A DNA stretch of 64,000 nucleotides from assembly GCA_041664165.1 (NCBI GenBank), contig JBAYLH010000002.1:9665-73664 (forward strand), in the 5' to 3' direction. This document shows positions 1-64,000 of the stretch, piece by piece. Every line of letters begins with the position of its first letter. Positions within the stretch are counted from its first letter, which is position 1. Under the pieces are notes generated by a model. The model was not told where the DNA came from. It saw only the letters and a program-made list of their open reading frames with translations, and did not search any database. Origin of the DNA: Candidatus Buchananbacteria bacterium (lineage in GTDB: Bacteria; Patescibacteriota; Patescibacteriia; Buchananbacterales; UBA6539). The position numbers were made by a program, and so were the translations under genes.

Positions 1-357
1 CAATATTCGGCCGCCCTGGAGTACAAAAATTTGATTTTTGATCCCAACCAGGACAATTCTTTGCTTTTGGTCTCCAAATACGGTTTGATTAAAACCAATG
101 ACGGCGGAAAAAATTGGGAAGCGATTAAATTAATTACGCCGCCGTCGACTACCGATATTTATTCAGTGGCGATAAATCCTAAAAATAACTTGGAAATTTA
201 TTATGCGACCGCCTCGACTTTTTATAAAACCGTTGACGGCGGAAAAAATTGGGTAACCAAAAGATTGCCGACCGCGGCGGTGGCAACTTATTTGATTATT
301 GACCCCAATGACCAAAATATAATTTATCTGGGATTAGCTAACTTAAATAGAAAATAA
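1..357 (+). CDS. C-terminal fragment (gene starts upstream of window) of BNR/Asp-box repeat beta-propeller protein
   Basis: Frame is open from nt 1; repeated DGGKNW Asp-box motifs typical of BNR/Ycf48-like propellers. Confidence 0.5.
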   Translation, partial: QYSAALEYKNLIFDPNQDNSLLLVSKYGLIKTNDGGKNWEAIKLITPPSTTDIYSVAINPKNNLEIYYATASTFYKTVDGGKNWVTKRLPTAAVATYLIIDPNDQNIIYLGLANLNRK

Positions 358-362
358 AAAAT

Positions 363-917
363 ATGGCAACCCTACTTGATAATTACAAATCAGACTTTGA
401 TAAATCTTTGGAAAATCTCAAGGCCGACTTGGCGACTTTGCGGGTCGGCCGGGCCAATCCGATGATTGTCGAAAATATTTTTGTCGAGGCTTATGGCGTT
501 AAAACCCCGCTGAAACAGCTGGCCTCAATCGCGGTGCCGGAAGCCAGAACGATTTTGATCCAGCCCTGGGACAAGGCAATTGCCAAGGATATCGAAAAAG
601 CGATTATAATTGCCGATATCGGGATTAATCCGGTTAATGAAGGCCAGCAGATTCGTTTAACCGTACCTCAGCTGACCGAGGAAAGCCGGAAAGAATTGAC
701 CAGGTCGGTCGGCGAAAAAATGGAAAAAACCAGAATTATTATCAGGCAATTGCGGGATAAAGCCAGAGAAGAGGCAGTTAAACAGGAAAAAAATAAAGAA
801 ATCACGGAAGACGATAAATATGATTTTCAGAAGAAGTTAGACGAAATTATTAAAGATTACAACGATCAGATTAAAGAAATCGGCGCGAAAAAAGAGCAGG
901 AGATAATGACTTTATAA
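363..917 (+). CDS. frr: ribosome recycling factor
   Basis: 184 aa; full-length similarity pattern of RRF (LRVGRANP, IIRQLRDKAREE); typical size. Confidence 0.9.
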   Translation: MATLLDNYKSDFDKSLENLKADLATLRVGRANPMIVENIFVEAYGVKTPLKQLASIAVPEARTILIQPWDKAIAKDIEKAIIIADIGINPVNEGQQIRLTVPQLTEESRKELTRSVGEKMEKTRIIIRQLRDKAREEAVKQEKNKEITEDDKYDFQKKLDEIIKDYNDQIKEIGAKKEQEIMTL

Positions 918-1029
918 TTGCTAGTGAGGGATAAATGAACACTTGTGTCCACTTGAATTCAACGACGCAATTGCATGGATAGGTTTACTCGGGTTTTAAT
1001 CAATTTAAATTAATAACTGACTATAAATT

Positions 1030-2340
1030 ATGTTTTTGACAGTGATCACCTTTTTTGCGGTTTTAGGGGTTTTAGTCATTGCCCACGAGCTGGGTCATTT
1101 TTTTGCCGCCCGCCGAGGTGGAGTTAGAGTGGATGAATTTGGCTTCGGCCTGCCGCCCAGAGTTTTTGGCGTTAAAGTCTTGGCCGGCGAAAAACTGGAA
1201 AAAATCGCCCAAACCGAAGACATTAGTATCGATATTGAAAAAAGCGATTCTGTCATCAAAGAAGTCATTACTGACAAAGTTACGGAAATCGATCGAGTTA
1301 AAAAAATAAAAAAGTGGCAATTTGTCTGGGGTAATCAAGCGGAGCCGAAAAATGACAGCGATTTGAAACCGGGAACGATTTATTCTTTAAACTGGATTCC
1401 GCTCGGCGGGTTTGTCAAAATCAAAGGCGAAGAAGGCCAATCGGCCACTGACGAAGACAGCTTTGCCCATAAAGGCGTTTGGCGCCGGATTTGGATCGTT
1501 TCAGCCGGGGTCTTGATGAACCTGATTTTAGCGGCAGTTTTGTTAACCATTATTTTTGCCGTCGGTTCGCCGCAGTTTATCGATCAAAAGAAAATTTCCA
1601 ATTTAGCCCGAGTCAGCGACGTCAAAATCAGAGTTGTTGAAGTTTTGCCCGATTCACCGGCGGCTAAGGCCGATTTAAAAGTTAGCGATACGATTTTAAC
1701 CATTGATGGCCAGACTTTTGTAAAAATTGACGAATTGCAAAATTATATTAATGGTAAAATCAATCAGCCAATCAAATTGGAAGTCCAGCGTGAGAGCGAA
1801 TTTTTAACCAAAGAAATAACGCCCCAGGTTTTAACCGAAACTCAAAAAGGGGGAATGGGCGTGGCTTTAGTCCAGACGGCTTTTGTTTCTTATCCCTGGT
1901 ATATCGCCTGGTGGTACGGCATCACTGAAACTTTGACCATGGTCTGGGGAGTAATTTCCGGCTTTTATTTGATTATTAAAAATTTGCTGTTCAGCCATCA
2001 AATGATCGGCGATGTTTACGGGCCGATTGGCATTGCGACGCTAGTCGGGGATGCCGCCCGGATGGGCTTTTTGTACCTGGTTCAGTTTACCGCGGTTTTA
2101 TCGATTATTATCGCGGTGATTAATTTTTTGCCGTTTCCGGCTTTGGATGGCGGCCGGGTTTTGTTTTTATTAATCGAAGCGGTTCGCGGCCGGCCGGTGA
2201 ACCAGAAATTTGAAAATGCCCTGCATAATCTCGGCTTTGCCTTATTGATGATTTTATTTGTGGTGGTAACTTTCCGCGATATTGCCCGGCTGTCTTCGGG
2301 GTTTTTGACCTGGTGGCAAAATCTGACCAGATTATTTTAA
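1030..2340 (+). CDS. rseP: RIP metalloprotease RseP (site-2 protease, M50) with PDZ domain
   Basis: N-terminal HELGHF zinc motif in TM helix, central PDZ-like segment, C-terminal LDGG motif; 436 aa. Confidence 0.85.
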   Translation: MFLTVITFFAVLGVLVIAHELGHFFAARRGGVRVDEFGFGLPPRVFGVKVLAGEKLEKIAQTEDISIDIEKSDSVIKEVITDKVTEIDRVKKIKKWQFVWGNQAEPKNDSDLKPGTIYSLNWIPLGGFVKIKGEEGQSATDEDSFAHKGVWRRIWIVSAGVLMNLILAAVLLTIIFAVGSPQFIDQKKISNLARVSDVKIRVVEVLPDSPAAKADLKVSDTILTIDGQTFVKIDELQNYINGKINQPIKLEVQRESEFLTKEITPQVLTETQKGGMGVALVQTAFVSYPWYIAWWYGITETLTMVWGVISGFYLIIKNLLFSHQMIGDVYGPIGIATLVGDAARMGFLYLVQFTAVLSIIIAVINFLPFPALDGGRVLFLLIEAVRGRPVNQKFENALHNLGFALLMILFVVVTFRDIARLSSGFLTWWQNLTRLF

Positions 2341-2348
2341 CCAAACCA

Positions 2349-2729
2349 ATGAGAATATTTTTACCCTTTGATTTCAATTTGAACCTGCCGGTTTTTCTGC
2401 GCCGAGCCGGTTATGCTGAATTCAACGATCCCAATACCGGCAAGACCAGCTATACCAAAAGATTTACCCGCGATTTTTATCCTCGGTTTCATATTTATGC
2501 CGAAAGCACTGACGGCCAGACTTTTCTCAACTTGCACTTAGACCAAAAAAAAGCTTCTTACAAGGGTTATTCCGCCCACAATGCCGAATATGACGGGGCA
2601 GTGGTAGAACGCGAAGGAGCCAGGCTTTCAGGCTTAGTAAAAAATGAGATGGATAATCAGAGTCAGTCCGTAAAGCCAGTTGCCGAGGAAAAGAAAAGTT
2701 TTTGGCAAAAAATATTTAAGCAAGACTAA
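2349..2729 (+). CDS. hypothetical protein
   Basis: ORF between rseP and proS; start moved to ATG at 2349 (MRIFLPF); no recognisable motif. Confidence 0.4.
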   Translation: MRIFLPFDFNLNLPVFLRRAGYAEFNDPNTGKTSYTKRFTRDFYPRFHIYAESTDGQTFLNLHLDQKKASYKGYSAHNAEYDGAVVEREGARLSGLVKNEMDNQSQSVKPVAEEKKSFWQKIFKQD

Positions 2730-2742
2730 TTTTTTAATTTTT

Positions 2743-3987
2743 ATGTTGCAATCAAAATTATTTGGTAAAACCCTCAAAGAACCGCCGAAAGACGAAGTCA
2801 GCATTAACGCCATATTTTTGACTCGGGGCGGCTTTGTCGATAAATTAACCGCCGGCGTTTATACTTATTTGCCGCTCGGCCTGCGGGTTTTGAATAAGGT
2901 CAAGCAAATTGTTCGGGAGGAAATGGATGCGATTTCCGGCCAGGAAATTTTAATGCCGGCCATTCAGCCCAAAGAAATTTGGCAAACCACCGGCCGCTGG
3001 ACCGATCCGGGCAAAGAAGTGATGTTTCAGTTCAAAGGCCGAAGTGACAAAGAGTTCGGCTTAGGCTGGACGCACGAAGAAGTCGTCACGCCGCTGGTGA
3101 AAAAATTTGTCAGTTCCTACAAAGACTTGCCGGTGTACCTTTACCAAATCCAGGATAAATTCAGAAGCGAGCCGCGGGCCAAATCCGGGCTAATGCGCGG
3201 CATTGAATTTTCAATGAAAGATTTATACAGTTTTCATCGCGATGAAAAAGATTTGGCGGCTTATTACGAGCAGGCTCTGGCGGCTTACCAAAAAGTTTTT
3301 TCCCGCTGCGGCTTAGACGCGCTAATTACGGAAGCTTCCGGCGGCTCATTTTCAAAATATTCCCATGAATTTCAAGTCTTAACGAATTACGGCGAAGACA
3401 CGATTTTTTATTGCCCCAATTGCGGTTACGCCCAAAATAAAGAAATTACGGAAATTAAAGCCGGCCATAAATGTCCGAAATGCCAAACCGAAAAAATTAA
3501 AGAAGGCAAGGCGATTGAAGTCGGCAATATTTTCCAGCTCAAGACTAAGTATTCAGAACCGTTTAAATTGGAATATGTCGATGAAAACGGCAAAAGAAAA
3601 CCGGTGATAATGGGTTGTTACGGTATCGGGCCGAGCCGGGTGATGGGGGCAGTGGTGGAAATTTTTCACGATGACAAAGGAATTGTTTGGCCGGAAAGCA
3701 TTGCGCCGTTTAAAGTTCATTTGCTGCAAATTGGCCAAGACGAGGCTATTGAAAAAAAGGCTCAGGTGGTCTATAATGAATTACTTAAGCAAAAGATTGA
3801 AGTCTTGTTTGATGACCGGCCAGACGCGACGGCCGGCCAGAAATTCGCTGATGCCGATTTAATCGGTATTCCTAATCGACTGGTAGTTTCGGCTAAGACC
3901 GGCGATAAGATTGAATTCAAAAAACGGAGTGAAAAAGAATCAGTTTTAGTCAGTTTGGCGGAATTAGTCAGAAAAATTGAAAACTAA
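2743..3987 (+). CDS. proS: prolyl-tRNA synthetase (class II, compact type with Zn-binding CPNCGY...CPKC)
   Basis: Class II aaRS motifs, FRSEPRAKSGLMRGIEF, C-terminal anticodon-binding region; start set at MLQSKLFGKTLKEP. Confidence 0.9.
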   Translation: MLQSKLFGKTLKEPPKDEVSINAIFLTRGGFVDKLTAGVYTYLPLGLRVLNKVKQIVREEMDAISGQEILMPAIQPKEIWQTTGRWTDPGKEVMFQFKGRSDKEFGLGWTHEEVVTPLVKKFVSSYKDLPVYLYQIQDKFRSEPRAKSGLMRGIEFSMKDLYSFHRDEKDLAAYYEQALAAYQKVFSRCGLDALITEASGGSFSKYSHEFQVLTNYGEDTIFYCPNCGYAQNKEITEIKAGHKCPKCQTEKIKEGKAIEVGNIFQLKTKYSEPFKLEYVDENGKRKPVIMGCYGIGPSRVMGAVVEIFHDDKGIVWPESIAPFKVHLLQIGQDEAIEKKAQVVYNELLKQKIEVLFDDRPDATAGQKFADADLIGIPNRLVVSAKTGDKIEFKKRSEKESVLVSLAELVRKIEN

Positions 3988-4057
3988 AGTCGTATTAGAA
4001 ACTTAAGTAAATCAAGCTTACTGGCTTAATTTGCTTACTAGCTTAATTTACTTTTCT

Positions 4058-5122
4058 ATGGCCATATTTAACCGCTTATTCAAAAAATTCTCCAAAGATG
4101 TCGGGATTGACTTAGGCACCGCCAATACTTTAATTTACGTTAAAGAACGCGGGATTGTGGTCAAAGAATCTTCCATCGTGGCGTTGAATAACCGCACGGA
4201 TCAAATTTTAGCCGTGGGCGAAGAAGCCGCCCGGATGGTGGGCAAAACCCCGCCGCACATTACGATTTCCCGGCCGCTGGTTGACGGCATTATTTCGGAT
4301 TTCGAAGTAACGGAAAAAATGCTCAAATATTTCATTGATCGGATTTATCAGGAAAGTTTCGGCTTGTCGCCGCGGCCGCGGGTTGTTATCGGCGTGCCAC
4401 TCGATGTAACCGAAGTGGAAAAAAAAGCCGTTGAAGACGTCGTCTTATCCGCCGGGGCGCGGGAAGTTTATTTGGTGGAAAATGTCATTGCCACCGCCAT
4501 TGGCGCGCGGCTGCCGATTCAGGATCCGTCCGGCAATATGATTGTTGATTTGGGCGGCGGCGTAACCGAAATTGCCGTGATTTCGCTTTCCGGCGTTGTC
4601 GCTTGGAAATCTTTGCGCACGGCTGGCAACAAACTCAACCAGGACGTGATGCAGTTTGCCCGCAGCGAATTTAACCTCTTAATCGGCGAAGGCGTAGCGG
4701 AAGATATTAAAATCAAAGCGGCCAAGATTATCGAATCGGGCGAACCGATTGAATTAAAAATGCGGGGCCGAGATTTGCTGACCGGTTTGCCGAAAGAAGT
4801 GATTATTAATGCCGAACAAGTCAAAGCCGCTTTGCAGCGTTCCGTTTTGACCATTATCGAAGGGATTAAAAGCACTTTGGAAATCACGCCGCCGGAATTA
4901 GTGGCCGACATTTATCAGCGGGGCATGGTTTTGGCCGGCGGCGGCGCGCTGCTCGCCGGGTTGGATCAGGCGATCGCCAAGGCCACCAAAATTCCGATTA
5001 AAGTTATTGAAGATCCCATCACTTGCGCGGTGCGGGGCATGGGCTTGATTTTGGAAGATGAAAATCTGCTCAAAGAAGTGGCGATTCCTTCTTCGACCCA
5101 GGAAGAAAAAAATTCTCGTTAA
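4058..5122 (+). CDS. mreB: rod shape-determining protein MreB
   Basis: Actin-fold ATPase signature GIDLGTANT, DLGGGVTE; ATG at 4058 preferred over TTG 4031. Confidence 0.9.
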   Translation: MAIFNRLFKKFSKDVGIDLGTANTLIYVKERGIVVKESSIVALNNRTDQILAVGEEAARMVGKTPPHITISRPLVDGIISDFEVTEKMLKYFIDRIYQESFGLSPRPRVVIGVPLDVTEVEKKAVEDVVLSAGAREVYLVENVIATAIGARLPIQDPSGNMIVDLGGGVTEIAVISLSGVVAWKSLRTAGNKLNQDVMQFARSEFNLLIGEGVAEDIKIKAAKIIESGEPIELKMRGRDLLTGLPKEVIINAEQVKAALQRSVLTIIEGIKSTLEITPPELVADIYQRGMVLAGGGALLAGLDQAIAKATKIPIKVIEDPITCAVRGMGLILEDENLLKEVAIPSSTQEEKNSR

Positions 5123-5128
5123 AAAAAT

Positions 5129-5944
5129 ATGGTTAAATTCGTCCGATCAAGCCGTTTATCTTTGGTTTTATTAGCAGTGGCAGTTCTGCTAATTTTTTTG
5201 CATTATCTTGGAATCTTAGTACCAGTCGAGAATTTGCTGATTAGAATTTTGTCGCCGATCCAGTCGTCAGTCTATTCCGCCGGCGCCAAGATTAACAGTT
5301 TTTATACGGGTTTTTCCGCCAGTAAAGATTTGAAAACGGAAAACAAAAAATTGCAGAAAGATAATGACCGGCTGGCGGTTGAAAATTCCCAGCTAAAAAC
5401 CCAGCTAGGAGATTTTCAGCAATTGAAAATCCAAAATGATTTTTTGGTTCAGGCTAATATTTCCGCCATTACCGCCAAAGTGATTGGTAAAAATCCCGAG
5501 CCGAATTACCAGGCAATTATATTGGATAAAGGCAGTAACGACGGCGTGGCCGTTGATTTGCCGCTGATTACCGGCAATGGCTTGGTTATCGGCAAAATTT
5601 TTCGGGTTAAAAGCAACAGTTCCGAAGCCATTTTGGTCAATGATTCCCGCAGCCGAATTGCGGCGATGGTGCAAAATGAAAAAAACAGCAAAGGGGCGGT
5701 AGTCGGCGAGCACGGCTTAAGCTTGAAAATTGAAATGATTCCGCAAAATGAAGCGGTTAAAGTCGGCGATATTGTCGTTACTTCGGGTTTGGAACCGACG
5801 ATTCCCCGCGGCTTGATTATCGGCAAAATCAGCCGGCTGGTTAACGAACCAAACAGTTTTTTCCAAACGGCCTGGCTGCAGTCAATGATTAAGCTCGACG
5901 ATTTAACCGTGGTTTCAATTCTGAAAAATCAAAATTATGATTAA
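5129..5944 (+). CDS. mreC: rod shape-determining protein MreC
   Basis: N-terminal TM, coiled coil, C-terminal beta domain; position mreB-mreC-mreD. Confidence 0.8.
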   Translation: MVKFVRSSRLSLVLLAVAVLLIFLHYLGILVPVENLLIRILSPIQSSVYSAGAKINSFYTGFSASKDLKTENKKLQKDNDRLAVENSQLKTQLGDFQQLKIQNDFLVQANISAITAKVIGKNPEPNYQAIILDKGSNDGVAVDLPLITGNGLVIGKIFRVKSNSSEAILVNDSRSRIAAMVQNEKNSKGAVVGEHGLSLKIEMIPQNEAVKVGDIVVTSGLEPTIPRGLIIGKISRLVNEPNSFFQTAWLQSMIKLDDLTVVSILKNQNYD

Positions 5945-6461
5945 TATTTTGTTTGGCATAATTTCCCTGCTGATTTTAGGCATCGTTCAGATTAGTTTTT
6001 TAACGACTTGGCCGCTGCCGGTCAGCAGCTTGAATTTAGTTTTAAGCCTGGTGATTTTTTTGACGGTGATGATTAATTATCAGAAAGGCTTGTGGTGGGC
6101 GCTTGGCGCCGGACTTTTTTTGGAGCTTTATTCCGGCGCGATGTTTGGCATTACGACCTTGAGCCTGATTATGACGGTTTTGGGAGTTAATTTTTTGTTT
6201 AATAATTTTTTCACCAACCGATCGCTTTATTCTTTGGTAATTTTAGGCTTTTTCGGCAGTGTGATTTACAATTTGCTAATTTTAAGCTTAAACTTCATCG
6301 GCGTCTTGTTGAAGCAGAATGTCTATTTTTTATTCTTTGATTTTTGGTCGCAGTTTTTTTGGCAGCCGGTTTTCAACGTTTTGGTTTTGATGGTTATTTT
6401 CTTTGCTTATTATCTCTCAACCGGCCGATTAAAAAATCTATTTTTATTCCCTGCCAATTAA
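5937..6461 (+). CDS. mreD: rod shape-determining protein MreD (polytopic membrane)
   Basis: Very hydrophobic 174 aa directly after mreC and before PBP2. Confidence 0.55.
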   Translation: MINILFGIISLLILGIVQISFLTTWPLPVSSLNLVLSLVIFLTVMINYQKGLWWALGAGLFLELYSGAMFGITTLSLIMTVLGVNFLFNNFFTNRSLYSLVILGFFGSVIYNLLILSLNFIGVLLKQNVYFLFFDFWSQFFWQPVFNVLVLMVIFFAYYLSTGRLKNLFLFPAN

Positions 6462-6462
6462 T

Positions 6463-8421
6463 ATGAAACTGAAGCTGAACGCCGATCCATTTTCCCTTAC
6501 GGCCGGAAATTCCAAGCTCAACAGCTACCAAGTCAGGAGCCGGCCCAAAGGCAGATGGTTTGAGGTTGATTCTTTTACGGACCGAAAAAATCGAACCGGC
6601 AACGGATCGGTTGGTTTTTATATTGATGAAAAAATTATTAATCTATGGCTTTGGTTTGTTATTTTTTGTATTTTTATCCTAGTCGTCCGGGTTGCTTATT
6701 TGCAGCTTTACCGCAGCTCATATTTTAGCAGCGTCGCCGAAGGCAACCGGATCAGGATCGCCGACATCAAAGCCACGCGGGGAGTAATTTATGACCGGTT
6801 TAACAAATTATTGGTCGAAAATTTTCCGGTTTTTTCTTTGGCCGTGATTCCGGTTGATTTGCCGAAAACCGAAGCCGAAAAAAATAAATTAATCAAAGAG
6901 CTGGCCAAACTTTCCGGCCAGTCGGAGCCGGATATTAATAAATTAATCGGCGGTCAAAAAATTTATTCCTACCAGCCGGTAATTTTAAAAGAAAATCTGA
7001 CCCAAGACGAGGCGATTTTGGCGCGGGTTTTGAGCAGTCATTTTTCCAGCGTCGTTTTGCAGGCCAACGAAAGCCGCCATTATCTGATGGCCCAAGATAA
7101 TCCCGGTCTTTCCCACGTTTTAGGCTATGAGGGCAAAATTGAGGAAAATAAGCTCGATGCCTATTTAAATCAAGGCTATTCTTTTGATGATTATGTCGGT
7201 AAAGCCGGCGTTGAATTGACTTATGAGACGGAACTCAAGGGTGTAAACGGCAAAGAGCAGGTTGAAGTCGATGCGACCGGCCAGGCGAAAGAAATTTTAG
7301 CCCAGCAAAAGCCGGTCTCGGGAAAAAATTTAGTTTTAACCATTGATGCTGATTTGCAAAAAGTCGCGGAAACTAGCTTGGCCAAAACTCTGGCGGCTAA
7401 TCATAAGCAGAAAGGGGTTGTAATCGCCTTAGACCCCAATTCCGGGGAGGTTTTGGCTTTAGTCAGCCTGCCTTCTTTTGACAACAATTTATTCAGCAAG
7501 GCTTTAAGCCAGCAAGATTCCGATAATTTATTTAATAATCCGGACCAGCCTTTGTTTTTTCGAGCGATCAGCGGGGAATATCCGCCCGGTTCGACTTTTA
7601 AGCTGATTATCAGCGCCGCGGCTTTGCAGGAGGGGATAATCGACTCAAATACCAGTTTTCAGAGCGTCGGCGGCATTCGCGTCAACCAGTGGTTTTTTCC
7701 GGATTGGAAAGCCGGCGGCCATGGCTGGACCAATGTTACTAAAGCCTTAGCTGAATCGATTAATACCTTTTTTTATATTATCGGCGGCGGGTACAATGAT
7801 TTTAAGGGCTTAGGCGTGGAAAAAATTAAAAAATATGCGGAAATGTTCGGTTTAGGCAAGGAGTTGGGAATTGATTTGCCTAACGAGGGCACTGGCTTTT
7901 TGCCCAGCGAAGATTGGAAAGAAAAAACCAAAAATGAGCTTTGGTATATCGGCGATACTTACCATTTGGCGATCGGCCAAGGCGACGTAACGGTAACGCC
8001 GCTGCAAATTGCCGCCTGGACTTCAGTTTTTGCCAATGGCGGCATTCTATACCAGCCGCACGTCGTTAAAGCTATTTTGGATTCGGAAAATAAGCCCGTA
8101 ACCGAAGTCAAACCTAAAATTTTGAATCAAGGTTTCATCAGTCCAAAAAATATTGATATTGTCAGCCAGGGTTTAAGGCAAGCGGTTTTGAGCGGTAGTG
8201 CTAAAAGCCTGCAAAGCTTGCCCATTACTTCGGCGGCCAAAACCGGCACGGCTCAGTGGTCAACGACGAAAAGTCCCCAGGCCTGGTTTACCGCTTATGC
8301 GCCCTATGAAAGTCCTAAAATTGTCGTGACGGTTTTAGTCGAAGAGGGCGGTGAAGGCAGTACAGTTGGCTTGCCGATAGCCAAAGAGGTCTTAGATTGG
8401 TGGGCCAAAAACCGGCAATAA
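6463..8421 (+). CDS. mrdA: penicillin-binding protein 2 (elongasome transpeptidase)
   Basis: STFK active-site serine motif, SxN and KTG motifs present; follows mreBCD. Confidence 0.85.
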   Translation: MKLKLNADPFSLTAGNSKLNSYQVRSRPKGRWFEVDSFTDRKNRTGNGSVGFYIDEKIINLWLWFVIFCIFILVVRVAYLQLYRSSYFSSVAEGNRIRIADIKATRGVIYDRFNKLLVENFPVFSLAVIPVDLPKTEAEKNKLIKELAKLSGQSEPDINKLIGGQKIYSYQPVILKENLTQDEAILARVLSSHFSSVVLQANESRHYLMAQDNPGLSHVLGYEGKIEENKLDAYLNQGYSFDDYVGKAGVELTYETELKGVNGKEQVEVDATGQAKEILAQQKPVSGKNLVLTIDADLQKVAETSLAKTLAANHKQKGVVIALDPNSGEVLALVSLPSFDNNLFSKALSQQDSDNLFNNPDQPLFFRAISGEYPPGSTFKLIISAAALQEGIIDSNTSFQSVGGIRVNQWFFPDWKAGGHGWTNVTKALAESINTFFYIIGGGYNDFKGLGVEKIKKYAEMFGLGKELGIDLPNEGTGFLPSEDWKEKTKNELWYIGDTYHLAIGQGDVTVTPLQIAAWTSVFANGGILYQPHVVKAILDSENKPVTEVKPKILNQGFISPKNIDIVSQGLRQAVLSGSAKSLQSLPITSAAKTGTAQWSTTKSPQAWFTAYAPYESPKIVVTVLVEEGGEGSTVGLPIAKEVLDWWAKNRQ

Positions 8422-8444
8422 TGAGCTAATTTTTTAAATTTTAT

Positions 8445-8480
8445 TTGACATAAACTGCAATATATGCTTTACTATCTTGT
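8445..8480 (+). promoter_or_regulatory. candidate promoter (TTGACA -35) for the GC-rich RNA+ORF module
   Basis: TTGACA at 8445 followed by AT-rich -10-like hexamers; immediately after mrdA stop. Confidence 0.3.
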
Positions 8481-8525
8481 TAGTTCTTTGACAGATTTTA
8501 GAGCAATAGTTACTTGCAAAAATAG

Positions 8526-8699
8526 TAGCCATAGCCAAAAGTTACCAATAGTTTTGTCATTCTGAGGGAGTCCATAATTATCTGACAGGAAGGACGACCG
8601 AAGAATCTCTAATATCCTTTGAATCCGGTCGCAATGAACTTGTCCAGAAGCGACCTTCGTTTGGGATAACAACCTTTGGTGTTTTCTGGCTATGGCTAC
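8526..8699 (+). ncRNA. candidate structured RNA closed by 16-bp long-range helix
   Basis: TAGCCATAGCCAAAAG (8526-8541) pairs with TTTTCTGGCTATGGCTA (8683-8699); internal GC-rich hairpins CGACCG...CGGTCG and GGTCGC...GCGACC; no ORF. Confidence 0.3.
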
Positions 8700-8761
8700 G
8701 CTGTGTAGTCCGCTGGCATAAACTCGAAATTGGCGAAAAACTCTTGAAAGGAGAACACGCC

Positions 8762-9394
8762 ATGAATAAAGATGGACTGTTAGATCCGCAGACATCGGCT
8801 TTTGGAGGACGTTTACTAACATGCCTTCCTGCCATGCCCGGAGGAGTGGCGCAAGACTGGTTTGATTTTCCGGAGGGATTGCAGGAGTATCTGGCCGGGC
8901 TTGCTACGTCGCCATTTGTCGTCAGGGTTGACCGTTTGGTCAAACCTGTCTACCCGGATTGGGTGAAAGAGGTTCTCCATCCGGAATTGGAGAACACAGG
9001 TCCTGACGAATTCAATCTCAAAACGGATGTCGCGCTGTGGCTCCATGACGGACAGAAGAATGGCGATGTAGTCAACTCCAAATTTGTCTATTATCACCTG
9101 CGAGACAACGGCATGCTTCCTACGTGCCTGAATCTCCAAGACGGCGAAGCGATTCGGGGAAGAGGCATTGCCGTTTTCCGGAAGTTTTTTAGAGATAAAG
9201 AAGTCTTTCTCTGGAAGGCGGTTGTGCAGGATTGTCATGGCTTCATCCGCGTCCCGCATCTCCGTGAGGTCAGATCTCAGGTTGTGGTCGAATGGCGCAG
9301 ACTTGGTGCCGGTTGTTTCGGCGATAACTATCCGGCGGCTCGCTTCACGCTACAAGTAAATATACCCTTTAGACATAAGGGCTTGATCGCTTGA
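8762..9394 (+). CDS. orphan hypothetical protein, compositionally foreign (GC-rich, CTG/CTC/GGA codons)
   Basis: AAAGGAG SD 7 nt before ATG 8762; 210 aa; no recognised domain; codon usage unlike neighbours. Confidence 0.6.
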   Translation: MNKDGLLDPQTSAFGGRLLTCLPAMPGGVAQDWFDFPEGLQEYLAGLATSPFVVRVDRLVKPVYPDWVKEVLHPELENTGPDEFNLKTDVALWLHDGQKNGDVVNSKFVYYHLRDNGMLPTCLNLQDGEAIRGRGIAVFRKFFRDKEVFLWKAVVQDCHGFIRVPHLREVRSQVVVEWRRLGAGCFGDNYPAARFTLQVNIPFRHKGLIA

Positions 9395-9435
9395 GGCGAC
9401 CTTGGACTTGCATCTCATCGACTCGCGTTGGTTTC

Positions 9436-9462
9436 ATAGACTGGCGCGGGTCTATTTTTTTT
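9436..9462 (+). terminator. rho-independent terminator candidate
   Basis: ATAGAC-tggcgcgg-GTCTAT hairpin followed by T8. Confidence 0.5.
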
Positions 9463-9548
9463 ATGCAATTGGTTAAATTACTTTGCTTTTTAGCCAAGCC
9501 ACAATAAACCCAATTATTTGGCTTTTGTGGATAAGTTAGGCCAAATAT

Positions 9549-9577
9549 TTGACATTTTGTAAATGGTCATTTATACT
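9549..9577 (+). promoter_or_regulatory. sigma70-type promoter for greA
   Basis: TTGACA-17 nt-TATACT consensus match. Confidence 0.55.
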
Positions 9578-9680
9578 AAGTTTTAGCTTTTAGCGCCGGC
9601 CGCTATTTTTTTAATATCATTATCGGCAGCGGCAAACAAACATTTTTTTAATTTTTAAATCAAAGTATAAATCAAAACTT

Positions 9681-10139
9681 ATGGGCCGAAATTACATTAC
9701 CCAAAACGGCTTGGAAAAGCTGCGGGAAGAGCTGGAGTATCTAAAAAAGAAAAAAATGCCGGAAGTAATCGAAAGAATCGCCCGCGCCAAAGAGCTGGGT
9801 GATCTCTCGGAAAACGCCGAGTATCAAGATGCCAAAGACGAGCAGGGATTTATCGCCGGCCGGATTGTTGAATTGGAAAATTTAATCAACAAATCCGAAA
9901 TTATCAAAGAAAACGGCAGCAAGGAAATGGTAACGGTCGGTTCGACTATCAAAGTAAAATGTGAAGGTAATCATTATCAATATACGATTGTCGGTTCCAA
10001 TGAAGCGGATCCGACCAAAGGCTTGATTTCCAACGAATCGCCGCTGGGTCGGGCGTTTTTGACCAGAAAATTAGGCGACAAAATTCAAGTAATCGTGCCC
10101 AAAGGGGTAATGGAGTGTGAGATTTTGGAGATTGTCTAA
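9681..10139 (+). CDS. greA: transcription elongation factor GreA
   Basis: N-terminal coiled-coil, C-terminal FKBP-like domain; 152 aa. Confidence 0.9.
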   Translation: MGRNYITQNGLEKLREELEYLKKKKMPEVIERIARAKELGDLSENAEYQDAKDEQGFIAGRIVELENLINKSEIIKENGSKEMVTVGSTIKVKCEGNHYQYTIVGSNEADPTKGLISNESPLGRAFLTRKLGDKIQVIVPKGVMECEILEIV

Positions 10140-10396
10140 AAATCGCTAAAACGCTTCAATTTGTCATTCCGCACCGGTCTATTAATGACAGGCTGATGCG
10201 GAATCCAGAAGTCTTGCCATTAAACTTGATGACTCTCGGTTGGGACTGGGGTAGCTTTATTCGTCGTTCATGGCTATAACGCAATTAATTTTGCGTTTTT
10301 TTCATAATTATTAATTTGATGGCAACCCGACTCAGTCGGCTTAAACGTAAAGTCGGGCGACCAATTTATTGCTCCCAGACCCTGGTTGCGCATAAG

Positions 10397-10425
10397 TTGA
10401 CCAAAGCCCATAATTTTAGTAAAAT
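10397..10425 (+). promoter_or_regulatory. sigma70-type promoter for lysS
   Basis: TTGACC-17 nt-TAAAAT. Confidence 0.5.
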
Positions 10426-10463
10426 AGTGGTATGGTTTTTTAGCCAAAGTAACTATTTTTAAT

Positions 10464-11942
10464 ATGTCAGACCTCAATGACGAGTACAAAAGCCGCTTAG
10501 CCAAACTCGAAAAAATCAAAGCGGCCAAGATTATTCCTTACGCTGAAAAATTTGAAAAAACTCAGTCAGTCGCTGAGATTTTAAAGTTAGGGCTGGGGGC
10601 AAAAGTTAAAACCGCCGGCCGGCTTTTAACTTTACGCGAGATGGGAAAAATTTGTTTTTGCCATTTACTTGACGGTTCCGGCAAAATCCAGCTGGTTTTC
10701 AAACAGGATTTATTGGGTAATGATTTATTTAAGTCATTTGCCAAGCTGTTTGATCCGGCTGATTTCATCGGCGTGGAAGGGGAGCTGTTTAAAACGCAAA
10801 AAGGGGAATTGTCGATTTTAGTCAGCCGGTACGTGATGCTGAGCAAATCGTTGCGGCCGCTGCCGGAAAAATGGCACGGACTCAAAGACCAGGAATTAAA
10901 ATACCGCCAGCGTTATCTGGACTTAATTTCCAATCCTGAAACTTACCAGCGCTTTTTATTCCGCAGCGAATTTATCAAGGCTTTGCGGGAGTTTTATTGG
11001 CAGCAAGGTTTTATCGAAGTGGAAACCCCGATTTTGACCAATACCGCTTCAGGCGCGATTGCCAAACCGTTCAAGACGCATTACAACGCTTTGGATTTGG
11101 ACGTTTACTTGAGAATTGCGCCGGAGACTTATTTGAAGGAATGCCTAGTCGGCGGCTTTGAAAAAGTTTTTGAAATCGGCCGGTGTTTCCGCAACGAAGG
11201 CATGGATCCGTCGCACCTTCAGGATTTTACCATGGCGGAGCATTACGCCGCCTACTGGAATTATGCCGACAATATGAAATTTACCGAAAAGATGCTTTGC
11301 CATTTATTGAAAAAACTTTTGGGCAGTTTGCAGGTTGAAATCAAAAATCGCAGCGGTCAGCCAGTAAAAATTGATTTTACCCCGCCTTATCCGGTTATTA
11401 ATTTTAACGAACTGATAAAAAAATCTTGCGGCATTGACGTTGATAAATTTGACACGGTTGACAAGCTGAAAAAAGAAATTGTCGCCAAAAAAATAGTTAT
11501 CGAAGATATTAATAAATTACAGCTCGGCAATTTAATCGATAATTTGTTCAAAGCCGTCTGCCGCGATAAAATTATCCAGCCGACTTTTATAATTAATCAT
11601 CCGCTCGAGCTTTCGCCTTTGGCGCGGCGTAATGACAAAAATCCAGCCGTGGTTGACCGCTTTCAGCTGGTGATTAATAGCTGGGAAATTGTCAATGCTT
11701 ATTCGGAATTAATTGATCCGATTGACCAAGCTCAGCGCTTTACCCAGCAGGCCAAAGCTAAAGATTTAGGCGACGCTGAAGCCCACGGCAAAGACGATGA
11801 TTATGTTAAAGCCTTGGAACACGGCGCGCCGCCGGTTTCCGGCTTGGGTCTGGGTATCGATCGGATTATTACTTTGTTAACTCAACAAGATAATTTAAGG
11901 GACGTGGTTTTGTTTCCCTTGCTGCGTCCGGATAAAAAATAA
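10464..11942 (+). CDS. lysS: lysyl-tRNA synthetase (class II)
   Basis: OB-fold N-domain plus class II core motifs (FRNEG, GLGIDR). Confidence 0.9.
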   Translation: MSDLNDEYKSRLAKLEKIKAAKIIPYAEKFEKTQSVAEILKLGLGAKVKTAGRLLTLREMGKICFCHLLDGSGKIQLVFKQDLLGNDLFKSFAKLFDPADFIGVEGELFKTQKGELSILVSRYVMLSKSLRPLPEKWHGLKDQELKYRQRYLDLISNPETYQRFLFRSEFIKALREFYWQQGFIEVETPILTNTASGAIAKPFKTHYNALDLDVYLRIAPETYLKECLVGGFEKVFEIGRCFRNEGMDPSHLQDFTMAEHYAAYWNYADNMKFTEKMLCHLLKKLLGSLQVEIKNRSGQPVKIDFTPPYPVINFNELIKKSCGIDVDKFDTVDKLKKEIVAKKIVIEDINKLQLGNLIDNLFKAVCRDKIIQPTFIINHPLELSPLARRNDKNPAVVDRFQLVINSWEIVNAYSELIDPIDQAQRFTQQAKAKDLGDAEAHGKDDDYVKALEHGAPPVSGLGLGIDRIITLLTQQDNLRDVVLFPLLRPDKK

Positions 11943-11947
11943 AAACT

Positions 11948-12403
11948 ATGATGCTAACAACGGGTCAAATTATTTTTCGTTTACTTTTGTCTGCCGTCCT
12001 AACCGGTTTAATCGGTTTGGAGCGGGAATACCGCCATAAGCCGGCCGGTTTGCGGACTAATATTTTAGTCGGGGTCGGTTCAACTTTGGTGATGCTGATG
12101 TCAATTTACGTCGCTAGTTTAGATAACGGCGATCCGACCAGAATTGCGGCCGGGGTTTTGACCGGCATCGGTTTTTTGGGTGCCGGCGTGATTATCCGGG
12201 GCCAGGGTCAGAAAGAAGACGAAGAGATGGTTCACGGCATTACCACGGCCGCGACCATTTGGGTGATTTCCGCGATTGGCTTGGCGATTGGTTTGGGTTT
12301 TTATTTTGCCGCGATTTTTACGACCCTGATTTCTTTGTCAGTTCTATACGGTTTAAATAGCGACCGGATCAGGGATAAAATGGAAACGAAAAAAAATAAT
12401 TAA
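11948..12403 (+). CDS. MgtC/SapB family membrane protein
   Basis: LIGLEREYRHKPAGLRT motif typical of MgtC family. Confidence 0.75.
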   Translation: MMLTTGQIIFRLLLSAVLTGLIGLEREYRHKPAGLRTNILVGVGSTLVMLMSIYVASLDNGDPTRIAAGVLTGIGFLGAGVIIRGQGQKEDEEMVHGITTAATIWVISAIGLAIGLGFYFAAIFTTLISLSVLYGLNSDRIRDKMETKKNN

Positions 12404-12410
12404 TGATGAT

Positions 12411-12974
12411 ATGAAACATGATAAAGCCCTGGAACTTTTGCAGCAGCACGTGAAAAATCAGGCGAATTTGAATCACAGCCGCGAGGCCGAAGTCATTATG
12501 GCGGCTTTGGCGCGCCATTTCGGCGAAGCGGAGGAATACTGGGGAAATTTGGGGCTACTGCATGATATTGACTGGGAATACGGCGAAAGCACTCATTGCC
12601 ATAAATGCCGGGAAATTTTACAAAAATCCGGGTTTGATGATGATTTCATTGAAACAATAGTTTCTCACGGCTATGGTTTTGCGGCTTTGGGCGACTTGGC
12701 CGATAAAGCCAGGGAAAGTAAAATCCAGCATTTATTGGCGGCGGCGGAAACGATTACCGGTTTGATTTATGCCACCGCTTTGGTTCGGCCGGATAAAAAA
12801 TTAGCCGCCGTCGAAGTCAGCTCGGTTAAAAAGAAAATGAAGGATAAATCTTTTGCCGCCAATGTTAATCGGGAAATAATTAAGGAATGCGAGCTGGCCG
12901 GAATCGGTTTGGACGATTTTATCGAATTAAGCTTGAAAGCCGTCAAAGAAATCGCCGCCGAGGTTGGGATTTAG
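12411..12974 (+). CDS. HD-domain phosphohydrolase
   Basis: H..HD metal-binding motif (LLHDIDWE). Confidence 0.6.
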   Translation: MKHDKALELLQQHVKNQANLNHSREAEVIMAALARHFGEAEEYWGNLGLLHDIDWEYGESTHCHKCREILQKSGFDDDFIETIVSHGYGFAALGDLADKARESKIQHLLAAAETITGLIYATALVRPDKKLAAVEVSSVKKKMKDKSFAANVNREIIKECELAGIGLDDFIELSLKAVKEIAAEVGI

Positions 12975-12979
12975 CGAAT

Positions 12980-13396
12980 ATGAAAAAAGTCATGGTTTTT
13001 GGTACTTTCGACGGTTTGCACGCTGGGCATTTAAATTTTTTTCAGCAGGCCAAAACTCAAGGTGATTATTTAATAATTATTGTTGCCCGCAATAGCAATG
13101 TTAAGAAAATTAAAGGCCATTTGCCGAAATTGGATGAGAAAAAAAGGCTAGTTAACGTCAAGGCGGCGGGAATAGGGGATAAAGTCATTTTAGGCGAAAT
13201 TAAAAATCCTTACGCCGTGATTAAAAAATTTAAGCCGGAAATTATTTGTCTCGGCTATGACCAGAATAGCTTTTGCCAAAATTTGAAGAGTAGTTTTTCA
13301 AAAGTTAAAGTTACCAGGTTGAAATCTTATAAACCGACTATCTACAAATCATCAAAAATGAATCAGGAATTAAGAATTATGAATCATGGTCGCTGA
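12980..13396 (+). CDS. cytidylyl/adenylyltransferase-like protein (FAD synthetase RibL / CTP-transferase-like fold)
   Basis: GTFDGLHAGH nucleotidyltransferase HxGH motif. Confidence 0.65.
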   Translation: MKKVMVFGTFDGLHAGHLNFFQQAKTQGDYLIIIVARNSNVKKIKGHLPKLDEKKRLVNVKAAGIGDKVILGEIKNPYAVIKKFKPEIICLGYDQNSFCQNLKSSFSKVKVTRLKSYKPTIYKSSKMNQELRIMNHGR

Positions 13397-13406
13397 AATC
13401 AAGCTG

Positions 13407-13441
13407 CCTAATAACCTAAAACCTAACTTCCTAATTTCTAA
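13407..13441. repeat. CCTAA-period microrepeat (stop codons in all frames)
   Basis: cctaataacctaaaacctaacttcctaatttctaa between nucleotidyltransferase gene and serS. Confidence 0.6.
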
Positions 13442-13444
13442 AGT

Positions 13445-14692
13445 ATGTTAGACATCAATAAAATTAGAACCGAAAAAGAAGCCGTCAAAATGGCGCTGGC
13501 CAAAAGAATGGCCGTTGATACCATTGATTTTGAGGCGATTTTAAAACTCGACGATGAAAGAAAAAAACTACTGCAGCAGGTGGAAAATTTGAAAGCGGAA
13601 CGGAACAAATATTCCAAGACCAAACCCGACCCGGAAATTATCAGTCAAATGAAAGCGACCGGCGAAGAAATCAAAAAACTTGATGAAGAAGTCAAAACAG
13701 TTGAAAATGAGCTTAACCAAAAATTGGCCGAGCTGCCTAATCTGCCGGCCGATGACGTCGTTTCCGGCGGCAAAGAAAATAATCAGGTGATTAAGACTTT
13801 CGGTAAAAAACCGGAATTCAAATTTGAGCCCAAAGATCATGTCCAGTTGGCGACCGAACTCGGCTTGATTGATTACGAGCGGGGAGTCAAAATTGCCGGC
13901 AACGGTTTTTGGGTTTATAAAGGAGCCGGGGCATTGCTTGAATGGGCATTATTAAGTTATTTTATCGATTTTCACCAAAAAAATAATTATGTTTTTATGA
14001 TCCCGCCGTTTTTGCTGACGGAACAGTCCGCTTATACTTCCGGCCATTTGCTGAAATTCCGCGATGATTTGTTTTGGACGCAGGATAAGCTTTGTTTAAA
14101 TGCCACTTCCGAAATGATGCTGGGCAATTATCATCGCGATGAAATTTTAACGGCAGCGGAATTGCCGCTTAAATATTGCGCTTACTCGGCTTGTTTCCGC
14201 CGGGAAGCCGGCAGCTACCGCAAAGAAGAGCGGGGGATGATTCGGGGGCATCAATTCAATAAAATTGAAATGTTTCATTATACCAAGCCGGATCAGTCTT
14301 GGAATTCGTTTAAAGAGCTAGTGGCTAACGCCGAAAAATTAGTCGAGGGTTTGGGTTTGCACTATCAATCAGTCCAGCTGGCCGCCGGCGATGCTTCGGC
14401 CGCGATGGCTAAAACGATTGACATTGAAGTTTGGATTCCCAGTATGGGAATTTATAAGGAAGTCAGCAGTGTTTCCAATGCCTTAGATTACCAAGCCCGG
14501 CGCGGCAATGTCCGTTTTAAAAGCCAGGCCGGCGGTAAAAATGAATTTGTCCATACGCTGAATGCTTCGGGTTTGGCCACGAGCCGGCTGTTACCGGCAA
14601 TTTTGGAACAGTTTCAGGATAAAGCGGGCAATGTTAAAATTCCAAAAGTGTTGAAAAAATATTGCGGATTTGATGTAATAAAGAGCAAGTAG
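13445..14692 (+). CDS. serS: seryl-tRNA synthetase
   Basis: N-terminal coiled-coil arm and class II core. Confidence 0.9.
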   Translation: MLDINKIRTEKEAVKMALAKRMAVDTIDFEAILKLDDERKKLLQQVENLKAERNKYSKTKPDPEIISQMKATGEEIKKLDEEVKTVENELNQKLAELPNLPADDVVSGGKENNQVIKTFGKKPEFKFEPKDHVQLATELGLIDYERGVKIAGNGFWVYKGAGALLEWALLSYFIDFHQKNNYVFMIPPFLLTEQSAYTSGHLLKFRDDLFWTQDKLCLNATSEMMLGNYHRDEILTAAELPLKYCAYSACFRREAGSYRKEERGMIRGHQFNKIEMFHYTKPDQSWNSFKELVANAEKLVEGLGLHYQSVQLAAGDASAAMAKTIDIEVWIPSMGIYKEVSSVSNALDYQARRGNVRFKSQAGGKNEFVHTLNASGLATSRLLPAILEQFQDKAGNVKIPKVLKKYCGFDVIKSK

Positions 14693-14768
14693 AAAGGTAA
14701 AGCTGAGAGTCCATAATTGTGTCCCGCAGCTGCAAAAATTAATTAAACTAATTTATAACTTTGAAAAT

Positions 14769-15902
14769 ATGAAAAGAATAATTTCAATTTTTACTTTAGC
14801 TATTGCAGTTAGCGCGATTATTGTTTTGAGTGCCGCTGAAACAAATGCCGCGACAAAATACGCGGATGGTGTGTTTATCAGGGCTGCTAGCGGAAAAATT
14901 TATTTAATTAAAGAGCAGAAGAAATTTTATATCAGTTCGCCGGCAGAGCTAGGGTTGTATGGCAAGATCAAATTGTACAATGTAAGTGACGGAGTAATTG
15001 ATAGCTTCGCCAACTATACAAGTTCGATAGTCGGTAATAATGCCAGATCATTTTTGAAAAGTCCAGATGGCAAAATTTATTTAGTTGAGAATCAAAAAAA
15101 GCGTCACATTACCACGCTGACAGAATTAAAATCATTTGGGTTTATTAAGCTTGTCAACGCAACTTATGAAACAATAAACGCTTATCCTGATCTGACGCAA
15201 TCGGATTATACAGACGGATCCCTGCTAAGACTTGATAGTGGAAAAATTTATCTATTAGATAATGGAAATGTTCGATATATTAGTTCCATTGCTGAATTGA
15301 AACAATTAGGGCTAAAAAAAATGTATAATGTCACGTTAGATGTCTTGAATAAATATCAAGTTAGTGTTTGCGATTCCGCCACTCACCGCGAAGGTAATGT
15401 CTGTGTTGCTGATTCTAAGCCGTGTTCAGTAGGTAATGGAGCCGGTTATCAAAATTGGAGCTCAGATGGGTGGTCTAATTGCGTGGCGAGTACTTGCAAC
15501 AGCGGATATCAGGTAAAAGACGGTTTGTGTGCCGCTAGTACATGTGATTCCGATAAGCATTTAGAAAATGGAATATGTAAGGATAATTATGAGGTCTGCA
15601 TAATTAGCAATGGAACAGGACATCGGATTTGGGATTTCATAAATTGGACCGGTTGCGAAGTTGATAGTTGCAATAGCGGCTATTATGAAAAAAATTTCTC
15701 ATGTGTTCCCAATGTATGCAGTTCAGATCAACATTTAGAAAACGGAGTCTGCGTAATTGATGTTACTCCCTGTACTGTCGCGAATGGATACGGTGTTAAA
15801 TCTTGGAGTGATACCGCTAATCAATGGAGTAGCTGTAATGCTTCTAGCTGTTTTAGCGGGTATAACCAGGTTCAGCAAAACGGCGTTTGGGTTTGTAGGT
15901 AA
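14769..15902 (+). CDS. secreted protein with N-terminal ~40-aa G-K-I-Y-L repeats and Cys-rich C-terminal repeats
   Basis: Signal peptide; three SGKIYLI...G repeats; repeated C..NSGY..C modules. Confidence 0.6.
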   Translation: MKRIISIFTLAIAVSAIIVLSAAETNAATKYADGVFIRAASGKIYLIKEQKKFYISSPAELGLYGKIKLYNVSDGVIDSFANYTSSIVGNNARSFLKSPDGKIYLVENQKKRHITTLTELKSFGFIKLVNATYETINAYPDLTQSDYTDGSLLRLDSGKIYLLDNGNVRYISSIAELKQLGLKKMYNVTLDVLNKYQVSVCDSATHREGNVCVADSKPCSVGNGAGYQNWSSDGWSNCVASTCNSGYQVKDGLCAASTCDSDKHLENGICKDNYEVCIISNGTGHRIWDFINWTGCEVDSCNSGYYEKNFSCVPNVCSSDQHLENGVCVIDVTPCTVANGYGVKSWSDTANQWSSCNASSCFSGYNQVQQNGVWVCR

Positions 15903-15922
15903 AAAAGCTTAATTAAGTTTAA

Positions 15923-17038
15923 ATGTATAATTCCTGGCTAGAAATATCCAAATCAGCGATTTTGCATAACTTAGCCCAATATCAGCGGATTGTCGGTAAA
16001 ACTGTTGAGATTATGCCGATTGTCAAAAGCAACGCCTATGGCCATGGTCTAGTTGAAGTAGCCAAAATTGTCAGTCCGAAAGTAAAATGGCTTGGTGTTG
16101 TCAGCCTGGGCGAAGCCTTAAATTTGCGGCAAAATGGCATTAAAAATAAGATTTTTGTTTTAAGTTACGCTCAAAGCCGCTATTTAGAACCAGGGATAAA
16201 ACAGAATATCGAACTGCCGGTTTATGATTTGGCTTATGCAAAATTAATATCGCAAAAGGCAGCGAGGCTGAGAAAAACTGCCTTGATTCACGTTAAAATT
16301 GATACGGGAGCTTCAAGAGTCGGAGTTTTAGCCGCTGACGCAATAGAGTTTATTCTAGAATTGGCTAAATTGCCGAATTTAAAAATTAACGGCATCTACA
16401 GCCATTTTGCCGCGGCCGAAGAAAATCAAAAATATTCAAAGTTTCAGTTGGACAAGTTTAATAAGATATTAGCAGAATTGAGTCGGTTTAAAATTTGCAT
16501 TCCTTATCGGCATTTTGTTTGTAGTGCGGCGACTTTAACTGAAGACAAAGCTTATTTTAATCTAATTCGTTTAGGTTTAGGTCTTTATGGCTTATGGCCT
16601 TCAAAGCAGACCCAAAAAATCGCTCAAAAAAAGTATCCTTGGTTAAAATTAATTCCGGCGCTGGCTTGGAAAACCAAAGTAATTCAGGTTAAGGAAGTTC
16701 CGGCTGGCACTTACGTGGGATATGGTTGTACCTTTAAGACTAAAAAGAAAACTAAATTAGCCGTTTTAGCGGTTGGCTATTGGGAAGGCTATGACCGGCA
16801 TTTGTCTAATATTGGCGAAGTGATAATTAAAAATAAAAAATGCCCGGTTATCGGGCGAGTCTGTATGAACTTGACGATGGTTGATGTTAGTTTAGTTAAA
16901 GATGTCAAAGCCGACGATGAGGTAACGCTTTTAGGTGGGGGAGTAACAGCTGACGAATTGGCAGATAAAATTGGCACAATTAATTACGAAGTCGTGACCA
17001 GGGTTAATCCGCTTTTACCGAGATTTTATCTAAAATAA
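15923..17038 (+). CDS. alr: alanine racemase
   Basis: PLP-binding VKSNAYGHG motif near N-terminus. Confidence 0.85.
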   Translation: MYNSWLEISKSAILHNLAQYQRIVGKTVEIMPIVKSNAYGHGLVEVAKIVSPKVKWLGVVSLGEALNLRQNGIKNKIFVLSYAQSRYLEPGIKQNIELPVYDLAYAKLISQKAARLRKTALIHVKIDTGASRVGVLAADAIEFILELAKLPNLKINGIYSHFAAAEENQKYSKFQLDKFNKILAELSRFKICIPYRHFVCSAATLTEDKAYFNLIRLGLGLYGLWPSKQTQKIAQKKYPWLKLIPALAWKTKVIQVKEVPAGTYVGYGCTFKTKKKTKLAVLAVGYWEGYDRHLSNIGEVIIKNKKCPVIGRVCMNLTMVDVSLVKDVKADDEVTLLGGGVTADELADKIGTINYEVVTRVNPLLPRFYLK

Positions 17039-17041
17039 TAT

Positions 17042-18187
17042 ATGGCGAAAAAGAAACTAAAAATTGGCGTAATTTTCGGCGGCCGGTCGGGCGAGCACGA
17101 AGTTTCAATCGTTTCGGCTCAGTCAGTGATTAAGGCTTTGGATAAGGCTAAATACGAAGTTATCCCGATCGGCATTACCAAGGAAGGCAGCTGGGTAGCC
17201 GGATCCGAAGCCGTAAAGTTTCTCAAGGCCGGTATTGAAAAATTACCTTTTAAATCGGTCTTAATGCCGGATCCGACCGAAAAAGGTTTAATTTCGGTTA
17301 AAGAAAAAAAATTAGCGCCGGCAATTGGCGCCAAAAATATTGCCACTAAATTAGACGTGATTTTTCCGGTTTTGCATGGCACTTTTGGCGAAGACGGCAC
17401 GACTCAGGGTTTACTGGAGCTAGCCAATCTGCCGTATGTCGGAGCCGGTGTTTTAGGTTCGGCTTTGGGTATGGATAAAATTGTGCAAAAGCAGTTATTT
17501 GCTCAGGCCGGTTTAGGCATCGTTGATTACGATTGGTTTTCAAATAGCGAGTGGCGCTTTAACCAGCCAAAAATTTTAGCCCGGCTTAAAAAAAAGTTAA
17601 AATACCCGATGTTTACCAAGCCAGCTAATTCCGGGTCAAGCGTTGGGATTAACAAATGCCATGATCGCCGGGAATTAATTTTAGGAATTAAGGATGCGAT
17701 TTTGTATGACCGAAAAGTAATCGTTGAGCAGGGGATTGAAGACCTTTGCGAAATTGAAGTGGCAGTTTTAGGCAATGACAATCCAAAAGCTTCAGTTTGC
17801 GGCGAGATTGTCGCTTCCAACGAATTTTACGATTATGACGCTAAATACGTTGACGGCAAGTCAAAAGCGATAATTCCCGCCAGCTTGCCGGCCAAAGTGG
17901 CCAAACAAATTCAAGCCATTGCTGTTACCGCCTTTAAAACGCTGGATTTATCAGGCATGGCTCGGGTTGACTTTTTGGTCACCAAAAAACGCCACCGGAT
18001 TTATCTTAATGAAGTTAATACGATTCCCGGCTTTACCTCTTTTTCGATGTATCCCAAGCTTTGGCAGGCTTCGGGTTTGTCATATCAAGTTTTATTGGAT
18101 CGGCTGATTAATTTAGCGCTTCAACGGCACCGGGAGAAAAATAGTCTAGCCACGTCGTATCAGCCAAAACAAGATTGGTATAAATAA
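17042..18187 (+). CDS. ddl: D-alanine--D-alanine ligase
   Basis: ATP-grasp fold, GEDG, LPAKV motifs. Confidence 0.9.
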   Translation: MAKKKLKIGVIFGGRSGEHEVSIVSAQSVIKALDKAKYEVIPIGITKEGSWVAGSEAVKFLKAGIEKLPFKSVLMPDPTEKGLISVKEKKLAPAIGAKNIATKLDVIFPVLHGTFGEDGTTQGLLELANLPYVGAGVLGSALGMDKIVQKQLFAQAGLGIVDYDWFSNSEWRFNQPKILARLKKKLKYPMFTKPANSGSSVGINKCHDRRELILGIKDAILYDRKVIVEQGIEDLCEIEVAVLGNDNPKASVCGEIVASNEFYDYDAKYVDGKSKAIIPASLPAKVAKQIQAIAVTAFKTLDLSGMARVDFLVTKKRHRIYLNEVNTIPGFTSFSMYPKLWQASGLSYQVLLDRLINLALQRHREKNSLATSYQPKQDWYK

Positions 18188-18190
18188 ATT

Positions 18191-19054
18191 ATGCGTCATA
18201 AAAGAGATTATCAAAGGAACAATTTTAAAAACCCTTTTTTCCCAAAAAATAAAAATCAGAAAAAAAAATTTGGTTTTAAATCCGTTTTTTTTCTTATTTT
18301 TATTGTCGTAATCCTGTTTGCGATTGCCAGTAATGTCAGCCGGCTGCAGATAAAAGAGATTAAGGTTTTTGGCAATGAATATATCAGTCAAGTCGAAATA
18401 AAAGGAGTCATCGCCACTCAGCTGGCCAAAAAACGCTTTTTCTTTTTCAGCCAAAATAATATTTTGTTTTTCAGCCGGCGCCAGGCCGCCAAAGAGCTTC
18501 AAAAAAAATATCTTTTTGAACAGCTCAAAATTAAAAAACAATATTTTGACACCATTGTCATTACGCTCAAAGAAAAAACTTCCGGCTTGATTTGGTTAAC
18601 CGGTAGCAGCCAGTATTACTTGGATTTAACCGGCAAAGTTATTAGAAAAATTGAAAATGACAATTTAGTCGTTGCCGCCGGCGCCGGGACAACTCAAGTC
18701 ATCCGCCAGCCAGCCAGCATTGGCAATTATCCGTTAGTTGCCGATGAAAGCAACCAGCCGATTGAACCCGGCCAGCAAGTGCTTAATCAGTCATTAGTTG
18801 ATTTCGTTATTAGTTTAAACCAGAAATTAAAAGATAATGCCGGTTTTGAAGTTTTGAGTTATGGCTTAGTCAGCTCAAGTGCCAAAGAGATTAAAATGAT
18901 AACTAGGCAAGGCTGGGAAGTTTATTTCAATACGACTGAAGCCGCCCAAAAACAAGCTGATCGGCTGTCTCTGGTTTTGAATGAAAAAGTTAAAGACCGA
19001 AGCAAACTCAAGTATATTGATTTGAGATACGGCGATAAAGTTTTTTTGAATTAG
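18191..19054 (+). CDS. ftsQ: cell division protein FtsQ/DivIB-like (POTRA)
   Basis: Single TM followed by POTRA-like segment; follows ddl as in dcw clusters. Confidence 0.6.
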   Translation: MRHKRDYQRNNFKNPFFPKNKNQKKKFGFKSVFFLIFIVVILFAIASNVSRLQIKEIKVFGNEYISQVEIKGVIATQLAKKRFFFFSQNNILFFSRRQAAKELQKKYLFEQLKIKKQYFDTIVITLKEKTSGLIWLTGSSQYYLDLTGKVIRKIENDNLVVAAGAGTTQVIRQPASIGNYPLVADESNQPIEPGQQVLNQSLVDFVISLNQKLKDNAGFEVLSYGLVSSSAKEIKMITRQGWEVYFNTTEAAQKQADRLSLVLNEKVKDRSKLKYIDLRYGDKVFLN

Positions 19055-19187
19055 TTTTTTTGTTTTCAGCATCAAAACAAATATGATGCGTCGCAAAATA
19101 TTTAGAGTAGGCGATAGGGGCAGCTTAAAGTAGAGGAGAGCAAAATTTAATCTCAACCAGGGTTTGGTGAGATTAAGAAATAATATC

Positions 19188-19212
19188 AAGTGCCTCAAAA
19201 GGGCACTTTTTG
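19188..19212 (+). terminator. rho-independent terminator candidate
   Basis: GTGCC-tcaaaag-GGCAC hairpin followed by T-run. Confidence 0.5.
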
Positions 19213-19592
19213 CGATATTAGTGCTAGGTTCGGATTCTAATCAATTGGGTAAATTTATTTCAAAATTTGTCTATTTTGGTATGACGATATTCTACGGGAT
19301 AATTATTTGTAAATTTTAGTTTCAGTTAGCTTAATTTTTTTAATCCGCCAAGGTTGCTAAGGTCTAAATTAGGTAGTTTTATCAGCCAGTATGCCAAATT
19401 GGTCAACTTAGAGCTTTACTATAGCTTTAGTTAAATCATGGGTCCTATGTGTCGTTTAAGGTATATTGTGCGACTCTAGATTACTCAGTTTGTTAATACT
19501 ATTGTGCTATCCCCCTTGATTTGGTGAAGTTATGAATCCGGGATTTTTTTAGTGGTTATGTAATATATTTAATCAAAACTCGTCTTAATTAT

Positions 19593-19620
19593 TGACAGAA
19601 TTATTTTTAAATTATAAAAT
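19593..19620 (+). promoter_or_regulatory. sigma70-type promoter
   Basis: TTGACA-16 nt-TAAAAT. Confidence 0.45.
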
Positions 19621-19654
19621 ATTAAGCCGTCCTTTGAAATCGTTGTTAATTGCC

Positions 19655-19695
19655 CTTCCCTACCTGCCGGTATAACCTGTTTTACCTGCAGCTAA
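19655..19695 (+). promoter_or_regulatory. 5' UTR hairpin sequestering the Shine-Dalgarno
   Basis: AATTGCCCTTCC pairs with GGAGGGCAATT, which contains the AGGAGG SD. Confidence 0.35.
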
Positions 19696-19783
19696 AGGAG
19701 GGCAATTTGCGAGAAATAACTTGCATGAGCCAGAATCGTCACCTGGTTTGTTAGCCTCTCCGCTAATTATTAAGCTCAAACGT

Positions 19784-19945
19784 ATGTTGAAGGCTTTGTC
19801 GGGAGCGCTAACTCTGGCGCTGACTCTAATTGTGCTTAAGTTATTTCTCCCCGAGGTTGCCGCCGGACTGATTGAATTGACTGTAAAAGTCATTCACGTG
19901 CTGAATGTTTCAGTCGATCAGGCTTCGGCCAACCTTCCCCAATAG
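19784..19945 (+). CDS. small helical/hydrophobic peptide (53 aa)
   Basis: ATG after SD region; strong terminator directly downstream; alternative TTG start at 19721. Confidence 0.35.
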   Translation: MLKALSGALTLALTLIVLKLFLPEVAAGLIELTVKVIHVLNVSVDQASANLPQ

Positions 19946-19950
19946 CAATA

Positions 19951-19988
19951 AAGGCTCGGCGGTTTTTTCCTCCGAGCCTTTTCTTTTT
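19951..19988 (+). terminator. rho-independent terminator
   Basis: AAGGCTCGG...CCGAGCCTT 9-bp stem followed by TTCTTTTT. Confidence 0.6.
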
Positions 19989-20008
19989 ATCTATAGTTAT
20001 GAAGAATT

Positions 20009-20668
20009 TTATTTATTGATTTTTTTGTATAAAAGGTATGAGTAAATCATTGGGAATAACGAGACAATGGTAATTCCAGCAATGAAAGAATACCAAAATA
20101 ATTCAGCGGGCAGAAATGAGCCGAAAATCATAAATAAACCCATCAGCATGAATAATTTTCCGCCCAAGCGGTGGGTTTTATTCCAGACTTGTTCATTAGA
20201 CAAAGTCCAGGGGGTCCGAATGCCCATAAACCAATTAGACTTAATCTTACCCATGTAGTTGCCCAGAATTAAAAATAACAGGCCAACAATTGTCGGGACA
20301 ACAACGTTAACTGGCAGCTCGTAGCCCAACCCGGCTAAACCGGTATAAAAATAAATTGCGACCATAAAACCAATAAAAAAGTTTTTAAAAATATGGTAGA
20401 CTTTGGCAAATTCAAGATAATGCTCTTTTTTAGGATCAAGATAAGGTAAACCTAAAAATAAGAGATAAAGGCCGAAAATTAAGCCGGGGAAAAAGAAAGC
20501 GGCAAATCCCTTGCCTGACCAGCCATCGATTTGACCCCGGTAATTCCAGTGAGTCGGAACTTTTTCGGGAAAATTAGCATAAAAATAAAAGCTGGCAAAC
20601 ACACTTAGAATAATTAAAATCACTGGGATAAATTCGGTTTTTAAAGTTGGTTTTATCGGACTGCTCAT
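20009..20668 (-). CDS. sdpI: SdpI/YhfL-family membrane immunity/signalling protein
   Basis: Polytopic 219 aa with family-typical N-terminal HWN..G..DGW motif; cotranscribed with ArsR regulator. Confidence 0.7.
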   Translation of the reverse strand: MSSPIKPTLKTEFIPVILIILSVFASFYFYANFPEKVPTHWNYRGQIDGWSGKGFAAFFFPGLIFGLYLLFLGLPYLDPKKEHYLEFAKVYHIFKNFFIGFMVAIYFYTGLAGLGYELPVNVVVPTIVGLLFLILGNYMGKIKSNWFMGIRTPWTLSNEQVWNKTHRLGGKLFMLMGLFMIFGSFLPAELFWYSFIAGITIVSLFPMIYSYLLYKKINK

Positions 20669-20946
20669 AATTTTTTAGCTTTATTTTTATTAAAAAAATT
20701 ATATAATTCTTCGGCGATTTCTTCAAAAACGCTCAAATTCAGCGAATAAATTATCTGCTGCCCCATCCTCTGAGTTGAGACTAAATTGGCATTTTTTAAC
20801 GTGGTTAAATGATGTGAGAGTGAGGGCAAAGTAATCTCAAAATTAACGGCGATTTCATTGACTGGCAAATCCTTTTTTTTAAGCAATTGCAGGATTTTTC
20901 TCCGGGTCGGATCAGATAAGGCGGTAAAAGTGTTATTAAGAGTCAT
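20665..20946 (-). CDS. sdpR: ArsR-family HTH transcriptional regulator (SdpR-like)
   Basis: LSDPTRRKIL...HLTTL ArsR signature; overlaps sdpI start by 4 nt. Confidence 0.75.
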   Translation of the reverse strand: MTLNNTFTALSDPTRRKILQLLKKKDLPVNEIAVNFEITLPSLSHHLTTLKNANLVSTQRMGQQIIYSLNLSVFEEIAEELYNFFNKNKAKKL

Positions 20947-21056
20947 AGCTTCCCTTTCTTGGATAAATTAGGCGATTTTTATTTAGATATTTAGACAAGT
21001 ATCTAAATAGTATAACAAAAAAATAAGGCCGTCAAATTAATTTATCCACAATCGGT

Positions 21057-21356
21057 TTATTTCCAATAAATCATTTTTAAATAATTGATGGCCAAATAAA
21101 TCGTGGCAGCTTGAAAAAAGTCATTAATCGTCGGTTTATGGCCGGAAACAAAAGGCAAGGCCAAAATTATTACCGGCGCTAAATACATCGTAATCGTATG
21201 CCTTAAACCTTTGGTCCAATTTAATTCAATCGGTAAAGCGCTGTTTCCCCCGGCGGCTAGAGCGCGTCTAATTCTGATTTTATTTTTGACAAAAATTATC
21301 GTTCCGGCGGCAATTAGGATAATGGTGGTAGCGGTTGTCAGGATTACGATCCACAT
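21057..21356 (-). CDS. small membrane protein (paralog A)
   Basis: 99 aa, 2 TM; C-terminal 50 aa similar to neighbour (…NDFF..A..YLAINYLKMIYW). Confidence 0.5.
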   Translation of the reverse strand: MWIVILTTATTIILIAAGTIIFVKNKIRIRRALAAGGNSALPIELNWTKGLRHTITMYLAPVIILALPFVSGHKPTINDFFQAATIYLAINYLKMIYWK

Positions 21357-21360
21357 AAAA

Positions 21361-21786
21361 TTAAAATATTTTTCCCCAGTAAATAATCTTTAGGTAAGCT
21401 AAGGCGAGAAAAGCGACAATGACCTGCAAAATGTCATTAAAAACTATTTTTTCACCGCCGGCTAGCGGAATAAACAAAACGATAATCGGCATTGAATATA
21501 ACAATAAGTCATGTTTCAAGGCTTGGTTTTGGGAAAGATTAACCATTTGAATACCGCCAAGGCGCAACGATTCTTTGCTGTCAGTTTCCGATTTTCTTGA
21601 ATTTAAAAATAGAATCAAAGCAAAGATTAAAAGAACCATCAGCATGAACATAAAAAAGATGAAACTGACGGCGCTTTTGGTCTGGCTTATCGCTTTTTGA
21701 TCGTTGTAGGCTAAAAGCGAAACTACGGCAATTAGCGAAACTGCCATTAAATCACTAAAATCGTCTGATTTGTATTTTTTTGCCAT
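21361..21786 (-). CDS. small membrane protein (paralog B)
   Basis: 141 aa; shares C-terminal …NDIL..I.AFLALAYLKIIYW module with 21057-21356. Confidence 0.5.
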   Translation of the reverse strand: MAKKYKSDDFSDLMAVSLIAVVSLLAYNDQKAISQTKSAVSFIFFMFMLMVLLIFALILFLNSRKSETDSKESLRLGGIQMVNLSQNQALKHDLLLYSMPIIVLFIPLAGGEKIVFNDILQVIVAFLALAYLKIIYWGKIF

Positions 21787-21799
21787 TTTAGTTGGTTAG

Positions 21800-23092
21800 T
21801 TACAAGGCCGGCAAATATTCCAAGGGATTAACCGGAATGCCGTTTAATCGGACTTCAAAATGAAGATGAGGCCCGGTTGTTAACGGTCCGGCGCCCGGAC
21901 TGCCGGGTAAACCGCCTGATAAGCCGATTACCTGGCCTTTGGTTACGTAAGCATCTCCTTTAACGTAAACTGCCGAGACATGGCCAAAAACAGTGGAAAG
22001 GCCGTCGTTATGGATTAACATAATATAAGCATAGCTTTTGTCGCCTTTAAATTGAATTCGCGCGACGTAGCCGTTTTCCGGGGCTTTAATCGGCGTGCCT
22101 TGGCCGGCCCGGATGTCAATGGCCGGATGTTCAAAAATATAGCGAAAGGGGTAATCGGGGTCATGGAAATAAGCGGAAATTCCCCGGCCTGGTGAAACCG
22201 GCCAGCCTAGCCGGGCCGGACCGAAATCCTGGAATCTTTGGTTTTGTTCCTGTTCTTCCAATTTTTTCCGAACGGTTTTTTCGAGCGTGGCAATATCAGC
22301 ATTGATTTGCTGCTGTTCTAGCTGTAATTGGTAGGTATATTTTTGGTATTGTCTTTCAGTCAGTTTAGCTTGGGAAAAAAGGATTTGTTTGGCATTATTT
22401 TTTTCGGTTAATTCTGATTTTTGTTCCTGGAGCTGGGTTTTTAAATCTTCTTCAAGTTTTGCTTTGATTTCCCAGCTGGCTTTTTCGGTTTGTAAATCTT
22501 TTTGGTTGCCTTTCAATTTATCAACGGTATTTTTCAAGTTGGTATGAATTTCTTGGGTGTATTTTATTTGGTCAAAAAAATCAGAGAAAGAGTCGTTGAC
22601 CAAAAGTATTTTTAAATAGCCGACTTGGTCGTTACGGTTGATTAAGCGGATATAGCCGGCGATTTTTTGCTTGTTGTCGGCAATTTTATCTTCAATCTCT
22701 TTAATCTGCAAATTCAATTTTTGGATTTCTAAATTAGTTTGTTCGATTTTCATCTCGGTTGTCTCAATATCCAAATTAACTTTAGCCACTTCATTTTCTA
22801 AAATCGCAATTTGATTTTGCAGGCCTTTGGCTTCCTGCTGTTTGCTTTTAATCTGGTCGGCGTAAGCGTCAACTTCTTTTTGTAAAATATCAATTTGTTT
22901 GCGCCGGTCTTCGATTTTGTTGTTTAGTTCGGCGATGTCATCAGGTTTATTTTCTACCGTAGCCGAACCATCAATTGCCGCGGCGGAAATAATTTTTGGC
23001 AAAACCGAAAAACCAGCGATTATAAAGCTGAGGATTAGGCTGGTTACTAATATTTTCGCCCGGTTTATTTTTGGTTTTTTATTTTGGGTCAT
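21800..23092 (-). CDS. M23/LytM-family peptidase with N-terminal coiled coil (EnvC-like)
   Basis: Signal/TM, long coiled coil, C-terminal M23 motifs (HxxxD ... HLHFEV). Confidence 0.8.
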   Translation of the reverse strand: MTQNKKPKINRAKILVTSLILSFIIAGFSVLPKIISAAAIDGSATVENKPDDIAELNNKIEDRRKQIDILQKEVDAYADQIKSKQQEAKGLQNQIAILENEVAKVNLDIETTEMKIEQTNLEIQKLNLQIKEIEDKIADNKQKIAGYIRLINRNDQVGYLKILLVNDSFSDFFDQIKYTQEIHTNLKNTVDKLKGNQKDLQTEKASWEIKAKLEEDLKTQLQEQKSELTEKNNAKQILFSQAKLTERQYQKYTYQLQLEQQQINADIATLEKTVRKKLEEQEQNQRFQDFGPARLGWPVSPGRGISAYFHDPDYPFRYIFEHPAIDIRAGQGTPIKAPENGYVARIQFKGDKSYAYIMLIHNDGLSTVFGHVSAVYVKGDAYVTKGQVIGLSGGLPGSPGAGPLTTGPHLHFEVRLNGIPVNPLEYLPAL

Positions 23093-23117
23093 TATTACCT
23101 ATTATACAAAAATTGCC

Positions 23118-24551
23118 TTAATTTTGTAAGAGGTTAATCGCCTTTTTAAGCCGGGCAATGGATTTTTCCCGGCCTAAAATGGCGGCAATCGCAAACGGTC
23201 CCGGGGAAGCTTTCCGGCCGGATAAAGCGACCCGCATTGGCCAAAGTAAATCCCCTACTCCCAGATTTTTTTCCTTGATAAAATCAGTTACGCTTTTTTC
23301 CAAGTCAGCTTCGGTCCATTTTCCCGTTTTTATTTTTTCCAGTTCATCGATTAAAGTTTGAAGGTTTTCGGCAGTTTTTTCTTTAGTCAGTTTTTTCCAG
23401 AGTAAAAGCCCGTTGTCATAAGTCGGCTCCTTAAAGAAAAATTCAGTCGCCGCGACAATTTCGCTTAACTTTTTAATCCTTTCCTGCTCGGTTGAAATGA
23501 CTTTTTCTAAATATTTTTGGTCAGGCTTAATTCCGGCTGCCTCAAAAAATGGTTGACAAAGCTTAGCTAATTCGGCTGTATTTTTTTGCCGGATATACTG
23601 GCCGTTAAGCCAATCCAGTTTTTGGGTGTCAAAAATTGCGCCGGCTTTATTGACTTTAGCCAAATCAAAAATTTTGATCATTGCCTTCAGATCAAAAATT
23701 TCTTCAGCCGTTCCCGGGTTCCAGCCCAAAAGTAAAACAAAATTTAACAAGGCTTCCGGTAAGTAGCCGTTTTTTAGATAATCTTCAACGGCGACATCGC
23801 CTTGCCGTTTGGAAAGTTTTGAGCGGTCGGGATTCAGCAAAAGCGGCAGATGGGCAAATTCCGGCGCTTGCCAGCCGAAAGCCTGGTAAAGCAAAACGTG
23901 TTTTGGCGTTGAGGAAAGCCACTCTTCGCCTCTAATGACGTGAGTTATTTCCATTTCACGGTCATCAACGACGGAAGCTAAATGGTAAGTGGGAAAACCG
24001 TCGGATTTTAAAATTATTTGGTCATCAAGAGTTTGGTTGCTGAAACTGACTTTGCCTCGGATTAAATCGTTAAATTCAGTAACGCCGGTTTTAGGCATTT
24101 TAAAGCGGATGACGCGAGATTTTCCGGCCTTAAGCGAGTCATCAATTTCCGTTTGGCTTAAGCGGCAGCAGCAGCCGTCATACATCGGCGGCAGTTTTTT
24201 TTGCTGCTGGGTTTGCCTGACTTGCTCCAGTCTTTCCGGGGTGCAAAAGCAGTAGTAAGCTTTGTCATTTTTGACTAAATCTTGGGCAAATTTTTGATAA
24301 ATTGCCAGCCGCTCCGACTGGACCATCACCTTTTTATTATCCCAATTTAAGCCGAAAAATTTTAGCATTTTTTTGAGATTTTCGACCGCTCCCTCGACTT
24401 TTCTGGTCTGATCGGTATCTTCAATTCTTAATAAAAAATCACCACCAAAGTGTTTGGCAAAAAGATAAACGTATAAAGACGTCCGCAAACTGCCGACGTG
24501 AAAAAAGCCAGTCGGGCTGGGAGCAAAACGGGTTTTGACGGTTTTTGGCAT
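23118..24551 (-). CDS. gltX: glutamyl-tRNA synthetase
   Basis: HVGSLRT (HIGH) and KLSKR (KMSKS) class I motifs. Confidence 0.9.
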   Translation of the reverse strand: MPKTVKTRFAPSPTGFFHVGSLRTSLYVYLFAKHFGGDFLLRIEDTDQTRKVEGAVENLKKMLKFFGLNWDNKKVMVQSERLAIYQKFAQDLVKNDKAYYCFCTPERLEQVRQTQQQKKLPPMYDGCCCRLSQTEIDDSLKAGKSRVIRFKMPKTGVTEFNDLIRGKVSFSNQTLDDQIILKSDGFPTYHLASVVDDREMEITHVIRGEEWLSSTPKHVLLYQAFGWQAPEFAHLPLLLNPDRSKLSKRQGDVAVEDYLKNGYLPEALLNFVLLLGWNPGTAEEIFDLKAMIKIFDLAKVNKAGAIFDTQKLDWLNGQYIRQKNTAELAKLCQPFFEAAGIKPDQKYLEKVISTEQERIKKLSEIVAATEFFFKEPTYDNGLLLWKKLTKEKTAENLQTLIDELEKIKTGKWTEADLEKSVTDFIKEKNLGVGDLLWPMRVALSGRKASPGPFAIAAILGREKSIARLKKAINLLQN

Positions 24552-24552
24552 A

Positions 24553-25296
24553 TTAGTTTTTTACCAGATATTTATTCTTAATAACTAAATAAGGAAAGAC
24601 AATAACGGCTTTAACGATCCTTTGCCAGCGCTGCGGTTGTAAAATTAAGCGGTACAACCATTCTAAGCCAAGGCGCTGAAGCCAAACCGGCGCCCGTTTG
24701 ACCGCGCCGGAGATATAATCAAAAGCGCCGCCGACGCCGATGGCGACTTTGACCGAAGGCATTTTATCAAGATGGTAAAAAATCCATTTTTCTTGTTTGA
24801 CCTGGCCGAAAGCAATAAAAATAATTTTCGGTTCAGCGGCATTAATTTCAGCAATTAAATCCAAATTGGCAGCTTGGGGGTTAGTAACCTCTCCCCCGCT
24901 TTTTGATCCGGCAATTTTTAAATTAGGAAAGTATTGTTTTATTACTTCCGCCGCCGCCCCGGCAATATTTTGCCCGGCGCCGAGAAAATAGACTGAACAC
25001 TCTTTTTGTTCAGCCAGTTCGCTCACCGACCAGACTAGATCAACGCCGGTAACCCGCTGCAGTCTTTGGCCTAAAAATTTAGCCGCTTTGGTCAAGCCGA
25101 TGCCGTCAGCCACGGCAATATCGGCATAGTTTAAAATTTCTTTGAAGCTTTTGTCTTTTTGGGCAGCGACTAAAAATTCCGGATTGGGGGTAACAAGATA
25201 ATGCTGATTTTTTGAATCTAAAAATTGGCTGATTTTTTCCAAAACTTCCTGCAGTGACAAATTATCAATTTTTACTCCCAAAATTTCGACTTTCAT
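24553..25296 (-). CDS. WecB/TagA/CpsF-family glycosyltransferase (GT26)
   Basis: Typical 247-aa size and conserved C-terminal WLYRL motif. Confidence 0.8.
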   Translation of the reverse strand: MKVEILGVKIDNLSLQEVLEKISQFLDSKNQHYLVTPNPEFLVAAQKDKSFKEILNYADIAVADGIGLTKAAKFLGQRLQRVTGVDLVWSVSELAEQKECSVYFLGAGQNIAGAAAEVIKQYFPNLKIAGSKSGGEVTNPQAANLDLIAEINAAEPKIIFIAFGQVKQEKWIFYHLDKMPSVKVAIGVGGAFDYISGAVKRAPVWLQRLGLEWLYRLILQPQRWQRIVKAVIVFPYLVIKNKYLVKN

Positions 25297-25445
25297 AGAG
25301 TTTATAAAAATTTCTTCGGTCGGGGCAGCGGCTGGCTGAATCTGAACCGCTCGACTTCTTGCGGCCCGTCAGCTCGGTAGCGGCTCTTGGTCCGGTAGCG
25401 GGTAACTTTGCTCTTGTTGTAATTTCTCGATGAATGGTCTCTCAT

Positions 25446-25480
25446 AGGTTAGGTGCTAGGGATTAGGTGTTAGGAGCTAA
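25446..25480. repeat. TTAGG/CCTAA microrepeat overlapping stop of thpR
   Basis: ggttaggtgctagggattaggtgttaggagctaa; the thpR TAA stop lies inside the repeat. Confidence 0.6.
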
Positions 25481-26026
25481 AGTGTAGCTGGCTAATATTT
25501 TGTATTCCGCGCCGCTGCCTAAAAGCTGGCTTTCCATCAATTCAATGCTTTTGACTGGAATTTCAATTTTTGGCACGATTAAATTTTTAGTTTTAAATTG
25601 GCAAGGACTGACAATTCTGGCTAATGTTAAATGGGCGTGCCAGAGCCGGTGGTCAAGTTCGAGGCCGATTTTTTCAATGGCTCGGCCCAAATTAAGCTGC
25701 AAGTTCGCCAAATTTTCTCCCCGGGTTTGCCTGGCGGCCAAAAAAATGATCCTGGGTTTTTCTAAGTTTGGGAAAGCATCAATCTTTTCAGTAATTAAAC
25801 CGGTTTGGGCAAAATTTTTAGCTTGATTTTTTATAATTTCTTTAACTTGACTGATTTGCTCTTCGGTCAGATAGCCTAAAAAATGTAAGGTTAAGTGGAG
25901 CCCTTTGGTTTTAACGTAACGGATGACCGGATTGGAATTAATTTTTTTGGTTAAAGACAAAAATTCAGCTAGCTGGGTTTTTACTTCTTCTGACAAATTA
26001 ATCGCGATAAAAACTCGCTTTTTCAT
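25463..26026 (-). CDS. thpR: RNA 2',3'-cyclic phosphodiesterase / 2'-5' RNA ligase (2H family)
   Basis: Two H-x-T-x motifs (HLTLHFLG, HAHLTLAR). Confidence 0.75.
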   Translation of the reverse strand: MKKRVFIAINLSEEVKTQLAEFLSLTKKINSNPVIRYVKTKGLHLTLHFLGYLTEEQISQVKEIIKNQAKNFAQTGLITEKIDAFPNLEKPRIIFLAARQTRGENLANLQLNLGRAIEKIGLELDHRLWHAHLTLARIVSPCQFKTKNLIVPKIEIPVKSIELMESQLLGSGAEYKILASYTLAPNT

Positions 26027-26064
26027 AATTGAATTATATCATCTAATAATGGTATAATCAAGCT

Positions 26065-26952
26065 ATGACCGAGGCATTATTTTATAAAAAATCGGCAGAA
26101 AATCAGGTGAAGTGCGAATTATGCCATCAGTTTTGCCAAATTGCCGCCGGCCAGCGCGGTTTATGCGGCGTAAGGGAAAATCAAAACGGAATTTTGCAGA
26201 CTTTGGTTTACGGCAAAGTCATTGCCGCTCATATTGACCCGATCGAAAAAAAACCGCTTTACCATTTTTTGCCCAAAACCCAAACTTATTCTTTGGCGAC
26301 AGTGGGTTGTAATTTCCGCTGTGCTCACTGCCAAAATGCCGATATTTCCCAGGCTTCTAAAGAGGGCTATTTTTTTGAAAAAAAAGAAATCCCGGGAACA
26401 GATATGACTCCCCGGCAAGTCGTTGAGCAAGCCAAAAAATTTAGTTGTCCCAGTATTTCTTATACCTACACCGAGCCGACGATTTTTTTTGAATTCGCCC
26501 TTGACTGCATGAAATTGGCGGCAGAAAATAAGCTAAAAAATATCTGGGTTTCCAATGGTTACACTGGCTCCCCGGCCCTGGAAATGGCGAAGCCCTATTT
26601 GGACGCGGTTAATATTGATTTGAAATTTTTTAAAGAAGCTACCTACCAAAAAATTTGCGGGGCGAAACTGCAGCCGGTTTTGGACAATTTAGTCTGGTAT
26701 AAGAAAAATAACATCTGGCTGGAAGTAACCACTTTGATTATTCCGACTTTGAATGACAGCGACGAGGAGCTGGGCTTGATTGCAAAGTTTATAAAAGATA
26801 AACTAGGTTGTAATACTCCCTGGCACGTTACTGCTTTTTTTCCGACTTACCGGCTGGACAATTTGCCGCCTATGAATCGGGAAACTATTTTTAAGGCGAA
26901 GGCGATCGGTGAAAAAGCCGGGCTTTTGCACGTTTATATTGGAAATATCTAG
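26065..26952 (+). CDS. AmmeMemoRadiSam-system radical SAM enzyme
   Basis: CNFRCAHCQN CxxxCxxC cluster and family-typical N-terminal Cys pair. Confidence 0.75.
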   Translation: MTEALFYKKSAENQVKCELCHQFCQIAAGQRGLCGVRENQNGILQTLVYGKVIAAHIDPIEKKPLYHFLPKTQTYSLATVGCNFRCAHCQNADISQASKEGYFFEKKEIPGTDMTPRQVVEQAKKFSCPSISYTYTEPTIFFEFALDCMKLAAENKLKNIWVSNGYTGSPALEMAKPYLDAVNIDLKFFKEATYQKICGAKLQPVLDNLVWYKKNNIWLEVTTLIIPTLNDSDEELGLIAKFIKDKLGCNTPWHVTAFFPTYRLDNLPPMNRETIFKAKAIGEKAGLLHVYIGNI

Positions 26953-26954
26953 CC

Positions 26955-28301
26955 ATGAAAAAAATTTTAAAAAAAATTATCGTTTTCAGCGCTTTAGCCG
27001 CCATTGCCATGCCGCAATTGGCGCAAGCGGATTTTTATTTTAATCCCCATTATATTATCAGCGACGAGGAAATCAGCGATTATCAATGTCTGTCTTTGGG
27101 CGGGATTCAGCAATTTTTGGAAAGCCAGGGCAGCGCTTTGGCCAGCCGGTATTTTTTGGATTATCAGGGAGTCAACAAACGGGCATCAGAAATAATCTGG
27201 CAGGCGGCTTTGGAAAGCAAAATTAGCCCTAAGCTTTTATTGGCGACTTTGCAAAAAGAGCAAAGTTTGATTGGAGATCCTTCGCCCAGCCAAAATCAGC
27301 TCGATAAAGCCATGGGCTACCGCTGTCCGGATAGCGGTGGCTGCAACCCCAAAGCGGCGGGGTTTGGCAAACAGGTTGATGGCGCGGCCTGGCAGTTTCG
27401 GCAGTATCTTGATAACCCTTTTAACTGGACTTTTCAAGCCGGCCAACTTTTTGATATCGATGGCTATCTGATCACCCCGGTCAATCAAGCGACCGCGGCT
27501 TTGTATAATTATACGCCTCATTATTCCGGCAACCGGCACTTCTGGCAGATTTGGCAAGACTACTGGGGCCGGGATTTTCCCGACGGCTCGCTGCTTAAAG
27601 CCGACGGCAGCCCGGCAGTTTGGCTTTTGCAATACGGAACCAAAAGACTGATTACGTCATACGGCATTTTGCTTTCCCGTTTTGACCCGAAAAAGATTTT
27701 GATAGTTTCCAAAACTGACTTGGAAAAATACGAAACCGGGCCGTCGATGAAGTTTTATAATTACTCTTTGCTTGGCTTGCCCGATGGTAGCATTTATCTT
27801 TTGGTTGATGATGTTTTGCATCACATTGCGACGCCGGAAGTTTTCAAAACCATCGGCTTTAACTGGGAGGAAGTCATGCCGGCCGATGTCAAAGATTTAG
27901 CGGGTTACAGCTATGGTTCGGAAATTACGGTCAGCAGCGTTTATCCCACCGGCGCGCTTTTGCAAAATAAAAAAACCGGCGGCGTGTATTATATTGAAAA
28001 TGGCATCAAAATGCCGATTATCGCCAAAGAAATTTTAGCGGCTAATTTTAAACAGAAAGTTTTAACGCCGGTTAGCCAAGAAGAGCTTGATAAGTATCAA
28101 ACTGGCGATCCGGTCAAATTCCGAGACGGTGAATTAATCCGTTCTGCGACCGACTCCCGAGTTTACGTAATTTCCGGCGGTTATCGGCGCTGGGTTAAAA
28201 GCGAAAAAGCATTTGCTAAATTTGGCTATAAATGGGATAATATAATTACGACGACTCAAGCCGCGGTTGAACTTCAGCCGCTGGGAGCCGATATTGAATA
28301 A
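26955..28301 (+). CDS. secreted protein with C-terminal G-x-IY-L repeats
   Basis: Signal peptide; repeats DGSIYLL../GGVYYIENG../DSRVYVISGG similar to those of 14769-15902. Confidence 0.55.
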   Translation: MKKILKKIIVFSALAAIAMPQLAQADFYFNPHYIISDEEISDYQCLSLGGIQQFLESQGSALASRYFLDYQGVNKRASEIIWQAALESKISPKLLLATLQKEQSLIGDPSPSQNQLDKAMGYRCPDSGGCNPKAAGFGKQVDGAAWQFRQYLDNPFNWTFQAGQLFDIDGYLITPVNQATAALYNYTPHYSGNRHFWQIWQDYWGRDFPDGSLLKADGSPAVWLLQYGTKRLITSYGILLSRFDPKKILIVSKTDLEKYETGPSMKFYNYSLLGLPDGSIYLLVDDVLHHIATPEVFKTIGFNWEEVMPADVKDLAGYSYGSEITVSSVYPTGALLQNKKTGGVYYIENGIKMPIIAKEILAANFKQKVLTPVSQEELDKYQTGDPVKFRDGELIRSATDSRVYVISGGYRRWVKSEKAFAKFGYKWDNIITTTQAAVELQPLGADIE

Positions 28302-28309
28302 ATAAATTT

Positions 28310-29107
28310 ATGCCTATAGTTTTTGCGGCGATTACGCCCCATCCGCCGGTTTTAATTCCGGAAATCGGCAAGGATAACGTAAAAAAAATCGATAAAACCC
28401 TGCAGGCGTTCAAGAAACTGGAGCAGGATTTTTACGCCTCAAAACCGGAAAGCGTGGTGATAATTTCGCCCCACGGAAAAATTTTGCCTGATTCTTTCAG
28501 CATCAACTTGAATTCCGATTACGCGGCGAACTTTAAGGAATTCGGCGATTTCGGCCTGGAATTAAAATTCAAAAGCGATTACATGTCGATTCAGGAAATT
28601 CGAGCCGCCGATGAAACCAACCAGGCCGTGCCGATAGTTTTAACCAGCGAAAAAGAAATTGATCACGGTTTTTCCATCCCCCTTTATTTTTTGACGAGCC
28701 ATTTGAAAAATATTCCGATCATTCCGCTGACTTATTCCGGCTTGAATTATCAGCAGCATTTCGCTTTCGGCCAGTTTTTGCATCGGCAGCTGGCGAAAAT
28801 CAACAAACGTTTCGCCATTATCGCTTCGGGCGACTTGTCTCATCGGCTGACCAAAGACGCTCCGGGCGGATTTTCGGCCGAGGGCAAAAAATTTGATAAA
28901 AAGCTGGTTGATTTGATAAAAAAGAAAGATACGCAAGGTATTTTGAATCTCGATCAGGAATTAGTAAAACAAGCCGGCGAATGCGGCTTGCGGTCAGTGG
29001 TTACTTTGCTGGGAATTTTGGATGATTTGAACGTCAAGCCGGAGGTGCTGTCTTACGAAGGGCCGTTTGGCGTCGGTTATTTAGTCTGCAATTTTAAGTT
29101 AGTGTAG
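28310..29107 (+). CDS. LigB/MEMO1-superfamily protein (AmmeMemoRadiSam protein B-like / class III extradiol dioxygenase fold)
   Basis: N-terminal AAITPHPP, ISPHG and GDLSHRL His motifs of the LigB/Memo fold. Confidence 0.6.
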   Translation: MPIVFAAITPHPPVLIPEIGKDNVKKIDKTLQAFKKLEQDFYASKPESVVIISPHGKILPDSFSINLNSDYAANFKEFGDFGLELKFKSDYMSIQEIRAADETNQAVPIVLTSEKEIDHGFSIPLYFLTSHLKNIPIIPLTYSGLNYQQHFAFGQFLHRQLAKINKRFAIIASGDLSHRLTKDAPGGFSAEGKKFDKKLVDLIKKKDTQGILNLDQELVKQAGECGLRSVVTLLGILDDLNVKPEVLSYEGPFGVGYLVCNFKLV

Positions 29108-29190
29108 GTGAGTTGGTAAGTTTGTAAGTTTTTAAGTTGGTAAGTTACTAAGTTTATAAGTTTGTAAGTTGGTAAGTTTTTTAGGCGGCG
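29104..29190. repeat. 8-nt period tandem repeat NNTAAGTT x ~10
   Basis: ttggtaagtt tgtaagtt tttaagtt ggtaagtt actaagtt tataagtt ...; TAA every 8 nt closes all three frames. Confidence 0.7.
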
Positions 29191-29207
29191 GCTGGCTTGG
29201 GTGCCAG

Positions 29208-29471
29208 CTATTTTTTAGTTATCAATTTGAAAAAGTATTTCCATTTTTCGCCGGTTTGGCAAAGCTCTTTAGTCTCATTGAGGCATTTTTCGACAAAATC
29301 TTTGGTGTTTTCTTTGCAGATTTTGAAAACGGAGTTTCTTTTAAAAGTCGGAATAGCCAAATCATCGATTATTTTCAAAGCAAAATCCTGCCAGGGATAA
29401 GCCGGCGGTTTGATGGTCTTTTTTTTCGCCATAATGTCTTTGAAATTTTGCGGACCCAAGTCAATTGTCAT
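29208..29471 (-). CDS. hypothetical small soluble protein (87 aa, 3 Cys)
   Basis: Start moved to ATG (MTIDLGPQNF); last gene of minus-strand small-protein operon. Confidence 0.4.
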   Translation of the reverse strand: MTIDLGPQNFKDIMAKKKTIKPPAYPWQDFALKIIDDLAIPTFKRNSVFKICKENTKDFVEKCLNETKELCQTGEKWKYFFKLITKK

Positions 29472-29523
29472 AATATTTAGACTATAGCAGATTAAAGCAA
29501 TAAAAAAAAGCCAGCCAAAACTC

Positions 29524-29733
29524 TTAGCCAAGGGCGTCGTCAATCTGCTGACAAATAAACACGATGACGCCAAAGAGTAAAGTAATGACTAGCTGCAAGC
29601 CAGTTGGGCTTTTGATTCTTTTTGCGGCATGCCTTTTGATTTCTTCAGCGACCAGGTAGGCATTGGTACTGAAATAGGCCGCCAGGAAAATCGAGCCAAC
29701 AATTGATGCTGCCAGCCAGACCCAGCTAACCAT
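29524..29733 (-). CDS. small membrane protein (69 aa, 2 TM)
   Basis: GGAGG SD 6 nt upstream; hydrophobic. Confidence 0.5.
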   Translation of the reverse strand: MVSWVWLAASIVGSIFLAAYFSTNAYLVAEEIKRHAAKRIKSPTGLQLVITLLFGVIVFICQQIDDALG

Positions 29734-29755
29734 AGTTAGCCTCCTTTCTTTCTGG

Positions 29756-29917
29756 TTATAGTTCGTAGTGACCAGGGAATTGCTTCTGGCGTTTAGCAGG
29801 TACTTCTTCGTCCGCTCGAATGTCGGTTAAGACTTGGACGAAGCGTAAGCCGATAGCTACCACAACTACCAGCGCGGCCATAATCGCAATAACTACCGCT
29901 ATGGTTTCAAGGATCAT
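29756..29917 (-). CDS. small membrane peptide (53 aa, 1 TM) not in ORF track
   Basis: GGAGGAAAAACC SD then ATG (MILETIAVVIAIMAALVVVV...); below 60-aa ORF cutoff; coordinates +/-1. Confidence 0.45.
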   Translation of the reverse strand: MILETIAVVIAIMAALVVVVAIGLRFVQVLTDIRADEEVPAKRQKQFPGHYEL

Positions 29918-29960
29918 TGGTTTTTCCTCCAAAGTTGGATGCTCCTTTCAGACTAGTTAA

Positions 29961-29989
29961 ATTTTAGTCAATTGAGGTTTGAAAGTCAA
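29961..29989 (-). promoter_or_regulatory. sigma70-type promoter for minus-strand small-peptide operon
   Basis: On minus strand: TTGACT-17 nt-TAAAAT. Confidence 0.45.
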
Positions 29990-30011
29990 TTTTTTTCAAA
30001 AAATAATAATT

Positions 30012-30075
30012 TATCCCCACAAATCCCTTGACACTATCTTTTTGAAAGGTTAGAATATATTTTTCCCCACAAAAC
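30012..30075 (+). promoter_or_regulatory. sigma70 promoter flanked by two CCCCACAAA boxes
   Basis: TTGACA(30027)-17 nt-TAGAAT(30050); ATCCCCACAAA at 30012 and TTCCCCACAAAA at 30063; downstream hairpin TCCCCA...TGGGGA. Confidence 0.55.
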
Positions 30076-30137
30076 TTTTTCAATTTTTTGGGGATTTTAA
30101 TTTCTTCAATAATATTAACAAATTAAAACAAAAATTA

Positions 30138-30275
30138 ATGAAACAAAATTTTGACTCAATCGTCAGCGAACTGAGATTTTATCTGACCCGGCAGTTGGAA
30201 GCTTACCAAAAAAGCGATAATGTGACTTACTCGCAGCTGGAAGAAAAGATTTTGGAACTGGAAAAGAAATTATAA
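30138..30275 (+). CDS. possible small coiled-coil protein (45 aa)
   Basis: ATG ORF downstream of promoter, no clear SD. Confidence 0.25.
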   Translation: MKQNFDSIVSELRFYLTRQLEAYQKSDNVTYSQLEEKILELEKKL

Positions 30276-30321
30276 ACTTAATCAATATTATGTTATAATA
30301 TCGATAGGTCATCTTTAAATT

Positions 30322-30819
30322 ATGCCTAAAATATTGCCAATCAAAATTTATCCTTGTCCGGGTTTGCGCCAAAAATCACAGGTTTTAAAAACCGAGGAGC
30401 TGGGGAATAAAGAAATTAAGCAGCTGATTTCAGATATGGAAAAGACGATGGTTGAAAAAGACGGCATCGGCCTGGCCGCGCCGCAAGTCGGCAAAAATCT
30501 CCGAATCGTGGTGATTAGCACGGCTGACGGTTCTTTGGTTTTAATTAATCCGAAGATTTTAAGGAAATCCTGGCGAACGGAAATTCAAGAAGAAGGCTGC
30601 TTGAGCTTTCCGGAAATTTTTGGTTTGGTGAAGCGTTCGCTCAAAATTAAATTAGTTGCTTTAGACCGAACTGGCAAAAAAATAAAGTTCAAAGCTAGCG
30701 GCTTATTTGCCCGCGTCATCCAGCACGAAGTCGATCATTTGGACGGAATTTTATTTATTGACAAGGCGAAAGAAATTGTTAAGGGTAAAGACAAATTAGC
30801 CGGTCTGGAAAAAAAATAA
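30322..30819 (+). CDS. def: peptide deformylase
   Basis: GLAAPQVG, EGCLS, HEVDHLDG motifs. Confidence 0.9.
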   Translation: MPKILPIKIYPCPGLRQKSQVLKTEELGNKEIKQLISDMEKTMVEKDGIGLAAPQVGKNLRIVVISTADGSLVLINPKILRKSWRTEIQEEGCLSFPEIFGLVKRSLKIKLVALDRTGKKIKFKASGLFARVIQHEVDHLDGILFIDKAKEIVKGKDKLAGLEKK

Positions 30820-30828
30820 TTTTTCTTT

Positions 30829-31773
30829 ATGCAAGAGCTTAAACCAAAAATAATTTTTTTGGGCACGCCGGAGTTTGCCGTCCCCAGTCTTTTGGCTTTA
30901 ATCGCCAATGGTTTTAAACCGGTTTTAGCCATCACTCAACCGGATAAACCCGCCGGCCGAAAACAAGAATTGACTCCCCCGCCGATTAAGCAAGCGGCTT
31001 TACAAAACGAGATTTTAGTTTTGCAGCCACCGGCTAAAAATGATTTGGCGGAAATTTTTTTACAGTATCGGCCGGATCTCTGCGTTTTGGTCGCTTATGG
31101 TTCAATTATCCCTAAAGACTGCTTAAACCAGCCGCGCGGCGGTTTTTTAAATATCCATCCGTCGCTTTTGCCGAAATATCGCGGGTCATCGCCGATTCAG
31201 ACAGCGATTTTAAACGGCGAAAAAGAAACCGGCGTTTCCATTATCCAATTGGTTTCCCAAGTTGACGCCGGGCCAATTATTGCCCAAAAAACCATGGCGA
31301 TAGCGGAGACTGATAACGCCGAAACTTTAAGTAAAAAGTTAGCCGAACTCGGCGCTGAGCTGTTAATAGAAATTTTAGCGAACTATTTGGCCGGAAGAAT
31401 TTTGCCCAAACCCCAGGACGAATCCAAGGCGACCTTTACGGCCATGATCAGTCGGGAAGACGGCCAAATCAATTGGCAAAAAACCGCCGCGGAAATCCAG
31501 CGGCAATTTCGGGCTTTTTATCCTTGGCCAGGGGTATTTACCCAAATCTCTGGCCAGCGCCTTAAAATCGCAAATTTGAGCGTTTTAGAGGGCAATTTTA
31601 GCGCTAAATTGGTACCGGGGGCGATATTTTTCGGGCCTCAAGGCGAGCTGGCAGTCAGCTGCGGCCAAGGGGCAGTTGAGCTAAAAACCGTGCAGCCGGC
31701 CGGTAAAAAAGAAATGCCCGGCATTGAATTTTTACGCGGGCAAAAAGATTTAATAAGTAAGGTTTTAAAATAA
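30829..31773 (+). CDS. fmt: methionyl-tRNA formyltransferase
   Basis: Formyltransferase N-domain (HPSLLPKYRG) plus C-terminal domain; def-fmt synteny. Confidence 0.9.
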   Translation: MQELKPKIIFLGTPEFAVPSLLALIANGFKPVLAITQPDKPAGRKQELTPPPIKQAALQNEILVLQPPAKNDLAEIFLQYRPDLCVLVAYGSIIPKDCLNQPRGGFLNIHPSLLPKYRGSSPIQTAILNGEKETGVSIIQLVSQVDAGPIIAQKTMAIAETDNAETLSKKLAELGAELLIEILANYLAGRILPKPQDESKATFTAMISREDGQINWQKTAAEIQRQFRAFYPWPGVFTQISGQRLKIANLSVLEGNFSAKLVPGAIFFGPQGELAVSCGQGAVELKTVQPAGKKEMPGIEFLRGQKDLISKVLK

Positions 31774-31796
31774 ATTAGAAATTATTAATTATAAAT

Positions 31797-32336
31797 TTAT
31801 TTTATAATGTATTTCCAGCCTGGTTGCCAGGCTTTTTGGTTGCGCCAATCTTCGTCAATCGCCTGTTCCCAGGTTTTTTTGTTAAGCAAGACTTCAAGGG
31901 CCAGCTGCGGTGCTTGATGAGCAACGATGGCAATATGCTTGCCGCCATAATTGGTTTTTAAAAATTCTACAAAGTCAGCCAGCCGGTTTTCAACCTCAGA
32001 AAAACTTTCGCCGCCAGGAAAAGGGGTTTTGATAAATTGTTTCAGATTAGTTTTGAATGAATCGGGCTGGCCGTTGAAGCCGCCATAGTTTATCTCGCGC
32101 AATCTTTGATCGGGAATAATTTCATATTTATCGCCAAAAGCTAATTTCGCCGAATCAACGGCGCGTTTGAGGTCGGAACAAAAAATTACATCAAACTTTT
32201 GGTCAGCGACTTGGCCGGCCAATTCTTTTGACTGCTGGATTCCGAGTTTCGATAATTCCCCGGCCAGCCAGCCGGTGGCCAATCCCTTTTCGTTGTCAGT
32301 CGTGGTGCCGTGAACAAAATAAGTGATTTTAATCAT
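31797..32336 (-). CDS. histidine phosphatase (phosphoglycerate mutase-like) family protein
   Basis: N-terminal VHGTT (RHG-type) catalytic motif. Confidence 0.75.
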   Translation of the reverse strand: MIKITYFVHGTTTDNEKGLATGWLAGELSKLGIQQSKELAGQVADQKFDVIFCSDLKRAVDSAKLAFGDKYEIIPDQRLREINYGGFNGQPDSFKTNLKQFIKTPFPGGESFSEVENRLADFVEFLKTNYGGKHIAIVAHQAPQLALEVLLNKKTWEQAIDEDWRNQKAWQPGWKYIIK

Positions 32337-33834
32337 AGTTATTACAAATTACCGATACCAATATAATGTAAGTAATTCCCAGCGGATGATTAAGATAAGG
32401 CGAAAAGATGTTAGTCACACAAAGCGCGGCTAGGCCGAGGAGTAAACCAGCTTGTAGCTTATAGCTTGTAGGTTGTAGGTTGCTTTGTTTTCTGCTTTCT
32501 GCTCTCTGATTTCTGAGCCGTTTGATTCCTTGATAAAATATTTGGCCGATTAATCCGAGATAAATAGCTAAACCCGCTAAGCCGAGCTTGAGCATAATAT
32601 CCAAATAGCCCCATTCAAAAGCAGCGGTGGTGTAAATCCCGCCGGGATAAGCTTTTAAAATCCGCGGGTCATTGCTTTGGTAAGTTAACTCTTTGCCGAA
32701 ACCGGAGCCGAAAATTAAATGCTGAAAAATTGCCTGGCTTAACGGCTGAAGCTCATTGAGCCGGCTGATACCGGCAGCTTCGCCGGGCAGGTTTTTGAAG
32801 CGGTCGGCAATGACGTTGCCGGAAAAATTGCCGCTGATTAGTTGAACCAGATACAGCTGGGAAGTGAAAATAACAACCAAGGCCAGCAGCAGCCAGGCAG
32901 TTTTTTTGAACCGGAAGCCGAAATAAAGCCAGCTCAAAACGATCAGCCCAAAAATCGCGGCCACTCCCCCGACCCAATAGCTGCGCGACTGGCTGATGAT
33001 GACAGCTAAGCCGGTTAAATATAAATAAATCGCCGGTACCAAATAATTTTTCCAAGCCTTGAGCCGAAATTGGGAGATTAAAATCGTCAAAATAATCAAA
33101 AAGCCGATTAAGCAATAAAGCTGCGATTGCAAAAAAACCCGAAAAAGAGTGCCGGAAATATAAGTGATTTCGCCAACACCGGTATCGCGCAGCCATTTGT
33201 AAAAAACGCCGCCCAGGCCGGTAAAATTATGGGAGAATAAAAGCAAAATGCCCACGGTTTTTAAGGCCAAATAAGCCGTGGCGCCGGTTAGAATTTGTAA
33301 AATATTTTCAATAACTTTTTCTGCTTTAATGGCTTCCCAAAAAACAAAAATCAGAATAAACCAAGCCCAGGCATTGGCGTCAAAAAAGACTTTGGAGAAT
33401 TCGTTATGCCAAAGGCCGTTGATCAAGCCAATGGCAATGGCTGAGGCTAGGAGGAGGTAAGGAAGTAGGTGGTAAGTATTAGGTATTAGGTAATAGGTAT
33501 TAGGTAAAAGTAATTTCTGGCGGCGGGTGATTTTTTTGGCCAGCCAGACGGCCAAAACGACTAAAAAGATGCCAAGGCGAATTGATAGCGAGAAACCGCC
33601 AAGATTCAAGCTAAATAGCTGGCCGAAACCGCCGGTAAAAATTTCCGCCAGCAAAAGGTAAAGGCCATACTCAAGCTTAACCAGCGAAGCCGCCAAAACG
33701 GCGAGTAAAACTACAAAAAAAGCCGCTTGACCCGCCGGCGGTATCAAGTAGCCGGCAAAAGAAACTGAATCGGCAATGATTAAAAATAAAATTGTCCAGA
33801 AAAATAATTTGCCGAAAATTTTAGCTAAAGTCAT
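32329..33834 (-). CDS. O-antigen ligase/polymerase-like (Wzy_C) polytopic membrane protein
   Basis: ~12 TM helices with periplasmic loop; contains in-frame TTAGG-type repeat coding NTYYLIPNTYHLLP. Confidence 0.7.
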   Translation of the reverse strand: MTLAKIFGKLFFWTILFLIIADSVSFAGYLIPPAGQAAFFVVLLAVLAASLVKLEYGLYLLLAEIFTGGFGQLFSLNLGGFSLSIRLGIFLVVLAVWLAKKITRRQKLLLPNTYYLIPNTYHLLPYLLLASAIAIGLINGLWHNEFSKVFFDANAWAWFILIFVFWEAIKAEKVIENILQILTGATAYLALKTVGILLLFSHNFTGLGGVFYKWLRDTGVGEITYISGTLFRVFLQSQLYCLIGFLIILTILISQFRLKAWKNYLVPAIYLYLTGLAVIISQSRSYWVGGVAAIFGLIVLSWLYFGFRFKKTAWLLLALVVIFTSQLYLVQLISGNFSGNVIADRFKNLPGEAAGISRLNELQPLSQAIFQHLIFGSGFGKELTYQSNDPRILKAYPGGIYTTAAFEWGYLDIMLKLGLAGLAIYLGLIGQIFYQGIKRLRNQRAESRKQSNLQPTSYKLQAGLLLGLAALCVTNIFSPYLNHPLGITYIILVSVICNNYD

Positions 33835-33909
33835 TTTGTTACGGGGTAAATTGAAAGTTTTGCTATTACTAACTTAGCTCATTTTAGGTTAAAAATCAAT
33901 ATTTTTTTC

Positions 33910-33962
33910 AAAAAAAAGACCTTGGCCGCCGGTCTTCTCGTTTGAGAGCCAGTGGCCAAGGT
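33910..33962 (-). terminator. rho-independent terminator (minus strand) after GC-rich gene
   Basis: On minus strand AGACCGGCGGCCAAGGTCT hairpin then T8. Confidence 0.5.
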
Positions 33963-34019
33963 TTTGGGGTTGGGAACTCGGCTTTGCCGTGATTCGTCGA
34001 ACGAATTGTCTTCGCTGTT

Positions 34020-34481
34020 CTAGACGATCAGGACATGAGCCGAGCCGACGGGAATTCCGGCGCGGAAGTTGCAGTTTCCGGCCGATGGTACGGCGCCGCC
34101 CGCGAGGGTCATCGTCAGCCCGTTTACGCCGTCGAAGTCAGCGGCCAACGTGTAACCGGGCGCCACTGCGCTTAGCTTCGCCAAATTGGCGTCCTTATAG
34201 GTCAGCGTCGGCTTGTCCGCCATCGCCTTTGCCACCAGTACGTCCGCTTCCTTCGTTCCCATCGCCGTGACGATCAGCGCGTCGCTGAATGCCAGGCTCG
34301 TGCCGCCTTCGATGTTGCTATCCTGTGTGCTCTTCAGCATGAACGCCGCCGGGGTCGGGGTGGCGAGTGCCAAAGCTTCATTCGCATCGGCCGCGTACAT
34401 TTTGGCCGGACTCGTCATCAGTGTCAGCGCGATCGCCGTAATCGAGATGACGATAATCAGTGGTGCCAGAGTCTTTCGCAT
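34020..34481 (-). CDS. secreted hypothetical protein, GC-rich foreign composition
   Basis: Signal peptide MRKTLAPLIIVISITAIALTLM; Ala/Thr-rich; codon usage unlike host. Confidence 0.55.
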   Translation of the reverse strand: MRKTLAPLIIVISITAIALTLMTSPAKMYAADANEALALATPTPAAFMLKSTQDSNIEGGTSLAFSDALIVTAMGTKEADVLVAKAMADKPTLTYKDANLAKLSAVAPGYTLAADFDGVNGLTMTLAGGAVPSAGNCNFRAGIPVGSAHVLIV

Positions 34482-35057
34482 AACAGTGTTCTCCTTTTTG
34501 CACCCTTGTTATGGGTGCGGTTTGTGTTGCACGTCATTGCCCCAACCTAATTGGCAAGCAGAGTTAGCCTCCTTTCTTTTCTTTTCACTCTACTTGTTTA
34601 CAGAAAAAAGCGTACCAAATTGTTAGTACTCTTCCTCTGAGCTGCTTGTATTATAAACCATTTATTCAAAAAATCAAGGGGGGGCTGTGGGTATTTTTTT
34701 TGAGTTTATAAAAAGAGCCCTTGTTCATTGTCAGCGAGACTTTGATTGGGGGCTCCAGACTCTAACTCCATCACCTCGCTTTCTGGCCGTAAAAACGGCT
34801 CAAAACCCGTATTGCTACGGGAGATAATGGATCACCTCCCTTCCGGCGGTCAAAACTCTGAATCTTTTCATGACTCTACCCTCCTGCCTGAAAGTAGCAG
34901 GCCGCGTTAGAAGCTGTATTTATTGTAAAACGAAAAAAACGATAAATCAATATTTTTTTGTCATTTTGCACTGGTTTTTATTGACGACGGACTTGATGCA
35001 AAATCCAGGAGTCATTTTTGCCGCCAATGGCGACGTATAGCCATATTAAATTTCAAA

Positions 35058-35846
35058 TCAATTTTTGTTCAAACCGTGCTTTTGAAAATAGTATAGAGCG
35101 CTTTGGAAAAAGACTTTTTGTTTTTTGACGCCTAGCTGTTGGACGAAACTTTGGCCGCCATAATGAATAATTTCGCCGTCGGGCGTAAACCAAACCTGCC
35201 AGCCACTGGCAACGGCGCGGCGGCAAAGATCGACTTCCTCAAACCAGGTAAAAAAATTTTCATCGAACAAGCCGATTTCGTCCAGGGTTTTTTTCCGCAG
35301 CAGAAAAAACGAACCGGCGACCTGGTCAACCGGCTGGGCGATTTTGTAATTAAAATCTTTGGCGAGATAAGAAGATAAAGCCGGGAGATTGGGAAAAATT
35401 TTGGCGATTTTAGTGATGATTAAAAATATCGGCCAAAAGCTGGGAAACCGCCGAACTGAAAACTGAAGCGTCCAGTCCGGGTTTAGATGTTTGCAGCCGG
35501 CAATGCCGACTTGGTAATTGCTTTTCATAAAATCAACCATTCTAGGCAGGCAGTCTTTAAGGATGACGGTGTCGGGGTTTAAAACCAAAATAAAATCGCC
35601 CCGGCTTTTTAAAATTCCCTGGTTATTGGCCGTGCCGAAACCGAGGTTAGTCGTATTGGGAATTAAAACCACCCGGGGGAATTCTTTTTTAATCATTTCC
35701 ACCGTGCCGTCGCCGGAAGCGTTGTCAACGACAATAATTTCGAAGGTTAAATCGCCCCGATATTTGATGATTGATTCCAGGCATTTTTTCAGCAGATCCT
35801 TGACGTTCCAGGAAACGATGATGATTGATAGTTCCGGACTTGGCAT
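35058..35846 (-). CDS. glycosyltransferase family 2
   Basis: SIIIVSWN...DNASGDGT and DxD-type motifs. Confidence 0.8.
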   Translation of the reverse strand: MPSPELSIIIVSWNVKDLLKKCLESIIKYRGDLTFEIIVVDNASGDGTVEMIKKEFPRVVLIPNTTNLGFGTANNQGILKSRGDFILVLNPDTVILKDCLPRMVDFMKSNYQVGIAGCKHLNPDWTLQFSVRRFPSFWPIFLIITKIAKIFPNLPALSSYLAKDFNYKIAQPVDQVAGSFFLLRKKTLDEIGLFDENFFTWFEEVDLCRRAVASGWQVWFTPDGEIIHYGGQSFVQQLGVKKQKVFFQSALYYFQKHGLNKN

Positions 35847-35905
35847 TTTATTTTAGTAATTAGGTTTTAGGTTCTAGGACTAACTTTTTAATACCTAGTA
35901 CCGAT

Positions 35906-36583
35906 TTAGATGACGTCTTGTTTTTTAATTTTTTTCCAGCTGCCTTCCTTCAAATCGCCCAGCTCCAGCTTGTCGATTCGGATTCTTTTTAATTTTACCA
36001 CGGTGTAGCCCAGTTTTCCCAGCATTCTCCGGATTTGCCGGTTAATGCCCTCTTTGATTTCCAGCCGGACGGATTTGTTTTTGACGGCGATAATTTTGGC
36101 CGGTTTCAGTCTTTTGCCGTCAATTACCATTCCTTTGGCCAGTTTTTTCGCGTCTTCGGCTTTTAAATCCGTATCCAAAACCACGAAGTATTCTTTTTGG
36201 CCGCCATAGCGGGGATGAGTCAGCTGATTGGCAAATTCGCCGTCGTTAGTCAAAAGCAAAAGTCCGCTGGAATCTTTGTCCAGCCGGCCGACCGGGTAAA
36301 CCCGCTCTTTGGTTTTAACCAGTTTTAAAACGGATTGGCCCTGGCTTTCGGTCGTGGTGCTGATATAACCGATCGGCTTATTCAAAGCCAGGTAAATTTT
36401 ATGATTTTCAGTTTTGACGATTCTGCCGTTATATTCAACCTCGTCAGCGGTTTCATCGATAGTAGTGCCAAGCTGAGTTACAACTTCGCCGTTGATTTTT
36501 ATTTTGCCGCTAGTAATTAGTTCTTCGGCTTTGCGGCGGGAAGTTATTCCGGCGGCAGCGAGAAATTTTTGGAGTCGCATCAT
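35906..36583 (-). CDS. rluB: pseudouridine synthase (RsuA/RluB family) with N-terminal S4 domain
   Basis: S4 domain then conserved GRLD catalytic Asp motif. Confidence 0.85.
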   Translation of the reverse strand: MMRLQKFLAAAGITSRRKAEELITSGKIKINGEVVTQLGTTIDETADEVEYNGRIVKTENHKIYLALNKPIGYISTTTESQGQSVLKLVKTKERVYPVGRLDKDSSGLLLLTNDGEFANQLTHPRYGGQKEYFVVLDTDLKAEDAKKLAKGMVIDGKRLKPAKIIAVKNKSVRLEIKEGINRQIRRMLGKLGYTVVKLKRIRIDKLELGDLKEGSWKKIKKQDVI

Positions 36584-36665
36584 GGGTTAGGGATTAGGGG
36601 TTAGGTAGTTAGGTATTAGGTAATAGGTGCTAGGTATTAGGGGTTAGGAGGTTAGAGGTTGTTCC
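36584..36665. repeat. TTAGG-type degenerate tandem repeat (~11 units)
   Basis: gggttagggattaggggttaggtagttaggtattaggtaataggtgctaggtattaggggttaggaggttagagg; TAG on + and TAA on - in all frames. Confidence 0.7.
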
Positions 36666-37095
36666 AGGAAAAATAATTTTTTATTAACTCGGCTAGTTTT
36701 GGGTGAAATATTTTTTTAACATTTTGTAGGCTAATTTTTTGCCATTTATAGGAAGCATGCTCTTCTGATATTTTAATCTCGCCACCTAAATATTTGGCTT
36801 CAAAGAGGATATATAAAATACAGCGGCCATCTTTAAAGCGGTATTTATTTAAAGCCACCGGATCTTGGCGCAGTTTATATTTAATTTTAGCGCCGGCTTC
36901 TTCCTTGATCTCTCGATCCACTAGTTGGTGAAACGGCATTTCTACTTCATTATCATTAATTTGGCCGCCGGGCAGAACATATTTTTGCTTAAAACGCGAA
37001 GCAAAATCGGGCGATTCCATTATCAAACACTCATTTTTTTTATTTTTTAATAAAATTTTTAAGGAAATCATGAATTGTTGGGGCTTTTGGTACAT
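36652..37095 (-). CDS. NUDIX hydrolase
   Basis: NUDIX box GGx5Ex7REIKEEAG. Confidence 0.7.
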   Translation of the reverse strand: MYQKPQQFMISLKILLKNKKNECLIMESPDFASRFKQKYVLPGGQINDNEVEMPFHQLVDREIKEEAGAKIKYKLRQDPVALNKYRFKDGRCILYILFEAKYLGGEIKISEEHASYKWQKISLQNVKKIFHPKLAELIKNYFSWNNL

Positions 37096-37097
37096 AA

Positions 37098-37553
37098 TTA
37101 CAATTTTAGATTATTCCATTTCACGTAATTTTTGATTAATTGCTTCAATGAAGGCTGAAAGTTAAGCTTAAAAATTTTTCGGTCAAGCGGCACCCAACTA
37201 TAGTCACTATGCTCTTCGGAAATTTTTATTTTACCCGATTGGAATCTTGCTTCGAATAAAATGTATAATCTTTCATGCTCGTTATTAAATCGGTATTTCG
37301 ACAAAGCCACCGGATCAAGCCGCAAACGGTATTTCAGCGAACCGCACTCTTCGGTTATTTCGCGCCGGATTATTTTATGAAAATCAGTATTAATTTCATC
37401 ATTGTTGATTGAGCCGCCGGGCAAATCCAGCGTGTCGTGAAAGCGCGGGTTGGCTGAAATTGTTTTTAAGACCAAAAGCTGATTTTGTTGGTTTCGAATT
37501 ATCGCTTTCAAAGATACATTAAATCGGCTTTGAATAATTTTATGATAAGTCAT
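37098..37553 (-). CDS. NUDIX hydrolase (tandem paralog)
   Basis: NUDIX box RREITEECG; start set at MTYHKI to avoid overlap with upstream GT. Confidence 0.65.
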   Translation of the reverse strand: MTYHKIIQSRFNVSLKAIIRNQQNQLLVLKTISANPRFHDTLDLPGGSINNDEINTDFHKIIRREITEECGSLKYRLRLDPVALSKYRFNNEHERLYILFEARFQSGKIKISEEHSDYSWVPLDRKIFKLNFQPSLKQLIKNYVKWNNLKL

Positions 37554-38220
37554 GTTTTTGTTTAATAATTTTTTCAGCCGCTTGGTAGGCTTTGACTTTT
37601 TTCGACCAGGGAAAACGATAAAAGAATTTTGGCAGCCAGCTCGACATCGTGCCGCCGGCTTTAGCCGTGAATAAAAGTTCAGGAATAAAAACGCCGGTGT
37701 CTCCCCTTTCAAGCATTGTTAGCCATAAATCCCAATCCTGAAACCGCTTTAATTTTTCGTCAAAACCCGGGAAGCGTTCTTGGCGAATTAATGACGTGGT
37801 ATGGATATAAGGCATTTTTTTTAGTTTAGCGGCCGAAAAAGGGAAAAGTTTAAAAATTTTAGCGCCGAATCTAAATGATGAATAAGCGTACATCGCGCCG
37901 GGATTTTTTTTCAAAGCGTCAAACATTGTTGCCAGCATTTTCGGCTTCATGGTAATATCGGCATCGCAGAAAATGAGAAACGGCGATTTGGCGATTTTAG
38001 CGCCGTGGTTGCGAGCCGCGGCGGCGCCGAGGTTGGGTTGGTTAATAACGGTAATTTTATCCTGGTAATTTTTTAAAATTTCCAAGCTGGAGTCGGTTGA
38101 ACCGTCGTTGACGGCGATAATTTCAAAATTTTTCCAGGTTTGGTTAAAAATACTCTCCAGGCATTTTTCGAGAGTTTTTTTGGCGTTATAAATCGGAATG
38201 ACGATGCTGATTTCGGGCAC
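37540..38220 (-). CDS. glycosyltransferase family 2
   Basis: N-terminal GT-A motif ISIVIPIYNA...VNDGSTD. Confidence 0.75.
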   Translation of the reverse strand: MPEISIVIPIYNAKKTLEKCLESIFNQTWKNFEIIAVNDGSTDSSLEILKNYQDKITVINQPNLGAAAARNHGAKIAKSPFLIFCDADITMKPKMLATMFDALKKNPGAMYAYSSFRFGAKIFKLFPFSAAKLKKMPYIHTTSLIRQERFPGFDEKLKRFQDWDLWLTMLERGDTGVFIPELLFTAKAGGTMSSWLPKFFYRFPWSKKVKAYQAAEKIIKQKHDLS

Positions 38221-38241
38221 AAAATAAATTAAGAATTTTTA

Positions 38242-39429
38242 TTATTTTAAAACTTGTTTAATTTTTTCCACTTGGGTCGGCCAGTCGAATTGGCTGGTAA
38301 CTCTTTCTAGGCCTTGGAGTCCCAATCTTTCAGCGTAGGAACGGTCAGACAAAATTTTGATTGCCGCTTGGGCCATTTCATCGATGCTGGCCGGGTCAAT
38401 TAAAATACCGGTTTGGCCATCCAAGACCGCTTCTGGTACTCCCCCGCTTTTGCCGCCGATCACCGGTTTGCCGAATGAATTGGCTTCCAAAAAAACAATG
38501 CCAAAGCCTTCAACGTCGCCGTTAGGCAGCTGTCTTGAAGGCATGGCGAAAACATCGCAATTTTGGTAGAAAGCGGCGGTTTCTTCTTTCTTTTTGGCGC
38601 CTAAAAAAGTCATATAATCGCGCAACTGGTATTGATTGACTAAATTTTCCAAAGTTTGCCGGTATGGTCCATCGCCGATAATGACGTACATTACCGCTGG
38701 CAGCTGTTTAATTATCTGGGGTAAAGCTTTAATCACCAAGTCGTGGCCTTTTCTTTCGACCAGCCGGCCGACGCTTAAAATAATTTTTTTGCCATCAAAA
38801 TGGTAGCGGTGAAAAATTTCATCGGCTTTCCAACTGGAGCTGGCTGCCGGCGTAATTTCCGGACCCGGATAAACCACGGTAATTTTTTTGGCATCGGCGC
38901 CAAGCCTGACTAATTCGTCGTTAGTCCAGTGGCTATTGGCGATAATGGCGCTGGCACCAGCAATGATTTTTTTCAACAAAGTTTTTTTCCGTAAAAATTT
39001 TTGGGGTAAAGTAAGATCAAGGCCGTGGGCATAAAAAAGATAAGGGATTTTTTTTCTTTTTTGGTAGGCCAAGGCGACGGTGCCAATCGGCAGAACCTGG
39101 CCGACTTGGATTATTTCGATGTTGTGGGTCTTGGCGATTTTAGCCATATACCGGATAATCGACAGCCACTTGATGCTGGCGGCTAATTTAAAAATGCCAA
39201 ATAAACTAGCCGGCCAGACTTGGGGAAAATTGGTAATTAGTTTTTTGCGGATAATGGGAAAATTTTGCTGGCGGTCAAAAGCCTCGGCGCCGGGCTGGTT
39301 TGGCGCCAAAACCACGATTTTATCGGCTGGGAGGTTTTTGCAGACATTGTAATAATAGCTCGCCACGCCGCCGAATCGGGGCGGAAAGTCCAAGGTGATT
39401 AATAAGCTTTTTTTGATTTCTGAAGCCAT
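38242..39429 (-). CDS. glycosyltransferase family 1 (GT4-type)
   Basis: C-terminal GT-B motif EGFGIVFLEA (E-x7-E). Confidence 0.85.
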   Translation of the reverse strand: MASEIKKSLLITLDFPPRFGGVASYYYNVCKNLPADKIVVLAPNQPGAEAFDRQQNFPIIRKKLITNFPQVWPASLFGIFKLAASIKWLSIIRYMAKIAKTHNIEIIQVGQVLPIGTVALAYQKRKKIPYLFYAHGLDLTLPQKFLRKKTLLKKIIAGASAIIANSHWTNDELVRLGADAKKITVVYPGPEITPAASSSWKADEIFHRYHFDGKKIILSVGRLVERKGHDLVIKALPQIIKQLPAVMYVIIGDGPYRQTLENLVNQYQLRDYMTFLGAKKKEETAAFYQNCDVFAMPSRQLPNGDVEGFGIVFLEANSFGKPVIGGKSGGVPEAVLDGQTGILIDPASIDEMAQAAIKILSDRSYAERLGLQGLERVTSQFDWPTQVEKIKQVLK

Positions 39430-39430
39430 A

Positions 39431-40867
39431 TTATTTTTTCAGGCCTTTTTTGGCTAACTCGGTAAATTCTTCCCAGGTAAAACCTTTGAATAAATAAAGG
39501 CTGGCGAAATAGACAATCGCGCCGAAAGGCACGGAAATTAGCAGATTAAAATAGGGTTTGATTGCCAAGATGGCGGCGATCATAACCAGGCACGCCAGCG
39601 TTGATTTAAAAACTATCTTGGACAAATGCCAGTCATTTAGCGGAATAACTTTTCTCACCCACCATAAGTCCATAAAAAGCAAAATGAAATTAGTGATAAA
39701 AAAAGTAATCCCCGCGCCGAGGTAGCTTAAAACCGGAATTAAAATAATATTTAAAACTACGGCCAAGGTGGTAATAATTCCGCGGTTAATCGTCGTAACT
39801 TTCTGCCGGTCGCAGGCATTGAGCAGATAGCCGGTGGGAAAAGCCAAGAAAATAAAAGGAATCGCCAGGCTCATGGCAAAAAAAGTCGGAATGACATCGT
39901 GGTAGCTGGGCCAAATGGTGTCAATAATATCTGGAGCCAAAGCGATAATACCGGCGGCCAGCGGCAAGCTGGCAATGGTTAAATAGCTGAAAGCCTTGTT
40001 AAAAGTTTTGGCCAGCAGTTCTTTGGAATTAACGTAGTAAAAACTGAACGCCGGAAAAATTACCGCGGCAAAAGCCGCCGGAATTACCTGCTGCAGGGCG
40101 TAAACCACTTTGGCCGGTACGGCATAAAATCCGACCGCTTCTTCCGAACTCAGGTAGCCGAGCAAAACCGAATCGGAAGCGTTATAAATTTTGATAAAAA
40201 TGCCGGCCAAGGCAAAAGCCGGGATGATTTTTAAAAAATGCTTAACGACTTTTTTGTCATACCTGGGAGCCAGGGAGAATTTGAGTTTGATTTTCAATAA
40301 ACTTAGAGAAAGCAAAAAATTAAATGAGCTGGCCGCGAGCAAAGCCATTATCAGATAGCGGACTTGGCCGGTGGTTTTTAAAGCGATTAAACCTAAGGTA
40401 AAAATTATCAGCTGAACTAAAATCGTGGCGATACTCTCGTACTTCATGATTTGCCGCGCGCGGAAAATTACCCAAAAAGTCAGGGAAAACGAATCTAAAA
40501 CCATGATGAAGCTGGCTAAAAAAACCAAAACTATGCTTTCGGCTGATTTGGCGGTGAGACTGATGGTAATCAAGGCCGCGCTGAAAGCCAAAACCGCCAA
40601 AGGAATTTTTAAACCGATGATGTTTTTTAAATAAAGATTGGCTTCGGCTTGGCTTTTTGACGCTTCTCGGGTCAAAACCGGCGATAAGCCCAAATCGACA
40701 AAAATTGAAAAAATCGTGGTGAAAGACAAGGCAAAAACATATTGACCCAGCTGGCCGGGAAAAAGACTATTGGAAATAAACCAAAAATAAATAAAAGCCA
40801 GAATTTTCTGGAAGGTTAAGGCGGCGGTGTAATAAGTGGTATTTTTGGTTAAGCTGGCTTTTGGCAT
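39431..40867 (-). CDS. Wzx-like polysaccharide flippase (MOP superfamily)
   Basis: 14-TM 478-aa protein of polysaccharide biosynthesis protein type, in GT cluster. Confidence 0.8.
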   Translation of the reverse strand: MPKASLTKNTTYYTAALTFQKILAFIYFWFISNSLFPGQLGQYVFALSFTTIFSIFVDLGLSPVLTREASKSQAEANLYLKNIIGLKIPLAVLAFSAALITISLTAKSAESIVLVFLASFIMVLDSFSLTFWVIFRARQIMKYESIATILVQLIIFTLGLIALKTTGQVRYLIMALLAASSFNFLLSLSLLKIKLKFSLAPRYDKKVVKHFLKIIPAFALAGIFIKIYNASDSVLLGYLSSEEAVGFYAVPAKVVYALQQVIPAAFAAVIFPAFSFYYVNSKELLAKTFNKAFSYLTIASLPLAAGIIALAPDIIDTIWPSYHDVIPTFFAMSLAIPFIFLAFPTGYLLNACDRQKVTTINRGIITTLAVVLNIILIPVLSYLGAGITFFITNFILLFMDLWWVRKVIPLNDWHLSKIVFKSTLACLVMIAAILAIKPYFNLLISVPFGAIVYFASLYLFKGFTWEEFTELAKKGLKK

Positions 40868-41007
40868 ACCCCGTAGTATAATTTTGACATTAAAATTGCA
40901 TCTTTATTATTTTTTATCAATATTTCCCGTATGGACTTTATTACTGGAGATAAATTAGTCAAAATTTCACTACGGGGCATGGTTTAATTATACTGAATTT
41001 TGGCGAT

Positions 41008-41056
41008 AAAAAAAAGCCCTTTCGCCAGACTTCCGGTTAGAAATCTTTTGAAAGGG
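41008..41056 (-). terminator. rho-independent terminator (minus strand)
   Basis: On minus strand: CCCTTTC...GAAAGGG hairpin then T9. Confidence 0.5.
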
Positions 41057-41068
41057 TTAAGCTCGGTC

Positions 41069-41224
41069 TAACCCGCGATGGGCCAAAACCAAGCATTCAC
41101 GAAGGCACCATGCAGCCACTGGGTGAAGTTGCCGGCGCTGACAAACATTGACAGTCCTCCGTCCAGAATACCCCACCAGAGGTTTTGGAAAAAGCCGAGG
41201 AAAAAGTATGTCAATATGTCCATG
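41069..41224 (-). CDS. small Trp-rich hydrophobic peptide (51 aa) not in ORF track
   Basis: AAAGGAGGTGA SD 7 nt before ATG; MDILTYFFLGFFQNLWWGILDGG...; co-oriented immediately after propeller gene. Confidence 0.45.
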
Positions 41225-41261
41225 ATTAATTCACCTCCTTTGAAGGAACGTTATTTCAGTA

Positions 41262-42677
41262 TTACCGCCGAATAAGCCAGGCTGGATCAAAACGGCAGTA
41301 AACAACTTGGTAGTTGTCGGTTTGACTGCGGACATAGGCGATGTGGGCATTACCGGAGACATCCGTAGTGATGGCGGGCGGAAAAGTGCCTAACTCGCCG
41401 ATTGCGTCGCCTTCCCAGGAATCCAGTTTTACAGCCTGCCATTCGCCGTTCAAGTTGGTGGCATAGTAGAGGTAGTAGTCATAGCCGCCGTCGTTTTTGT
41501 CAACGCAGATTTCAAAGGCGAGATGCAGGTAGCCGGCGGCGTCAAGGACAATTCCGTCGCGGTCAAAGCGCGGCGTGAAAGTAATCCCTTCCAACATGGC
41601 GGCAAAGATCTTGTCGTCGATCCAGATACCGCCAATCCGCGAGGCCAGTCCTCCGTCGTGGAGGATGTAAAGCTGGTCTTGCGAACCCATGACGGCAGCA
41701 GTTTTGGAATAGCTGGTAATCGCGTCAATCGTCTGGATATCCCAGGTATCGGGTTTTTCTGTCGCCAGTCGGACGTAGCCGTTGCCGGAATAAACGATGT
41801 TTGTTTTTCCGGCGGAGTCAATCATGATTGACGTCCCGACCCAATAGACGCTGCCGCCATCGACTTCTTCCGAGAGCCAACTACCGGAGGCATTGGTGGC
41901 ATAGCGCAGGTTATCGCCGCTCCACTGCCAATAAGACAGATGAGGCTTATTAGCCGCATCAATGGCAATATCGCATTCCAGTCCGGAGCTGGGGCTTCGG
42001 TCAATGTCTTGGTCGGTCCAGTGGCCGGTAACATTTGTGGCATAGACGACGTTTTCGCCCGCGCCGTTGCCGCCGGTGGCGCAGATGTGGACTTTGTCGT
42101 TATTGTCTATCGCGATGGCGCTATAAGTGCCGAAGGCGTAGTTGACCCAATCCTTTTTCATCTGCCATTTGCCGGAAGCGTTGGTGGCGTAGGCCAGGTG
42201 GCGGAGATAAGAACCGTCGTTATCCGATAGCCGGTAAACCAGATGAACCTTGCCTTGACTATCCGTGGCAATGGCCGTGTCTTCGCGGAAGTTACCGGCC
42301 TCGTCGATTAAGACTGCCGTCAGGCCGCAAGGCAAGGTGATTTCCTGGACGGCCAAGTCGGTCAGTTCTTGCGAAACAAAGACGGCGATAACATTTTGGT
42401 TTTTGGTCATCGCGACGGTGGTCGGGTTGGCGTAGTTATCACTAATTTCGCCCTCCCAATGGTCAAAAACCCAATCAGTTGCCGCTTGCGCCGTCGCCGT
42501 CAAAGTAACAACGGTGCCGGCAGCGTAGAAGCTTTGGTTAGGACTAGCCTGAGCCGTACCACTGTCGGCCGGATTGACGCTCAAAGTGAGCATGTAGGTT
42601 TTGGGCGGTGGACAGCCCAGGTTCATCAGTGCTGCCAGGATGACGATTAACGCGGAACTTAACAGATTTTTATTCAT
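41262..42677 (-). CDS. lipoprotein with Listeria-Bacteroides (Flg_new-like) repeat and YATN beta-propeller repeats, GC-rich
   Basis: Lipobox LMNLGC; GTVVTLTA...WVFDHWEGE module; four YATNxxGxW blades; GGGAGAGG SD before MNKN start. Confidence 0.65.
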   Translation of the reverse strand: MNKNLLSSALIVILAALMNLGCPPPKTYMLTLSVNPADSGTAQASPNQSFYAAGTVVTLTATAQAATDWVFDHWEGEISDNYANPTTVAMTKNQNVIAVFVSQELTDLAVQEITLPCGLTAVLIDEAGNFREDTAIATDSQGKVHLVYRLSDNDGSYLRHLAYATNASGKWQMKKDWVNYAFGTYSAIAIDNNDKVHICATGGNGAGENVVYATNVTGHWTDQDIDRSPSSGLECDIAIDAANKPHLSYWQWSGDNLRYATNASGSWLSEEVDGGSVYWVGTSIMIDSAGKTNIVYSGNGYVRLATEKPDTWDIQTIDAITSYSKTAAVMGSQDQLYILHDGGLASRIGGIWIDDKIFAAMLEGITFTPRFDRDGIVLDAAGYLHLAFEICVDKNDGGYDYYLYYATNLNGEWQAVKLDSWEGDAIGELGTFPPAITTDVSGNAHIAYVRSQTDNYQVVYCRFDPAWLIRR

Positions 42678-42954
42678 TTCTGCCTCTCCCATGTTTAGCC
42701 GTTATGGCTTATCGAAGTCAAAGAGCGCCAGTAATTCTGGTCTTTTAGGCTTAGCACCGAAAGGTAATTTTGTCAATCTGGTTCTAGATCCTGGTTTTAG
42801 TCACGAAATTGGATCTGAATCAGGAAATTATTTCATAGGTTATTTTAGGTAATAATTTGTTGCTTGCTGCGCCGGATCTGAGCCGCCGGACTAAAGTCCG
42901 GCTTGCGGTGGCTTGGCTGTTGAATGGTTGAAAAGGAAAAAATCTCGGCCACGG

Positions 42955-42995
42955 AGAGCAGTGGCAAATTGGATTTCTGAAATCTGAAAGGAGTA
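42955..42995 (+). promoter_or_regulatory. operator-like palindrome GATTTCtGAAATC adjacent to SD of 43000 gene
   Basis: Perfect 6-bp inverted repeat with 1-nt spacer directly upstream of AAAGGAG. Confidence 0.35.
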
Positions 42996-42999
42996 ACGC

Positions 43000-43665
43000 A
43001 TGGACGGAGGAGGTATTGCTTCTTGGTTCCTTGAACAAGGTCGTAGGCATCCCTACGGAGCGGTTGCTGACAAGCAGATTGCGCGTCTGCGCGAGCGGCT
43101 CGGCGAACTCGTCGCAAGGGGCAAGGTCGCCCAAGAGCAGGTTGATGCGATTATCGCCTGCTTGAAATCCAAGCGCGAGGCGGCAGTTGACGCGGTTATG
43201 GCTGCGTCAATTCCTGATGGCCACTTGCCGCTACTGGCTGTTGTCAGTAAGGAATCCTTGGCTGTCAGCATCCAGATGCCGATGGTCAAGCATGGCGATG
43301 AGATCGGTGTCAGTCATCTGACCGACGACAATTTCACCGACGGGATTGGCTCACGCAAAGATATTGCCTGGTGGGCCATCGATGTCGAAAACGGCAAGCA
43401 GTTTTGCGATGGCAAAACCTCGTCGAAAGACGATGAAGCCATCATTACACAACAAGGCCGCATTTGTTGCGTGGTAGCCGAAGCTATTGCGTTGGGCATT
43501 CACGACAACGTATTGGAACACCATAACGTGTTAGCACCCGGATCGCGGTACAATAACGAGGTGCCCGACCTGTGTCTAGACGACGTCAGGCCAGCGATTA
43601 GCTGCTACCTTTTCGGATATGCCATTGTCAAGTGGGGCACGGCGTCGTTGAGAAAGCGGGTCTAA
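43000..43665 (+). CDS. orphan hypothetical protein (221 aa), GC-rich foreign composition
   Basis: AAAGGAG SD; no recognised motif; terminator directly downstream. Confidence 0.55.
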   Translation: MDGGGIASWFLEQGRRHPYGAVADKQIARLRERLGELVARGKVAQEQVDAIIACLKSKREAAVDAVMAASIPDGHLPLLAVVSKESLAVSIQMPMVKHGDEIGVSHLTDDNFTDGIGSRKDIAWWAIDVENGKQFCDGKTSSKDDEAIITQQGRICCVVAEAIALGIHDNVLEHHNVLAPGSRYNNEVPDLCLDDVRPAISCYLFGYAIVKWGTASLRKRV

Positions 43666-43686
43666 CATCGTTCTTTCTGTTTTCTC

Positions 43687-43732
43687 GAGGGGTGGATCGC
43701 TATCATGTGCGAAATACCCCTCTTCTTTTTTT
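43687..43732 (+). terminator. rho-independent terminator
   Basis: GAGGGG...CCCCTC stem followed by T10. Confidence 0.6.
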
Positions 43733-43857
43733 ATGAAAATATTGATTTACAATCGAAATTGCAGTTTTTTTGGCTATCAGGCTAATACAAAAAAACCGCC
43801 AGTAAGTCGGCTCGGCGGTCAACACAAGTGTTGGTCTCCAGCTTGGTTGGCGGAGAA

Positions 43858-43923
43858 CCCGCTTCGACTCACGTTAAGCGGGCGGTTGAATCGAGGCGAG
43901 CCCGCTTCGACTCACGTTAAGCG
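43858..43923. repeat. two 23-nt perfect direct repeats CCCGCTTCGACTCACGTTAAGCG separated by 20 nt
   Basis: Units at 43858-43880 and 43901-43923; each can fold as CCCGCTT/AAGCGGG hairpin. Confidence 0.6.
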
Positions 43924-43998
43924 AGGTGAACAAAACTTGTTTTTGTAATATTAGCCTTGGCGCTAGCGCAAATGTTGGTTTCCGCCAGACGGTGTATT

Positions 43999-44463
43999 TT
44001 AGCGGTTCAGGTTCCAAATTGTATAGGTTAGATAAGCGGCAAAGCTGACCCAGCCGGCATAAGGTAAAAGCAAAATGGCGGCGGCGAGCGAAAACGGCCA
44101 GATTAAAATAACCAAAGCGATGACGGATAGTCCCAAAAGTCCGGCTTCAAAAGCAGCCGGGCCGAGCAGGTGTAAGCCGAAAAATAAATAACTCCAGAAA
44201 ATATTTAGGCCGCCGTTAATAGCGAACAAAATAATTATCAGCCAGAAATTTTTTTGGTCGAAATGCCGGTTCCAGACGATTAAAACGGAAATCATGGTCA
44301 AGATAAAAATGACGGTCCAAACCGTGCCAATGACTGATCCGGCCGGCGTGTAGCTGGGGAGCTTGATTTTGCTATACCATCCCAGGCCGCCATTAGTGAT
44401 AAAACTGCCCCAGGCGCCAACGGCAAAAACCGCCAAGGGAATGAGCAGGTAGTTTAGTTTCAT
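43999..44463 (-). CDS. tspO: TspO/MBR tryptophan-rich sensory protein
   Basis: 5-TM, Trp-rich, family-typical size 154 aa. Confidence 0.8.
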   Translation of the reverse strand: MKLNYLLIPLAVFAVGAWGSFITNGGLGWYSKIKLPSYTPAGSVIGTVWTVIFILTMISVLIVWNRHFDQKNFWLIIILFAINGGLNIFWSYLFFGLHLLGPAAFEAGLLGLSVIALVILIWPFSLAAAILLLPYAGWVSFAAYLTYTIWNLNR

Positions 44464-44467
44464 ATTT

Positions 44468-44698
44468 TTAAAAATAAAGCGAGAGGCCTAAAATCGCGTG
44501 AGCCAACCCGACGATAATGGAAATCCGCGCCAGCCAAATATGAGCTTTAAGCGGAATTTTTTTGCCTTTTAAAATCAGCATTCCCAGTATCGCCACGGTG
44601 ATAAAAAGTAAAAGAGTAACGAAACCGCCATACATAATCAGCGGTTTGCCTAAAATCGGATAGAAAGCGATTTGTCTGAGCATAGGGTTATTTGACAA
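44468..44698 (-). CDS. small membrane protein
   Basis: 76 aa, 2 TM. Confidence 0.4.
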   Translation of the reverse strand: MSNNPMLRQIAFYPILGKPLIMYGGFVTLLLFITVAILGMLILKGKKIPLKAHIWLARISIIVGLAHAILGLSLYF

Positions 44699-45098
44699 TT
44701 ACGGTGCCAGTCATTGAAGGATGAAGTCGGCAGTGATAGTTAATCGTTTCTTTGTCGTTGAATTTAATCTTGGCGGTTTTGCCGGGATCAATATCGCCGG
44801 TATCAATCCGGTTATCAATCGTAACCGCATGGGCAGTCTGGTCGGAATTAGTCCATTGAACCGTATCGCCGGCGTTGATTTCAATTGTTTGCGGCTGAAA
44901 GGAAAAATTAGTGATATTAACTTCAACTTGCTTCGGCGCGATATTGGTATTGGCGTTTGCATTTCCTGCCGGCGTATTGGTATTGGCTGCGGGCGGCGTT
45001 GCGACTGAGCCGCAGCCGGCCAGCAGCAATGGGATAGACGCGACGGTGAGCAAGATTTTGATTTTTTTCATAAGTTTATAATTGTTATTTACAGACAT
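44688..45098 (-). CDS. cupredoxin (plastocyanin/amicyanin-like blue copper) lipoprotein
   Basis: Lipobox LLAGC; type-1 Cu ligands H...C-x2-H-x4-M (HAV...HCRLHPSM). Confidence 0.75.
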   Translation of the reverse strand: MSVNNNYKLMKKIKILLTVASIPLLLAGCGSVATPPAANTNTPAGNANANTNIAPKQVEVNITNFSFQPQTIEINAGDTVQWTNSDQTAHAVTIDNRIDTGDIDPGKTAKIKFNDKETINYHCRLHPSMTGTVIVK

Positions 45099-45651
45099 GA
45101 TAATTTACCCCGGCATCGCCGCTAAAGCAATTGACCGCCTGGCAGGTTTTACCCGCTGAGCAATCGCTATCAGCCGTGCAGGTTTGGTAAGTAACGGTTG
45201 ACGGCGGGTTGGTACCGCAGGAGTTGCCGCCTTCCGGAGTCGGACCGCAAGGCGTTTCGACGCAGGTAACTTCAGTTTTTGCCCTTTGGCTTTTTTGGCA
45301 TTCGCCGCGAAAATAGGCCCATTCGTCGCATTTACTACCATCGGCAAAAACGCAGACTCCGGATTGGCTGCCATCATCAGCAGTCACGATCTGCGAATTG
45401 CCGCCATGATCTTTGCAGTAAACTGAGGCGGGATTAGCCAAGCCAGCGTTAGTATTAGTATCAATATTAGTGTTTTGGTCGGCTGTTGCCCCCGGGCAAG
45501 GCGTAGTCGGTTGACTGGCATCAGGGTGGCCATGTTTAACCCACTCGCCGCTAACGCAAATCCAGGTGTCCTCGCTGCCACGGATAAATAATAAAGCGCC
45601 GGCTAAAACCAGTAAAACAACAATCGCGATTAAAATATAGCTTTTTTTCAT
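45085..45651 (-). CDS. secreted Cys-rich protein with DUF333-like module
   Basis: NPASVYC..GG....DGS..GVCVF.DGSKCDEWAYFRGEC pattern. Confidence 0.55.
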   Translation of the reverse strand: MKKSYILIAIVVLLVLAGALLFIRGSEDTWICVSGEWVKHGHPDASQPTTPCPGATADQNTNIDTNTNAGLANPASVYCKDHGGNSQIVTADDGSQSGVCVFADGSKCDEWAYFRGECQKSQRAKTEVTCVETPCGPTPEGGNSCGTNPPSTVTYQTCTADSDCSAGKTCQAVNCFSGDAGVNYHVCK

Positions 45652-45692
45652 AAAATTACTAAATTAAATATTAAACGGTGTCTATATAGGTG

Positions 45693-46706
45693 TTATTTAT
45701 TTTCCCTTAATTCTCCGGCTAATTGCCCGCAAGCGCCTTTAATATCGCTGCCGAATTTGTACCGCTGAAAAACCGTCACTCCGGCTTTCTCTAAAGTCAT
45801 TTTAAACTCTTTTATCGTTTTCGGCAAAGAGCCTTGAAACCTTTCAGTTTGGTTATAAGCAATCAAATTGACAAAATAAAGATGAGGCAGATATTTTTTT
45901 AAAATCAAAGCCAGTTCTTTGGCCTGTGCCGGTGAATCGTTGATGCCTTTTAACATCACGTATTCAATCATTAATTTGCGCTTGGTTTTTTTAAGGTATT
46001 CACCGGCCGCGGTTAAAACTTCGCTTAGCGGATATTTTTGGTTAATCGGCATTAAGCGCGAACGCAAAGTGTCGCTTGGCGAATGAATTGAAATGGCTAA
46101 GTTAATCTGCAAGGGGAAATCCGCTAATTTTTTTATCCCCTCGGTAATGCCGACGGTGGAAACCGAAATATGCCTGGCGCCGATACTGAATTTAGTCTGG
46201 TCATTAATAATTTTTATCGCTTTAGCTACCTCGTCAAAGTTTAAAAGCGGTTCGCCCATGCCCATAAAGACAATATTAGAAACTTTTTGGTTTTCCGGCT
46301 TCAAAAGCCTTTCAAAAACAAGCACCTGTTCGCAAATTTCATCAGCCGTTAAATTGCGCTTAAAGCCCAGCTGGCCGGTGGCGCAAAAATCGCAAGCCAA
46401 AGCGCAGCCAACTTGGCAAGAAACGCAAACCGTGTTGCGCGTGCCATGGCGCATTAAAACCGTTTCCGTGATTTCGCCGTCAGCTAAAGTGATCGCCGCT
46501 TTAATCGTGCTATTATCTGCCGATTTAAAAATTTTAGTTTTAATTTCCAAAGAACATTCTTTTTTTAAAAGATCGCGCAAGTCTTTGGGCAGGCTGCTGG
46601 CTTCATCCCAGGTCTCAATGAACTGGCTAAAAATCGCCTCGTTGATTTGTTTAAGGCGAAATTTCGGCTGCCGCTTTAAAATGTCTTCTAACTTTGTCAG
46701 GTTCAT
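45693..46706 (-). CDS. rlmN: 23S rRNA/tRNA m2A methyltransferase (radical SAM)
   Basis: CALACDFCATG radical-SAM cluster; family-typical length. Confidence 0.85.
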   Translation of the reverse strand: MNLTKLEDILKRQPKFRLKQINEAIFSQFIETWDEASSLPKDLRDLLKKECSLEIKTKIFKSADNSTIKAAITLADGEITETVLMRHGTRNTVCVSCQVGCALACDFCATGQLGFKRNLTADEICEQVLVFERLLKPENQKVSNIVFMGMGEPLLNFDEVAKAIKIINDQTKFSIGARHISVSTVGITEGIKKLADFPLQINLAISIHSPSDTLRSRLMPINQKYPLSEVLTAAGEYLKKTKRKLMIEYVMLKGINDSPAQAKELALILKKYLPHLYFVNLIAYNQTERFQGSLPKTIKEFKMTLEKAGVTVFQRYKFGSDIKGACGQLAGELRENK

Positions 46707-46717
46707 TTTAAAGAATT

Positions 46718-47197
46718 CTAATTTATAATTTTATGAAGCCACTCCCCTGTTTTTCGCCTGCTTTCTTCCGGGGTCTTCAGCGGCTCATTAAACAAAATTT
46801 CGCCGATAATTTCATTGCCAGCCAATTCTTTTTCTAAATTGGCCGCGGCTTTCCCCGGCGTGCCGCCATGGCATAAAAACAAAGCAATTTTTTTATCTTT
46901 GATTTTATTTTCGGCCAAAAAACTGCGAACCGCCGGCGCGAAAGTAAACGCCCAAACCGGCGTGCCTAAAAAGATCAAGTCATAGTCAGCCGGGTTTTTC
47001 GTTAATGGCAGCAGTTTCGGTTTGACTTTAGTCATCGACTGCCGGCCGCCCCAAAGGATTGTAACTAAATTATGGCCGGCCTTGAAGTCTTTTTCCGGCT
47101 TTAATGCTAAAATTTCCGCCCCGGATTTTTGAGCGATTTGTTCGGCAATAAATTTAGTATTACCCGTTAATGAGTAATAAATTACAATGGCCTTCAT
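46718..47197 (-). CDS. flavodoxin-like fold protein
   Basis: MKAIVIYYSLTGNTKF flavodoxin FMN-binding start. Confidence 0.7.
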   Translation of the reverse strand: MKAIVIYYSLTGNTKFIAEQIAQKSGAEILALKPEKDFKAGHNLVTILWGGRQSMTKVKPKLLPLTKNPADYDLIFLGTPVWAFTFAPAVRSFLAENKIKDKKIALFLCHGGTPGKAAANLEKELAGNEIIGEILFNEPLKTPEESRRKTGEWLHKIIN

Positions 47198-47288
47198 AGT
47201 TTAATTCTAATTACGTTTTGAGATTGTCTCAACTGCCTTTTTATGGTAAAATTTAGTCTTAGATATAACACTTTTAATCTTAGCGTGC

Positions 47289-47990
47289 ATGAGTAAAAAT
47301 TGCAAAAAAATTAAATTATTTCAGTCAATCTGCCTGATTTTTTCGCTTTTGATTTTTTCGTTTCCAATCGCTATAAGTGCTGAGTCGCCGACGTCAACTC
47401 CGACATCAACTCCGGCGCTGCCGACTTTAGCGGAAACTGAAACCGCGGTGCGTTCTTATTTTGCCGATATCCCGGCTATGATTGAAATTGCCAAATGCGA
47501 ATCCGGCTTTCGCCAATTTACGGATAGCGGCGCGCCTTTACGCGGCCATAATTTGTATATCGGTGTTTTTCAAATTGATGAAAAAATTCACGCCAAAGCC
47601 GCTTTAAGTTTAGGTTTTGATATCTACACGCTTGATGGCAACATGGCCTATGCCAAATATTTATCCAGCCAGGCCGGTACTAAGCCCTGGGTCGGCTGTG
47701 TTAAAAATAACGTTTCTGCCAGTTTTAAATTAACGCTCAATTTAAAATTAGGCATGACGAATAAGGAAGTTATCACGCTGCAGCAAATGCTCAACCGCGC
47801 CGGTTTCATCATTACCAAATCCGGTCCCGGCTCACCCGGCAGCGAAACTAATTATTTTGGCAGTCTGACCCGGGCGGCTCTTCGGCGCTTCCAATGCGAT
47901 CGAGGCATTGTTTGCAAGGGTACGGAAGCTACCACCGGCTACGGCTTCGTCGGCCCGCGCACCCGGGCGGCATTGTTGCCAGCCTCTTAA
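47289..47990 (+). CDS. secreted protein with C-terminal peptidoglycan-binding (PG_binding_1) domain
   Basis: Signal peptide; C-terminal LQQMLN..G......G.FG..T..AL..FQ. Confidence 0.6.
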   Translation: MSKNCKKIKLFQSICLIFSLLIFSFPIAISAESPTSTPTSTPALPTLAETETAVRSYFADIPAMIEIAKCESGFRQFTDSGAPLRGHNLYIGVFQIDEKIHAKAALSLGFDIYTLDGNMAYAKYLSSQAGTKPWVGCVKNNVSASFKLTLNLKLGMTNKEVITLQQMLNRAGFIITKSGPGSPGSETNYFGSLTRAALRRFQCDRGIVCKGTEATTGYGFVGPRTRAALLPAS

Positions 47991-48042
47991 TTGAATTGAA
48001 TAATTGAATCAAAGGGAAAACCTCGGCGCTAAAGCCGGTTTT

Positions 48043-49173
48043 TTATTGCAGCTCCGTCAGGCTGGTATAATCCAGACAAGCTTTTTTTTCGGTTTGATCG
48101 GTTAAATTGGCGCAGACATTTTTGTCGCGGGCGGTAACGGCGACATTATGAATGCATTTATCGCGAGTGCCGGTCTTTTCCGATTTTTCGCAGACGGCGG
48201 CATCGCGAGTAACGTTGGCAACGCTATAAAGGCAGGAGTAATTATTTTCCGCCTCTTTGAGATAGGCGCAAGGTTCGGCGCTTTTTTTGGCCGTCGCAAT
48301 TGAAGTAAAGCAATAAGTTTTTTGGCCTTGGTCGGCAATTGACTGGCAAAGTCCGGTGTCTTGCTTGGCCATCGCCACTGATTGATAGCAGCTGTCCTTT
48401 TGGCCCTGGTTTTCTATTTGGGTGCAGCTATTTTCGTCATTGTGCTTAGTTCCGACTAAATAATAGCATTGCTGCCTTTGGCTTGAGTCCTGGATTTTGC
48501 CGCAAAGCAAATTGCCGCCGATTTCCGAGGCCACGTTGGAAAGGCAGACATCTTTTATTTTTTGGTCAGTAATCTGATCGCAGAGCTTTTCATCTTTTCG
48601 GCTGGTGGCTAGCGAAGTATAACAATTTTGCTGCATTTCTATTTTGTCGATTTGCCCGCAAAGAGCCGGGTCGTTTTTTTTGATGATTATATTGTTATAG
48701 CAATCGGTTTGATAATAAGTTTCCGTAATCTGATCGCAAAGCTTGATGTCGCCTTTGGCCTGGGCAATTTGCGAAACGCATTGGCCGGCCGTGGTTTTAT
48801 TGCTAATGCCGACGCAAAGCGATGCGTCCTGTTTTTTGACGGCTAAGCCGCTGAAACAAAGGTCTTTGTATTGGTCTTGATTAATCCGGTCGCATAAAGC
48901 CTGATTATCGCTGGCCACGGCCACTTTTGAAAAGCAATTATTTTTGGTTGATTCGTCTTTAATTTCATCGCAGAGTTTTTCATTTTTTGCCGCTTCGGTG
49001 ACGCCGGCTAAGCAGCGTTCCCGGCGGCCGACTTCATCCATTTTCCGGCAGATTTTTGGATTCTTTTTGGCGATGGCGGTATTCATTTCCGAATCTAAAA
49101 AATCAAAAATTCCGCAGCCGGTTAAAATCACGGCGAGGCCGAATATCAGAGTGACCAATGAAATTTTTTTCAT
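48043..49173 (-). CDS. lipoprotein with ~12 Cys-containing ~28-aa repeats
   Basis: Lipobox ILTGC; repeated ..C..I.D......CY..VA.......C modules. Confidence 0.5.
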   Translation of the reverse strand: MKKISLVTLIFGLAVILTGCGIFDFLDSEMNTAIAKKNPKICRKMDEVGRRERCLAGVTEAAKNEKLCDEIKDESTKNNCFSKVAVASDNQALCDRINQDQYKDLCFSGLAVKKQDASLCVGISNKTTAGQCVSQIAQAKGDIKLCDQITETYYQTDCYNNIIIKKNDPALCGQIDKIEMQQNCYTSLATSRKDEKLCDQITDQKIKDVCLSNVASEIGGNLLCGKIQDSSQRQQCYYLVGTKHNDENSCTQIENQGQKDSCYQSVAMAKQDTGLCQSIADQGQKTYCFTSIATAKKSAEPCAYLKEAENNYSCLYSVANVTRDAAVCEKSEKTGTRDKCIHNVAVTARDKNVCANLTDQTEKKACLDYTSLTELQ

Positions 49174-49208
49174 AAACTTGCGAAAAATTATTAATTAAAA
49201 ATTTTAAA

Positions 49209-49643
49209 TTAAGTCGGGGTAATTGACTCAAGCCACTTTGTCGCTTTTTCTTTAGTTCCGGTTGGATTTTTTAACGGTTCGCTGAATAAAGTTTTGCCGA
49301 TAATTTGATTGCCCGCCAGGGCGTTTTCCAGGCTGGCCAAAGTTTTTGCCGGTAAGTCTTCGTGGCAGACAAATAAAGCCAGCTTTTTATTTTCCAATTT
49401 GGCTTGGTTTAAAAAGGTTCTGATCGCCGGGGCAAAATTAAATCCCCAAACCGGCGTGCCTAAAATTATTAAATCATAGTCGGCCAGGTCTTTGGTCAGA
49501 GGTAAAGGCTTCGGCCGACTTTTTGAGCCCTGTCCCCTTTCCGGCTTTAATTCTAAAATATCCGCTCCGGATTTTTGAGCGATTTGCTCGGCAATAAATC
49601 TCGTGTTGCCGGTTAAAGAATAATATATAACAAGGGTTTTCAT
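49209..49643 (-). CDS. flavodoxin-like fold protein (paralog of 46718-47197)
   Basis: MKTLVIYYSLTGNTRF; longer upstream starts are possible. Confidence 0.65.
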   Translation of the reverse strand: MKTLVIYYSLTGNTRFIAEQIAQKSGADILELKPERGQGSKSRPKPLPLTKDLADYDLIILGTPVWGFNFAPAIRTFLNQAKLENKKLALFVCHEDLPAKTLASLENALAGNQIIGKTLFSEPLKNPTGTKEKATKWLESITPT

Positions 49644-49656
49644 ATAGTTTTTCATC

Positions 49657-49819
49657 GTCATTTCGACCGAAGTGAGAAATCCCTTATACATCGATTGACC
49701 CTTTGTCATTCCGAACGAAGTGAATAATCCCTTATACTCGGATTAACCGTCTAACATTTTAAAAGGGATTTCTCACCCCGCCTCTCGGATACGCCTGAAG
49801 CGGGGTTCAAAATGACAAA
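49657..49819. mobile_element. MITE-like repeat copy 1 (TIR TTGTCATTTCGA-type)
   Basis: ~150 nt nearly identical to 50470-50618; internal 33-nt subrepeats GTCATTYCGAMCGAAGTGARAAATCCCTTATAC; ends ...GTTCAAAATGACAAA. Confidence 0.55.
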
Positions 49820-49820
49820 A

Positions 49821-50105
49821 TCAGTTTGGTTTAAACCTCTCAACGTAAACTAGCCGCCACCAAACTCGACCCAAAAGAAAGCCGCCGATAGCGCCAAATA
49901 GCCAAAGCCCGATTTGGATTATCGGTAAAAGCGCACAGCCATGATAAAAAGTAACGGCTATCCCTTGTTTTTCTGTCCAGCCCAAATAGTTGATTTCAAT
50001 TAAAGCGTGGATAATAAAGCTTAGCAGGATGCCTAAAATTGTAGCAGCAATAAGATAAACCGCATGTTTAAATTTGGTTGGATTTTTTGGTGATCCAAAA
50101 AACAT
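49821..50105 (-). CDS. small membrane protein
   Basis: 94 aa, 2-3 TM; between MITE copies. Confidence 0.4.
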   Translation of the reverse strand: MFFGSPKNPTKFKHAVYLIAATILGILLSFIIHALIEINYLGWTEKQGIAVTFYHGCALLPIIQIGLWLFGAIGGFLLGRVWWRLVYVERFKPN

Positions 50106-50119
50106 ATTATTGCTAAAAT

Positions 50120-50416
50120 TTAAAATAATTCTTCATAGAGGTCTTTCCAGTGAGGATTGATTGTTTTAATTAAGTTTTGTTTTTTCTCTCGCCGCCACTT
50201 CTTTATTTCCTTTTCCCTTTCGATGGCGTCATAGACATAATCATAATTTTCGTAATAAACCAATTTGTTGCAGGAGTATTTTTTGGTGAAACCTTTGATT
50301 TCCCCTTGTTTATGTTCATTAACTCGGCGCAACAAATCATTAGTCATGCCAATATACAAAGTGCCGCTTGGGCTAGCCATGATGTAAATATAAAAATTGT
50401 ATTCTCTTTTTGGCAT
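50120..50416 (-). CDS. GIY-YIG nuclease family protein
   Basis: YIYIMASPSGTLYIGMTNDLLRRVNEH GIY-YIG core. Confidence 0.85.
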   Translation of the reverse strand: MPKREYNFYIYIMASPSGTLYIGMTNDLLRRVNEHKQGEIKGFTKKYSCNKLVYYENYDYVYDAIEREKEIKKWRREKKQNLIKTINPHWKDLYEELF

Positions 50417-50434
50417 AGACTTTCTTTTTTTAGT

Positions 50435-50618
50435 TTGTCATTTCGACCGACCTGTCTATTAGAGGAAAGGAGGGAGAAATCCCTTATACATCGACTGACC
50501 TTTTGTCATTCCGAACAGAGTGAAAAATCCCTTATACTCGGATTAACCGTCTAACATTTTAAAAGGGATTTCTCACCCCGCCTCTCGGATACGCCTGAAG
50601 CGGGGTTCGAAATGACAA
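50435..50618. mobile_element. MITE-like repeat copy 2 with 12-bp terminal inverted repeats
   Basis: TTGTCATTTCGAcc ... ggTTCGAAATGACAA; a third partial GTCATTCCGACC...AATCCCTTATACTC copy lies at ~50646-50690. Confidence 0.55.
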
Positions 50619-50691
50619 AGATAGACCCCTCGTTATTTTTCGTCATTCCGACCGCCGGGAGGAATCCCTTATACTCTGATTGATGAAAGCA

Positions 50692-51177
50692 CTAATCAAT
50701 CTGGGCAAACAAGACCACGTAATTTTTGCCGTACGCTTTGGCGCATTTGGGGCAAGTGGTATAAGAAAAATACAATTTTTTTATTTCCTTATCTCGGCTT
50801 TTGACGTATTCTTTCATCTCCCCTGCCCATTTGCCGACATCTTTATAAGGCCCTTCAAAAACTTTAGTCAAAAATGTGCCGGAAAGTTTTGCCATCCGCG
50901 CCCCCGCGACATCTTTAGCCACGTCAATATAAATATCCGCGCCCCAAAGGGATTTCTCGTCGGTTAACAAAAGTTGATAAGGCGCTTTGGCGTTTGCTTT
51001 TTCAATCAGCTTCATATTTTTTACCACCTTCTGCCCAAAATTAAGCGGAATATGCAAAAAGCTGGTTACATGGTCTTTGACAAAAATTTTGTCTTGCCAC
51101 GTGATTTCTTTGTCCTGCCACGGTTCCGGGTTAAACGGCTCGCAGCAGCCGGTTGGTTTGATTGGTTGGTCGGGCAT
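50692..51177 (-). CDS. hypothetical protein with C-terminal CPKC
   Basis: 161 aa, no secure family assignment. Confidence 0.45.
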   Translation of the reverse strand: MPDQPIKPTGCCEPFNPEPWQDKEITWQDKIFVKDHVTSFLHIPLNFGQKVVKNMKLIEKANAKAPYQLLLTDEKSLWGADIYIDVAKDVAGARMAKLSGTFLTKVFEGPYKDVGKWAGEMKEYVKSRDKEIKKLYFSYTTCPKCAKAYGKNYVVLFAQID

Positions 51178-51330
51178 AATATTGTAATTAATTTTGTTTA
51201 GAGAGAGCGAATCTTATAAAGCGTGTTAGGTGATGTAATAATAATTTTTTTCATATTTTTTTAAAAATAAATTTTAAATTTTTTAGATTGCGAATCAGAT
51301 AGACCGTGTTGTAAGAAATTTTATAACCTG

Positions 51331-51933
51331 CTATTCTAGTAGTTTGTTTCTCAGAATCTCTTCTCTTTTTTCTAATTCATCATAAAAAGGCTTAACATTT
51401 TCTTCTGAGTGGCCAATTTTGTGTGCTATTTCACCGGTAATACCTTTTTTTTCAACTCTATTCCAAACCTCAACAAATTCTACGAGCTTGGCGTAGTGTT
51501 CTCTAGTCTCAGGTTCAGCAAGCCAATAATTATTTCGAAAAATTTTTAGCATTTGATTATAAAGTGGTAGGAATTCTTCTATTAATTGTTTATTATTGTA
51601 GTCAATCTCGTAATCAACAGATTTAATGTCTGGGAATTGACCTGCGTCGCATTTTTTTTCCCATATCTTAGTACCAACTCTTTCAATTTTTACTCTTACT
51701 TCACTTTTTGTACGGATTTCTTTTCGGATACCCAGAAGTGGTGAGTAGAATTTGTTGAGTTGTTCCTCAGTTACATTGTGTTTCTTTTGTGCTTTGTATA
51801 ATTTAATACCATAAGTTACGCCTAAGTAGCCAAATAATGCTGGTGCAATAATGGCAACTATATCTTTTATGAAGGATAAGGTAGTAAAATTTGGTATTTG
51901 AGACGGGTTATGCATAGGGTTATAAAATTTCAC
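51331..51933 (-). CDS. membrane-anchored hypothetical protein in AT-rich R-M island
   Basis: One N-terminal TM, charged helical cytoplasmic domain; AT-rich codon usage matching R-M genes. Confidence 0.45.
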   Translation of the reverse strand: MKFYNPMHNPSQIPNFTTLSFIKDIVAIIAPALFGYLGVTYGIKLYKAQKKHNVTEEQLNKFYSPLLGIRKEIRTKSEVRVKIERVGTKIWEKKCDAGQFPDIKSVDYEIDYNNKQLIEEFLPLYNQMLKIFRNNYWLAEPETREHYAKLVEFVEVWNRVEKKGITGEIAHKIGHSEENVKPFYDELEKREEILRNKLLE

Positions 51934-51989
51934 ACAACTTATTTTATCCGAACCAGCTAATTATCTATTCTAAATTCTCGCAATATTAT

Positions 51990-53240
51990 TTATGTCGCGA
52001 ACGCAAATAGCTGTTGTTGCAGGCGTGTAGACTCTTCAATTTCTTCCTTAGCTTCGCCATTTAGCATTTTAATTACCATATCACCAATATAATATCCAAG
52101 ATTTACAGGCACGGCATTTCCTATTTGCTTGTATTGTTGGGAAACGGATCCTGAAAATTTCCAATTATCTGGGAATGTCTGAATTCGTGCATATTCGCGT
52201 ACTGTTAAGGGGCGCGTTTCTTCCGGATGACAACGCTCAGTCTGTTTTTGGGCTGGGCTGCAAGTTAATGTTAAAGATGGTTCGTCCCATGATAATCGTC
52301 TTGCCATGCCAGTCTTGCCGCCACCCATAAAATAGCTAGCCCCCATGTACTCTTTTTGAAGATTTTCTGGGAGATCTCTCCAATATCCACCCGGAGGAAT
52401 TAAGTCCAATATTTCTTTCTTTTTTTCCGGGTATTGCTGCCCTTCTGATTTTGGGCATTTTAAAAGTGCTTCGCGTATGGGGATTATGTAGTCTTTTTCT
52501 TTGGGGAATGAAATAGGGATATCTAGGTCTTTTCTAACGCCGATAATTATTAAGCGTTCTCTTTTTTGCGGGATATCTAAATATTGGGATCGTAAAATTT
52601 TGTATTTGACCCTATATCCGAGTTCCTCTAATACGCTAATCATCGTTTTAATCGTTTTTCCGTTATTATGATTCAACAAGCCCTTAACATTTTCTCCGAT
52701 TGCAATTTTTGGCTTAACTTCCTTGACACATCTCGCAAATTCAAAAAATAAAGTTCCCCTTATATCTTCAAACCCCATTTTATTCCCAGCATAAGAAAAA
52801 GCTTGACAAGGAAAACCACCTTGTACTATATCTGCTTGTCCCTTAAAGAATTTAAGTTTCCCAACATCACCTTCAACCACGTTCCAGTCTGGTTTATTCG
52901 TTCGAAGCGTTTCGCAGGCATGCTTATCATATTCATTCAGTAGAATATGTTTAATTCCCGCATTTTCCATTCCAAGGGCAGTACCACCAGCGCCGGCAAA
53001 TAGCTCAATCGCCGTATACGGAGACATTTTATTATTTTTTAGAATTTTGAATTTGTTTTTTTTATCGCCGCTTGTTCTGCTTTGAATCCTTTCGATTTCA
53101 TCTAGGCAAAACATACGATCATTTCTTTCGTTTCGAAAAGCTTTTATCAATCCTTTTTTATCCCATCTCCTAATAGTATCTATAGAAGTGCCTAATTTTA
53201 TAGCCACTTCGCCAGCGGTAAAAAATTTGTCATTTTTCAT
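51990..53240 (-). CDS. dcm: DNA (cytosine-5)-methyltransferase with N-terminal MerR-like HTH
   Basis: Motif I ELFAGAGG, motif IV GFPCQAFS, ENV, motif X QIGNAVPV; N-terminal HTH (FTAGEVAIKLGTSIDTIRRWDKKG). Confidence 0.9.
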   Translation of the reverse strand: MKNDKFFTAGEVAIKLGTSIDTIRRWDKKGLIKAFRNERNDRMFCLDEIERIQSRTSGDKKNKFKILKNNKMSPYTAIELFAGAGGTALGMENAGIKHILLNEYDKHACETLRTNKPDWNVVEGDVGKLKFFKGQADIVQGGFPCQAFSYAGNKMGFEDIRGTLFFEFARCVKEVKPKIAIGENVKGLLNHNNGKTIKTMISVLEELGYRVKYKILRSQYLDIPQKRERLIIIGVRKDLDIPISFPKEKDYIIPIREALLKCPKSEGQQYPEKKKEILDLIPPGGYWRDLPENLQKEYMGASYFMGGGKTGMARRLSWDEPSLTLTCSPAQKQTERCHPEETRPLTVREYARIQTFPDNWKFSGSVSQQYKQIGNAVPVNLGYYIGDMVIKMLNGEAKEEIEESTRLQQQLFAFAT

Positions 53241-53301
53241 AAAAAATGATAGGTAATTAATCTATCATAATTATATCATATAACCATTGCCTAGGCAAAG
53301 G

Positions 53302-54009
53302 TTATTTTGTGGCAAAAGCCAATTTAAATAGCTCAAAATACTTTTGAGCTTCTTTTTTGCTTAATTTAAACTTATATTTATCTACCAGAATATGGGATAG
53401 TGCCTCGAATAGCTCTTGCAGGGCGTGCTTTCGACCAGTAGCTAGAGCATAAAAGCTGATGCCGTCAACCACCCGGATATTTTTAACATTCGGCCGTCGT
53501 TTTTTAGTTTTATTATCCGGTGGCGTAAAAGGTTTATCATACATATTCTTTCCCTGTGGTATGATTTCCACATAGTATCCGATAAAATCATTATATTTTT
53601 CGGTTTTAAGCTTAGATTTTATGGCATCATAGATTTCAACCTTATGATTGCCCTTTGTCGTATTAAATTTATTTTTTACTTCAGCAATAATTTTCATACT
53701 ATCGCTTGCAACATCCAACCCTCCGCCCGCGCCAAGGTTTTTCCAGCCAGGAATAGCCCCTAAAATTTCTTGATGAAAATCGCCGATAGCATTTTGCATT
53801 GTTTTTTGCGATTGCCTGGCTTTTTCTTGTTCAATCCATTCTTTGTAGGTTATAGCATGTGTTACGCCATGAAATAAGGCAGAAAAAGGGTCAATAACAT
53901 TTTTATGCAGATTATTGCCTGCTTCATGCTCCGCTGTTTCTATTATTTTAACCACCCTGCCAACGGCAAAAATTAGATTTTTATCGGATATAAATTTTAA
54001 GTAAGACAT
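53302..54009 (-). CDS. candidate Type II restriction endonuclease (PD-(D/E)xK)
   Basis: Adjacent to and co-oriented with m5C MTase; GLDVAS...IAEVKNK resembles PD-(D/E)xK core. Confidence 0.5.
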   Translation of the reverse strand: MSYLKFISDKNLIFAVGRVVKIIETAEHEAGNNLHKNVIDPFSALFHGVTHAITYKEWIEQEKARQSQKTMQNAIGDFHQEILGAIPGWKNLGAGGGLDVASDSMKIIAEVKNKFNTTKGNHKVEIYDAIKSKLKTEKYNDFIGYYVEIIPQGKNMYDKPFTPPDNKTKKRRPNVKNIRVVDGISFYALATGRKHALQELFEALSHILVDKYKFKLSKKEAQKYFELFKLAFATK

Positions 54010-54190
54010 AAATTGTCATTAAAATTAATTAAATTGTTTTCTGAGCGACAAGATGGTTGAGGTTACCTCTTAATTTTCTCTCTTTTTCGCTAATTTGTCA
54101 AAAAATATTTATTTTAATTAATAAAAAAAGGACTCACTGCAAAGCAGCAAGTCCCGAGATGTAAAAACGTAAAACCGCCGCGGATATCCG

Positions 54191-55417
54191 CTATGCCCCG
54201 CCTGCCTCCAATTTCTGGCGAAAGCTTTTGAATAACTGCGGCCCAATGTTCAGTTGAAGCGGAATGAACCCAACTTCGGTATGAATGGTGTGCATCGAGG
54301 CCACAATTCCGCCCGAATCGCTTTTGCCGCGAAGCACTGAGGTCATCTCGGTGGGTTCGACCGGAGATTTCCCGGCCGCTTGGGGCTTCATATCGGATTC
54401 TGCCGTATCCAGGTCTCGGACGATCAGGGAGATAAAACCGCGGCAATCGCGGCAGGCCTGGTTGCTTGGGTCAAGCTCCAGCCCTTTGTTCAGGTCGCTG
54501 ATGCTTTTGCCCCAGTTGCCAAGCGCGGCATTGAGCACACCGCTGGTCATCCATGAAGCGGCTGAACGGTCAGGTTTGGCTTCAACCTTTTGCAGTTCTT
54601 CTTTGAGGAGTTTGCGGTTGAATACATAACTCATCATCTCCACATCCTGGTAGCAGTGCGGCCACCAGTGCTGGTTTTCCGAGCGGCCAACGAGGGCTTC
54701 GATGCTTTTTTCGTCAAAGCCACCGGACCATTCCTTGGGCGCAGCCGTGGCACCGGATAAAGGCTCGCCTTTGACCCGATCGCCGGTCAAGCGATAAATC
54801 TCGCCAGTCTGCGCGTCCACCGCCGGCGTGTATTCCGGATTAGCCATGATCCAGCTGCCACCCGCCCAGACCGGACGGATCCCGCGACCCGTAACGTTGA
54901 TGGTCATCAGCCAACCGCCTTGGTTGCGAATCAAGCTTTCGCCGCCCTGATCCAAGACGATTTTGTGAGCCTCGAGGTTGTCCACGACGAACTCTTCGAG
55001 CTTAATCGGTCCGGGGTACATCTTGCTCATGTCGTCGGTTTTTTTGGTGAGTTTGATTTCGCCCCAGCAGTTGATTCGGGCTTCGTACGTGGCGCCGGAC
55101 GTATTCTGGAAGTAAAACACCCAGCCGCCCACGACCCAGCTCAACTCCTGAGTCTCTCGGTTTTGGTACACCGCGGATCGCTCGGGTATGGCGTTCCAGA
55201 GTTTGGCGATTGGGGCTTGATCCTGGCGCTTGAGTTGGATTTCCAGCCGGCCGAGCGCCTGCTTGGCAGTGTACTGTGTCAGTTCGCGGGTTTCTTCCTT
55301 TTCTTGGACGGTCGGCTTGGGGGTAGCCGCAGCAGGACTTGGTGTATTCGAAGTGCTTTGATTACACCCGGCTGCGGTCAGAAGTAGCACAATGGCAAGC
55401 GCAATAATCTTTTTCAT
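54191..55417 (-). CDS. lipoprotein, hypothetical, GC-rich foreign composition
   Basis: Lipobox LLTAAGC; 408 aa; CTG/GAG/CGG-rich codon usage. Confidence 0.55.
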   Translation of the reverse strand: MKKIIALAIVLLLTAAGCNQSTSNTPSPAAATPKPTVQEKEETRELTQYTAKQALGRLEIQLKRQDQAPIAKLWNAIPERSAVYQNRETQELSWVVGGWVFYFQNTSGATYEARINCWGEIKLTKKTDDMSKMYPGPIKLEEFVVDNLEAHKIVLDQGGESLIRNQGGWLMTINVTGRGIRPVWAGGSWIMANPEYTPAVDAQTGEIYRLTGDRVKGEPLSGATAAPKEWSGGFDEKSIEALVGRSENQHWWPHCYQDVEMMSYVFNRKLLKEELQKVEAKPDRSAASWMTSGVLNAALGNWGKSISDLNKGLELDPSNQACRDCRGFISLIVRDLDTAESDMKPQAAGKSPVEPTEMTSVLRGKSDSGGIVASMHTIHTEVGFIPLQLNIGPQLFKSFRQKLEAGGA

Positions 55418-55558
55418 CTTCGATCTCCTCGGGTTTTGAGCGGCTGCTTGAGCACGCTCAGACTAACTACTTGTGTTGTCCAAAAAACACGGTTTTTGTA
55501 TTTAGAAACTAGCATAATTACCTATTTATGTCAAAGCTACGCTACCTAATTTGTCAAA

Positions 55559-55583
55559 CCAAAAAAACCGGCTTGGAGCCGGC
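55559..55583 (-). terminator. rho-independent terminator (minus strand) after NUDIX gene
   Basis: On minus strand CCGGCTCCAAGCCGG hairpin then T7. Confidence 0.55.
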
Positions 55584-55606
55584 AGTAGTAACTCATTTTT
55601 GATTTC

Positions 55607-55996
55607 TCACGGATTATCTTGAAAAAACGGTTTGAAATATGGTTCAATCGGCAAAGCGAGGATTTCCGCCTTGGTTGCCCATCTTTGCTCCAAATGTTCT
55701 GGACTTAATTTCGGCTCGCCGGAAATAACTTCAGTTGAATAAATGATAAAGCGATGGCTGTTTTTTCCGAGCTTATCTAAATCAAATTCGTAAGCTCCTA
55801 AAACCTTTAGTGGTTTTACTTCTAAACCAGTTTCTTCTTTTATTTCCCTTACTATTCCTAAAAAAGGATCTTCGTTTGGCTCCAGTTTGCCGCCGGGCAA
55901 ATCCCAATGCAAAGGATAATAAGCGGCGCTTTGCGACCGCAAGCCAATCAGATATTTATTCCCTTTTTTGATTATGGCTTTTTGGATTAGCTTCAT
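55607..55996 (-). CDS. NUDIX hydrolase (MutT-like)
   Basis: GGKLEPNEDPFLGIVREIKEETG NUDIX box. Confidence 0.75.
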   Translation of the reverse strand: MKLIQKAIIKKGNKYLIGLRSQSAAYYPLHWDLPGGKLEPNEDPFLGIVREIKEETGLEVKPLKVLGAYEFDLDKLGKNSHRFIIYSTEVISGEPKLSPEHLEQRWATKAEILALPIEPYFKPFFQDNP

Positions 55997-56001
55997 AATG
56001 C

Positions 56002-56574
56002 TTAGGCTGATAAAATTTCGCTATCTTTTTTAAGGCTTTTTCTCAGCTCTAAATAGTCAGGTATTATTTGTTCGACCAGCCGCCAGAATTTTTTTGAATG
56101 GTTTAATTCTTTCAAATGGCAAAGTTCGTGGACAATAACGTAGTCCGCCAGTTTCTCGGGCAGCTTGGCGATTTTGTAGTTGAAATTTAAATTGCCTTTT
56201 TTCGAGCAGCTGCCCCAGCAGGTCTTTTGGTTTTTGATGGTAATTCTTCTGGTTTTGAAACCGTAAATTTCTTTGTAATGCGCAATCCGGCTTCGCGCCA
56301 GCATTAGGGCTTGGAATCGGTACTCGGCGTAATCTTTTTTAACGTTTTTGGGTTCAACATTACCGGTAAACTTTTTAAAGTGTTCCAGCTTTTCAATTAT
56401 CCATTGCGACTTTTGAAAAATGAACTGCTCAATAAAGTTTTCACTAAGATGGTGCGGCGCCGTAACGACAAAATTGCCATCGCCATAAATAGCCAGTCTC
56501 AAGTGTCGGGCTCGCTGGCTTACTTTTAAAGTGTATTCAATTTTTTTTTGCTGCAATTCGATTAGTTTTTTCAT
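56002..56574 (-). CDS. DUF45/YgjP-like (M48-related) metal-dependent hydrolase
   Basis: C-terminal VIVHELCHLKELNHSKKFW HExxH motif. Confidence 0.7.
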   Translation of the reverse strand: MKKLIELQQKKIEYTLKVSQRARHLRLAIYGDGNFVVTAPHHLSENFIEQFIFQKSQWIIEKLEHFKKFTGNVEPKNVKKDYAEYRFQALMLARSRIAHYKEIYGFKTRRITIKNQKTCWGSCSKKGNLNFNYKIAKLPEKLADYVIVHELCHLKELNHSKKFWRLVEQIIPDYLELRKSLKKDSEILSA

Positions 56575-56603
56575 GACTAAATCGTTTCAATCACGCCGCC
56601 GGC

Positions 56604-57212
56604 TTATTTCTTTTTTGTTTTAGCCTTTTTTGCCGGCTTAGCGATCGTTTTTTTCTTAGCCGTAACTTTAACCGGCTTAGCTTCTTTTGGTGCCGAGACG
56701 GCAGCGGCCGGGACTAAGACTTTGAGGATTTTATCTAATTTGGAGTTCAAAATTTCAAGCTGCTGCCTGACTGAATCGGCCGCTTTTTCCGCCGGCTTGC
56801 TGTCTTTGCCAAAGCACTGGCTGCAGTAAACCGGTTTATCGCCGGTTGGCCGGAAAGGCACTTCGCATTTTTGGCCGCATTTGTCGCAAACAGCGCTAAA
56901 CATCCGTTTTTTTTCAAAGCTCGGCTTTTGGAAATCCCGGCCTTGGGGTCGGCTTGAAGCGGAACTTGAACTGCTGTGTTTACCAAAACACTGGCTGCAA
57001 TAAACCGGCCGGTCGCCGGTGGGTCGAAATGGCACTTCGCATTTTTGGCCGCAGTCGCTGCAGACAGTTTGGTGCATTCCTGGCCGGGAGCCGGCATTAT
57101 CATTAAAATCCCGCTTTTTGCCCCATTTGTCTCCTCTTGATCCGCCATGATTGCTTCTATCAAAATTTTTCATAAGGTTTTTAGTTAATAATTTACTTCT
57201 TAAGTCTCTCAC
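56604..57212 (-). CDS. tandem CxxC zinc-ribbon protein with Lys-rich C-terminal tail
   Basis: Duplicated C..CGQKCEVPFRPTGD.PVYCSQCFGK module; tail KVTAKKKTIAKPAKKAKTKKK. Confidence 0.55.
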   Translation of the reverse strand: MRDLRSKLLTKNLMKNFDRSNHGGSRGDKWGKKRDFNDNAGSRPGMHQTVCSDCGQKCEVPFRPTGDRPVYCSQCFGKHSSSSSASSRPQGRDFQKPSFEKKRMFSAVCDKCGQKCEVPFRPTGDKPVYCSQCFGKDSKPAEKAADSVRQQLEILNSKLDKILKVLVPAAAVSAPKEAKPVKVTAKKKTIAKPAKKAKTKKK

Positions 57213-57317
57213 TTTTTGGCCTAAAAGTCAAAGCCAGAAACTTGCTTTGGCAAAACAAAATTTCCATCGGTAACAAAACAAACTCCCGGCTATACCAATT
57301 TTTTTATAATAATTATT

Positions 57318-59243
57318 TTACCAGCCACCTCCGCCGCCGCCTCCCCCGCCCCCGCCGGAACCGCCACCGCCAAAGCCGGAACTTGAACCGGGAGCATTGG
57401 CGGAAGAACTGACGGCACTAGCAAAAGCGCCGCCCAAAGACCCGGCAAAAGTACCAATATTAGCCGGGTTAAAGCCGGTGCCGCTATACCAGACCGGTAC
57501 ATAAGCCTGACCTTTTTCAGCGAGTTTGGCAAAAATTTCGTTAAACTGCTCGGCCCATTGGTTTTCCACGTCTAAGGCCAAAGCATAAGGTAGATATTTT
57601 TCGAAAAGCTCGGGAGTTTTCTGTGGCGGATTATGAAAATTCAGCCGGTCTTTTTCCGTTACCGTTAAAAACCATTTGAAGCCGGCAATCTGGCCCAGGA
57701 GTTTTTGGCCAGCCACTGTCGGCGCTTTGATTAAACGATAGAAGATATAATTTATCGCAATTAATAAAAGAATAATAATGACGCTGGCTCGGGGGGCAAT
57801 TTCTAAAAGCATCATAATGGCGATTATTTCAAAAAAGAAAAATAAGCCAAAGGCAAAAGTTGAACCGATTGCCCGAAAGACTGCTATGATGCCGTTTGAG
57901 GCTTGCTTCCAATTTTGAATAGCTTGAACTAACAGAGATAATATGCCTAAAGTCCAGCCGGTCAACCAGACTACTAAAAAGATAACCGGCGTTTCGGTGT
58001 TTGAAAGCGAGCTGGTCGCCAATATAATAATACCGATTGTTAGCAGCAGGCCAATTAAGAAAAAACGGATGTTAGTGACAAAATATACTTTTTGATATTT
58101 GTCTTTAAGCAGCTTGTTTAGCAATTTGGTCGCGTCGCCAATTTTTTTATAATTGGTGTTTTTCAGTTCGATTTCGTGGAGGGTCGGAAAAAGGCTTTTA
58201 ATTATCATGGCTGCTTCGTCATCAGGTTTGGTTTTATCGGCTTGATTATAAATGAGAGTGTAGTTGCCGTTTTTTTTAATTTGTATAACGCCTTTAACTG
58301 CCAAATTAATAATATTAGCGGTTAGGCCTTTTTTGTCATAGCCCATTTTTTTTATATAGCGCAAAGCCGCTGGCGAAAAACCGGCCGGCGGTTCGTATTC
58401 GGGAATGATCGTGCCGGCTTTGGGGTCTTTGCCGACGGCGATCCAGGCAATCAGGTAATATAAAAAAACGACAATTAGGCCGATTAAGCCGATAATGGTA
58501 ATGGCATTATCCTGCCAAAAATATTGCCGCTTTTGTTCGGCGGTTGGCGGCGCGATGAAACCTTTCGGCCAGCCGACGACAATAGTTAAACCTTCGTTAG
58601 CCTTAAGGGACTGAGTGGTAGTAAAAGTGACTAGGTTATTATTAATTTGGGCGGTGAAGTTTTTATCCTTGGCGCCCTGAAGGCCGGTATAGCCGTCAGT
58701 TTTGATTTGGTCGGCTGTGATGGCATCAGGCAAAATTACGGTGGCTGAAGCTTTTAGAATTGGAAAGACCCAGCCGTTACCCGTGACATTCCAGTATAAT
58801 TCGTCATGATCATTGAAAAATCCTAGTTCGCGGTTGACCCGGTAAGTTAACTGGTAAGTGTAAGTTCCCGGCGGTAATTCGTAATCGCTTTTTCCGAGGT
58901 AGATGCGGATGCCGTTTTTGAGGCTGCCGTAATGATAGCTTTCCGGTTGGCCATCGCGCGTGACGGAAATTAGGTCAAAACCAATTTTGGTTTTAGCCAG
59001 GCCGTTATCGTAAATTGTTGGAAAATCGCGGTAAATACCGCGCTTAATTTCGATGCCAAGACTGTCAACGACAATGGTTTCAGTAACTAGTAAAGTCGAA
59101 TCTGGATTAACTTTAATCTGACTGTCAAGGCTATCGATTTTTTCTTGAGTTGCCGTCGCGGCCAAAGCGGGCGTTAGCAAAAATAAAAAAGCTAAAATAC
59201 AAAAAAAAGATATCTTAGCCAAGCGGCTGGGTTTAATTTTCAT
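57318..59243 (-). CDS. DUF2207-family membrane protein with poly-Gly C-terminus
   Basis: Signal peptide, large extracytoplasmic domain, TM cluster, C-terminal [21 protein letters not shown]. Confidence 0.7.
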
Positions 59244-59293
59244 ATCATTAGAAATCTACCCGTTACCCTGCTCTTTTTAGAGCGGGATTAGAT

Positions 59294-59599
59294 TTATTTT
59301 TTCTTTAAACCGAAGAAACCGAAAAAACCATAAAAGCCGTAAAAGCCGGGAGTAATTAGCCCCAGCAGTCCGAAAAGGCCGAGCCAGCCGAGCTGCCAAA
59401 TATCTCTAGGCTGGCCTTTGAAAAAATAAGTAAAGACATTGTAAATGACGGCTAAAATAAAGCTTAAAAACATCAGAATTGTCAGGGTGAAAAAAACCGG
59501 TTCTTCCACGTCAAAAATAACGGAAAAAATATTGTGCAGTATGGCTGAAAAAATAGCCAAACCCATGAGCCAAAATGGCAATCGCATTTGGTATTGCAT
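59294..59599 (-). CDS. small membrane protein
   Basis: 101 aa, 3 TM, upstream of DUF2207 gene. Confidence 0.45.
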   Translation of the reverse strand: MQYQMRLPFWLMGLAIFSAILHNIFSVIFDVEEPVFFTLTILMFLSFILAVIYNVFTYFFKGQPRDIWQLGWLGLFGLLGLITPGFYGFYGFFGFFGLKKK

Positions 59600-59635
59600 A
59601 AAAAAACCTCCGGCTAAATTTTTAAATATAATAAA

Positions 59636-59953
59636 TTATTTTTTTTCCCAAAATTTTTCGCCGGCTTCTTCCATTGCCTCGAGCCGGGTATAATAGTCCG
59701 GTAATTCGTTGAGATGAGCTAAGGCAATTTTGCCCGTGGCCAGCGGATCGTCATCGGTAACGTTGGTATCGGGGTTAACCGTGCCATGTTCAAGCTCGAC
59801 ATCCAATCCCATTCGGAATTGTTCAACGTCGAATTTAGACCAGTTGATGCCGATTTTTTCGCCGACTGCCTTGGCTTGTTCCGGAGTAAAATGTTTTTCG
59901 GTTGACATAGGTTTTATTAGTTTAATTATCTCATTTTTAGTTCTTAGTGTCAA
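59636..59953 (-). CDS. hypothetical protein with ELEHG motif
   Basis: 105 aa; LDVELEHG motif; no secure assignment. Confidence 0.4.
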   Translation of the reverse strand: MTLRTKNEIIKLIKPMSTEKHFTPEQAKAVGEKIGINWSKFDVEQFRMGLDVELEHGTVNPDTNVTDDDPLATGKIALAHLNELPDYYTRLEAMEEAGEKFWEKK

Positions 59954-60018
59954 AAAAAAGACTCCTTGGTTCGGCTATTGCCAAATCAAGGAGTGTGATT
60001 TTTTTGGTTTTCGACTCT

Positions 60019-60744
60019 TTATTCCTGGATGGTGATGCCAACTGTTTGAGTGACAACCAAATTTTCTGAGTCGGAAAGAACGAGAGTAATCGCGGTCTGG
60101 CCGACATTGCCGGCAGCTTTGATTGTCATGACATCGCCGTCAAAGCTGATGTCAGCGATCAGGGAACTGTCAATATTTTCGGCCGACCAAATGAGCCGGT
60201 CGCCGCTGTCAAAGTCGTCGGTTTTGTTGCCGGATAAATCAACCGAAGTTCCGGCCAAATCCATGATAAGATCAGTCACCGTCGACTTCGTTTCTGGCGG
60301 CCAGTTAATATATCCCGGTCCCCTGGTAACTTGATAGAAGGCCACGGCTTCCGGAATTTGGGGCAGATTGGCCGCGTTATTGCAGATCGGCGCCTTAACG
60401 CCGTTGGGCAACAGAAAGGCGGCAAACGCGGTGGCGTTTTGATCGGTGCCGCCGGTTACGATGTTGCAGATCCAATTGCCACCCGGGCCAATGAAGGTTA
60501 ACGGTTTGTCCCAAGTTGGCTTATTGAACCAGCCAGCTCCGGGACCAATGCGCAGATAAACTGCGACTTTGTATCCAAACGGGTTAACCCCGCTTACCGA
60601 GCCAGTCAGGTTGGTATCCAGCAGCGCACCGTACGGCGGCACGTGACTGAACCAAATCTTTGGCGGGCCTTCAGTGGCTGGCGGACAGCCGAAAAGGCCA
60701 ATAACGATTAGCAGAAACAGCAATGATTTCCAAGTGTTTCTCAT
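60019..60744 (-). CDS. lipoprotein, hypothetical, GC-rich composition
   Basis: Lipobox LFGC; 241 aa. Confidence 0.5.
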   Translation of the reverse strand: MRNTWKSLLFLLIVIGLFGCPPATEGPPKIWFSHVPPYGALLDTNLTGSVSGVNPFGYKVAVYLRIGPGAGWFNKPTWDKPLTFIGPGGNWICNIVTGGTDQNATAFAAFLLPNGVKAPICNNAANLPQIPEAVAFYQVTRGPGYINWPPETKSTVTDLIMDLAGTSVDLSGNKTDDFDSGDRLIWSAENIDSSLIADISFDGDVMTIKAAGNVGQTAITLVLSDSENLVVTQTVGITIQE

Positions 60745-60784
60745 GACCGATACTCCTTTGTTGCGTTGTTGTGTTTTTTAGTTT

Positions 60785-61426
60785 TCAAAGGGAACTTCCC
60801 TTTTTTGAATCGTCGGGACCAACTAACCACTGTTGGGGTTCATTTGTCCTTTTTGGATCCCAGCTGGTCCAATACCAGCCCTGGCCAGGTTCATTCAAAG
60901 GATCGGTTGCCACTACTTTCCATCCGCTGGCTAGGCGATTGGTTAAGGTTCCCCAACCGGGGATGTTACTAGTAGCATCTTCGGCTTCGACGCAAAAAGC
61001 GCCAGTGCCGCAAGCGGCTTTCATTGCGTGTATTAGTCTGCAGCCCTTGGTAATCGCTGCCAAAAATCCGGCAATCGTCGTATCGCCTGCCCCGGTTGTG
61101 CCTTTGACTTCAGCTTGCAGGCACGGCATGATGATTTCCCGGTTGGCCCAGTCATCACGTAAGTTTGGAGCAATGAAACTTAGTTGCTCTTTTGGACCGG
61201 TGCGGACATACAAACCGTCCGTGCCGCATTTGATGGCGACAATTCCTGGCCCCATTGCCAGCAGACTTTTGGCTATCAGACTAAGGAGTTCACCCATTGT
61301 TGGTGGTCCGACTTGCAGTAATTTGCCGGGCTGAATTAGATCGCCTGATCTAATTTCCTGGATAATATCGAGGCAAAGGTGCCCCGCCACCACAACTTCA
61401 GTTCTATCTGCGATTTCTTCGTCCAT
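60785..61426 (-). pseudogene. PfkB-family sugar kinase remnant (N- and C-terminal motifs only ~100 aa apart)
   Basis: VVVAGHLCLDII and TTGAGDTTIAGF motifs present but lid/central region missing; GC-rich. Confidence 0.4.
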
Positions 61427-61549
61427 TGTGCTTCTTCCTTTATGCGTTGAATTCCACGGGTTGCTCTCTTTTTCTTACTCTAAATCATGTTTTTTCTCAA
61501 TTAAAATAAGCCCGCTTTTCGAGCTGGCTTGAGGTAAAATGGCTTATGA

Positions 61550-62503
61550 TTATTCAATTTTGCAGGCGTTTTTTAGGGCCGCTAAATCAGTATCAGTCAG
61601 TTTTTCATTGGTTCCCTGGTTCAGTCGGTACATAATGTCGCTTGGATTATCGGTATGCTCCAAACCCAAAGCATGGCCTAATTCATGAGCCAATAATCTG
61701 ATTAAGCGCTGCTGGTTGTCAAATTCATAAATATTAATCGCTTGGCCGCTTTCATCTTGTTGATAAACTCCTTCGTTGAATTCTCCGCCAAGTGTGGAAT
61801 TGACGCCGTTATATTTATCGGCCGTCAAATTCAATTCGGTGATTAGCTTATTCAAAATCGTCGCTTCGGCATTGAGATTATCTACCAAGTCATTAACTTT
61901 TGCCGCCTGGCTGTTGATTTTTGCCGCCAGGTCGTTTAAGGATTTTTTTTCTTGGTTTAGCTGTTCGTAAACTGCCGCCGGGGCGCCGCCGCGGTCATTC
62001 CAAGATTTCACCCGGGCGTTATAGGCCGCTTGCTTTTGTTCATACGAGCTAATCAAGGTTTCAAGAGCGGCTTTTTGGTTATTATATTGGCTGACCGAAG
62101 CGTCGTATTTTAATTTCAAAGAGTCATAAGAATTTTTATCGTCTTTGACTTCAATACCCAATTTTTTCAGCTTGTCGGTCGCCTCTTGGCGGTAATCGTA
62201 AATCAAATTGATTTTTATTTCTCCGGTGGTCGAATAATTAAAAAGCGGCCGGTTAATCGGTTCTGACCAAATATCAGCCGCTTGCTTGGCGGCCGCAAGC
62301 AGATCTTTTTCGGTCAGATTGAATCTTTGGTCAATCGCGCCGAGGCGGTAGCTAATCGGTTTTTGGCAGGGAGGAGTAAAATAATCCGCTATTAATTTCC
62401 AGTCTTGAAGCAGCGGGGTTTGGAAATAATAAATCAGGCTCAAAAAAATAGTAATCGCCAGTAGATTCGGCAAGATTTTTTTTCGCAGTTTTTGGTCAGC
62501 CAT
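61550..62503 (-). CDS. membrane-anchored matrixin-like zinc metalloprotease (M10) with coiled coil
   Basis: HELGHALGLEH zinc motif plus Met-turn DIMY. Confidence 0.7.
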   Translation of the reverse strand: MADQKLRKKILPNLLAITIFLSLIYYFQTPLLQDWKLIADYFTPPCQKPISYRLGAIDQRFNLTEKDLLAAAKQAADIWSEPINRPLFNYSTTGEIKINLIYDYRQEATDKLKKLGIEVKDDKNSYDSLKLKYDASVSQYNNQKAALETLISSYEQKQAAYNARVKSWNDRGGAPAAVYEQLNQEKKSLNDLAAKINSQAAKVNDLVDNLNAEATILNKLITELNLTADKYNGVNSTLGGEFNEGVYQQDESGQAINIYEFDNQQRLIRLLAHELGHALGLEHTDNPSDIMYRLNQGTNEKLTDTDLAALKNACKIE

Positions 62504-62588
62504 ATAATAATTTTCAGCCTTTTCGGGGTAAAAGTCAACAAAAAAAGAGCCCGGATTTTGAAATCCGGACTCTTGTATCTGAAGGGAA

Positions 62589-63041
62589 TTAACGTTTTGA
62601 GAATTGCGGGGCGCGGCGGGCGCGGCGGAGACCCGGTTTTTTTCTTTCTTTGCGTCTTGGGTCGCGCTTGAGATAGCCCAGCGGTTTGAGGGTTTTTCTT
62701 AAATCTTTTTCAAAAACTAACAAAGCCCGGGAAATGCCGTGTCGCGCGGCAATGGCTTGGCCTTTAAGGCCGCCGCCGGCGACTTTGATGGAAAAATCAA
62801 ATTCTTTCAGTTTGCCGATGGCCTGCAATGGCTGTATAATCAGCTGCTGCATTTCAAAAGTCGGGAAATATTTATCGTATTCTCTTTCATTAACCGTGAT
62901 TTTGCCGTCACCTTTTTTGAACAAGCGGACGCGGGCAATCGCCTTTTTCCGCCGGCCGACGGCATAAAGATAAGTATGTCTGACTCTTTTTTTCTTGGCA
63001 TCCGATTCTTTTGGTTCTTCGGTTTTCTTGATTTTAGGCAT
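62589..63041 (-). CDS. rpsI: 30S ribosomal protein S9
   Basis: GRRKKAIARV ... C-terminal RRARRAPQFSKR. Confidence 0.9.
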   Translation of the reverse strand: MPKIKKTEEPKESDAKKKRVRHTYLYAVGRRKKAIARVRLFKKGDGKITVNEREYDKYFPTFEMQQLIIQPLQAIGKLKEFDFSIKVAGGGLKGQAIAARHGISRALLVFEKDLRKTLKPLGYLKRDPRRKERKKPGLRRARRAPQFSKR

Positions 63042-63048
63042 AATAAAA

Positions 63049-63462
63049 TTAATTAGAAATCTTTAGTCTTTTAATCATTCTGTCTCGTAACTTATTTTTT
63101 GGCAGCATATTCCAAATAGCGCGCTTTAAAACATCGGCCGGATTTTTAACCATCACATCATTCATCTTTCTTTTTTTCATGCCGCCGGGATAGCCGGAGT
63201 AATGGTAATAGATTTTTTGATCCAGTTTTTTGCCGGTAATTTTAAGTTTGGCGGCATTAGTAACTAAAACGACGTCGCCGCAGTCGGTATGATATTGAAA
63301 AGTCGGCTTGTTTTTGCCGCGGAGCAGCATCGCAATTCGGCTGGCCAGCCGGCCTAAAACTTCGTCCGAAGCATCAATTTTATGAGTCTGCTGGGGATTA
63401 ACCGGTTTTTTAGTTATCTTTTTTTTCTTTTCCATAGTAAGTATCGTTTTAAACGAATTCAA
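63049..63462 (-). CDS. rplM: 50S ribosomal protein L13
   Basis: IDASDEVLGRLAS...GKNKPTF...YYHYSGYPGG. Confidence 0.9.
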   Translation of the reverse strand: MNSFKTILTMEKKKKITKKPVNPQQTHKIDASDEVLGRLASRIAMLLRGKNKPTFQYHTDCGDVVLVTNAAKLKITGKKLDQKIYYHYSGYPGGMKKRKMNDVMVKNPADVLKRAIWNMLPKNKLRDRMIKRLKISN

Positions 63463-63799
63463 TTTGCACGATGTCAGCGCCGTCCCCTAGCCTTTTACCT
63501 AAATTGATAATGCGGAGATAGCCGCCTTTGCGGTCTTGGTAGCGCGGGCCTAAAACTTCCAAAGCTTTTTTAACGGCATTTTTATGGTATAAAACTTTGG
63601 TTAATTTTCGGCGGTTAGTTAAATTATTAACCTTGGCAATAGTGATTAATTTTTCAACCATCGGTTTGACGGTTTTAGCCTTGGCTTTGGTCGTTTTAAT
63701 TTTTTCGTAAATAATAATACTAGTGGCTAAACCTCTGAGTAAAGCCGTTCTGGGCGCTTTTTTGCGGTCTAAAATTTTTCCTTTTTTACGGTGTCTCAT
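63449..63799 (-). CDS. rplQ: 50S ribosomal protein L17
   Basis: MRHRKKG...GGYLRIINLGKRLGDGADIVQIEFV. Confidence 0.9.
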   Translation of the reverse strand: MRHRKKGKILDRKKAPRTALLRGLATSIIIYEKIKTTKAKAKTVKPMVEKLITIAKVNNLTNRRKLTKVLYHKNAVKKALEVLGPRYQDRKGGYLRIINLGKRLGDGADIVQIEFV

Positions 63800-63801
63800 A
63801 A

Positions 63802-64000
63802 TTATTTTTCAGTTTTTTCCGCCTTTTTCCGGCCGCGTTTTGGCTTAACTTCTTTGGCGGTTTCTTCGGTTGCTTCTTCAGCGGCTTCGGCCGTTTCGGC
63901 TTTTTTAGCTTTTTTGGATTTTTTCTCCGAGACTTCGGGTAAAACATTGCCGGCAATAAACTGGAAATGATCGATTAAAATCGTATCGGCGGCGGCCAAA
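63802..64000 (-). CDS. C-terminal fragment of a gene continuing beyond window (position suggests rpoA)
   Basis: ORF open to window edge; Lys/Glu-rich tail; sits immediately upstream of rplQ (rpoA-rplQ synteny is common). Confidence 0.3.
   Translation of the reverse strand, partial: LAAADTILIDHFQFIAGNVLPEVSEKKSKKAKKAETAEAAEEATEETAKEVKPKRGRKKAEKTEK

Follow-up and report, generated by a model that had tools for sequence, protein, structure and literature searches.

The closest described counterpart of the locus reported here is the SdpR–SdpI pair of Bacillus subtilis, in which the gene of an ArsR-type autorepressor comes first and a tightly coupled sdpI gene follows (Ellermeier et al., 2006, as summarized in PMC2910880), and where the toxin operon adjoins sdpRI in convergent orientation (PMC2910880). 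SdpI belongs to the SdpI/YhfL family, TC 9.A.32, for which a motif 1 in the external loop between TMS1 and TMS2 has been proposed to bind the toxin, and a motif 2 in the cytoplasmic loop between TMS4 and TMS5 has been proposed to bind SdpR (Povolotsky et al., 2010; PMC2910880). According to the same article, SdpI homologues encoded 3' of ArsR/SdpR-type regulators are already described in other Firmicutes, e.g., Bce2 of B. cereus. Only one other member of the family has been studied, TrpP of Corynebacterium glutamicum, and its phenotype is not one of immunity (PMC11995493).

Two further kinds of system bear on the neighbouring genes. Coiled-coil factors of the EnvC and PcsB type, which serve cell-wall hydrolysis, are controlled by FtsEX, and among them the EnvC protein of E. 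coli is a degenerate activator while PcsB carries a CHAP domain; the extracellular domain of FtsX clamps the coiled coil. The CidA and LrgA proteins are holin- and antiholin-like regulators of murein hydrolase activity.

Then, is an SdpR–SdpI pair always the sign of a toxin system? Here, we consider a 64-kb stretch of DNA (the window) from a metagenome-assembled genome of the Patescibacteria (CPR), mostly uncultured episymbionts. Since their genomes are very small and hold few regulators, a conserved two-gene sensor cassette is a convenient entry point to the way in which these organisms sense their surroundings.

Layout of the locus

The five open reading frames that had been described in the initial annotation, from sdpI to the M23 peptidase gene, are all present and all lie on the minus strand. 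They are listed below together with their regulatory elements and neighbours.

19784..19945, plus strand: conserved 53-aa single-helix ORF, a neighbour convergent with sdpI (source annotation)
19951..19980, no strand assigned: hairpin AAGGCTCGG...CCGAGCCTT between the convergent sdpI and 53-aa ORF (direct reading)
20009..20668, minus strand: sdpI, 219-aa six-helix DUF1648+SdpI membrane protein
20665..20946, minus strand: sdpR, 93-aa ArsR/SmtB-type winged-helix repressor of the SdpR subfamily
20980..21009, no strand assigned: putative SdpR operator, 13-4-13 inverted repeat TATTTAGATACTT-GTCT-AAATATCTAAATA, 92% complementary (inverted-repeat search)
21007..21035, minus strand: sdpRI promoter, TTGACG-17-TACTAT (consensus scan)
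21057..21356, minus strand: small membrane protein B, 99 aa, three hydrophobic helices, 'KHT' subtype, paralogue of A
21361..21786, minus strand: small membrane protein A, 141 aa, four helices, 'KHD' subtype, member of a family with 44 representatives
21800..23092, minus strand: coiled-coil M23 (LytM-type) peptidoglycan endopeptidase, 430 aa, predicted to be secreted or anchored (profiles and motifs)
23118..24551, minus strand: gltX, glutamyl-tRNA synthetase, context (Pfam tRNA-synt_1c on the identical locus L002)

The start of the M23 gene is 25 nt from the stop of gltX, the start of A is 13 nt from the stop of the M23 gene, and A and B are separated by 4 nt. Consequently a gltX-M23-A-B transcription unit is probable, with gltX as its first gene. 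The gap between B and sdpR is 110 nt long and holds the sdpRI promoter. At the other end of the pair, the hairpin is likely, as judged from its sequence, to be a bidirectional terminator; it was not called by a simple terminator scan.

SdpR, SdpI and the putative operator

The initial annotation had proposed that an ArsR-family repressor overlaps an SdpI/YhfL-family gene in the layout of B. subtilis, and this is borne out. The repressor gene leads, the two genes are coupled in translation, and the overlap, read directly, is 4 nt (ATGA). SdpR scores 107.7 bits (cut-off 100) against the NCBIfam model NF033789, 'autorepressor SdpR family', and 48.7 bits against HTH_5. It has no Cys, and His occurs only at residues 45-46 in the recognition helix and not in the C-terminal helix, so that no metal site can be recognized. 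A metal-sensing ArsR/SmtB repressor was considered and rejected, the metal-sensor equivalog models scoring far below their cut-offs and the Cys or His/Asp/Glu sites of the alpha3N/alpha5 type being absent.

SdpI matches PF13630 over the whole profile (positions 1-71 of 71) with 79.4 bits (gathering score 28.2), while its N-terminal half matches DUF1648 (PF07853) with 58.6 bits. The six hydrophobic segments correspond to the standard six-TMS topology of the SdpI/YhfL family, and the AlphaFold model (pLDDT 90.2) has six long helices with a beta-hairpin in external loop 1. For the published motifs, taken from PMC2910880, 41 of the 49 specified positions of motif 2 are matched in the TMS4-5 loop (residues 128-177), where the best of 1000 shuffles reaches 16. 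Motif 1 falls where it should (residues 28-56), with 12 of 28 positions matched, a number that the best of 1000 shuffles also reaches. The match to the published motif 1 consensus is therefore weak, and the ligand may differ completely from SdpC. A search gave 3927 SdpI homologues. Among the CPR homologues the external loop is nevertheless strongly conserved: across 33 CPR sequences, P34, H40, W41, G45 and D48 vary little or not at all, and N42 is also strongly conserved.

The putative operator overlaps the -10 box of the sdpRI promoter and runs past it. Its 25-mer TTTAGATANTTGTCTAAATATCTAA has a single copy in the 64-kb window, where none is expected by chance. In all eight contexts described below, the palindrome TTTAGA(T/C)A-N-TTGTCTAAATATCTAA precedes sdpR together with the TTGAC...-10 promoter arrangement, and the operator 5' of sdpR is nearly invariant in the seven contexts outside the window (L004, L006, L008, L009, L011, L012 and L013). 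This is strong circumstantial evidence that SdpR represses its own promoter through the putative operator. Both elements are mapped closely enough to be used in reporter assays or EMSA.

The likeness to SdpRI of B. subtilis thus comprises the six-helix SdpI, a near-canonical motif 2, a palindromic putative operator at the promoter and a subfamily model that SdpR passes. The locus differs in that a nearby sdpABC toxin operon is absent from the window, in the departure of motif 1 from the published consensus, and in a housekeeping-like conservation throughout a radiation of phylum rank whose genomes are reduced. In addition, control by Spo0A and AbrB does not apply here; Patescibacteria are not known to sporulate. 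Compared with the survey by Povolotsky et al. (2010; PMC2910880), the lineage is a different one, and that article describes neither conservation of the operator nor phylum-wide retention of the pair; its passage on these homologues leaves out whether the species concerned have a toxin.

Conservation of the pair and the nature of its cue

In 8 of 8 independent CPR contexts examined, namely the window and the seven loci named above, sdpR lies directly 5' of sdpI. The flanking genes are otherwise unrelated. Outside the Buchananbacteria-like clade, for example, the neighbours are an ABC transporter and an SpoU methylase, a hydrolase and HicB, BipA, or IMPDH. Neither a recurrent third gene nor a recurring toxin gene accompanies the pair in the eight contexts. 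In the Buchananbacteria-type relatives (L004, L008 and L009), SdpR is 75-89% and SdpI 57-76% identical to the window proteins; for scale, the identities in the same relatives are 64-71% for GltX, 70-74% for Ddl and 38-44% for FtsQ. In the more distant L006, SdpR is 50% and SdpI 61% identical. The conservation of SdpR and SdpI matches that of GltX and Ddl. Immunity proteins do not usually show such a housekeeping-like rate, which suits an endogenous cue equally well.

As had been stated initially, no SdpC-like toxin gene is found nearby: none was seen in the 64-kb window (the contig measures at least 178 kb), and ten secreted or unknown window proteins match no toxin family in NCBIfam, in a release that may lack an SdpC model. 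The pair had also been called an orphan. The toxin-less state behind this word is real, but it is not an oddity of this genome: the pair recurs without a toxin gene, and with a common promoter and operator, in eight CPR contexts, so that being an 'orphan' is its normal state. Two findings had been counted in advance against the initial reading, namely a membrane protein outside the SdpI profiles, and a pair that is ubiquitous and housekeeping in relatives. SdpI clearly matches the profiles, whereas the second description is largely apt in view of the wide conservation, the invariant operator and the housekeeping-like rate. We therefore caution that an SdpI/SdpR pair is not always the sign of a toxin system, the toxin-less form being the conserved norm here.

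Could the locus nevertheless be a classical toxin–immunity system, with SdpI as self-immunity against a toxin encoded in cis by the 53-aa ORF (19784-19945) or outside the window? We consider this improbable. The ORF is conserved and convergent with sdpI, as the toxin operon is in B. subtilis, its leader is structured and conserved, and the part of the genome inspected is 64 kb. However, the ORF occurs in the closest clade only (72-79% identical; 6 clusters in 5.8 billion proteins), matches no toxin family, and is absent beside sdpI in L006, L008, L009 and L011-L013, where the cassette and its operator persist. The missing recurrent third gene and the slow evolution of SdpI, unlike that of typical immunity proteins, argue in the same direction.

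Another reading, which is possible though we lean against it, takes SdpRI as a housekeeping sensor of envelope homeostasis that responds to an endogenous cue, such as the state of the membrane or cell wall, and has nothing to do with toxins. The place of the pair among M23, ftsQ, ddl and alr in this lineage would then reflect its function. Such a role would suit the conservation at the level of an aminoacyl-tRNA synthetase and Ddl, the (nearly) invariant residues of the external loop, the invariant operator, the retention of the cassette in very small genomes and the non-immunity phenotype of TrpP. Against it, the neighbours outside the Buchananbacteria-like clade are unrelated, and the sole operator copy in 64 kb is that of sdpRI itself, so that no wider SdpR regulon is visible.

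We therefore describe sdpRI as an autonomous, autoregulated cassette for membrane signalling or protection, which is already annotated by NCBI. In the model proposed for it, SdpR would bind the conserved 13-4-13 palindrome over the -10 box and repress its own promoter, while translation of sdpI is coupled to that of sdpR. If the B. subtilis pair is a guide, SdpI would respond to an external or membrane cue by sequestering SdpR at the membrane, and the operon would then be derepressed and yield more of the protective SdpI. Binding by SdpR, its contact with SdpI and the protective role are what we infer from the one characterized homologue, that of B. subtilis. As none of the eight contexts holds a toxin gene, the cue is most likely exogenous, or a general perturbation of the membrane, rather than a self-made cannibalism toxin; an exogenous cue might be a peptide that acts on membranes and is made by a host or a competitor.

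The M23 peptidase and proteins A and B

The M23 protein consists of an N-terminal signal or anchor, a coiled coil of about 250 aa (CC_PcsB 26.3 bits, just under the threshold) and a C-terminal Peptidase_M23 domain (75.7 bits), and matches 8tzk_E over nearly its full length (query residues 72-427). The label 'EnvC-like' that had been given to it is correct for this architecture. It fails for the protein as such, because the catalytic motifs, HPAID (HxxxD) and HLH (HxH), are intact when aligned to those of TagE, and the score with the EnvC equivalog NF008644, 42.5 bits, is far below the cut-off of 270. A degenerate activator of the EnvC type is rejected on the same grounds, and with both motifs kept the M23 domain should itself be a hydrolase. 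Export signal, long coiled coil and C-terminal LytM/M23 domain are shared with the FtsEX-controlled factors; the conserved neighbour of the peptidase is, however, a small A/B protein instead of FtsEX, and no FtsE-like Walker-A protein was found in the window. Orthologues of the peptidase, 56-64% identical, occupy the same position in relatives, where the gene order WecG-GltX-M23-A is conserved.

The paralogy of A and B that had been noticed in their C-terminal parts is confirmed by BLASTP (E=1e-15, 33% identity over 75 residues), the alignment including the quoted tail, ...ND..Q....L...YLK.IYW. The shared module reads L-x-W-x-Q/K-x-L-K-H-D/T ... P ... P ... Q ... Y-L-K-x-x-Y-W. Within the family, His92 and Tyr136 are invariant, and P100, P107, Q121, Y131 and W137 are nearly so. 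A search at E<=1e-3 gave 44 representatives among 1.84 billion, so that the family is very small, and it is lineage-restricted. The structure model of A has four helices (pLDDT 77).

Do A and B act together with sdpRI? They had been suggested to be additional immunity- or toxin-like peptides, working with or controlled by SdpR/SdpI, and it is true that they are small, hydrophobic and duplicated, and that they adjoin sdpR in the window, L004, L008, L009 and L017. This suggestion did not hold up, and we regard it as very improbable. A and B follow the M23 gene in 6 of 6 independent contexts (L001, L004, L008, L009, L014 and L017), among which L014 has the peptidase and A/B while sdpRI is absent there; conversely, sdpRI occurs without adjoining A/B in four other lineages (L006, L011, L012 and L013). 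In the window they are packed tightly behind the M23 gene, and the sdpRI promoter and operator stand between them and sdpR, while some 0.4-0.7 kb of inserted DNA sets A/B apart from sdpR in L004, L017 and L018. Furthermore, the duplication is old, and both copies keep the invariant His and Tyr and the nearly invariant Lys and Trp, which suggests a structural or functional site and not a lytic peptide.

Rather, there are probably two independent units, the sdpRI cassette and a gltX-M23-A-B cell-wall unit, which came to be adjacent by chance in one CPR lineage. The observation as a whole is real and mostly ordinary, a conserved toxin-less cassette beside a separate hydrolase operon, and neither the sdpRI nor the A/B results overturn current understanding. 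In the cell-wall unit, an apparently active LytM-type endopeptidase would be followed by one or two CPR-restricted membrane proteins. The conserved gene order suggests that A and B may partner or regulate the hydrolase at the membrane, perhaps as a heteromer, and they are a concrete, testable candidate for the handling of a coiled-coil M23 hydrolase in this lineage. Their predicted extracytoplasmic loops comprise about 8-12 residues, too few to grip a coiled coil as the extracellular domain of FtsX does, and the conserved residues lie at the cytoplasmic face or inside the membrane.

A bolder combination, which we put forward tentatively and think unlikely to hold as a whole, is that the patescibacterial sdpRI is a strongly constrained core signalling module and that A/B are an undescribed family of hydrolase partners. 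If so, sdpRI would not be a relic of cannibalism but would count among the few dedicated envelope sensors of reduced episymbionts, its invariant external beta-hairpin sensing a conserved cue from the host or environment. A and B, perhaps a heteromer that arose from the old duplication, would link the M23 hydrolase with the cytoplasmic face of the membrane, the role that FtsEX has for EnvC, PcsB and RipC in other bacteria.

Two known families resemble A and B in part. They may be compared with CidA and LrgA, which have some four helices, come as long and short relatives and are tied to the control of murein hydrolases; the window peptidase differs in having its own export signal, and no Pfam LrgA match to A or B is listed at E<=0.1. 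RseC/MucC (PF04246) is the name that NCBI gives to A, and the likeness is weak, over a two-helix membrane hairpin: A reaches a marginal 25.2 bits (cut-off 24.4), at profile positions 45-107 of 130 only. The N-terminal part of RseC is soluble and contains Cys, whereas A/B have one or two extra helices in its place, A lacks Cys, and there is no sigma-E or Rsx/Rnf context around A/B. Among 31 members of the A/B family, 11 match the RseC/MucC profile at E<=0.01. B does not match it and belongs to no Pfam or NCBIfam family; its C-terminal module is closest (54-64%) to those of other B-type proteins of 95-99 aa.

Gene order and the sdpR-sdpI cassette

The minus strand carries all five genes of the region 20009-23092, and what the initial annotation described there (coordinates, gene overlap, protein families and the paralogy of two small membrane proteins, here A and B) was borne out. 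The features of the locus are as follows.

Features of the sdpR-sdpI locus (window coordinates)
19784-19945, plus strand: single-helix ORF of 53 aa, convergent with sdpI
20009-20668, minus strand: sdpI, membrane protein, 219 aa
20665-20946, minus strand: sdpR, ArsR-type regulator, 93 aa
20980-21009: putative operator, 13-4-13 inverted repeat
21035-21007: sdpRI promoter with the -10 box TACTAT, which the operator repeat overlaps
21057-21356, minus strand: small membrane protein B, 99 aa
21361-21786, minus strand: small membrane protein A, 141 aa
21800-23092, minus strand: coiled-coil M23 peptidase, 430 aa
23118-24551: gltX, upstream of the M23 gene

The gaps are 25 nt between gltX and the M23 gene, 13 nt between the latter and A, 4 nt between A and B and 110 nt between B and sdpR, and sdpR overlaps sdpI by 4 nt (ATGA). 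Downstream of the block lie the small convergent ORF and ftsQ-ddl-alr. A JGI/NCBI contig belonging to a Patescibacteria (CPR) MAG carries the identical sequence.

The sdpR-sdpI pair is a bona fide SdpR/SdpI-family cassette, and both genes are already annotated as such. SdpI scores 79.4 bits against Pfam SdpI (threshold 28.2) and 58.6 bits against DUF1648, and SdpR, with 107.7 bits, clears the cut-off of 100 of the curated ‘autorepressor SdpR family’ model in NCBIfam and reaches that of none of the NCBIfam metal-sensor equivalog models. Since SdpR contains no cysteine and its histidines are confined to the recognition helix, it lacks any known ArsR/SmtB metal site. Six hydrophobic helices are present in SdpI, and the same number appears in its confident AlphaFold model (pLDDT 90.2, pTM 0.81), which also predicts that external loop 1 forms a beta-hairpin and that helices 4 and 5 are joined by a short, helical loop on the cytoplasmic side. 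The comparison with SdpI, SdpR and SdpC of B. subtilis was made through published motifs and curated profiles, not through their sequences. Two SdpI-family motifs are described by Povolotsky et al. (2010; PMC2910880), where motif 2, the cytoplasmic loop, is proposed to bind SdpR and motif 1, the external loop, to bind the toxin. The SdpI studied here matches motif 2 at 41 of 49 positions (best of 1000 shuffles, 16) and motif 1 at 12 of 28 positions, which equals the best of 1000 shuffles. Among 33 SdpI homologues from Patescibacteria (CPR), the external loop is nearly invariant at P34, H40, W41, N42, G45 and D48, and the motif 2 loop is likewise almost invariant. SdpI also matches the phage family phrog_33065 (function not assigned) over its full length with 170.8 bits, and some phages or prophages therefore carry SdpI-like proteins as well.

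A conserved cassette with a putative autorepression operator and no toxin gene in cis

A protein search recovered 3927 SdpI homologues at E<=1e-5, and the best 120 of these all have the DUF1648+SdpI architecture, with 53-76% identity. The named matches come almost entirely from Patescibacteria (Buchananbacteria, Falkowbacteria, Parcubacteria), with one labelled only ‘bacterium’. No paper pairing SdpI with Patescibacteria or CPR was found in a literature search; SdpI homologues downstream of ArsR/SdpR-type regulators had been noted earlier in other Firmicutes (PMC2910880). Eight independent genomic contexts were compared, namely the window and the related loci L004, L006, L008, L009, L011, L012 and L013. 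In every one of them sdpI is immediately preceded by an ArsR gene. Beyond this pair the neighbouring genes are not related between contexts, and none recurs as a third member.

The DNA 5' of sdpR is conserved as well. In each of the eight contexts, a TTGAC -35 box and, about 17 nt further on, a -10 box precede the gene, and the element TTTAGA(T/C)A-N-TTGTCTAAATATCTAA starts at or just after the -10; in the window it forms the inverted repeat at 20980-21009. The operator 25-mer occurs once in the 64 kb even with three mismatches allowed (0 expected by chance). The conserved promoter together with the unique repeat constitutes strong circumstantial evidence, drawn from sequence, that SdpR represses its own promoter, and with no second operator copy in the window, a wider regulon is not visible there. 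This precisely defined, phylum-conserved putative operator is a modestly interesting by-product of the analysis.

That no SdpC-like toxin gene is present, as noted initially, holds within the 64-kb window: simple gene calling yielded nothing resembling one, and an NCBIfam scan of ten secreted or uncharacterised window proteins gave no relevant toxin family. The only in-cis candidate is the 53-aa convergent ORF, which shows 72-79% identity within the closest clade only, forms six protein clusters in the whole database and is missing beside sdpI in lineages outside that clade. Because it is confined to the closest clade, it was rejected as the missing toxin, its distribution being too narrow for a general partner of sdpRI. 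A defence-system reading was also dropped, since PADLOC returned only generic wHTH (Csa3-like) and coiled-coil matches; PHROGs gave no match for A, B, SdpR or the 53-aa ORF. The description of the pair as an orphan is right in substance, but the state is not peculiar to this locus, as the toxin-less cassette is the conserved norm in the phylum.

By analogy, the most likely mode of action of sdpRI is that of its B. subtilis counterpart, in which a signal causes the autorepressor to be sequestered at the membrane and the amount of SdpI to increase (PMC2910880). Upon a signal, SdpI would hold SdpR at the membrane and its own level would rise, the cassette operating without a self-encoded toxin in cis. 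The most economical guess for the cue is a membrane-active factor of exogenous origin or a perturbation of the membrane. Given the rate of conservation, a housekeeping cue from within the cell has to be taken seriously as a rival. Compared with the Buchananbacteria-type relatives L004, L008 and L009, SdpR is 75-89% and SdpI 57-76% identical, on a par with GltX (64-71%) and Ddl (70-74%); the values are 40-62% for LigT and 38-44% for FtsQ. Compared with the more distant L006, SdpR is 50% and SdpI 61% identical. The cassette thus evolves like a housekeeping gene, unlike a fast-evolving immunity locus. For another SdpI-family member, C. glutamicum TrpP, the phenotype described is not one of immunity (PMC11995493).

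Small membrane proteins A and B and the M23 peptidase

BLASTP shows clearly that A and B are paralogues, as had been proposed (E=1e-15; 33% identical in pairwise alignment). Their relatives are few: a word-index search with A returned only itself and one relative, and it took an exhaustive profile search through 1.84 billion representatives to recover the family of 44 proteins (E<=1e-3). The broad alignment A3 contained no usable conserved stretch for a locus search, and the narrower A4 led to two genome loci and four metagenome loci, which confirms the rarity of the family and limits any synteny statistics. The C-terminal module consists of a cytoplasmic L-x-W-x-Q-A-L-K-H-D segment and a two-helix hairpin ending in Y-L-K-x-x-Y-W, with His92 and Tyr136 invariant and P100, P107, Q121, Y131, K133 and W137 nearly so. 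The larger class, including A, has about 130-150 aa, four helices and a ‘KHD’ signature, and the smaller, including B, has about 95-100 aa, three helices and mostly ‘KHT’. The charge distribution suggests that the module is oriented alike in both classes, the segment before the hairpin facing the cytoplasm. In this module B is 54-64% identical to the B-types of other genomes, against 33% to A in the pairwise BLASTP alignment, so the duplication is old and both copies have been kept. Two distant members have the hairpin module twice per chain; these proteins, P0157 and P0161 (about 190-204 aa), carry it in tandem, which fits a module acting as a dimer or heteromer.

The NCBI name of A, RseC, was rejected, because the match to Pfam RseC_MucC (25.2 bits, threshold 24.4) is at threshold level and spans only the hairpin part of the profile. 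B has no match and 11 of 31 family members have weak ones; at best, the membrane hairpins are distantly similar. The model of A is a four-helix bundle (pLDDT 77) with no informative structural neighbours.

Gene order at related loci
L001: M23 C-terminus, A-like, B-like
L004, L008, L017: M23, single member of about 133 aa, sdpRI (L018 resembles L004)
L009: M23, A, B, sdpRI (L015 and L016 near-identical to L009)
L014: M23, single member; sdpRI absent, integrase and RecT gene next
L006, L011-L013: sdpRI without A/B

The initial suggestion that A and B are additional immunity or toxin-like peptides is unsupported by this synteny. They track the M23 gene, they occur without sdpRI (L014), sdpRI occurs without them, and in L004, L017 and L018 inserts of about 0.4-0.7 kb separate the small gene from sdpR; hence A and B are part of the gltX-M23 unit rather than of sdpRI. 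In these closest relatives (L004, 5340-5560; L017, 5205-5895; L018), a GC-rich insert of about 0.25-0.7 kb occupies the position of gene B in the window, with the gene for the small membrane protein on one side and the promoter of sdpR on the other. It looks structured and has no Rfam match at the gathering threshold.

The peptidase (Peptidase_M23, 75.7 bits) is preceded by a long coiled coil and aligns over nearly its whole length with 8tzk_E, an M23 chain of 382 aa whose structure has been solved. It was called EnvC-like, which applies to this architecture only, since its HPAID and HLH align with the catalytic HxxxD and HxH of active M23 enzymes. The window encodes no FtsE-like protein with a Walker-A motif. 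From the conserved tight linkage, we infer that A and B are membrane partners or regulators of the hydrolase. Their short external loops argue against a clamp on the coiled coil like that of FtsX, and any coupling would have to take place at the cytoplasmic face or inside the membrane, where the peptidase's N-terminal anchor is one conceivable contact. This tiny uncharacterised family tied to a coiled-coil M23 hydrolase is a further by-product of modest interest.

Adjacent non-coding DNA and other observations

Rfam gave no match for the whole window at the gathering threshold or for L004 and L009, and two chance-level matches only for 18900-21100 at E<=1; ARAGORN found neither tRNA nor tmRNA. 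Ahead of the 53-aa ORF lies a leader of about 190 nt (19600-19945 with the ORF, plus strand) that holds a 60-nt imperfect palindrome (19648-19707) and shows 74-78% identity in L004 and L017; none of 200 shuffles folds as well (z=-4.05). ORF and leader are loosely reminiscent of a gene for a small hydrophobic peptide whose 5' UTR is structured. Downstream of sdpI, a promoter-like box TTGAAT-N17-TATA(C/T)C overlapping GTCGCACAATATACCTTAAACGAC (19055-19490, minus strand) is conserved in four genomes (alignment A6) and is directed into a stretch of about 380 nt that lacks ORFs and contains hairpins, e.g., 19188-19208. The region has no Rfam match and may represent a small RNA that has escaped annotation.

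Just past the M23-A(-B)(-sdpRI) block, two relatives have a tyrosine-integrase gene (L014, 5936-9800; L009, 7900-10537), and the site may be an integration hotspot. L009 has an atypically GC-rich stretch there. In L014 this position lacks sdpRI, and the integrase gene is followed by one for RecT and by several small uncharacterised ORFs. Elsewhere in the window, a lipoprotein-like protein of 136 aa (44688-45098, minus strand) weakly resembles blue-copper proteins, matching the amicyanin and plastocyanin models with E about 1e-9 to 1e-10 but scoring far under their cut-offs; such a protein seems unusual for a Patescibacteria genome.

Follow-up and report, generated by a model that had tools for sequence, protein, structure and literature searches.

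A putative divergent control region of four transcription units beside def-fmt in a small-genome Patescibacteria bacterium

The segment from 29.2 to 30.3 kb of the window (the whole 64-kb stretch of DNA that was analysed) is probably a divergent control region comprising four transcription units, as opposed to one operon facing def-fmt, and we put the full model of the locus at a probability of about 60%. In this model, the plus-strand promoter would drive p45, a small gene overlooked by the initial annotation, and would then read on into def-fmt, with def also transcribed from a promoter of its own. On the minus strand, a strong promoter would yield a bicistronic p53-p69 mRNA, in which both cistrons carry GGAGG and which ends at a hairpin followed by U8, and p87 would be transcribed separately. 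Start sites and terminators throughout the locus were placed by consensus matches and conservation. The host is a small-genome Patescibacteria (CPR) bacterium, and the neighbouring genes (radical SAM, LigB/Memo, p87, def, fmt and histidine phosphatase) are housekeeping genes. Gene regulation in Patescibacteria, whose tiny genomes encode few recognisable regulators, has hardly been explored. Here, the locus offers four leads, all testable and none overturning current understanding: a clean conserved cis-regulatory module (box, promoter and leader hairpin) tied to the newly noticed p45 and lying upstream of the essential def-fmt; hints of leaderless mRNAs for p87 and many other genes, with strong Shine-Dalgarno (SD) sites for a minority class, the small membrane-protein genes; p87 itself, a phylum-specific small protein genetically locked to def; and a hypervariable slot of orphan membrane peptides as a further lead for CPR biology. 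The features of the locus are as follows.

29111-29181, no strand: 8-mer array, about 8.6 copies of GTAAGTTN (TRF: period 8, 81% matches)
29190-29209, plus: terminator hairpin of the LigB/Memo-like gene, GGCTGGC..GCCAGCT then ATTTTTT (terminator scan and direct reading)
29208-29471, minus: p87, 87 aa, conserved basic protein, pI 9.4
29481-29489, minus: putative p87 extended -10, TGCTATAGT, 9 nt before the p87 ATG
29502-29535, minus: predicted p69 intrinsic terminator (RNA fold), GCC..GGCUAA-GAGUU-UUGGCU-GGC then U8
29524-29733, minus: p69, 69 aa, GGAGG 6 nt before the ATG
29756-29917, minus: p53, 53 aa, GGAGG (29930-29926) 8 nt before the ATG
29989-29961, minus: p53-p69 promoter, sigma-70-type, TTGACT-17-TAAAAT (promoter scan, 10/12 matches)
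30011-30019, plus: conserved box TTATCCCCA, 8 nt before the -35 of the p45 promoter, unique in the window
30028-30056, plus: p45 promoter, sigma-70-type, TTGACA-17-TAGAAT (promoter scan, 11/12 matches)
30064-30094, plus: leader hairpin, -9.2 kcal/mol, z = -1.7 on its own, followed by UUUUAAUUU
30095-30103, plus: leader U-tract, directly after the hairpin
30138-30275, plus: p45, 45 aa, acidic, between the plus promoter and def
30291-30299, plus: candidate def promoter, extended -10 TGTTATAAT, 22 nt before the def ATG (direct sequence reading)
30322-30819, plus: def (Pfam Pep_deformylase, 3e-48)
30829-31773, plus: fmt (Pfam Formyl_trans_N and Formyl_trans_C)

The overlooked p45 was called as a gene on contigs of the same species and has homologues at 14 loci in about 13 related genomes. 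On its substitution pattern, p45 is under purifying selection (pN 0.27 versus pS 0.90, with codon-position variability in the order 3>1>2). The AlphaFold2 model contains helices at residues 2-26 and 29-44, and p45 is predicted to form a helical hairpin; its fold matches are non-specific, it has no family match by sequence, and PDB sequence profiles returned nothing. Searches of Pfam, NCBIfam, PHROGs and PADLOC likewise gave no match for p45, p53, p69 or p87. A ribbon-helix-helix repressor was considered for p45 and rejected, because the model is all-helical and has no N-terminal strand. The initial annotation had set its peptide operon opposite def-fmt, an arrangement that does not hold: the plus promoter is separated from def by the p45 gene, and def has a candidate promoter of its own, TGTTATAAT. 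The TGnTATAAT upstream of def is also kept in three related loci (L068, L131 and L132), and TATAAT-like hexamers lie near the def ATG in other relatives.

Both of the divergent promoters proposed in that annotation were recovered by the promoter scan, and the plus promoter is the one accompanied by conserved flanking elements. TTGAC(A/T)-16/17-TATAAT is kept in most p45-carrying relatives, while in L132 the -10 is TATGGA. The box upstream of the -35 contains the first copy of CCCCACAAA (30015-30023) and is found at the orthologous site in every p45 genome, in two of them (L054 and L132) as the variant ATATCCACA. The window contains exactly two copies of CCCCACAAA, which lie 50 nt from each other, at 30015 and 30065; the count alone is not significant, because 0.7 copies are expected window-wide and 10 of 100 shuffles contain at least two, and it is the clustering of the copies and their conservation in relatives that carry the weight. 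By comparison, the box is enriched: the 945 kb of loci contain it 24 times, whereas permuted 9-mers have a median count of 4, and the orthologous site accounts for most of the 24. Box and hairpin together are present in 13/13 distinct gaps that contain p45 and in 0/51 gaps that do not; they are kept in L053 and L067, where there are no peptides, and are missing from L070 and L072, where there are peptides. The initial annotation had interpreted the CCCCACAAA repeats and the hairpin as operators of the peptide operon, to be sought in orthologous promoters and elsewhere. The part that stands is that they are real, conserved elements, found at the orthologous site in p45-carrying relatives; the assignment to the peptide operon does not, because the elements come and go with p45 and not with the peptides, and they belong with the p45 promoter. 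Beyond the locus, the search of the window for CCCCACAAA returned only the two local copies. The direct repeat in the window represents the box and the 5′ arm of the hairpin in their local form, and conservation across genomes marks the repeated C-rich boxes and the hairpin as functional elements, as opposed to products of chance. Across genomes, the distance from the box to the -35 downstream of it keeps helical phase, at about 9, 20 or 29 nt (13 nt in one genome). A DNA-binding regulator, perhaps p45 itself or a DnaA-like factor, probably binds the TTATCCCCA box.

The hairpin between the plus promoter and p45, proposed earlier as TCCCCA...TGGGGA, is borne out by comparison with its orthologues. 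Its 5′ arm is the second copy of CCCCACAAA, and all 14 of the 14 orthologous hairpins have a stem of 6-10 bp (folding energies from -9.2 to -12.2 kcal/mol) with UUUUnnUUUU after it; the z-scores of single sequences are modest, at -0.9 to -3.9. Pair changes were read directly from the sequences, the MAFFT alignment being out of register for several. In 6/14 hairpins, a U-A pair is changed to U.G, which pairs only as plus-strand RNA. Two pairs in L001 have changed on both sides in a compensatory manner, and the window shows a compensated rearrangement, CCAAT to CCCCA. No Rfam family was found for the leader hairpin, with a search of 28900-30500 returning solely a chance lncRNA match, and no competing structure appeared in the folds of the leaders, which are too short for an antiterminator. 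The hairpin and U-tract probably terminate a fraction of transcripts or stabilise the 5′ end, with an attenuator role being a guess. In essence, this element resembles the attenuators of trp, pyr and ribosomal-protein leaders in having a G+C-rich stem-loop followed by a U-tract, which together separate a strong promoter from the first ORF, and in its cross-species conservation with compensatory changes. In contrast to those systems, p45 has only a very short leader, in which neither a leader peptide nor an antiterminator, riboswitch or Rfam family turned up, and the hairpin may equally be a 5′ stabiliser.

Could the same inverted repeat, TCTCCCA..TGGGAGA, instead be a DNA palindrome that binds a dimeric repressor downstream of the start? 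The arms do resemble the first box (TTATC-CCCA versus (T)ATCTCCCA), which would place three similar sites around the promoter, and the identity between that box and the 5′ arm runs further in the window (CAAA) and in L001 (AGCGGT). However, the spacing between the arms (that is, the loop) varies among the orthologues from 4 to 12 nt and is therefore incompatible with the fixed footprint of a dimer, the 3′ arm is always followed by the conserved U-tract, and the T opposite G in the six hairpins noted above is a pair in plus-strand RNA only. We consider a repressor palindrome quite improbable and favour the RNA hairpin.

As for what might act at the box, DnaA boxes are known as promoter-proximal regulatory sites at the dnaA, nrd and B. 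subtilis sda promoters, and p45 is a small helical hairpin that we take to be reminiscent of B. subtilis Sda. It has been considered, as a reading with a slim chance of being right, that TTATCCCCA and ATATCCACA are DnaA boxes through which DnaA, as a transcription factor, couples p45 and def-fmt to replication status. TTATCCCCA agrees at 8/9 positions with TTATCCACA, a consensus that is that of E. coli and may not be that of this clade, yet the change at position 7 (A to C) breaks the relaxed consensus TTWTNCACA. The ATATCCACA of L054 and L132 also speaks for DnaA, as do the two perfect TTATCCACA 9-mers of the window, both intergenic and each a short way upstream of a strong promoter's -35 (greA in one case, the ArsR/SdpR-like and SdpI-like genes in the other); at the p45 site, however, the box is oriented to its promoter unlike at these two sites. 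In comparison with DnaA-regulated promoters, the locus is alike in having a 9-mer with an 8/9 match just upstream of the -35 and a small helical-hairpin protein downstream, and differs in that the p45 box meets the consensus incompletely; the lack of a sequence family for p45 and its non-specific fold matches also speak against this reading. A search for dnaA came up empty in the window, in the fetched loci and in the 10 kb added on either side of the window.

On the minus strand, p87 is an independent gene, and not an obligate operon member. With its extended -10 nine nt before the ATG, p87 would have a promoter of its own and its mRNA is probably leaderless, a reading that follows the conservation of this element: TGnTATAAT is found 4-14 nt from the p87 ATG (with peaks at 6 and 9) in 37/83 distinct loci, the whole close clade included, while an SD-like motif precedes p87 in just 3/83 loci and is missing in the window. 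Leaderless mRNAs from extended -10 promoters are common in Actinobacteria and Deinococcus-Thermus. Here, p87 is alike in its TGnTATAAT ending 6-9 nt before the ATG with no SD, and many other genes of this genome share a similar spacing; it differs in that the genome is a Patescibacteria genome and the assignment was made from sequence alone. Within the window, an SD-like motif precedes only about 9 of the 66 long ORFs, and many show TATAAT 6-9 nt before the ATG. The p87 protein is predicted to be a four-helix bundle, with non-specific fold matches and nothing among PDB sequence profiles. It is known only from Patescibacteria and has 341 homologues, with 57-79% identity to the query among the 120 listed; homology is full-length, and an alignment of 70 sequences has 17 invariant columns. 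The linkage to def is constant, with p87-def synteny in about 90 loci, divergent or co-directional, and the order LigB/Memo-p87-def conserved.

Upstream of p87, the minus promoter would serve p53 and p69, with its -35 (AAAGTCAA on the plus strand) kept in peptide-carrying relatives. Both peptides described earlier are present as ORFs: p53, a single-pass peptide with an N-terminal transmembrane segment, a charged tail and a GRAVY of 0.81, for which a TTG at 29932 provides an alternative start giving 58 aa; and p69, in which a basic central loop joins two hydrophobic segments and whose start codon sits in the loop of a hairpin, GCUAAC-UAUG-GUUAGC. The stop codon of p69 falls inside the stem-loop of the terminator, and L132 has an analogous terminator, followed by a promoter, ahead of p87. 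The three-gene operon of the initial annotation thus survives in that the 53-, 69- and 87-aa ORFs all exist and fails in that a terminator follows p69 and p87 has a separate promoter, although transcription may run on from p69 into p87. Conservation of the peptide trio was likewise not borne out: p87 alone is widely conserved, and even the closest relative, with a p87 of 76% identity, conserves neither p53 nor p69, the outcome that the initial annotation itself had named as refuting. For p53 and p69, tblastn of about 130 related loci found no homologue beyond self-matches, a word-indexed search of 5.8e9 proteins with the two concatenated gave self-matches only, and so did p69 in a full HMMER search across 1.84e9 representatives.

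p53 and p69 look like real, translated small membrane proteins. Because they have no homologues and no within-species SNPs (none in 29208-30322), the case for coding is built on their ribosome-binding sites and hydrophobicity, on the strand asymmetry and on the output of gene callers. The opposing view, that p53 and p69 are chance ORFs in a long non-coding leader or in decayed DNA upstream of p87 at 29.5-29.95 kb, draws on the empty homologue searches, on the failure of the closest relatives to keep the ORFs and on the lack of polymorphisms that could reveal selection. We hold it to be rather doubtful. Two perfect GGAGG motifs at optimal spacing stand in a genome where SD sites are rare, the stretch has a coding-like G+C content of 45-50% versus 28-30% in the adjoining true intergenic DNA, the hydrophobic segments are of transmembrane length, independent gene callers find both ORFs, and SD-led transmembrane ORFs occupy the same slot in 18 genomes with a strong strand bias. 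A count of SD-led ORFs of 40 aa or more in the long p87-def gaps (18 distinct ones) gave 29 on the p87-sense strand, where 23 encode a transmembrane segment, and 3 on the antisense strand, where 1 does; judged by this 29-to-3 asymmetry, the slot ORFs are real genes.

In relatives, between 0 and 5 other small membrane ORFs occupy the equivalent slot. Together, the slot ORFs make up about 25 sequence groups, most of them confined to a single genome and few linking different genomes (copies from the same species excluded), and ten slot peptides searched against Pfam gave no match. A kinship between p53 or p69 and the other slot peptides was unconvincing, the highest shuffled-alignment z-score being 5.9, where the 95th percentile of the background was already 4.3. 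We read p53 and p69 as most likely lineage-specific small integral membrane proteins, that is, accessory envelope or membrane-complex peptides with fast turnover. A bolder proposal, conceivable yet unlikely, is that the p87-def space is a "birth-and-turnover" slot, in which a conserved strong promoter is followed by SD-led membrane-peptide genes, in genomes that otherwise make little use of SD sites, and these genes are replaced or have diverged beyond recognition among related Patescibacteria. Should the encoded peptides determine envelope, host-contact or phage-exclusion specificity of these episymbionts, the slot would be a compact diversity cassette of membrane or surface peptides and a natural example of de novo small-gene origin.

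In size and topology, p53 and p69 are similar to small membrane proteins (AcrZ, MgtS, KdpF and CydX), type I toxins (Hok, TisB and Fst) and class II/III holins, all being 50-70 aa with 1-2 transmembrane segments and charged tails, and encoded by short SD-led ORFs that are easily missed in annotation. In contrast to these families, p53 and p69 have no sequence match to them, are orphans in a slot whose content varies between related genomes, and have no antisense RNA promoter, pump or kinase partner gene, or endolysin beside them. The toxin/antitoxin-like or holin-like module suggested previously does not find support here. p53 is a small hydrophobic single-pass peptide, as type I toxins are, and the 1-3 transmembrane segments and charged C-terminus of holins have counterparts in the two hydrophobic segments of p69 and in the single segment and charged tail of p53. 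Yet neither peptide has a PHROGs match at E <= 0.1, no significant Pfam, NCBIfam or PADLOC match assigns them to a toxin family, and no endolysin, spanin or other phage genes are found among the neighbours. A tightly regulated p53-p69-p87 operon of toxin-antitoxin-like, stress-peptide or holin-like type, with the CCCCACAAA boxes and the hairpin as its operators, is the least probable reading considered: beyond the size and hydrophobicity of the peptides, it can call on the position of the first box, 21 nt upstream of the minus -35 and flanked by both divergent promoters, and on a box 3 nt from a minus-strand TTGAC element in L001, L060 and L067, but it has against it the co-variation of box and hairpin with p45, the terminator and separate promoter ahead of p87, the strong, exposed SD sites, atypical of type I toxins, the lack of any toxin, holin or defence family match, the housekeeping neighbours, which include no endolysin or phage genes, and the lack of an antisense promoter on the plus strand of 29524-29950 (weak evidence, as a consensus scan only).

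At the distal end of p87, the 8-mer repeat array described in the initial annotation exists, and it lies outside the peptide unit instead of ending an operon. The array sits between the stop codon of the LigB/Memo-like gene and the terminator of that gene, a plus-strand hairpin that overlaps the p87 stop codon and has no U-tract on the minus strand. It is missing at the equivalent place in L001 and is species-specific, and a strain SNP (n = 1) falls inside it, at 29140.

The source of the DNA is a metagenome-assembled genome of the Patescibacteria (CPR); three samples yielded contigs identical or nearly so to the window (at least 99.5%), and at species level its closest relatives are, without exception, 'Patescibacteria group bacterium' MAGs. 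Judged from the sequence and from related loci, the region would hold a bicistronic unit of orphan membrane peptides (p53 and p69), an independent, conserved and leaderless p87, a regulated p45 feeding def-fmt, and a def promoter, laid out as follows:

26065-26952, plus strand: radical SAM gene
26955-28301, plus strand: 448-aa gene, no family match found
28310-29107, plus strand: LigB/Memo-like gene
29208-29471, minus strand: p87
29524-29733, minus strand: p69
29756-29917, minus strand: p53
between p53 and p45: A+T-rich intergenic region of 220 nt
30138-30275, plus strand: p45, a 45-aa ORF
30322-30819, plus strand: def
30829-31773, plus strand: fmt

The sequence observations of the initial annotation are correct, and the functional wiring it drew from them is wrong. 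Of its two promoter-like sites, one matches consensus at 11/12 positions and the other at 10/12; its CCCCACAAA repeat occurs only at 30015 and 30065 within 64 kb, and its hairpin lies at 30064-30094, followed by a U-tract. Two copies of this 9-mer are non-significant on window statistics (at least two copies in 10 of 100 shuffles); the meaning of the locus features comes from comparison with relatives, not from such statistics.

We aligned the region upstream of p45 across relatives. The conserved order is TTATCCCCA (the box; variant ATATCCACA in the related loci L054 and L132), a spacer, TTGAC(A/T), 16-17 nt, TATAAT, 8-49 nt and the hairpin ((A)UCUCCCA, a loop of 4-12 nt, UGGGRGA(U)), followed by UUUUnnUUUU, an A-rich leader (about 30-45 nt, SD-less in most genomes), p45, TGnTATAAT and def, where the last TGnTATAAT is kept in the three relatives checked (L068, L131 and L132). 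The spacer from box to -35 measures 8-11 nt, with three genomes at 13, 20 and 29 nt, which roughly preserves helical phase. Boxes and hairpin had been taken for operators of a peptide operon, but they follow p45: among 64 distinct divergent p87-def gaps, with two regex misses resolved by eye, both are present in 13 of the 13 gaps with p45 and neither in any of the 51 without it. Two loci (L053, L067) carry box, hairpin and p45 with no peptides, and two (L070, L072) carry peptides with no box, hairpin or p45. Because they co-vary with p45 and not with the peptides, box and hairpin belong to the p45 promoter and leader, not to a peptide promoter. Outside the window, the box recurs at orthologous p45 promoters, while the CAAA extension of CCCCACAAA is not conserved. 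TTATCCCCA is unique in the window. The loci, 945 kb in all, contain it 24 times, for the most part at the orthologous site; the median for permuted 9-mers is 4.

Conservation across relatives suggests that the hairpin is a plus-strand RNA element. It folds in all 14 orthologues, with stems of 6-10 bp and energies of -9.2 to -12.2 kcal/mol. That it might be a protein-bound DNA palindrome is argued against by the variable loop length, and one stem position is either U-A or U.G (U.G in 6 of 14), so that pairing holds only in the plus-strand transcript. At two pairs in the related locus L001 both partners have changed in a compensatory way (CCUCCAA/UUGGAGG). The window lacks the ancestral 5' arm, and the neighbouring conserved 'tttttCCAATtaaaa' has turned into 'tttttCCCCAcaaaa', which re-pairs with UGGGGA; this change explains the window-specific CCCCACAAA repeat. 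Box and hairpin arm share an analogous extension, AGCGGT, in L001, and their resemblance may therefore itself be selected. No Rfam family match, alternative structure or effector was found for the hairpin. Like an intrinsic terminator, it is a stem followed by a U-tract, here just downstream of a strong promoter, and we infer that it may give partial attenuation or 5'-end stabilisation.

Gene finders call the p45 gene, overlooked in the initial annotation, on same-species contigs, and it is kept at 55-71% identity in 14 loci from about 13 related genomes. In an alignment of nine sequences pN is 0.27 versus a pS of 0.90, with codon-position variability in the order 3>1>2. The protein is modelled as a helical hairpin (helices 2-26 and 29-44), for which neither a family match nor an informative fold match was found. 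Given the strict co-occurrence of box, hairpin and p45 and the rarity of the box elsewhere, it is a reasonable guess that p45 regulates itself. A DnaA-like factor can also be guessed at as a candidate: the box matches the E. coli-type DnaA-box 9-mer TTATCCACA at 8 of 9 positions. Two perfect TTATCCACA copies occur in the window, both intergenic (9526-9534, minus strand; 21042-21050, plus strand), and each precedes the -35 of a strong promoter by 5-14 nt. One promoter is that of greA, which also has a leader hairpin and T-run (about 9591-9612), and the other belongs to an ArsR/SdpR-like 93-aa gene (20665-20946, minus strand) and an SdpI-like gene (20009-20668, minus strand).

The proposed three-gene operon of p53, p69 and p87 would break up at the end of p69, whose stop codon lies inside a stem-loop followed by U8, directly upstream of p87, which has its own extended -10 (TGCTATAGT, 9 nt ahead of the ATG); in L132 a terminator and then a promoter precede p87 in the same way. 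Of 83 distinct loci, 37 have a TGnTATAAT ending 4-14 nt ahead of the p87 ATG, a distance that peaks at 6 and 9 nt, and 3 have an SD ahead of p87. The p87 gene thus appears to be a separate conserved gene, independent of p53-p69 and probably leaderless. Its 341 homologues are all from Patescibacteria and all annotated 'hypothetical'; the best 120 share 57-79% identity with the query, and an alignment of 70 sequences has 17 invariant columns, C52 among them. About 90 loci have it flanked by the LigB/Memo-like gene and def; in about ten of them it runs in the direction of def (ligB-p87-def-fmt), and in the rest the two diverge. In most relatives the peptides are absent, and p87 and def lie 50-140 nt apart.

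Of the trio, p87 alone is conserved: tblastn across about 130 related loci found p53 and p69 only on same-species contigs. When 5.8 billion proteins were searched by word index with the two peptides concatenated, p69 itself was the sole hit, and a full HMMER search with p69 against 1.84 billion representatives returned the query and a 1155-aa protein (E = 4.7e-4, 19% identity), taken as spurious. L132 is the nearest relative in which the region is complete (p87 identity 76%); its p53/p69 position holds membrane ORFs of 57 and 59 aa, unrelated in sequence to either peptide. We consider p53 and p69 real genes because both have a perfect GGAGG at optimal spacing (8 and 6 nt ahead of their start codons) in an SD-poor genome, coding-like G+C (45-50%, versus 28-30% in adjacent intergenic DNA) and hydrophobic segments of transmembrane length, and because slot ORFs are strand-biased. 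The long p87-def gaps of 18 distinct relatives contain SD-led ORFs (minimum 40 aa): 29 run in the p87 sense, 23 of which have a transmembrane segment, and 3 lie on the antisense strand. Leaving out same-species copies, slot ORFs form about 25 sequence groups, most from a single genome and few linking different genomes; the largest, the 'LTYPPMAWSDL..GFLRPKHW' family, spans five. Of ten slot peptides searched against Pfam, none gave a match. The idea of a toxin/antitoxin- or holin-like module found no backing, as p53 and p69 matched nothing in toxin, holin, phage and defence family libraries and nothing points to such a function. No within-species SNPs were seen in the p53-p69 stretch for a selection test.

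The p69 start codon lies in the loop of a perfect 6-bp hairpin, GCUAAC-UAUG-GUUAGC, directly after the SD (29725-29740, minus-strand RNA), which may couple p69 translation to p53. A few relatives carry larger soluble proteins in the slot instead of small membrane peptides, and the slot therefore accepts varied cargo:

L006 5307-6023 and L089 2841-3425: proteins of 194-238 aa
L097 141-656 and L126 2155-2544: helical-repeat proteins with 'LRxEAW' repeats
L117 2701-3294: 197-aa protein, possible DNA-binding motif

The finding fits familiar types, namely small membrane proteins, a box close to a promoter and a leader terminator; it is of use to work on gene regulation in CPR bacteria and to the annotation of small proteins, and its general interest is moderate to low.

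Across the window an SD is rare (about 9 of 66 long ORFs), and a TATAAT-like hexamer ends 6-9 nt before the ATG in many genes, e.g. those starting at 23092 (minus), 26026 (minus), 26065 (plus) and 47197 (minus), which together suggest that leaderless mRNAs may be widespread. There are also many short intergenic tandem arrays of 7-8-mers (GTTAGGT, TTAGGTA, GGGTTAG, GTAAGTTN), at 4015-4053, 13407-13426, 25448-25474, 29111-29181 (the 8-mer array noted initially, 8.6 copies), 35860-35878, 36584-36660 and 45449-45471. Several abut start codons upstream, the sense strand reading as a C/A-rich 'CCTAA'-type leader, and such arrays may be SD-independent translation leaders.

The p87 gene always adjoins the LigB/Memo-like gene as well as def, and a link to an AmmeMemoRadiSam-type system is therefore possible; the LigB/Memo-like gene matches AmmeMemoRadiSam system protein B weakly (42.8 bits). 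Within 26065-29107, it and the radical SAM gene flank the 448-aa gene, whose product has a signal-peptide-like N-terminus. The window differs from the same-species contig L048 at 22 positions, and since 21 of these fall in this gene, its neighbours being identical, the protein is strain-variable and probably lies on the surface.

Follow-up and report, generated by a model that had tools for sequence, protein, structure and literature searches.

A GIY-YIG nuclease gene between clusters of directional hairpins in a Patescibacteria-type genome: a probable Ssn/SRM module with a clade-specific motif variant

The Ssn/SRM system, a site-specific ssDNA endonuclease and its Ssn-related motif (SRM), was described by Chenal et al. 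(Nat Commun 2025; PMC11893778). SsnA of Neisseria meningitidis is a 94-aa single-domain GIY-YIG protein (CDD cd10448) and its target, the Neisseria Transformation Sequence (NTS; CGTCATTCCCGCGMAVGCGGGAATCYRG), forms a directional hairpin, occurs in hundreds of copies and is reported to be intergenic (PMC11893778). [quoted passage not shown] In Neisseria, the enzyme restricts incoming transforming ssDNA that bears the motif (PMC11893778). [quoted passage not shown] The arrangement NTS-ssnA-NTS was likened to an insertion sequence, with movement proposed but unproven (PMC11893778).

We analyzed a locus in a stretch of 64,000 nucleotides, hereafter the window, in which two copies of a repeat of ~165-185 nt bracket a GIY-YIG nuclease gene and a small membrane protein gene, with a further half copy present. 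Several other described systems share traits with this locus. RAYT (TnpA_REP) with its REP/REPIN/BIME repeats is likewise one nuclease gene flanked by short imperfect palindromes that are also dispersed singly and as inverted doublets, and the hairpins are recognized in ssDNA; however, the enzyme of the window is a GIY-YIG hydrolytic nuclease rather than an HUH/Y1 transposase, and the repeat sequences are unrelated. IS200/IS605 elements are similar in that hairpins in ssDNA bound a small gene-bearing unit and cleavage beside the hairpin is strand-specific, whereas the locus encodes neither a Y1 transposase nor TnpB and nothing there points to excision or integration chemistry. MITEs such as the Correia element of Neisseria are small, intergenic, present in multiple copies and equipped with inverted ends, but the repeats of the window lack target-site duplications, their ends are independent hairpin units and they have no known parent IS.

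All genes around the locus are carried by the minus strand and follow each other, in the order of transcription, as hydrolase, GIY-YIG nuclease, membrane protein and flavodoxin; the coordinates of genes and repeat units are given in Table 1. The 64-kb window holds no tRNAs. The small membrane protein matched no model of Pfam, NCBIfam or PADLOC, but it does belong to a small family, which counts 134 cluster representatives with E<=1e-3, 45 of them with E<=1e-10. Its gene was absent from 80/80 metagenomic and 31/31 genomic loci examined, and at another locus with the same arrangement (L035) the downstream repeat follows the nuclease gene directly, with no membrane gene between them. Because it is missing from all other loci of this nuclease examined, we rejected the membrane protein as a partner of the nuclease; its gene is probably an ordinary neighbor or passenger and not a component of the system.

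Table 1. Genes and hairpin units of the locus, and single units elsewhere in the window
Feature	Coordinates	Strand	Remarks
SRM-like hairpin (GTCATTCTGA..GAAGAATC)	8556-8607	+	intergenic, single
SRM-like hairpin (GTCATTCCGCA..TGCGGAATC-CAG)	10163-10205	+	greA-lysS spacer, single
SRM-like hairpin, 10163 subtype	34960-35005	+	intergenic, single; overlooked in the earlier note
Flavodoxin gene	49209-49643	-	start codon 49643
Unit U1 (GTCATTTCGACCGAAGTGAGAAATC)	49657-49681	+	14 nt from flavodoxin start codon
Inverted doublet 1 (U2 + minus-strand unit)	49702-49819	.	95% identical to doublet 2
Unit U2	49705-49729	+	part of doublet 1; basal stem broken
Minus-strand unit of doublet 1	49816-49767	-	stem ATTTT/GAAAT, one mismatch
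Small membrane protein gene (94 aa)	49821-50105	-	gene call; between ssn and downstream repeat cluster
ssn-family gene, single-domain GIY-YIG nuclease (98 aa)	50120-50416	-	Pfam PF01541; BLASTP against gonococcal SsnA orthologue
Unit U3	50437-50481	+	22-nt inner insert; ends 21 nt from ssn start codon
Inverted doublet 2 (U4 + minus-strand unit)	50502-50619	.	from repeat and inverted-repeat comparison
Unit U4	50505-50529	+	part of doublet 2; imperfect stem ATTCC/AAAAT
Minus-strand unit of doublet 2	50616-50567	-	bears GC-rich inner hairpin
Unit U5 (GTCATTCCGACCGCCGGGAGGAATC)	50642-50666	+	single; directly past hydrolase gene stop codon
PF20603 hydrolase gene	51177-50692	-	first gene in transcription order

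Exploring the nuclease sequence, we found that PF01541 spans residues 8-81 of the 98-aa protein (E 1.9e-16) and that the protein carries no other domain. A tblastn search of PLSDB (7.3 Gb) with this protein returned, at E 1e-8, two N. gonorrhoeae chromosomes filed there as plasmids. The gonococcal locus contains a 94-aa ORF with a canonical NTS on both sides, one of them starting 3 nt past the stop codon. Pairwise BLASTP of the window protein against this SsnA orthologue (L032:1489-1770) revealed 43% identity over 90 aa at E 2e-26, and the catalytic Y6, Y17 and E64 of SsnA align to Y11, Y21 and E68. The nearest solved structures are small GIY-YIG proteins of the UPF0213/YhbQ type (PDB 1zg2 and 1ywl), which share with the window protein the fold family and the size but are distant from it (E 5e-7 and 1e-5), and an association with SRMs has not been reported for them. 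NCBIfam has no specific model for the nuclease, and no defence-system model of PADLOC matched either the nuclease or the membrane protein. Judged by sequence, the 98-aa protein very probably belongs to the Ssn family of site-specific ssDNA endonucleases, with the flanking repeats as its cognate SRM clusters.

An earlier note on this DNA had described the repeats as two near-identical MITE-like copies with terminal inverted repeats, 33-nt tandem subrepeats, an internal palindrome and a third half copy. The two copies were recovered as a direct repeat of 149 nt (49671-49819 and 50471-50619) that is 95% identical at a distance of 800 nt, and their homology extends to the left, to 49654 and 50434, across a 22-nt indel; the half copy lies at 50632-50683 (79% identical). 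In copy 2 the inverted ends (TTTGTCATTTCGA / TCGAAATGACAAA) match perfectly over 13 nt, whereas those of copy 1 are imperfect (15 nt, 87%), and the internal palindrome (GTGAGAAATCCC...GGGATTTCTCAC) was also found among the inverted repeats. The tandem subrepeats were not borne out: Tandem Repeats Finder detected no array at the repeats, and what is present instead are two head units per copy, spaced by 48 nt in copy 1 and by 68 nt in copy 2, with a mutual likeness of 67-71%. The decamer GTCATTYCGA occurs 8 times in the window compared with 0.16 expected, and 6 of the 8 occurrences are at the locus. The other two, matches to GTCATTCCGA at 38193 and 39886, were set aside as chance, being inside ORFs and lacking a partner arm.

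These repeats resolve into seven copies of one hairpin unit of 25-50 nt, five on the plus strand and two on the minus strand, four of them upstream and three downstream of the nuclease gene. The unit opens with T-GTC and continues with a stem of 5-8 nt, GA, an inner part of 10-45 nt that varies and may be a loop or an extra hairpin, a second GA, the complementary stem and a closing C; at the locus it reads T-GTC-ATTYC-GA...GA-GRAAT-C and is followed by CCTT(ATAC). Both minus-strand units carry a GC-rich inner hairpin of 30 nt. Each of them lies opposite a plus-strand unit at a distance of about 25-45 nt, roughly 40 nt at this locus, forming an inverted doublet of ~120 nt, and each element formerly taken for a MITE is one such doublet plus one plus-strand unit in tandem. 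What had been taken for terminal inverted repeats are thus the conserved heads with which two opposed units begin at their 5' sides, and the internal palindrome is formed by their two 3' stems. The units fill every intergenic gap of the minus-strand gene run at the locus. Folded as ssDNA, the doublets reach -22 to -29.5 kcal/mol with z of -5 to -7 (doublet 2: -25.3 kcal/mol for the plus strand and -29.5 for the minus strand, z -5.5 and -7.2), and for the short units by themselves the folding of free ssDNA is weak (-2 to -3.4 kcal/mol, z about 0).

Hairpins near 8557 and 10170, noted earlier as related, indeed have the same layout of GTC and stem followed by stem and C, and a further hairpin of the second subtype lies at 34960, so that the 64-kb window holds seven units at the locus and three elsewhere, all of them intergenic. 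The hairpin at 8556-8607 has a stem of the type ATTCT/AGAAT, which also flanks an ssn homologue of Planktothrix. The one at 10163-10205 ends at its 3' side in a match to the NTS tail GGAATCYRG and folds as ssDNA to -9.5 kcal/mol (z -3.0). Between the hairpins at 34960 and 10163 the stems have changed in a compensated manner, ATTTTGCA/TGCAAAAT against ATTCCGCA/TGCGGAAT.

The core of the window units, GTC + ATTCC..GGAAT + C, matches the core of NTS and SRM (CGTCATTCCCGCG..CGCGGGAATCYRG), and the directional layout, with GTC 5' of the palindrome and C directly 3' of it, is present in 7/7 units at the locus and in 3/3 dispersed ones. The published SRM string, HGTCWYN(0-2)YYVSBRHN(0-5)WNVSBRGN(0-2)RNCYNB, had 0 matches on both strands of the window (0.1 in shuffles), and the published NTS pattern had none in the window either. 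This string was built from GC-rich examples with short loops and requires stem positions of the GC type and a loop no longer than 5 nt; it misses the window units because their stems are AT-richer and carry the GA/GA step, or because their inner segments exceed the N(0-5) loop. The window units are therefore SRM-like by architecture and association, not by the published pattern. The weak folding of the short units, the broken basal stems of U2 and U4 and the distance to the nearest solved structures likewise fit the Ssn/SRM reading poorly.

The association was examined in a metagenome scan that yielded 80 homologues of the window nuclease (51-86% identity), with a detector for hairpins of the form GTC + WYNNN ... 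complementary 5-mer + C. Hairpins were found within 400 nt upstream of the gene in 61 of 77 homologues (79%) and within 400 nt downstream in 53 of 68 (78%), and they flanked the gene on both sides in 42 of 65 (65%). Up to 400 nt from the gene, hairpin density was 4.26 per kb vs 0.48 per kb beyond. Near the homologue genes, 223 of 423 GTCAY heads were followed downstream by the complementary 5-mer and C, compared with 58.5 +/- 6 (maximum 78 in 1000) when the stems were permuted, and the table of 5' against 3' stems was concentrated on its diagonal (ATTTC 119/131, ATTCC 53/70, ATCTC 17/22, ATGTC 12/17). Several positions were conserved beyond what the detector demands, namely T before GTC (88%), GA after the 5' stem (89% and 81%) and GA before the 3' stem (84% and 87%); CCTT after the closing C was conserved in the close clade only. 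The complete layout of doublet, ssn and doublet was also seen at L035 (80% identity), L020, L030 and on a Planktothrix plasmid (61% identity). Together, the GIY-YIG identity, the layout of the motif, the covariation of its stems and the association of gene and motif lead us to read the locus as an Ssn/SRM module.

Compared with SsnA and the NTS, the locus is alike in encoding a GIY-YIG protein that has a single domain and about 94-98 aa, is 43% identical and keeps the catalytic Y, Y and E, and in having this gene flanked on both sides by directional GTC-ATTCC...GGAAT-C hairpins, the repeats being intergenic and dispersed. It is unlike in its host, a Patescibacteria-type genome, where we infer the activity from homology, and in its motif, with AT-richer stems, the conserved GA...GA step and the 3' extension CCTT(ATAC). 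Many units also carry an inner hairpin of 20-45 nt and are habitually paired as inverted doublets of ~120 nt, and copy number in the 64-kb window is low (7 + 3).

To follow the repeat beyond the window, we scanned one genome per species for GTCATTYCGA-N(5-32)-AATCCCTTATAC and fetched the 8-kb loci. The scan returned 31 loci, mostly of Patescibacteria and a few labelled Chloroflexota, Calditrichia, Clostridia and Gammaproteobacteria. An inverted partner unit, and hence a doublet, was present in 18 of the 31, the remainder being solo units. A homologue of the nuclease was found inside the fetched locus in only 3/31 and was directly adjacent in 2 of those 3. That the repeat occurs at 31 scattered loci, few of them with the nuclease, indicates that the repeat family is dispersed and that the gene is its rarer companion. 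The dispersal of the family in other genomes and the same layout around other homologues speak against a simple local duplication.

The dispersal had been anticipated in the earlier note as that of a small mobile repeat family of MITE type; dispersal in other genomes was confirmed and the MITE reading was not. A classical MITE would be a non-autonomous transposon, moved by a transposase encoded elsewhere and lying beside the GIY-YIG gene by chance, and the perfect 13-nt inverted ends of copy 2, the size of about 120-185 nt, the two near-identical copies and the dispersed family would all suit it. But no target-site duplication is visible, the only direct repeat in the flanks being a trivial ATC beside copy 1; each inverted end is the head of a hairpin unit that is also found alone and in tandem; inspection of the window and of 111 related loci showed no transposase near the repeats; and the repeats associate specifically with Ssn-type genes across phyla, both among the metagenomic homologues and in the published survey (PMC11893778). 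We consider a MITE origin most improbable. It is also very unlikely that the hairpins act as cis-regulatory or RNA elements (promoter, terminator, attenuator or mRNA-stabilizing stem-loop, as proposed for REP/BIME) and not at the level of DNA. Such a role would fit their presence in every intergenic gap of the gene run, where they end 14-21 nt from two start codons, and the very stable folding of the doublets (z -5 to -7), and covariation of stems would suit an RNA as well. However, promoter-like and terminator-like sites are not in excess over shuffles. Copy 2 had been suggested to supply the promoter of the nuclease gene; its edge does lie 17-18 nt from the start codon at 50416, close to the 18 nt given earlier, but 3 promoter-like sites were found vs 4.2 expected. 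Moreover, the GC hairpin is not followed by a T-run, Rfam had 0 hits in the whole window at gathering thresholds and only chance snoRNA and miRNA matches at the locus at E<=10, the units point either way with respect to the genes beside them, and the SsnA tested did not bind RNA (PMC11893778). The hairpins may have a side effect on transcription.

A further reading, which adds to the Ssn/SRM explanation without excluding it, is that SRM-ssn-SRM is a selfish mobile unit from which the solo and doublet hairpins derive as non-autonomous forms, similar to RAYT/REP-REPIN or an IS; Ssn would cut SRMs exposed as ssDNA, and repair would copy the gene and its repeats from a donor. The authors of the published work voice the same IS-like hypothesis (PMC11893778). 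Closely related ssn genes (76-86% aa identity) with doublets are found in unrelated contexts, between hydrolase and flavodoxin in the window, between mraY and murD at L020 and between cysS and dus at L030, L038 and L039, and tblastx of the window flanks detected no shared neighboring genes at any of the 80 metagenomic loci. The two doublets beside the gene form a direct repeat (95% identical), and doublets are dispersed away from ssn, 18/31 loci having a doublet and only 3/31 an ssn inside the 8-kb locus. At the mraY-murD junction, the 591-nt spacer of L020 is filled by a doublet and the gene; L119, with a MraY 88% identical to that of L020, has a 121-nt spacer with the same junction start and a head remnant, GTCATTTC, but no gene; and L121 (MraY 84% identical to that of L020) has a spacer of 7 nt. 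This series shows gain at one site, and probably decay, while revealing neither a mechanism nor a duplication. Against mobility stand the lack of a target-site duplication or of defined ends at either copy or at the L020 junction, and presence and absence among relatives of 84-88% identity fit ordinary gain and loss or recombination as well. An empty site corresponding to the window locus was not found, the hydrolase homologues (86% identity) having entirely different neighbors. To our knowledge, hydrolytic GIY-YIG nucleases have no strand-transfer activity, so that mobility would depend on host repair. We therefore hold the selfish unit to be possible but rather unlikely. Its strongest form, in which doublet-ssn-doublet would be a mobile element that is autonomous and works by a new type of mechanism, its hydrolytic GIY-YIG ssDNA nuclease targeting its own hairpins and spreading by repair-mediated copying, with solo and doublet hairpins as REPIN-like non-autonomous progeny in streamlined Patescibacteria genomes and the mraY-murD series as a record of insertion and decay, we regard as unlikely.

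Returning to the Ssn/SRM reading, the window protein would bind a folded SRM when DNA turns single-stranded during uptake, replication or repair, on the GTC-bearing strand only, and would then cut a few nucleotides 5' of the motif, with no action on dsDNA or RNA. Homology to the tested enzymes of Neisseria and Wolbachia makes binding of the motif and cleavage of ssDNA its most likely activities. In a Patescibacteria-type genome, the protein may restrict incoming ssDNA as its counterpart in Neisseria does, or the gene and its repeats may be a selfish unit.

On the evidence of its sequence, we take the locus with good confidence to be an example of the known Ssn/SRM system from the candidate phyla radiation, and not a new kind of element. 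It shows a clade-specific variant of the motif and a doublet habit, both outside the published search pattern. Since that pattern misses the branch with the GA step, long inner hairpins and inverted doublets, surveys that use it under-count Ssn/SRM pairs. A vague annotation of a MITE plus a nuclease is replaced by a specific and testable one, an Ssn-type ssDNA endonuclease with its cognate hairpins, and the clade is a source of candidate pairs of enzyme and site for the ssDNA-cutting applications proposed for the Ssn family. Comparative data on whether SRM-ssn-SRM units are mobile come from the conserved operon junction with its presence/absence series.

The ssn locus, which carries the 98-aa GIY-YIG nuclease gene (50120..50416, - strand) between hairpin clusters, adjoins a gene for a PF20603 'bacterial hydrolase', directly upstream of which lie three - strand genes (51331-54009). 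Since these include a methyltransferase gene and an Eco47II-family endonuclease gene, the ssn locus has a type II R-M system at its border. On the Planktothrix plasmid, the ssn homologue (L033) is likewise flanked by an MmeI-type R-M gene and by DISARM drmA. The hydrolase itself shows 79-87% identity to the best 119 non-identical sequences (P0002-P0120) of the 7,567 homologues found at E<=1e-20. Labels among the homologues include Patescibacteria, Elusimicrobia, Planctomycetes and Bipolaricaulota, and the neighbouring genes were wholly different in all three contigs inspected. Such identity amounts to either unusually high conservation or horizontal spread.

Genes and predicted proteins in the window
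Feature	Position	Strand	Remarks
216-aa ORF in the 1.26-kb gap (8422-9680)	8744-9394		no Pfam match
Predicted 376-aa lipoprotein	48043-49173	-	signal peptide ends LTGC; no Pfam match
PF20603 hydrolase	50692-51177		
200-aa protein	51331-51933	-	no Pfam or PADLOC match
C-5 cytosine methyltransferase	51990-53240	-	MerR-type HTH at N-terminus
Eco47II-family restriction endonuclease	53302-54009	-	

The predicted lipoprotein consists of many short, similarly spaced repeats that contain cysteine. A 1.26-kb gap (8422-9680), called an RNA+protein island in the earlier note, separates the penicillin-binding protein gene from greA. About 300 nt of it are free of ORFs, an Rfam search of the gap gave no match even at E<=1, and an SRM-like hairpin (8556-8607) lies inside it, ~135 nt from the left edge.

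The PLSDB 'plasmids' NZ_CP119140.1 and NZ_CP119142.1 are 2.17-Mb N. gonorrhoeae chromosomes nearly devoid of annotation, and their filing as plasmids is a database artefact; despite this filing, NZ_CP119140.1 (L032) served as the reference SsnA/NTS locus. The record with ssn between mraY and murD (L020; CAZHUO010000005.1) bears the title 'uncultured Gammaproteobacteria bacterium', yet those close relatives of its MraY that have a name (75-84% identity) are labelled Patescibacteria or Candidatus Buchananbacteria; the closest matches (85-88%) are nameless. The Gammaproteobacteria label is probably wrong, and other 'Gammaproteobacteria' MAGs matched in the head-motif genome scan may be likewise mislabelled.

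At L035, another locus with an ssn homologue, hairpins of a further subtype, GTCATCCTGAAC..AGGATC with the stem ATCCT/AGGAT, occur at 1660-1705 and 2470-2610, outside the ssn-flanking doublets of opposed units, indicating that more than one SRM subfamily can coexist at a single locus. Of the + strand units of the ssn locus, U3 (50437..50481) is set apart from U1 (49657..49681) by a 22-nt insert (50447-50468, CCTGTCTATTAGAGG...). This insert shares GTCTATTA, at an identical position, with the inner part (10174-10193, CCGGTCTATTAATGACAGG) of the dispersed single unit at 10163..10205; units may interconvert between the long-loop and short-loop forms.

Follow-up and report, generated by a model that had tools for sequence, protein, structure and literature searches.

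The island analysed here very probably carries a compact, horizontally mobile Type IIP restriction-modification (R-M) cassette of the Eco47II family (51984-54049 of the window, the whole 64-kb stretch of DNA under study), with a methyltransferase that is predicted to regulate its own gene and with a third gene, downstream, that is separate from it. The R-M pair is a routine two-gene system, a typical member of a named family and one already recognised by standard annotation pipelines, and little is gained from it for R-M biology. Established are the families to which the proteins belong, their predicted folds, the linkage of the genes, the conservation of the operator and the limits of the cassette. 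An earlier reading of the letters without database searches (the sequence-only reading) had described three co-oriented open reading frames, and all three are found on the minus strand (Table 1).

Table 1 Features of the R-M cassette and its surroundings (window coordinates; R, endonuclease gene; M, methyltransferase gene).
Feature	Position	Strand	Basis
REase gene, 235 aa, Eco47II family, PD-(D/E)XK fold	53302..54009	-	family HMM and predicted fold
C5-cytosine DNA methyltransferase (MTase) gene, 416 aa	51990..53240	-	PF00145, TIGR00675, motifs
MTase MerR-type helix-turn-helix (HTH)	aa 7-53, window 53222-53082	-	PF00376, PF13411
MTase catalytic domain	aa 76-389	-	linker separates HTH from catalytic part
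Candidate operator for the MTase HTH, palindrome TAACC-tTTGC-ctag-GCAAt-GGTTA	53281..53304	.	conservation
Predicted sigma-70-type M promoter, TTGCCT-17 nt-TATAAT, TG extended -10	53270..53298	-	consensus match only
Hairpin ATGATAG-N9-CTATCAT then T5, between M -10 box and M start codon	53241..53268	-	conserved
Candidate R promoter, TTGACA-17-GAAAAT	54073..54101	-	predicted; outside conserved cassette
Strong intrinsic terminator of upstream 408-aa gene	54129..54155	-	12-bp stem and T7, -17.4 kcal/mol, z -5.9
Gene 3 (200 aa), N-terminal single TM helix and predicted cytoplasmic four-helix bundle, unnamed family	51331..51933	-	outside R-M cassette

An Eco47II-family endonuclease and its methyltransferase

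The 235-aa protein matches the Eco47II family profile PF09553 at 168.2 bits (gathering threshold 25.9), near full length (profile positions 1-197 of 202); every one of its 1047 homologues carries PF09553, and the NCBI label on the identical protein is Eco47II family. PF09553 has been assigned to PD-(D/E)XK (PMC3424549), and the predicted structure, a confident nuclease-fold model, has the alpha-beta-beta-beta-alpha-beta core with the D...(D/E)XK residues on consecutive strands. The catalytic candidates D99 (codon 53715-53713) and, in the AEVKNK motif at 53685-53668, E110 and K112 are invariant across 41 homologues. The sequence-only reading had seen a plausible D...E-x-K core in a likely cognate endonuclease; both proposals hold, and the case is now firmer than was claimed, because the protein belongs to a named family and has a confident nuclease-fold model. 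Neither the REase sequence nor its profile found a match in the PDB. The structural neighbours of the model are EcoO109I (PDB 1wtd) and AvaII (PDB 6g3b), both PD-(D/E)XK endonucleases, but they share 12-13% sequence identity with the REase, belong to other Pfam families and are not detected by its profile, so that the link to them is structural only.

The partner is a C5-cytosine methyltransferase matching PF00145 (E=3.6e-84, covering 2-322 of the 324 profile positions) and TIGR00675 (E=3.5e-79; 266.8 bits, cutoff 100.65), in which we found motifs I (FAGAGG, aa 81-86), IV (GFPCQ, aa 142-146, with the catalytic Cys in PCQ), VI (ENV, 183-185), VIII (QKRER, 225-229), IX (REYARIQTFP, 348-357) and X (GNAVP, 374-378). 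A sequence search of the PDB returned M.HhaI (7e-48) and also M.HaeIII, and the matches listed in the homologue search are generically named close relatives. Its N terminus exceeds the gathering score of MerR PF00376 (E=9.3e-9), and aa 7-53 correspond to positions 1-47 of MerR_1 (PF13411; E=1.6e-7); the Pfam matches in this region are MerR, MerR_1 and HTH_17, and HTH_3 is not among them. The PADLOC model MTase_II PDLC03272 matches the protein over its full length, HTH included. The domain matches agree with the earlier description of an HTH-fused m5C methyltransferase with a MerR-like N terminus.

An M orthologue, 58-92% identical, adjoins R in 45 of 49 related loci across phyla. Four different gene arrangements occur among the 45 linked loci, and the tandem R->M order is seen here and throughout the Patescibacteria clade. 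By tblastn, the HTH is present in 40 of the 45 linked M orthologues; the translations of two more (L046 and L053) also show an HTH-like N terminus, and only three (L045, L049 and L058) are clearly without it. Family matches and adjacency together support the Type II pair claimed from the letters; that reading had also allowed for a protein devoid of a nuclease fold next to an orphan methyltransferase, and what was found is a confident nuclease-fold model and linked genes. The pair resembles the Eco47II system in its near-full-length family endonuclease coupled to an m5C methyltransferase, and differs from it in its host, a Patescibacteria MAG.

Eco47II, the namesake of the PF09553 family, recognises GGNCC (as the Pfam description also states), the predicted target of the present cassette; the REase would cleave GGNCC-type sites and the C5 MTase would protect the same sites. 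The specificity of the namesake argues against a related but different target such as GGWCC (AvaII/Eco47I-like) or RGGNCCY (EcoO109I-like), and the window depletion of GGSCC (0.58), at least as strong as that of GGWCC (0.72), speaks against W-only recognition. Membership in the Eco47II family does not, however, fix specificity, and the alternative sites are those of the two structural neighbours (RGGNCCY for EcoO109I and GGWCC for AvaII, both of GGNCC type; PMC7337904); we consider a target of this kind unlikely and prefer GGNCC. Avoidance of GGNCC was rejected as a discriminating test of specificity: the window has an observed/expected ratio of 0.63 and sister loci one of 0.60, but depletion also occurs in control loci that lack the system (0.75). 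The island itself holds 0 GGNCC sites against about 2.8 expected.

A conserved candidate operator at the methyltransferase promoter

The MTase HTH most likely binds a conserved palindrome, TAACC-N14-GGTTA, a prediction drawn from comparison of related loci. The palindrome overlies the M promoter at its -35 hexamer, its left arm includes the R stop codon (TAA, 53304-53302), and the pattern TAACC-N8-18-GGTTA occurs a single time in the 64-kb window. Of 45 related loci, 30 carry the motif no more than 80 bp upstream of M, in different phyla and gene orders, and a 31st (L021) has it at -277; stray matches number 2 in 422 kb. In 18 sequences the arms are invariant and the centre is non-complementary. 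The exact motif is missing in 14 of the 45 loci, several of which have the variant TAACCATGTGTAAGGTTGA plus a variant HTH. The predicted M promoter matches the consensus at 10 of 12 positions plus the TG, and 18 members of the clade conserve its -10 region. Bound over the -35 box, the MTase would repress its own transcription, a negative feedback by promoter occlusion. None of the sister cassettes has the operator motif upstream of R, where conservation among them ends about 40 bp out; R, having no operator, would use whichever promoter lies upstream. A GGTAACC half-operator-like site near the R promoter (54060-54066) was rejected as regulatory, as sister loci do not conserve it.

The sequence-only reading had likened this HTH to that of SsoII-type methyltransferases, which stands as a functional analogy and fails for the HTH class, the operator sequence and the gene layout. 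As in SsoII/Ecl18kI (and also MspI, EcoRII and ScrFIA), a C5 MTase carries a fused N-terminal HTH of about 55-70 aa, and a single long palindromic operator lies just upstream of M and overlaps its promoter (PMC2760811, PMC3978073); autorepression by steric exclusion would, by analogy, be expected here as well. SsoII/Ecl18kI combine a 434-repressor/Xre-like HTH with the operator AGGACAA-T-TTGTCCT and divergent genes (PMC2760811, PMC3978073), and the SsoII N-terminal domain has been modelled on the 434 repressor (PMC3978073). Here, in contrast, the HTH is MerR-type (PF00376/PF13411), the TAACC-N14-GGTTA operator is unrelated in sequence to that of SsoII (PMC2760811), and R and M stand in tandem rather than divergently with facing promoters, with no operator upstream of R. 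Given the tandem R->M layout, the promoter-interference activation of R in Ecl18kI therefore cannot apply as described.

The protein also departs from MerR-family regulators, with which it shares the N-terminal winged-HTH sequence signature at aa 7-53. The methyltransferase takes the place of the C-terminal coiled-coil dimerisation helix and effector domain, the centre of the operator falls on the -35 box of a promoter whose spacer is 17 bp, not within a spacer of 19-20 bp, and repression by occlusion is expected instead of MerR-style DNA distortion. An operator for MerR-type HTH-methyltransferases that is sharply defined and shared across phyla is a modestly useful by-product of the analysis, and offers a testable second class of methylase autoregulation besides SsoII/Ecl18kI, in a tandem layout.

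Between the M -10 box and the start codon, a conserved hairpin followed by a T-run may act as a weak terminator or attenuator against read-through from R. The predicted RNA fold has -5.2 kcal/mol (z -2.1). Across 18 sequences of the Patescibacteria clade, pairing is kept in 97.9% of cells; there are two compensatory pairs and seven G.U changes. The same ATGATAG...CTATCAT letters form a perfect DNA palindrome over the expected transcription start, and their covariation is not above the shuffle control in these 18 sequences, both of which would suit a second protein-binding operator in place of an RNA structure. We find this doubtful: the seven one-sided changes keep pairing as G.U only when read on the sense strand, two pairs are compensatory, the T-run follows directly, no second regulator is encoded, and the element is missing from the clades outside Patescibacteria that retain the same HTH. 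An RNA hairpin is the reading we favour.

Horizontal transfer of the cassette

The cassette was horizontally acquired, since two cassettes from other Patescibacteria (L015 and L016) share 88% DNA identity with it and are set in unrelated flanks, as the sequence-only reading had supposed in calling the island acquired. The identity is limited to 51984-54049, and the homology stops 6 bp past the M stop codon; the genes downstream of the sister cassettes are unrelated.

Gene 3

By sequence comparison, gene 3 is very probably a separate accessory-genome gene that lies beside the cassette by chance, with no role in restriction or modification. Its 200-aa form starts at GTG 51933, and the public databases list a 194-aa form from ATG 51915, in which one TM segment spans aa 19-37, matching the membrane anchor first suggested for it. 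Members of the family are about 190-210 aa long, with an N-out single TM helix and a predicted cytoplasmic four-helix bundle, eight invariant residues (Y57, R74, P117, Y119, T137, R153, E171 and Y178) and a near-invariant LVEFVExWNR motif. The sequence has no match in the PDB. Other contigs with the exact gene 3 belong to the same genome population.

The sequence-only reading had offered gene 3 as an accessory or abortive-infection component, which would make a three-gene system with the R-M pair. The gene is co-oriented with M, 56-74 bp downstream of it, and similarly low in GC (0.33), and no predicted terminator or promoter separates the two, so that gene 3 may be co-transcribed with M by read-through and functionally coupled to it in this genome. 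Homologues of gene 3 within 5 kb were found in 0 of 49 related R-M loci, however, and the cassette homology stops at the M stop codon and leaves gene 3 outside. The downstream genes of the sister cassettes are unrelated, and in 11 other, unrelated neighbourhoods gene 3 homologues have neither an Eco47II R-M system nor a conserved partner. The three-gene reading is thereby largely refuted, and we give this partnership hardly any credence.

Somewhat better placed, though still improbable, is a stand-alone defence or superinfection-exclusion role, in which the anchored helix bundle would sense or block infection at the inner membrane face, with gene 3 gathered together with the R-M pair in a small defence island. 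By raw count, 4 of 12 contexts of the family have well-supported defence genes within about 4 kb: the R-M pair of this window, a REase-like gene that shares its gene string with the gene 3 homologue (L001), ThsB (L004, E=2.5e-66), and a position flanked by split Dsr1 (E=3e-52) and by AbiU (E=7e-126), HsdR being close by (L008). Two further contexts hold weak matches to Mrr_cat and Peptidase_U49, and others hold toxin-antitoxin modules, integrases, plasmid genes and IS elements. The family (737 cluster representatives) is patchy and accessory in its distribution. Against this role, one context is purely housekeeping, no defence model of PADLOC-DB v2 matched gene 3 (a Csm2 match, E=0.0097, is at chance level), and the protein has no enzymatic or known effector fold. 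We regard as less likely still the broader proposal that gene 3 represents an undescribed stand-alone phage-defence or exclusion family accumulating in defence islands and mobile elements, and, as a more modest second point, that C5 MTases with a fused MerR-type HTH and a TAACC...GGTTA operator constitute an autoregulatory class of their own across phyla, apart from the SsoII class. An unannotated membrane-anchored family of hundreds of clusters that recurs in such settings is nevertheless a possible defence candidate. The separate accessory gene described above is our preferred reading.

Boundaries of the island

The island is the lowest 2.9-kb stretch of the window in GC (0.352; the window as a whole averages 0.431, and its 2.9-kb stretches have a median of 0.435), which upholds the earlier remark that it is AT-rich relative to its flanks, although the contrast on the left is exaggerated by a GC-rich neighbour (0.56). 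Its left boundary is the terminator of the 408-aa gene, for which no relatives were found in metagenomes. A search for conserved synteny in 80 Bact_hydrolase loci found none and gave no formal empty site. In two of these loci (L077 and L125) the hydrolase adjoins a Nudix gene of weak similarity, which hints faintly at an insertion of the roughly 4.4 kb that separate Nudix from hydrolase here.

The restriction-modification cassette

The three open reading frames that the sequence-only reading placed in an AT-rich island are confirmed; all are encoded on the minus strand and follow one another as R (predicted Eco47II-family restriction endonuclease (REase) gene), M (C5 methyltransferase (MTase) gene with an N-terminal MerR-type helix-turn-helix (HTH)) and gene 3 (membrane-anchored, with a single transmembrane (TM) helix and a predicted four-helix bundle). 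The island has a GC content of 0.352, the minimum among all 2.9-kb stretches of a window averaging 0.431; R, M and gene 3 have values of 0.36, 0.38 and 0.33, and the neighbouring genes are richer in GC, at 0.44 (hydrolase gene, downstream) and 0.56 (408-aa gene, upstream). Owing to the latter value, the island's apparent AT-richness is overstated on that side. The 408-aa gene is lipoprotein-like, with weak TPR matches only and no relatives in a metagenome scan, and may itself be foreign. Names of matching database records indicate that the host is a Patescibacteria MAG.

Features of the island and its surroundings (window positions)
Feature	Position	Strand	Details
Island	51200-54110
Upstream 408-aa gene	54191-55417
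Strong terminator of the 408-aa gene	54155-54129	minus	-17.4 kcal/mol; marks left boundary of island
Candidate R promoter	54101-54073	minus	TTGACA-17-GAAAAT
R	53302-54009	minus	235 aa
Palindrome, TAACC...GGTTA core	53281-53304		AATAACC-TTTGC-CTAG-GCAAT-GGTTAT; between R stop codon and M start codon
Predicted M promoter (P_M)	53298-53270	minus	TTGCCT-17-TG-TATAAT; near-consensus extended -10; -35 hexamer covered by palindrome
Hairpin, 7-9 bp, then T-run	53268-53241	minus	-5.2 kcal/mol; between M -10 box and ATG
M	51990-53240	minus	416 aa
Gene 3	51331-51933	minus	200 aa from GTG; 194 aa from ATG 51915 in public databases

The proposed Type II system is confirmed and can be sharpened to an Eco47II-family cassette whose REase has a PD-(D/E)XK fold. 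The M protein (METHYLTRANSFERASE) matches PF00145 (E=3.6e-84, profile positions 2-322 of 324) and TIGR00675 (267 bits, cutoff 100.65), has PDB matches to M.HhaI and M.HaeIII, and contains motifs I, IV, VI, VIII, IX and X, found directly in the sequence. Residues 7-53 match MerR (PF00376, score over gathering) and MerR_1. The fused architecture is already in reference sets, because one PADLOC Type II MTase model spans residues 8 to 405, and MerR + DNA_methylase is common to hundreds of close M homologues. The system is of a well-known type, correctly annotated already in public records; what novelty is left lies in the cross-phylum operator of MerR-type HTH-MTases and in gene 3, whose family is unannotated.

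When one genome per species was scanned, relatives of the REase with 33-92% identity turned up at 49 loci, in Patescibacteria, Proteobacteria, Bacteroidota, Actinomycetota, Verrucomicrobiota and others. An MTase orthologue, 58-92% identical in its catalytic part, directly adjoins the REase gene in 45 of them. Members of the Patescibacteria clade have the order R to M, and other loci have M to R or a convergent or divergent layout. Linkage of this kind is characteristic of two genes that are functionally coupled. The HTH was found by tblastn in 40 of these 45 MTases; translations add an HTH-like N-terminus in two (L046 and L053), and only three (L045, L049 and L058) clearly have none. In the sister locus L031 (3314-5708), a gene for an AAA_15/AbiEii-like ATPase (534 aa) adjoins the REase gene, whose ORF is extensible upstream to 266 aa, overlapping the end of the ATPase gene.

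DNA identity with the sister loci L015 and L016 is 88% and limited to 51984-54049, from 40 bp upstream of R to 6 bp beyond the M stop codon, and no sister locus has related flanks, which marks the cassette as a discrete 2.07-kb mobile unit. These same limits tell against the earlier suggestion that the third gene is a component of the system or of an associated abortive infection function.

Elsewhere in the window, a 149-bp direct repeat (49671-49819 and 50471-50619, 95% identical) flanks a 94-aa TM ORF (49821-50105) and a GIY-YIG gene (50120-50416), and may be the trace of a small unit that was mobile or was duplicated. A zinc-ribbon protein gene (56604-57212) contains an internal 96-bp duplication (82% identity), and two flavodoxin-like paralogues (46718-47197 and 49209-49709) share 66% DNA identity.

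A conserved candidate operator upstream of M

The palindrome, whose left arm includes the R stop codon, has a core (TAACC-N14-16-GGTTA) that occurs once in the 64-kb window. In 30 of the 45 related loci, regardless of phylum or arrangement, the same motif is found no more than 80 bp upstream of M, and 422 kb of locus sequence yields just two stray matches. In a 31st locus, L021 (856-1140), an insertion of ~220 bp separates the motif from the hairpin and M start, displacing it to -277. An alignment of 18 clade members shows no change in either the outer arms (TAACC/GGTTA) or the inner ones (TGC/GCA); the positions between them vary and complementarity is not kept, a pattern of a protein-binding site and not of an RNA helix. 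Eight loci (L038, L046, L047, L050-L053 and L055) carry a variant site upstream of M (TAACCATGTGTAAGGTTGA), sometimes with a distal GGTTA ~21 nt away, together with a variant HTH (SKETLRRWDxxGKL instead of S.DTIRRWDKKGL); judged from these sequences, recognition helix and operator appear to co-vary.

The most economical reading, by analogy, is that the MTase's own HTH would bind this operator and thereby occlude the M promoter. Such autorepression has been shown experimentally for SsoII/Ecl18kI, MspI and EcoRII (PMC2760811). The autoregulation proposed from sequence gains a defined candidate operator over the -35 hexamer, and the label 'SsoII-type' holds as a functional analogy, not as membership: SsoII has a 434-repressor-like regulatory domain, the operator AGGACAA-T-TTGTCCT and divergent genes with facing promoters (PMC2760811, PMC3978073), whereas this cassette has a MerR-type HTH, an unrelated operator, and R and M in tandem.

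Comparison of sister cassettes revealed no operator or other conserved element upstream of R beyond ~40 bp, so R seems dependent on local promoters. The hairpin and T-run before M are kept across the Patescibacteria clade; most substitutions still allow G.U pairing on the sense strand, and two pairs are compensatory, at a level not exceeding a shuffle control. The hairpin may terminate read-through from R, and P_M transcripts, which would begin within its left arm, would escape termination.

Predicted target specificity

Eco47II recognises GGNCC. This family membership and the GGNCC-type targets of EcoO109I and AvaII, the nearest structures, predict the same target here. GGNCC occurs 71 times in the window, where 112 sites are expected, and ranks fourth in depletion among 104 short palindromes; around 14 sister cassettes the ratio in the flanks is 0.60. 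This is consistent but not discriminating, since control loci without the system are also depleted (0.75). The island contains no site against ~2.8 expected. Depletion of GGSCC is no weaker than that of GGWCC, evidence against W-only recognition. Window-wide depletion of GGCC (0.67, z -7.2), GATC (0.65) and TCGA (0.75) equals or exceeds that of GGNCC, which suggests that several further R-M specificities have exerted pressure in the lineage.

Contexts of gene 3 homologues

In Taylorbacteria (L001, 3984-6591), a gene 3 homologue closes a tight, co-oriented string of an NmeDI_C/REase-like gene, a His_Phos_1 gene and a 122-aa ORF, which it overlaps by 4 bp. Within 6 kb there is no visible methyltransferase. 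In a Thermodesulfobacteriota defence island (L008, 1074-8537), a homologue lies between a 136-aa ORF and AbiU (E=7e-126), in a series that begins with HsdR and a Dsr1 split into SIR2 (323 aa) and 980-aa parts.
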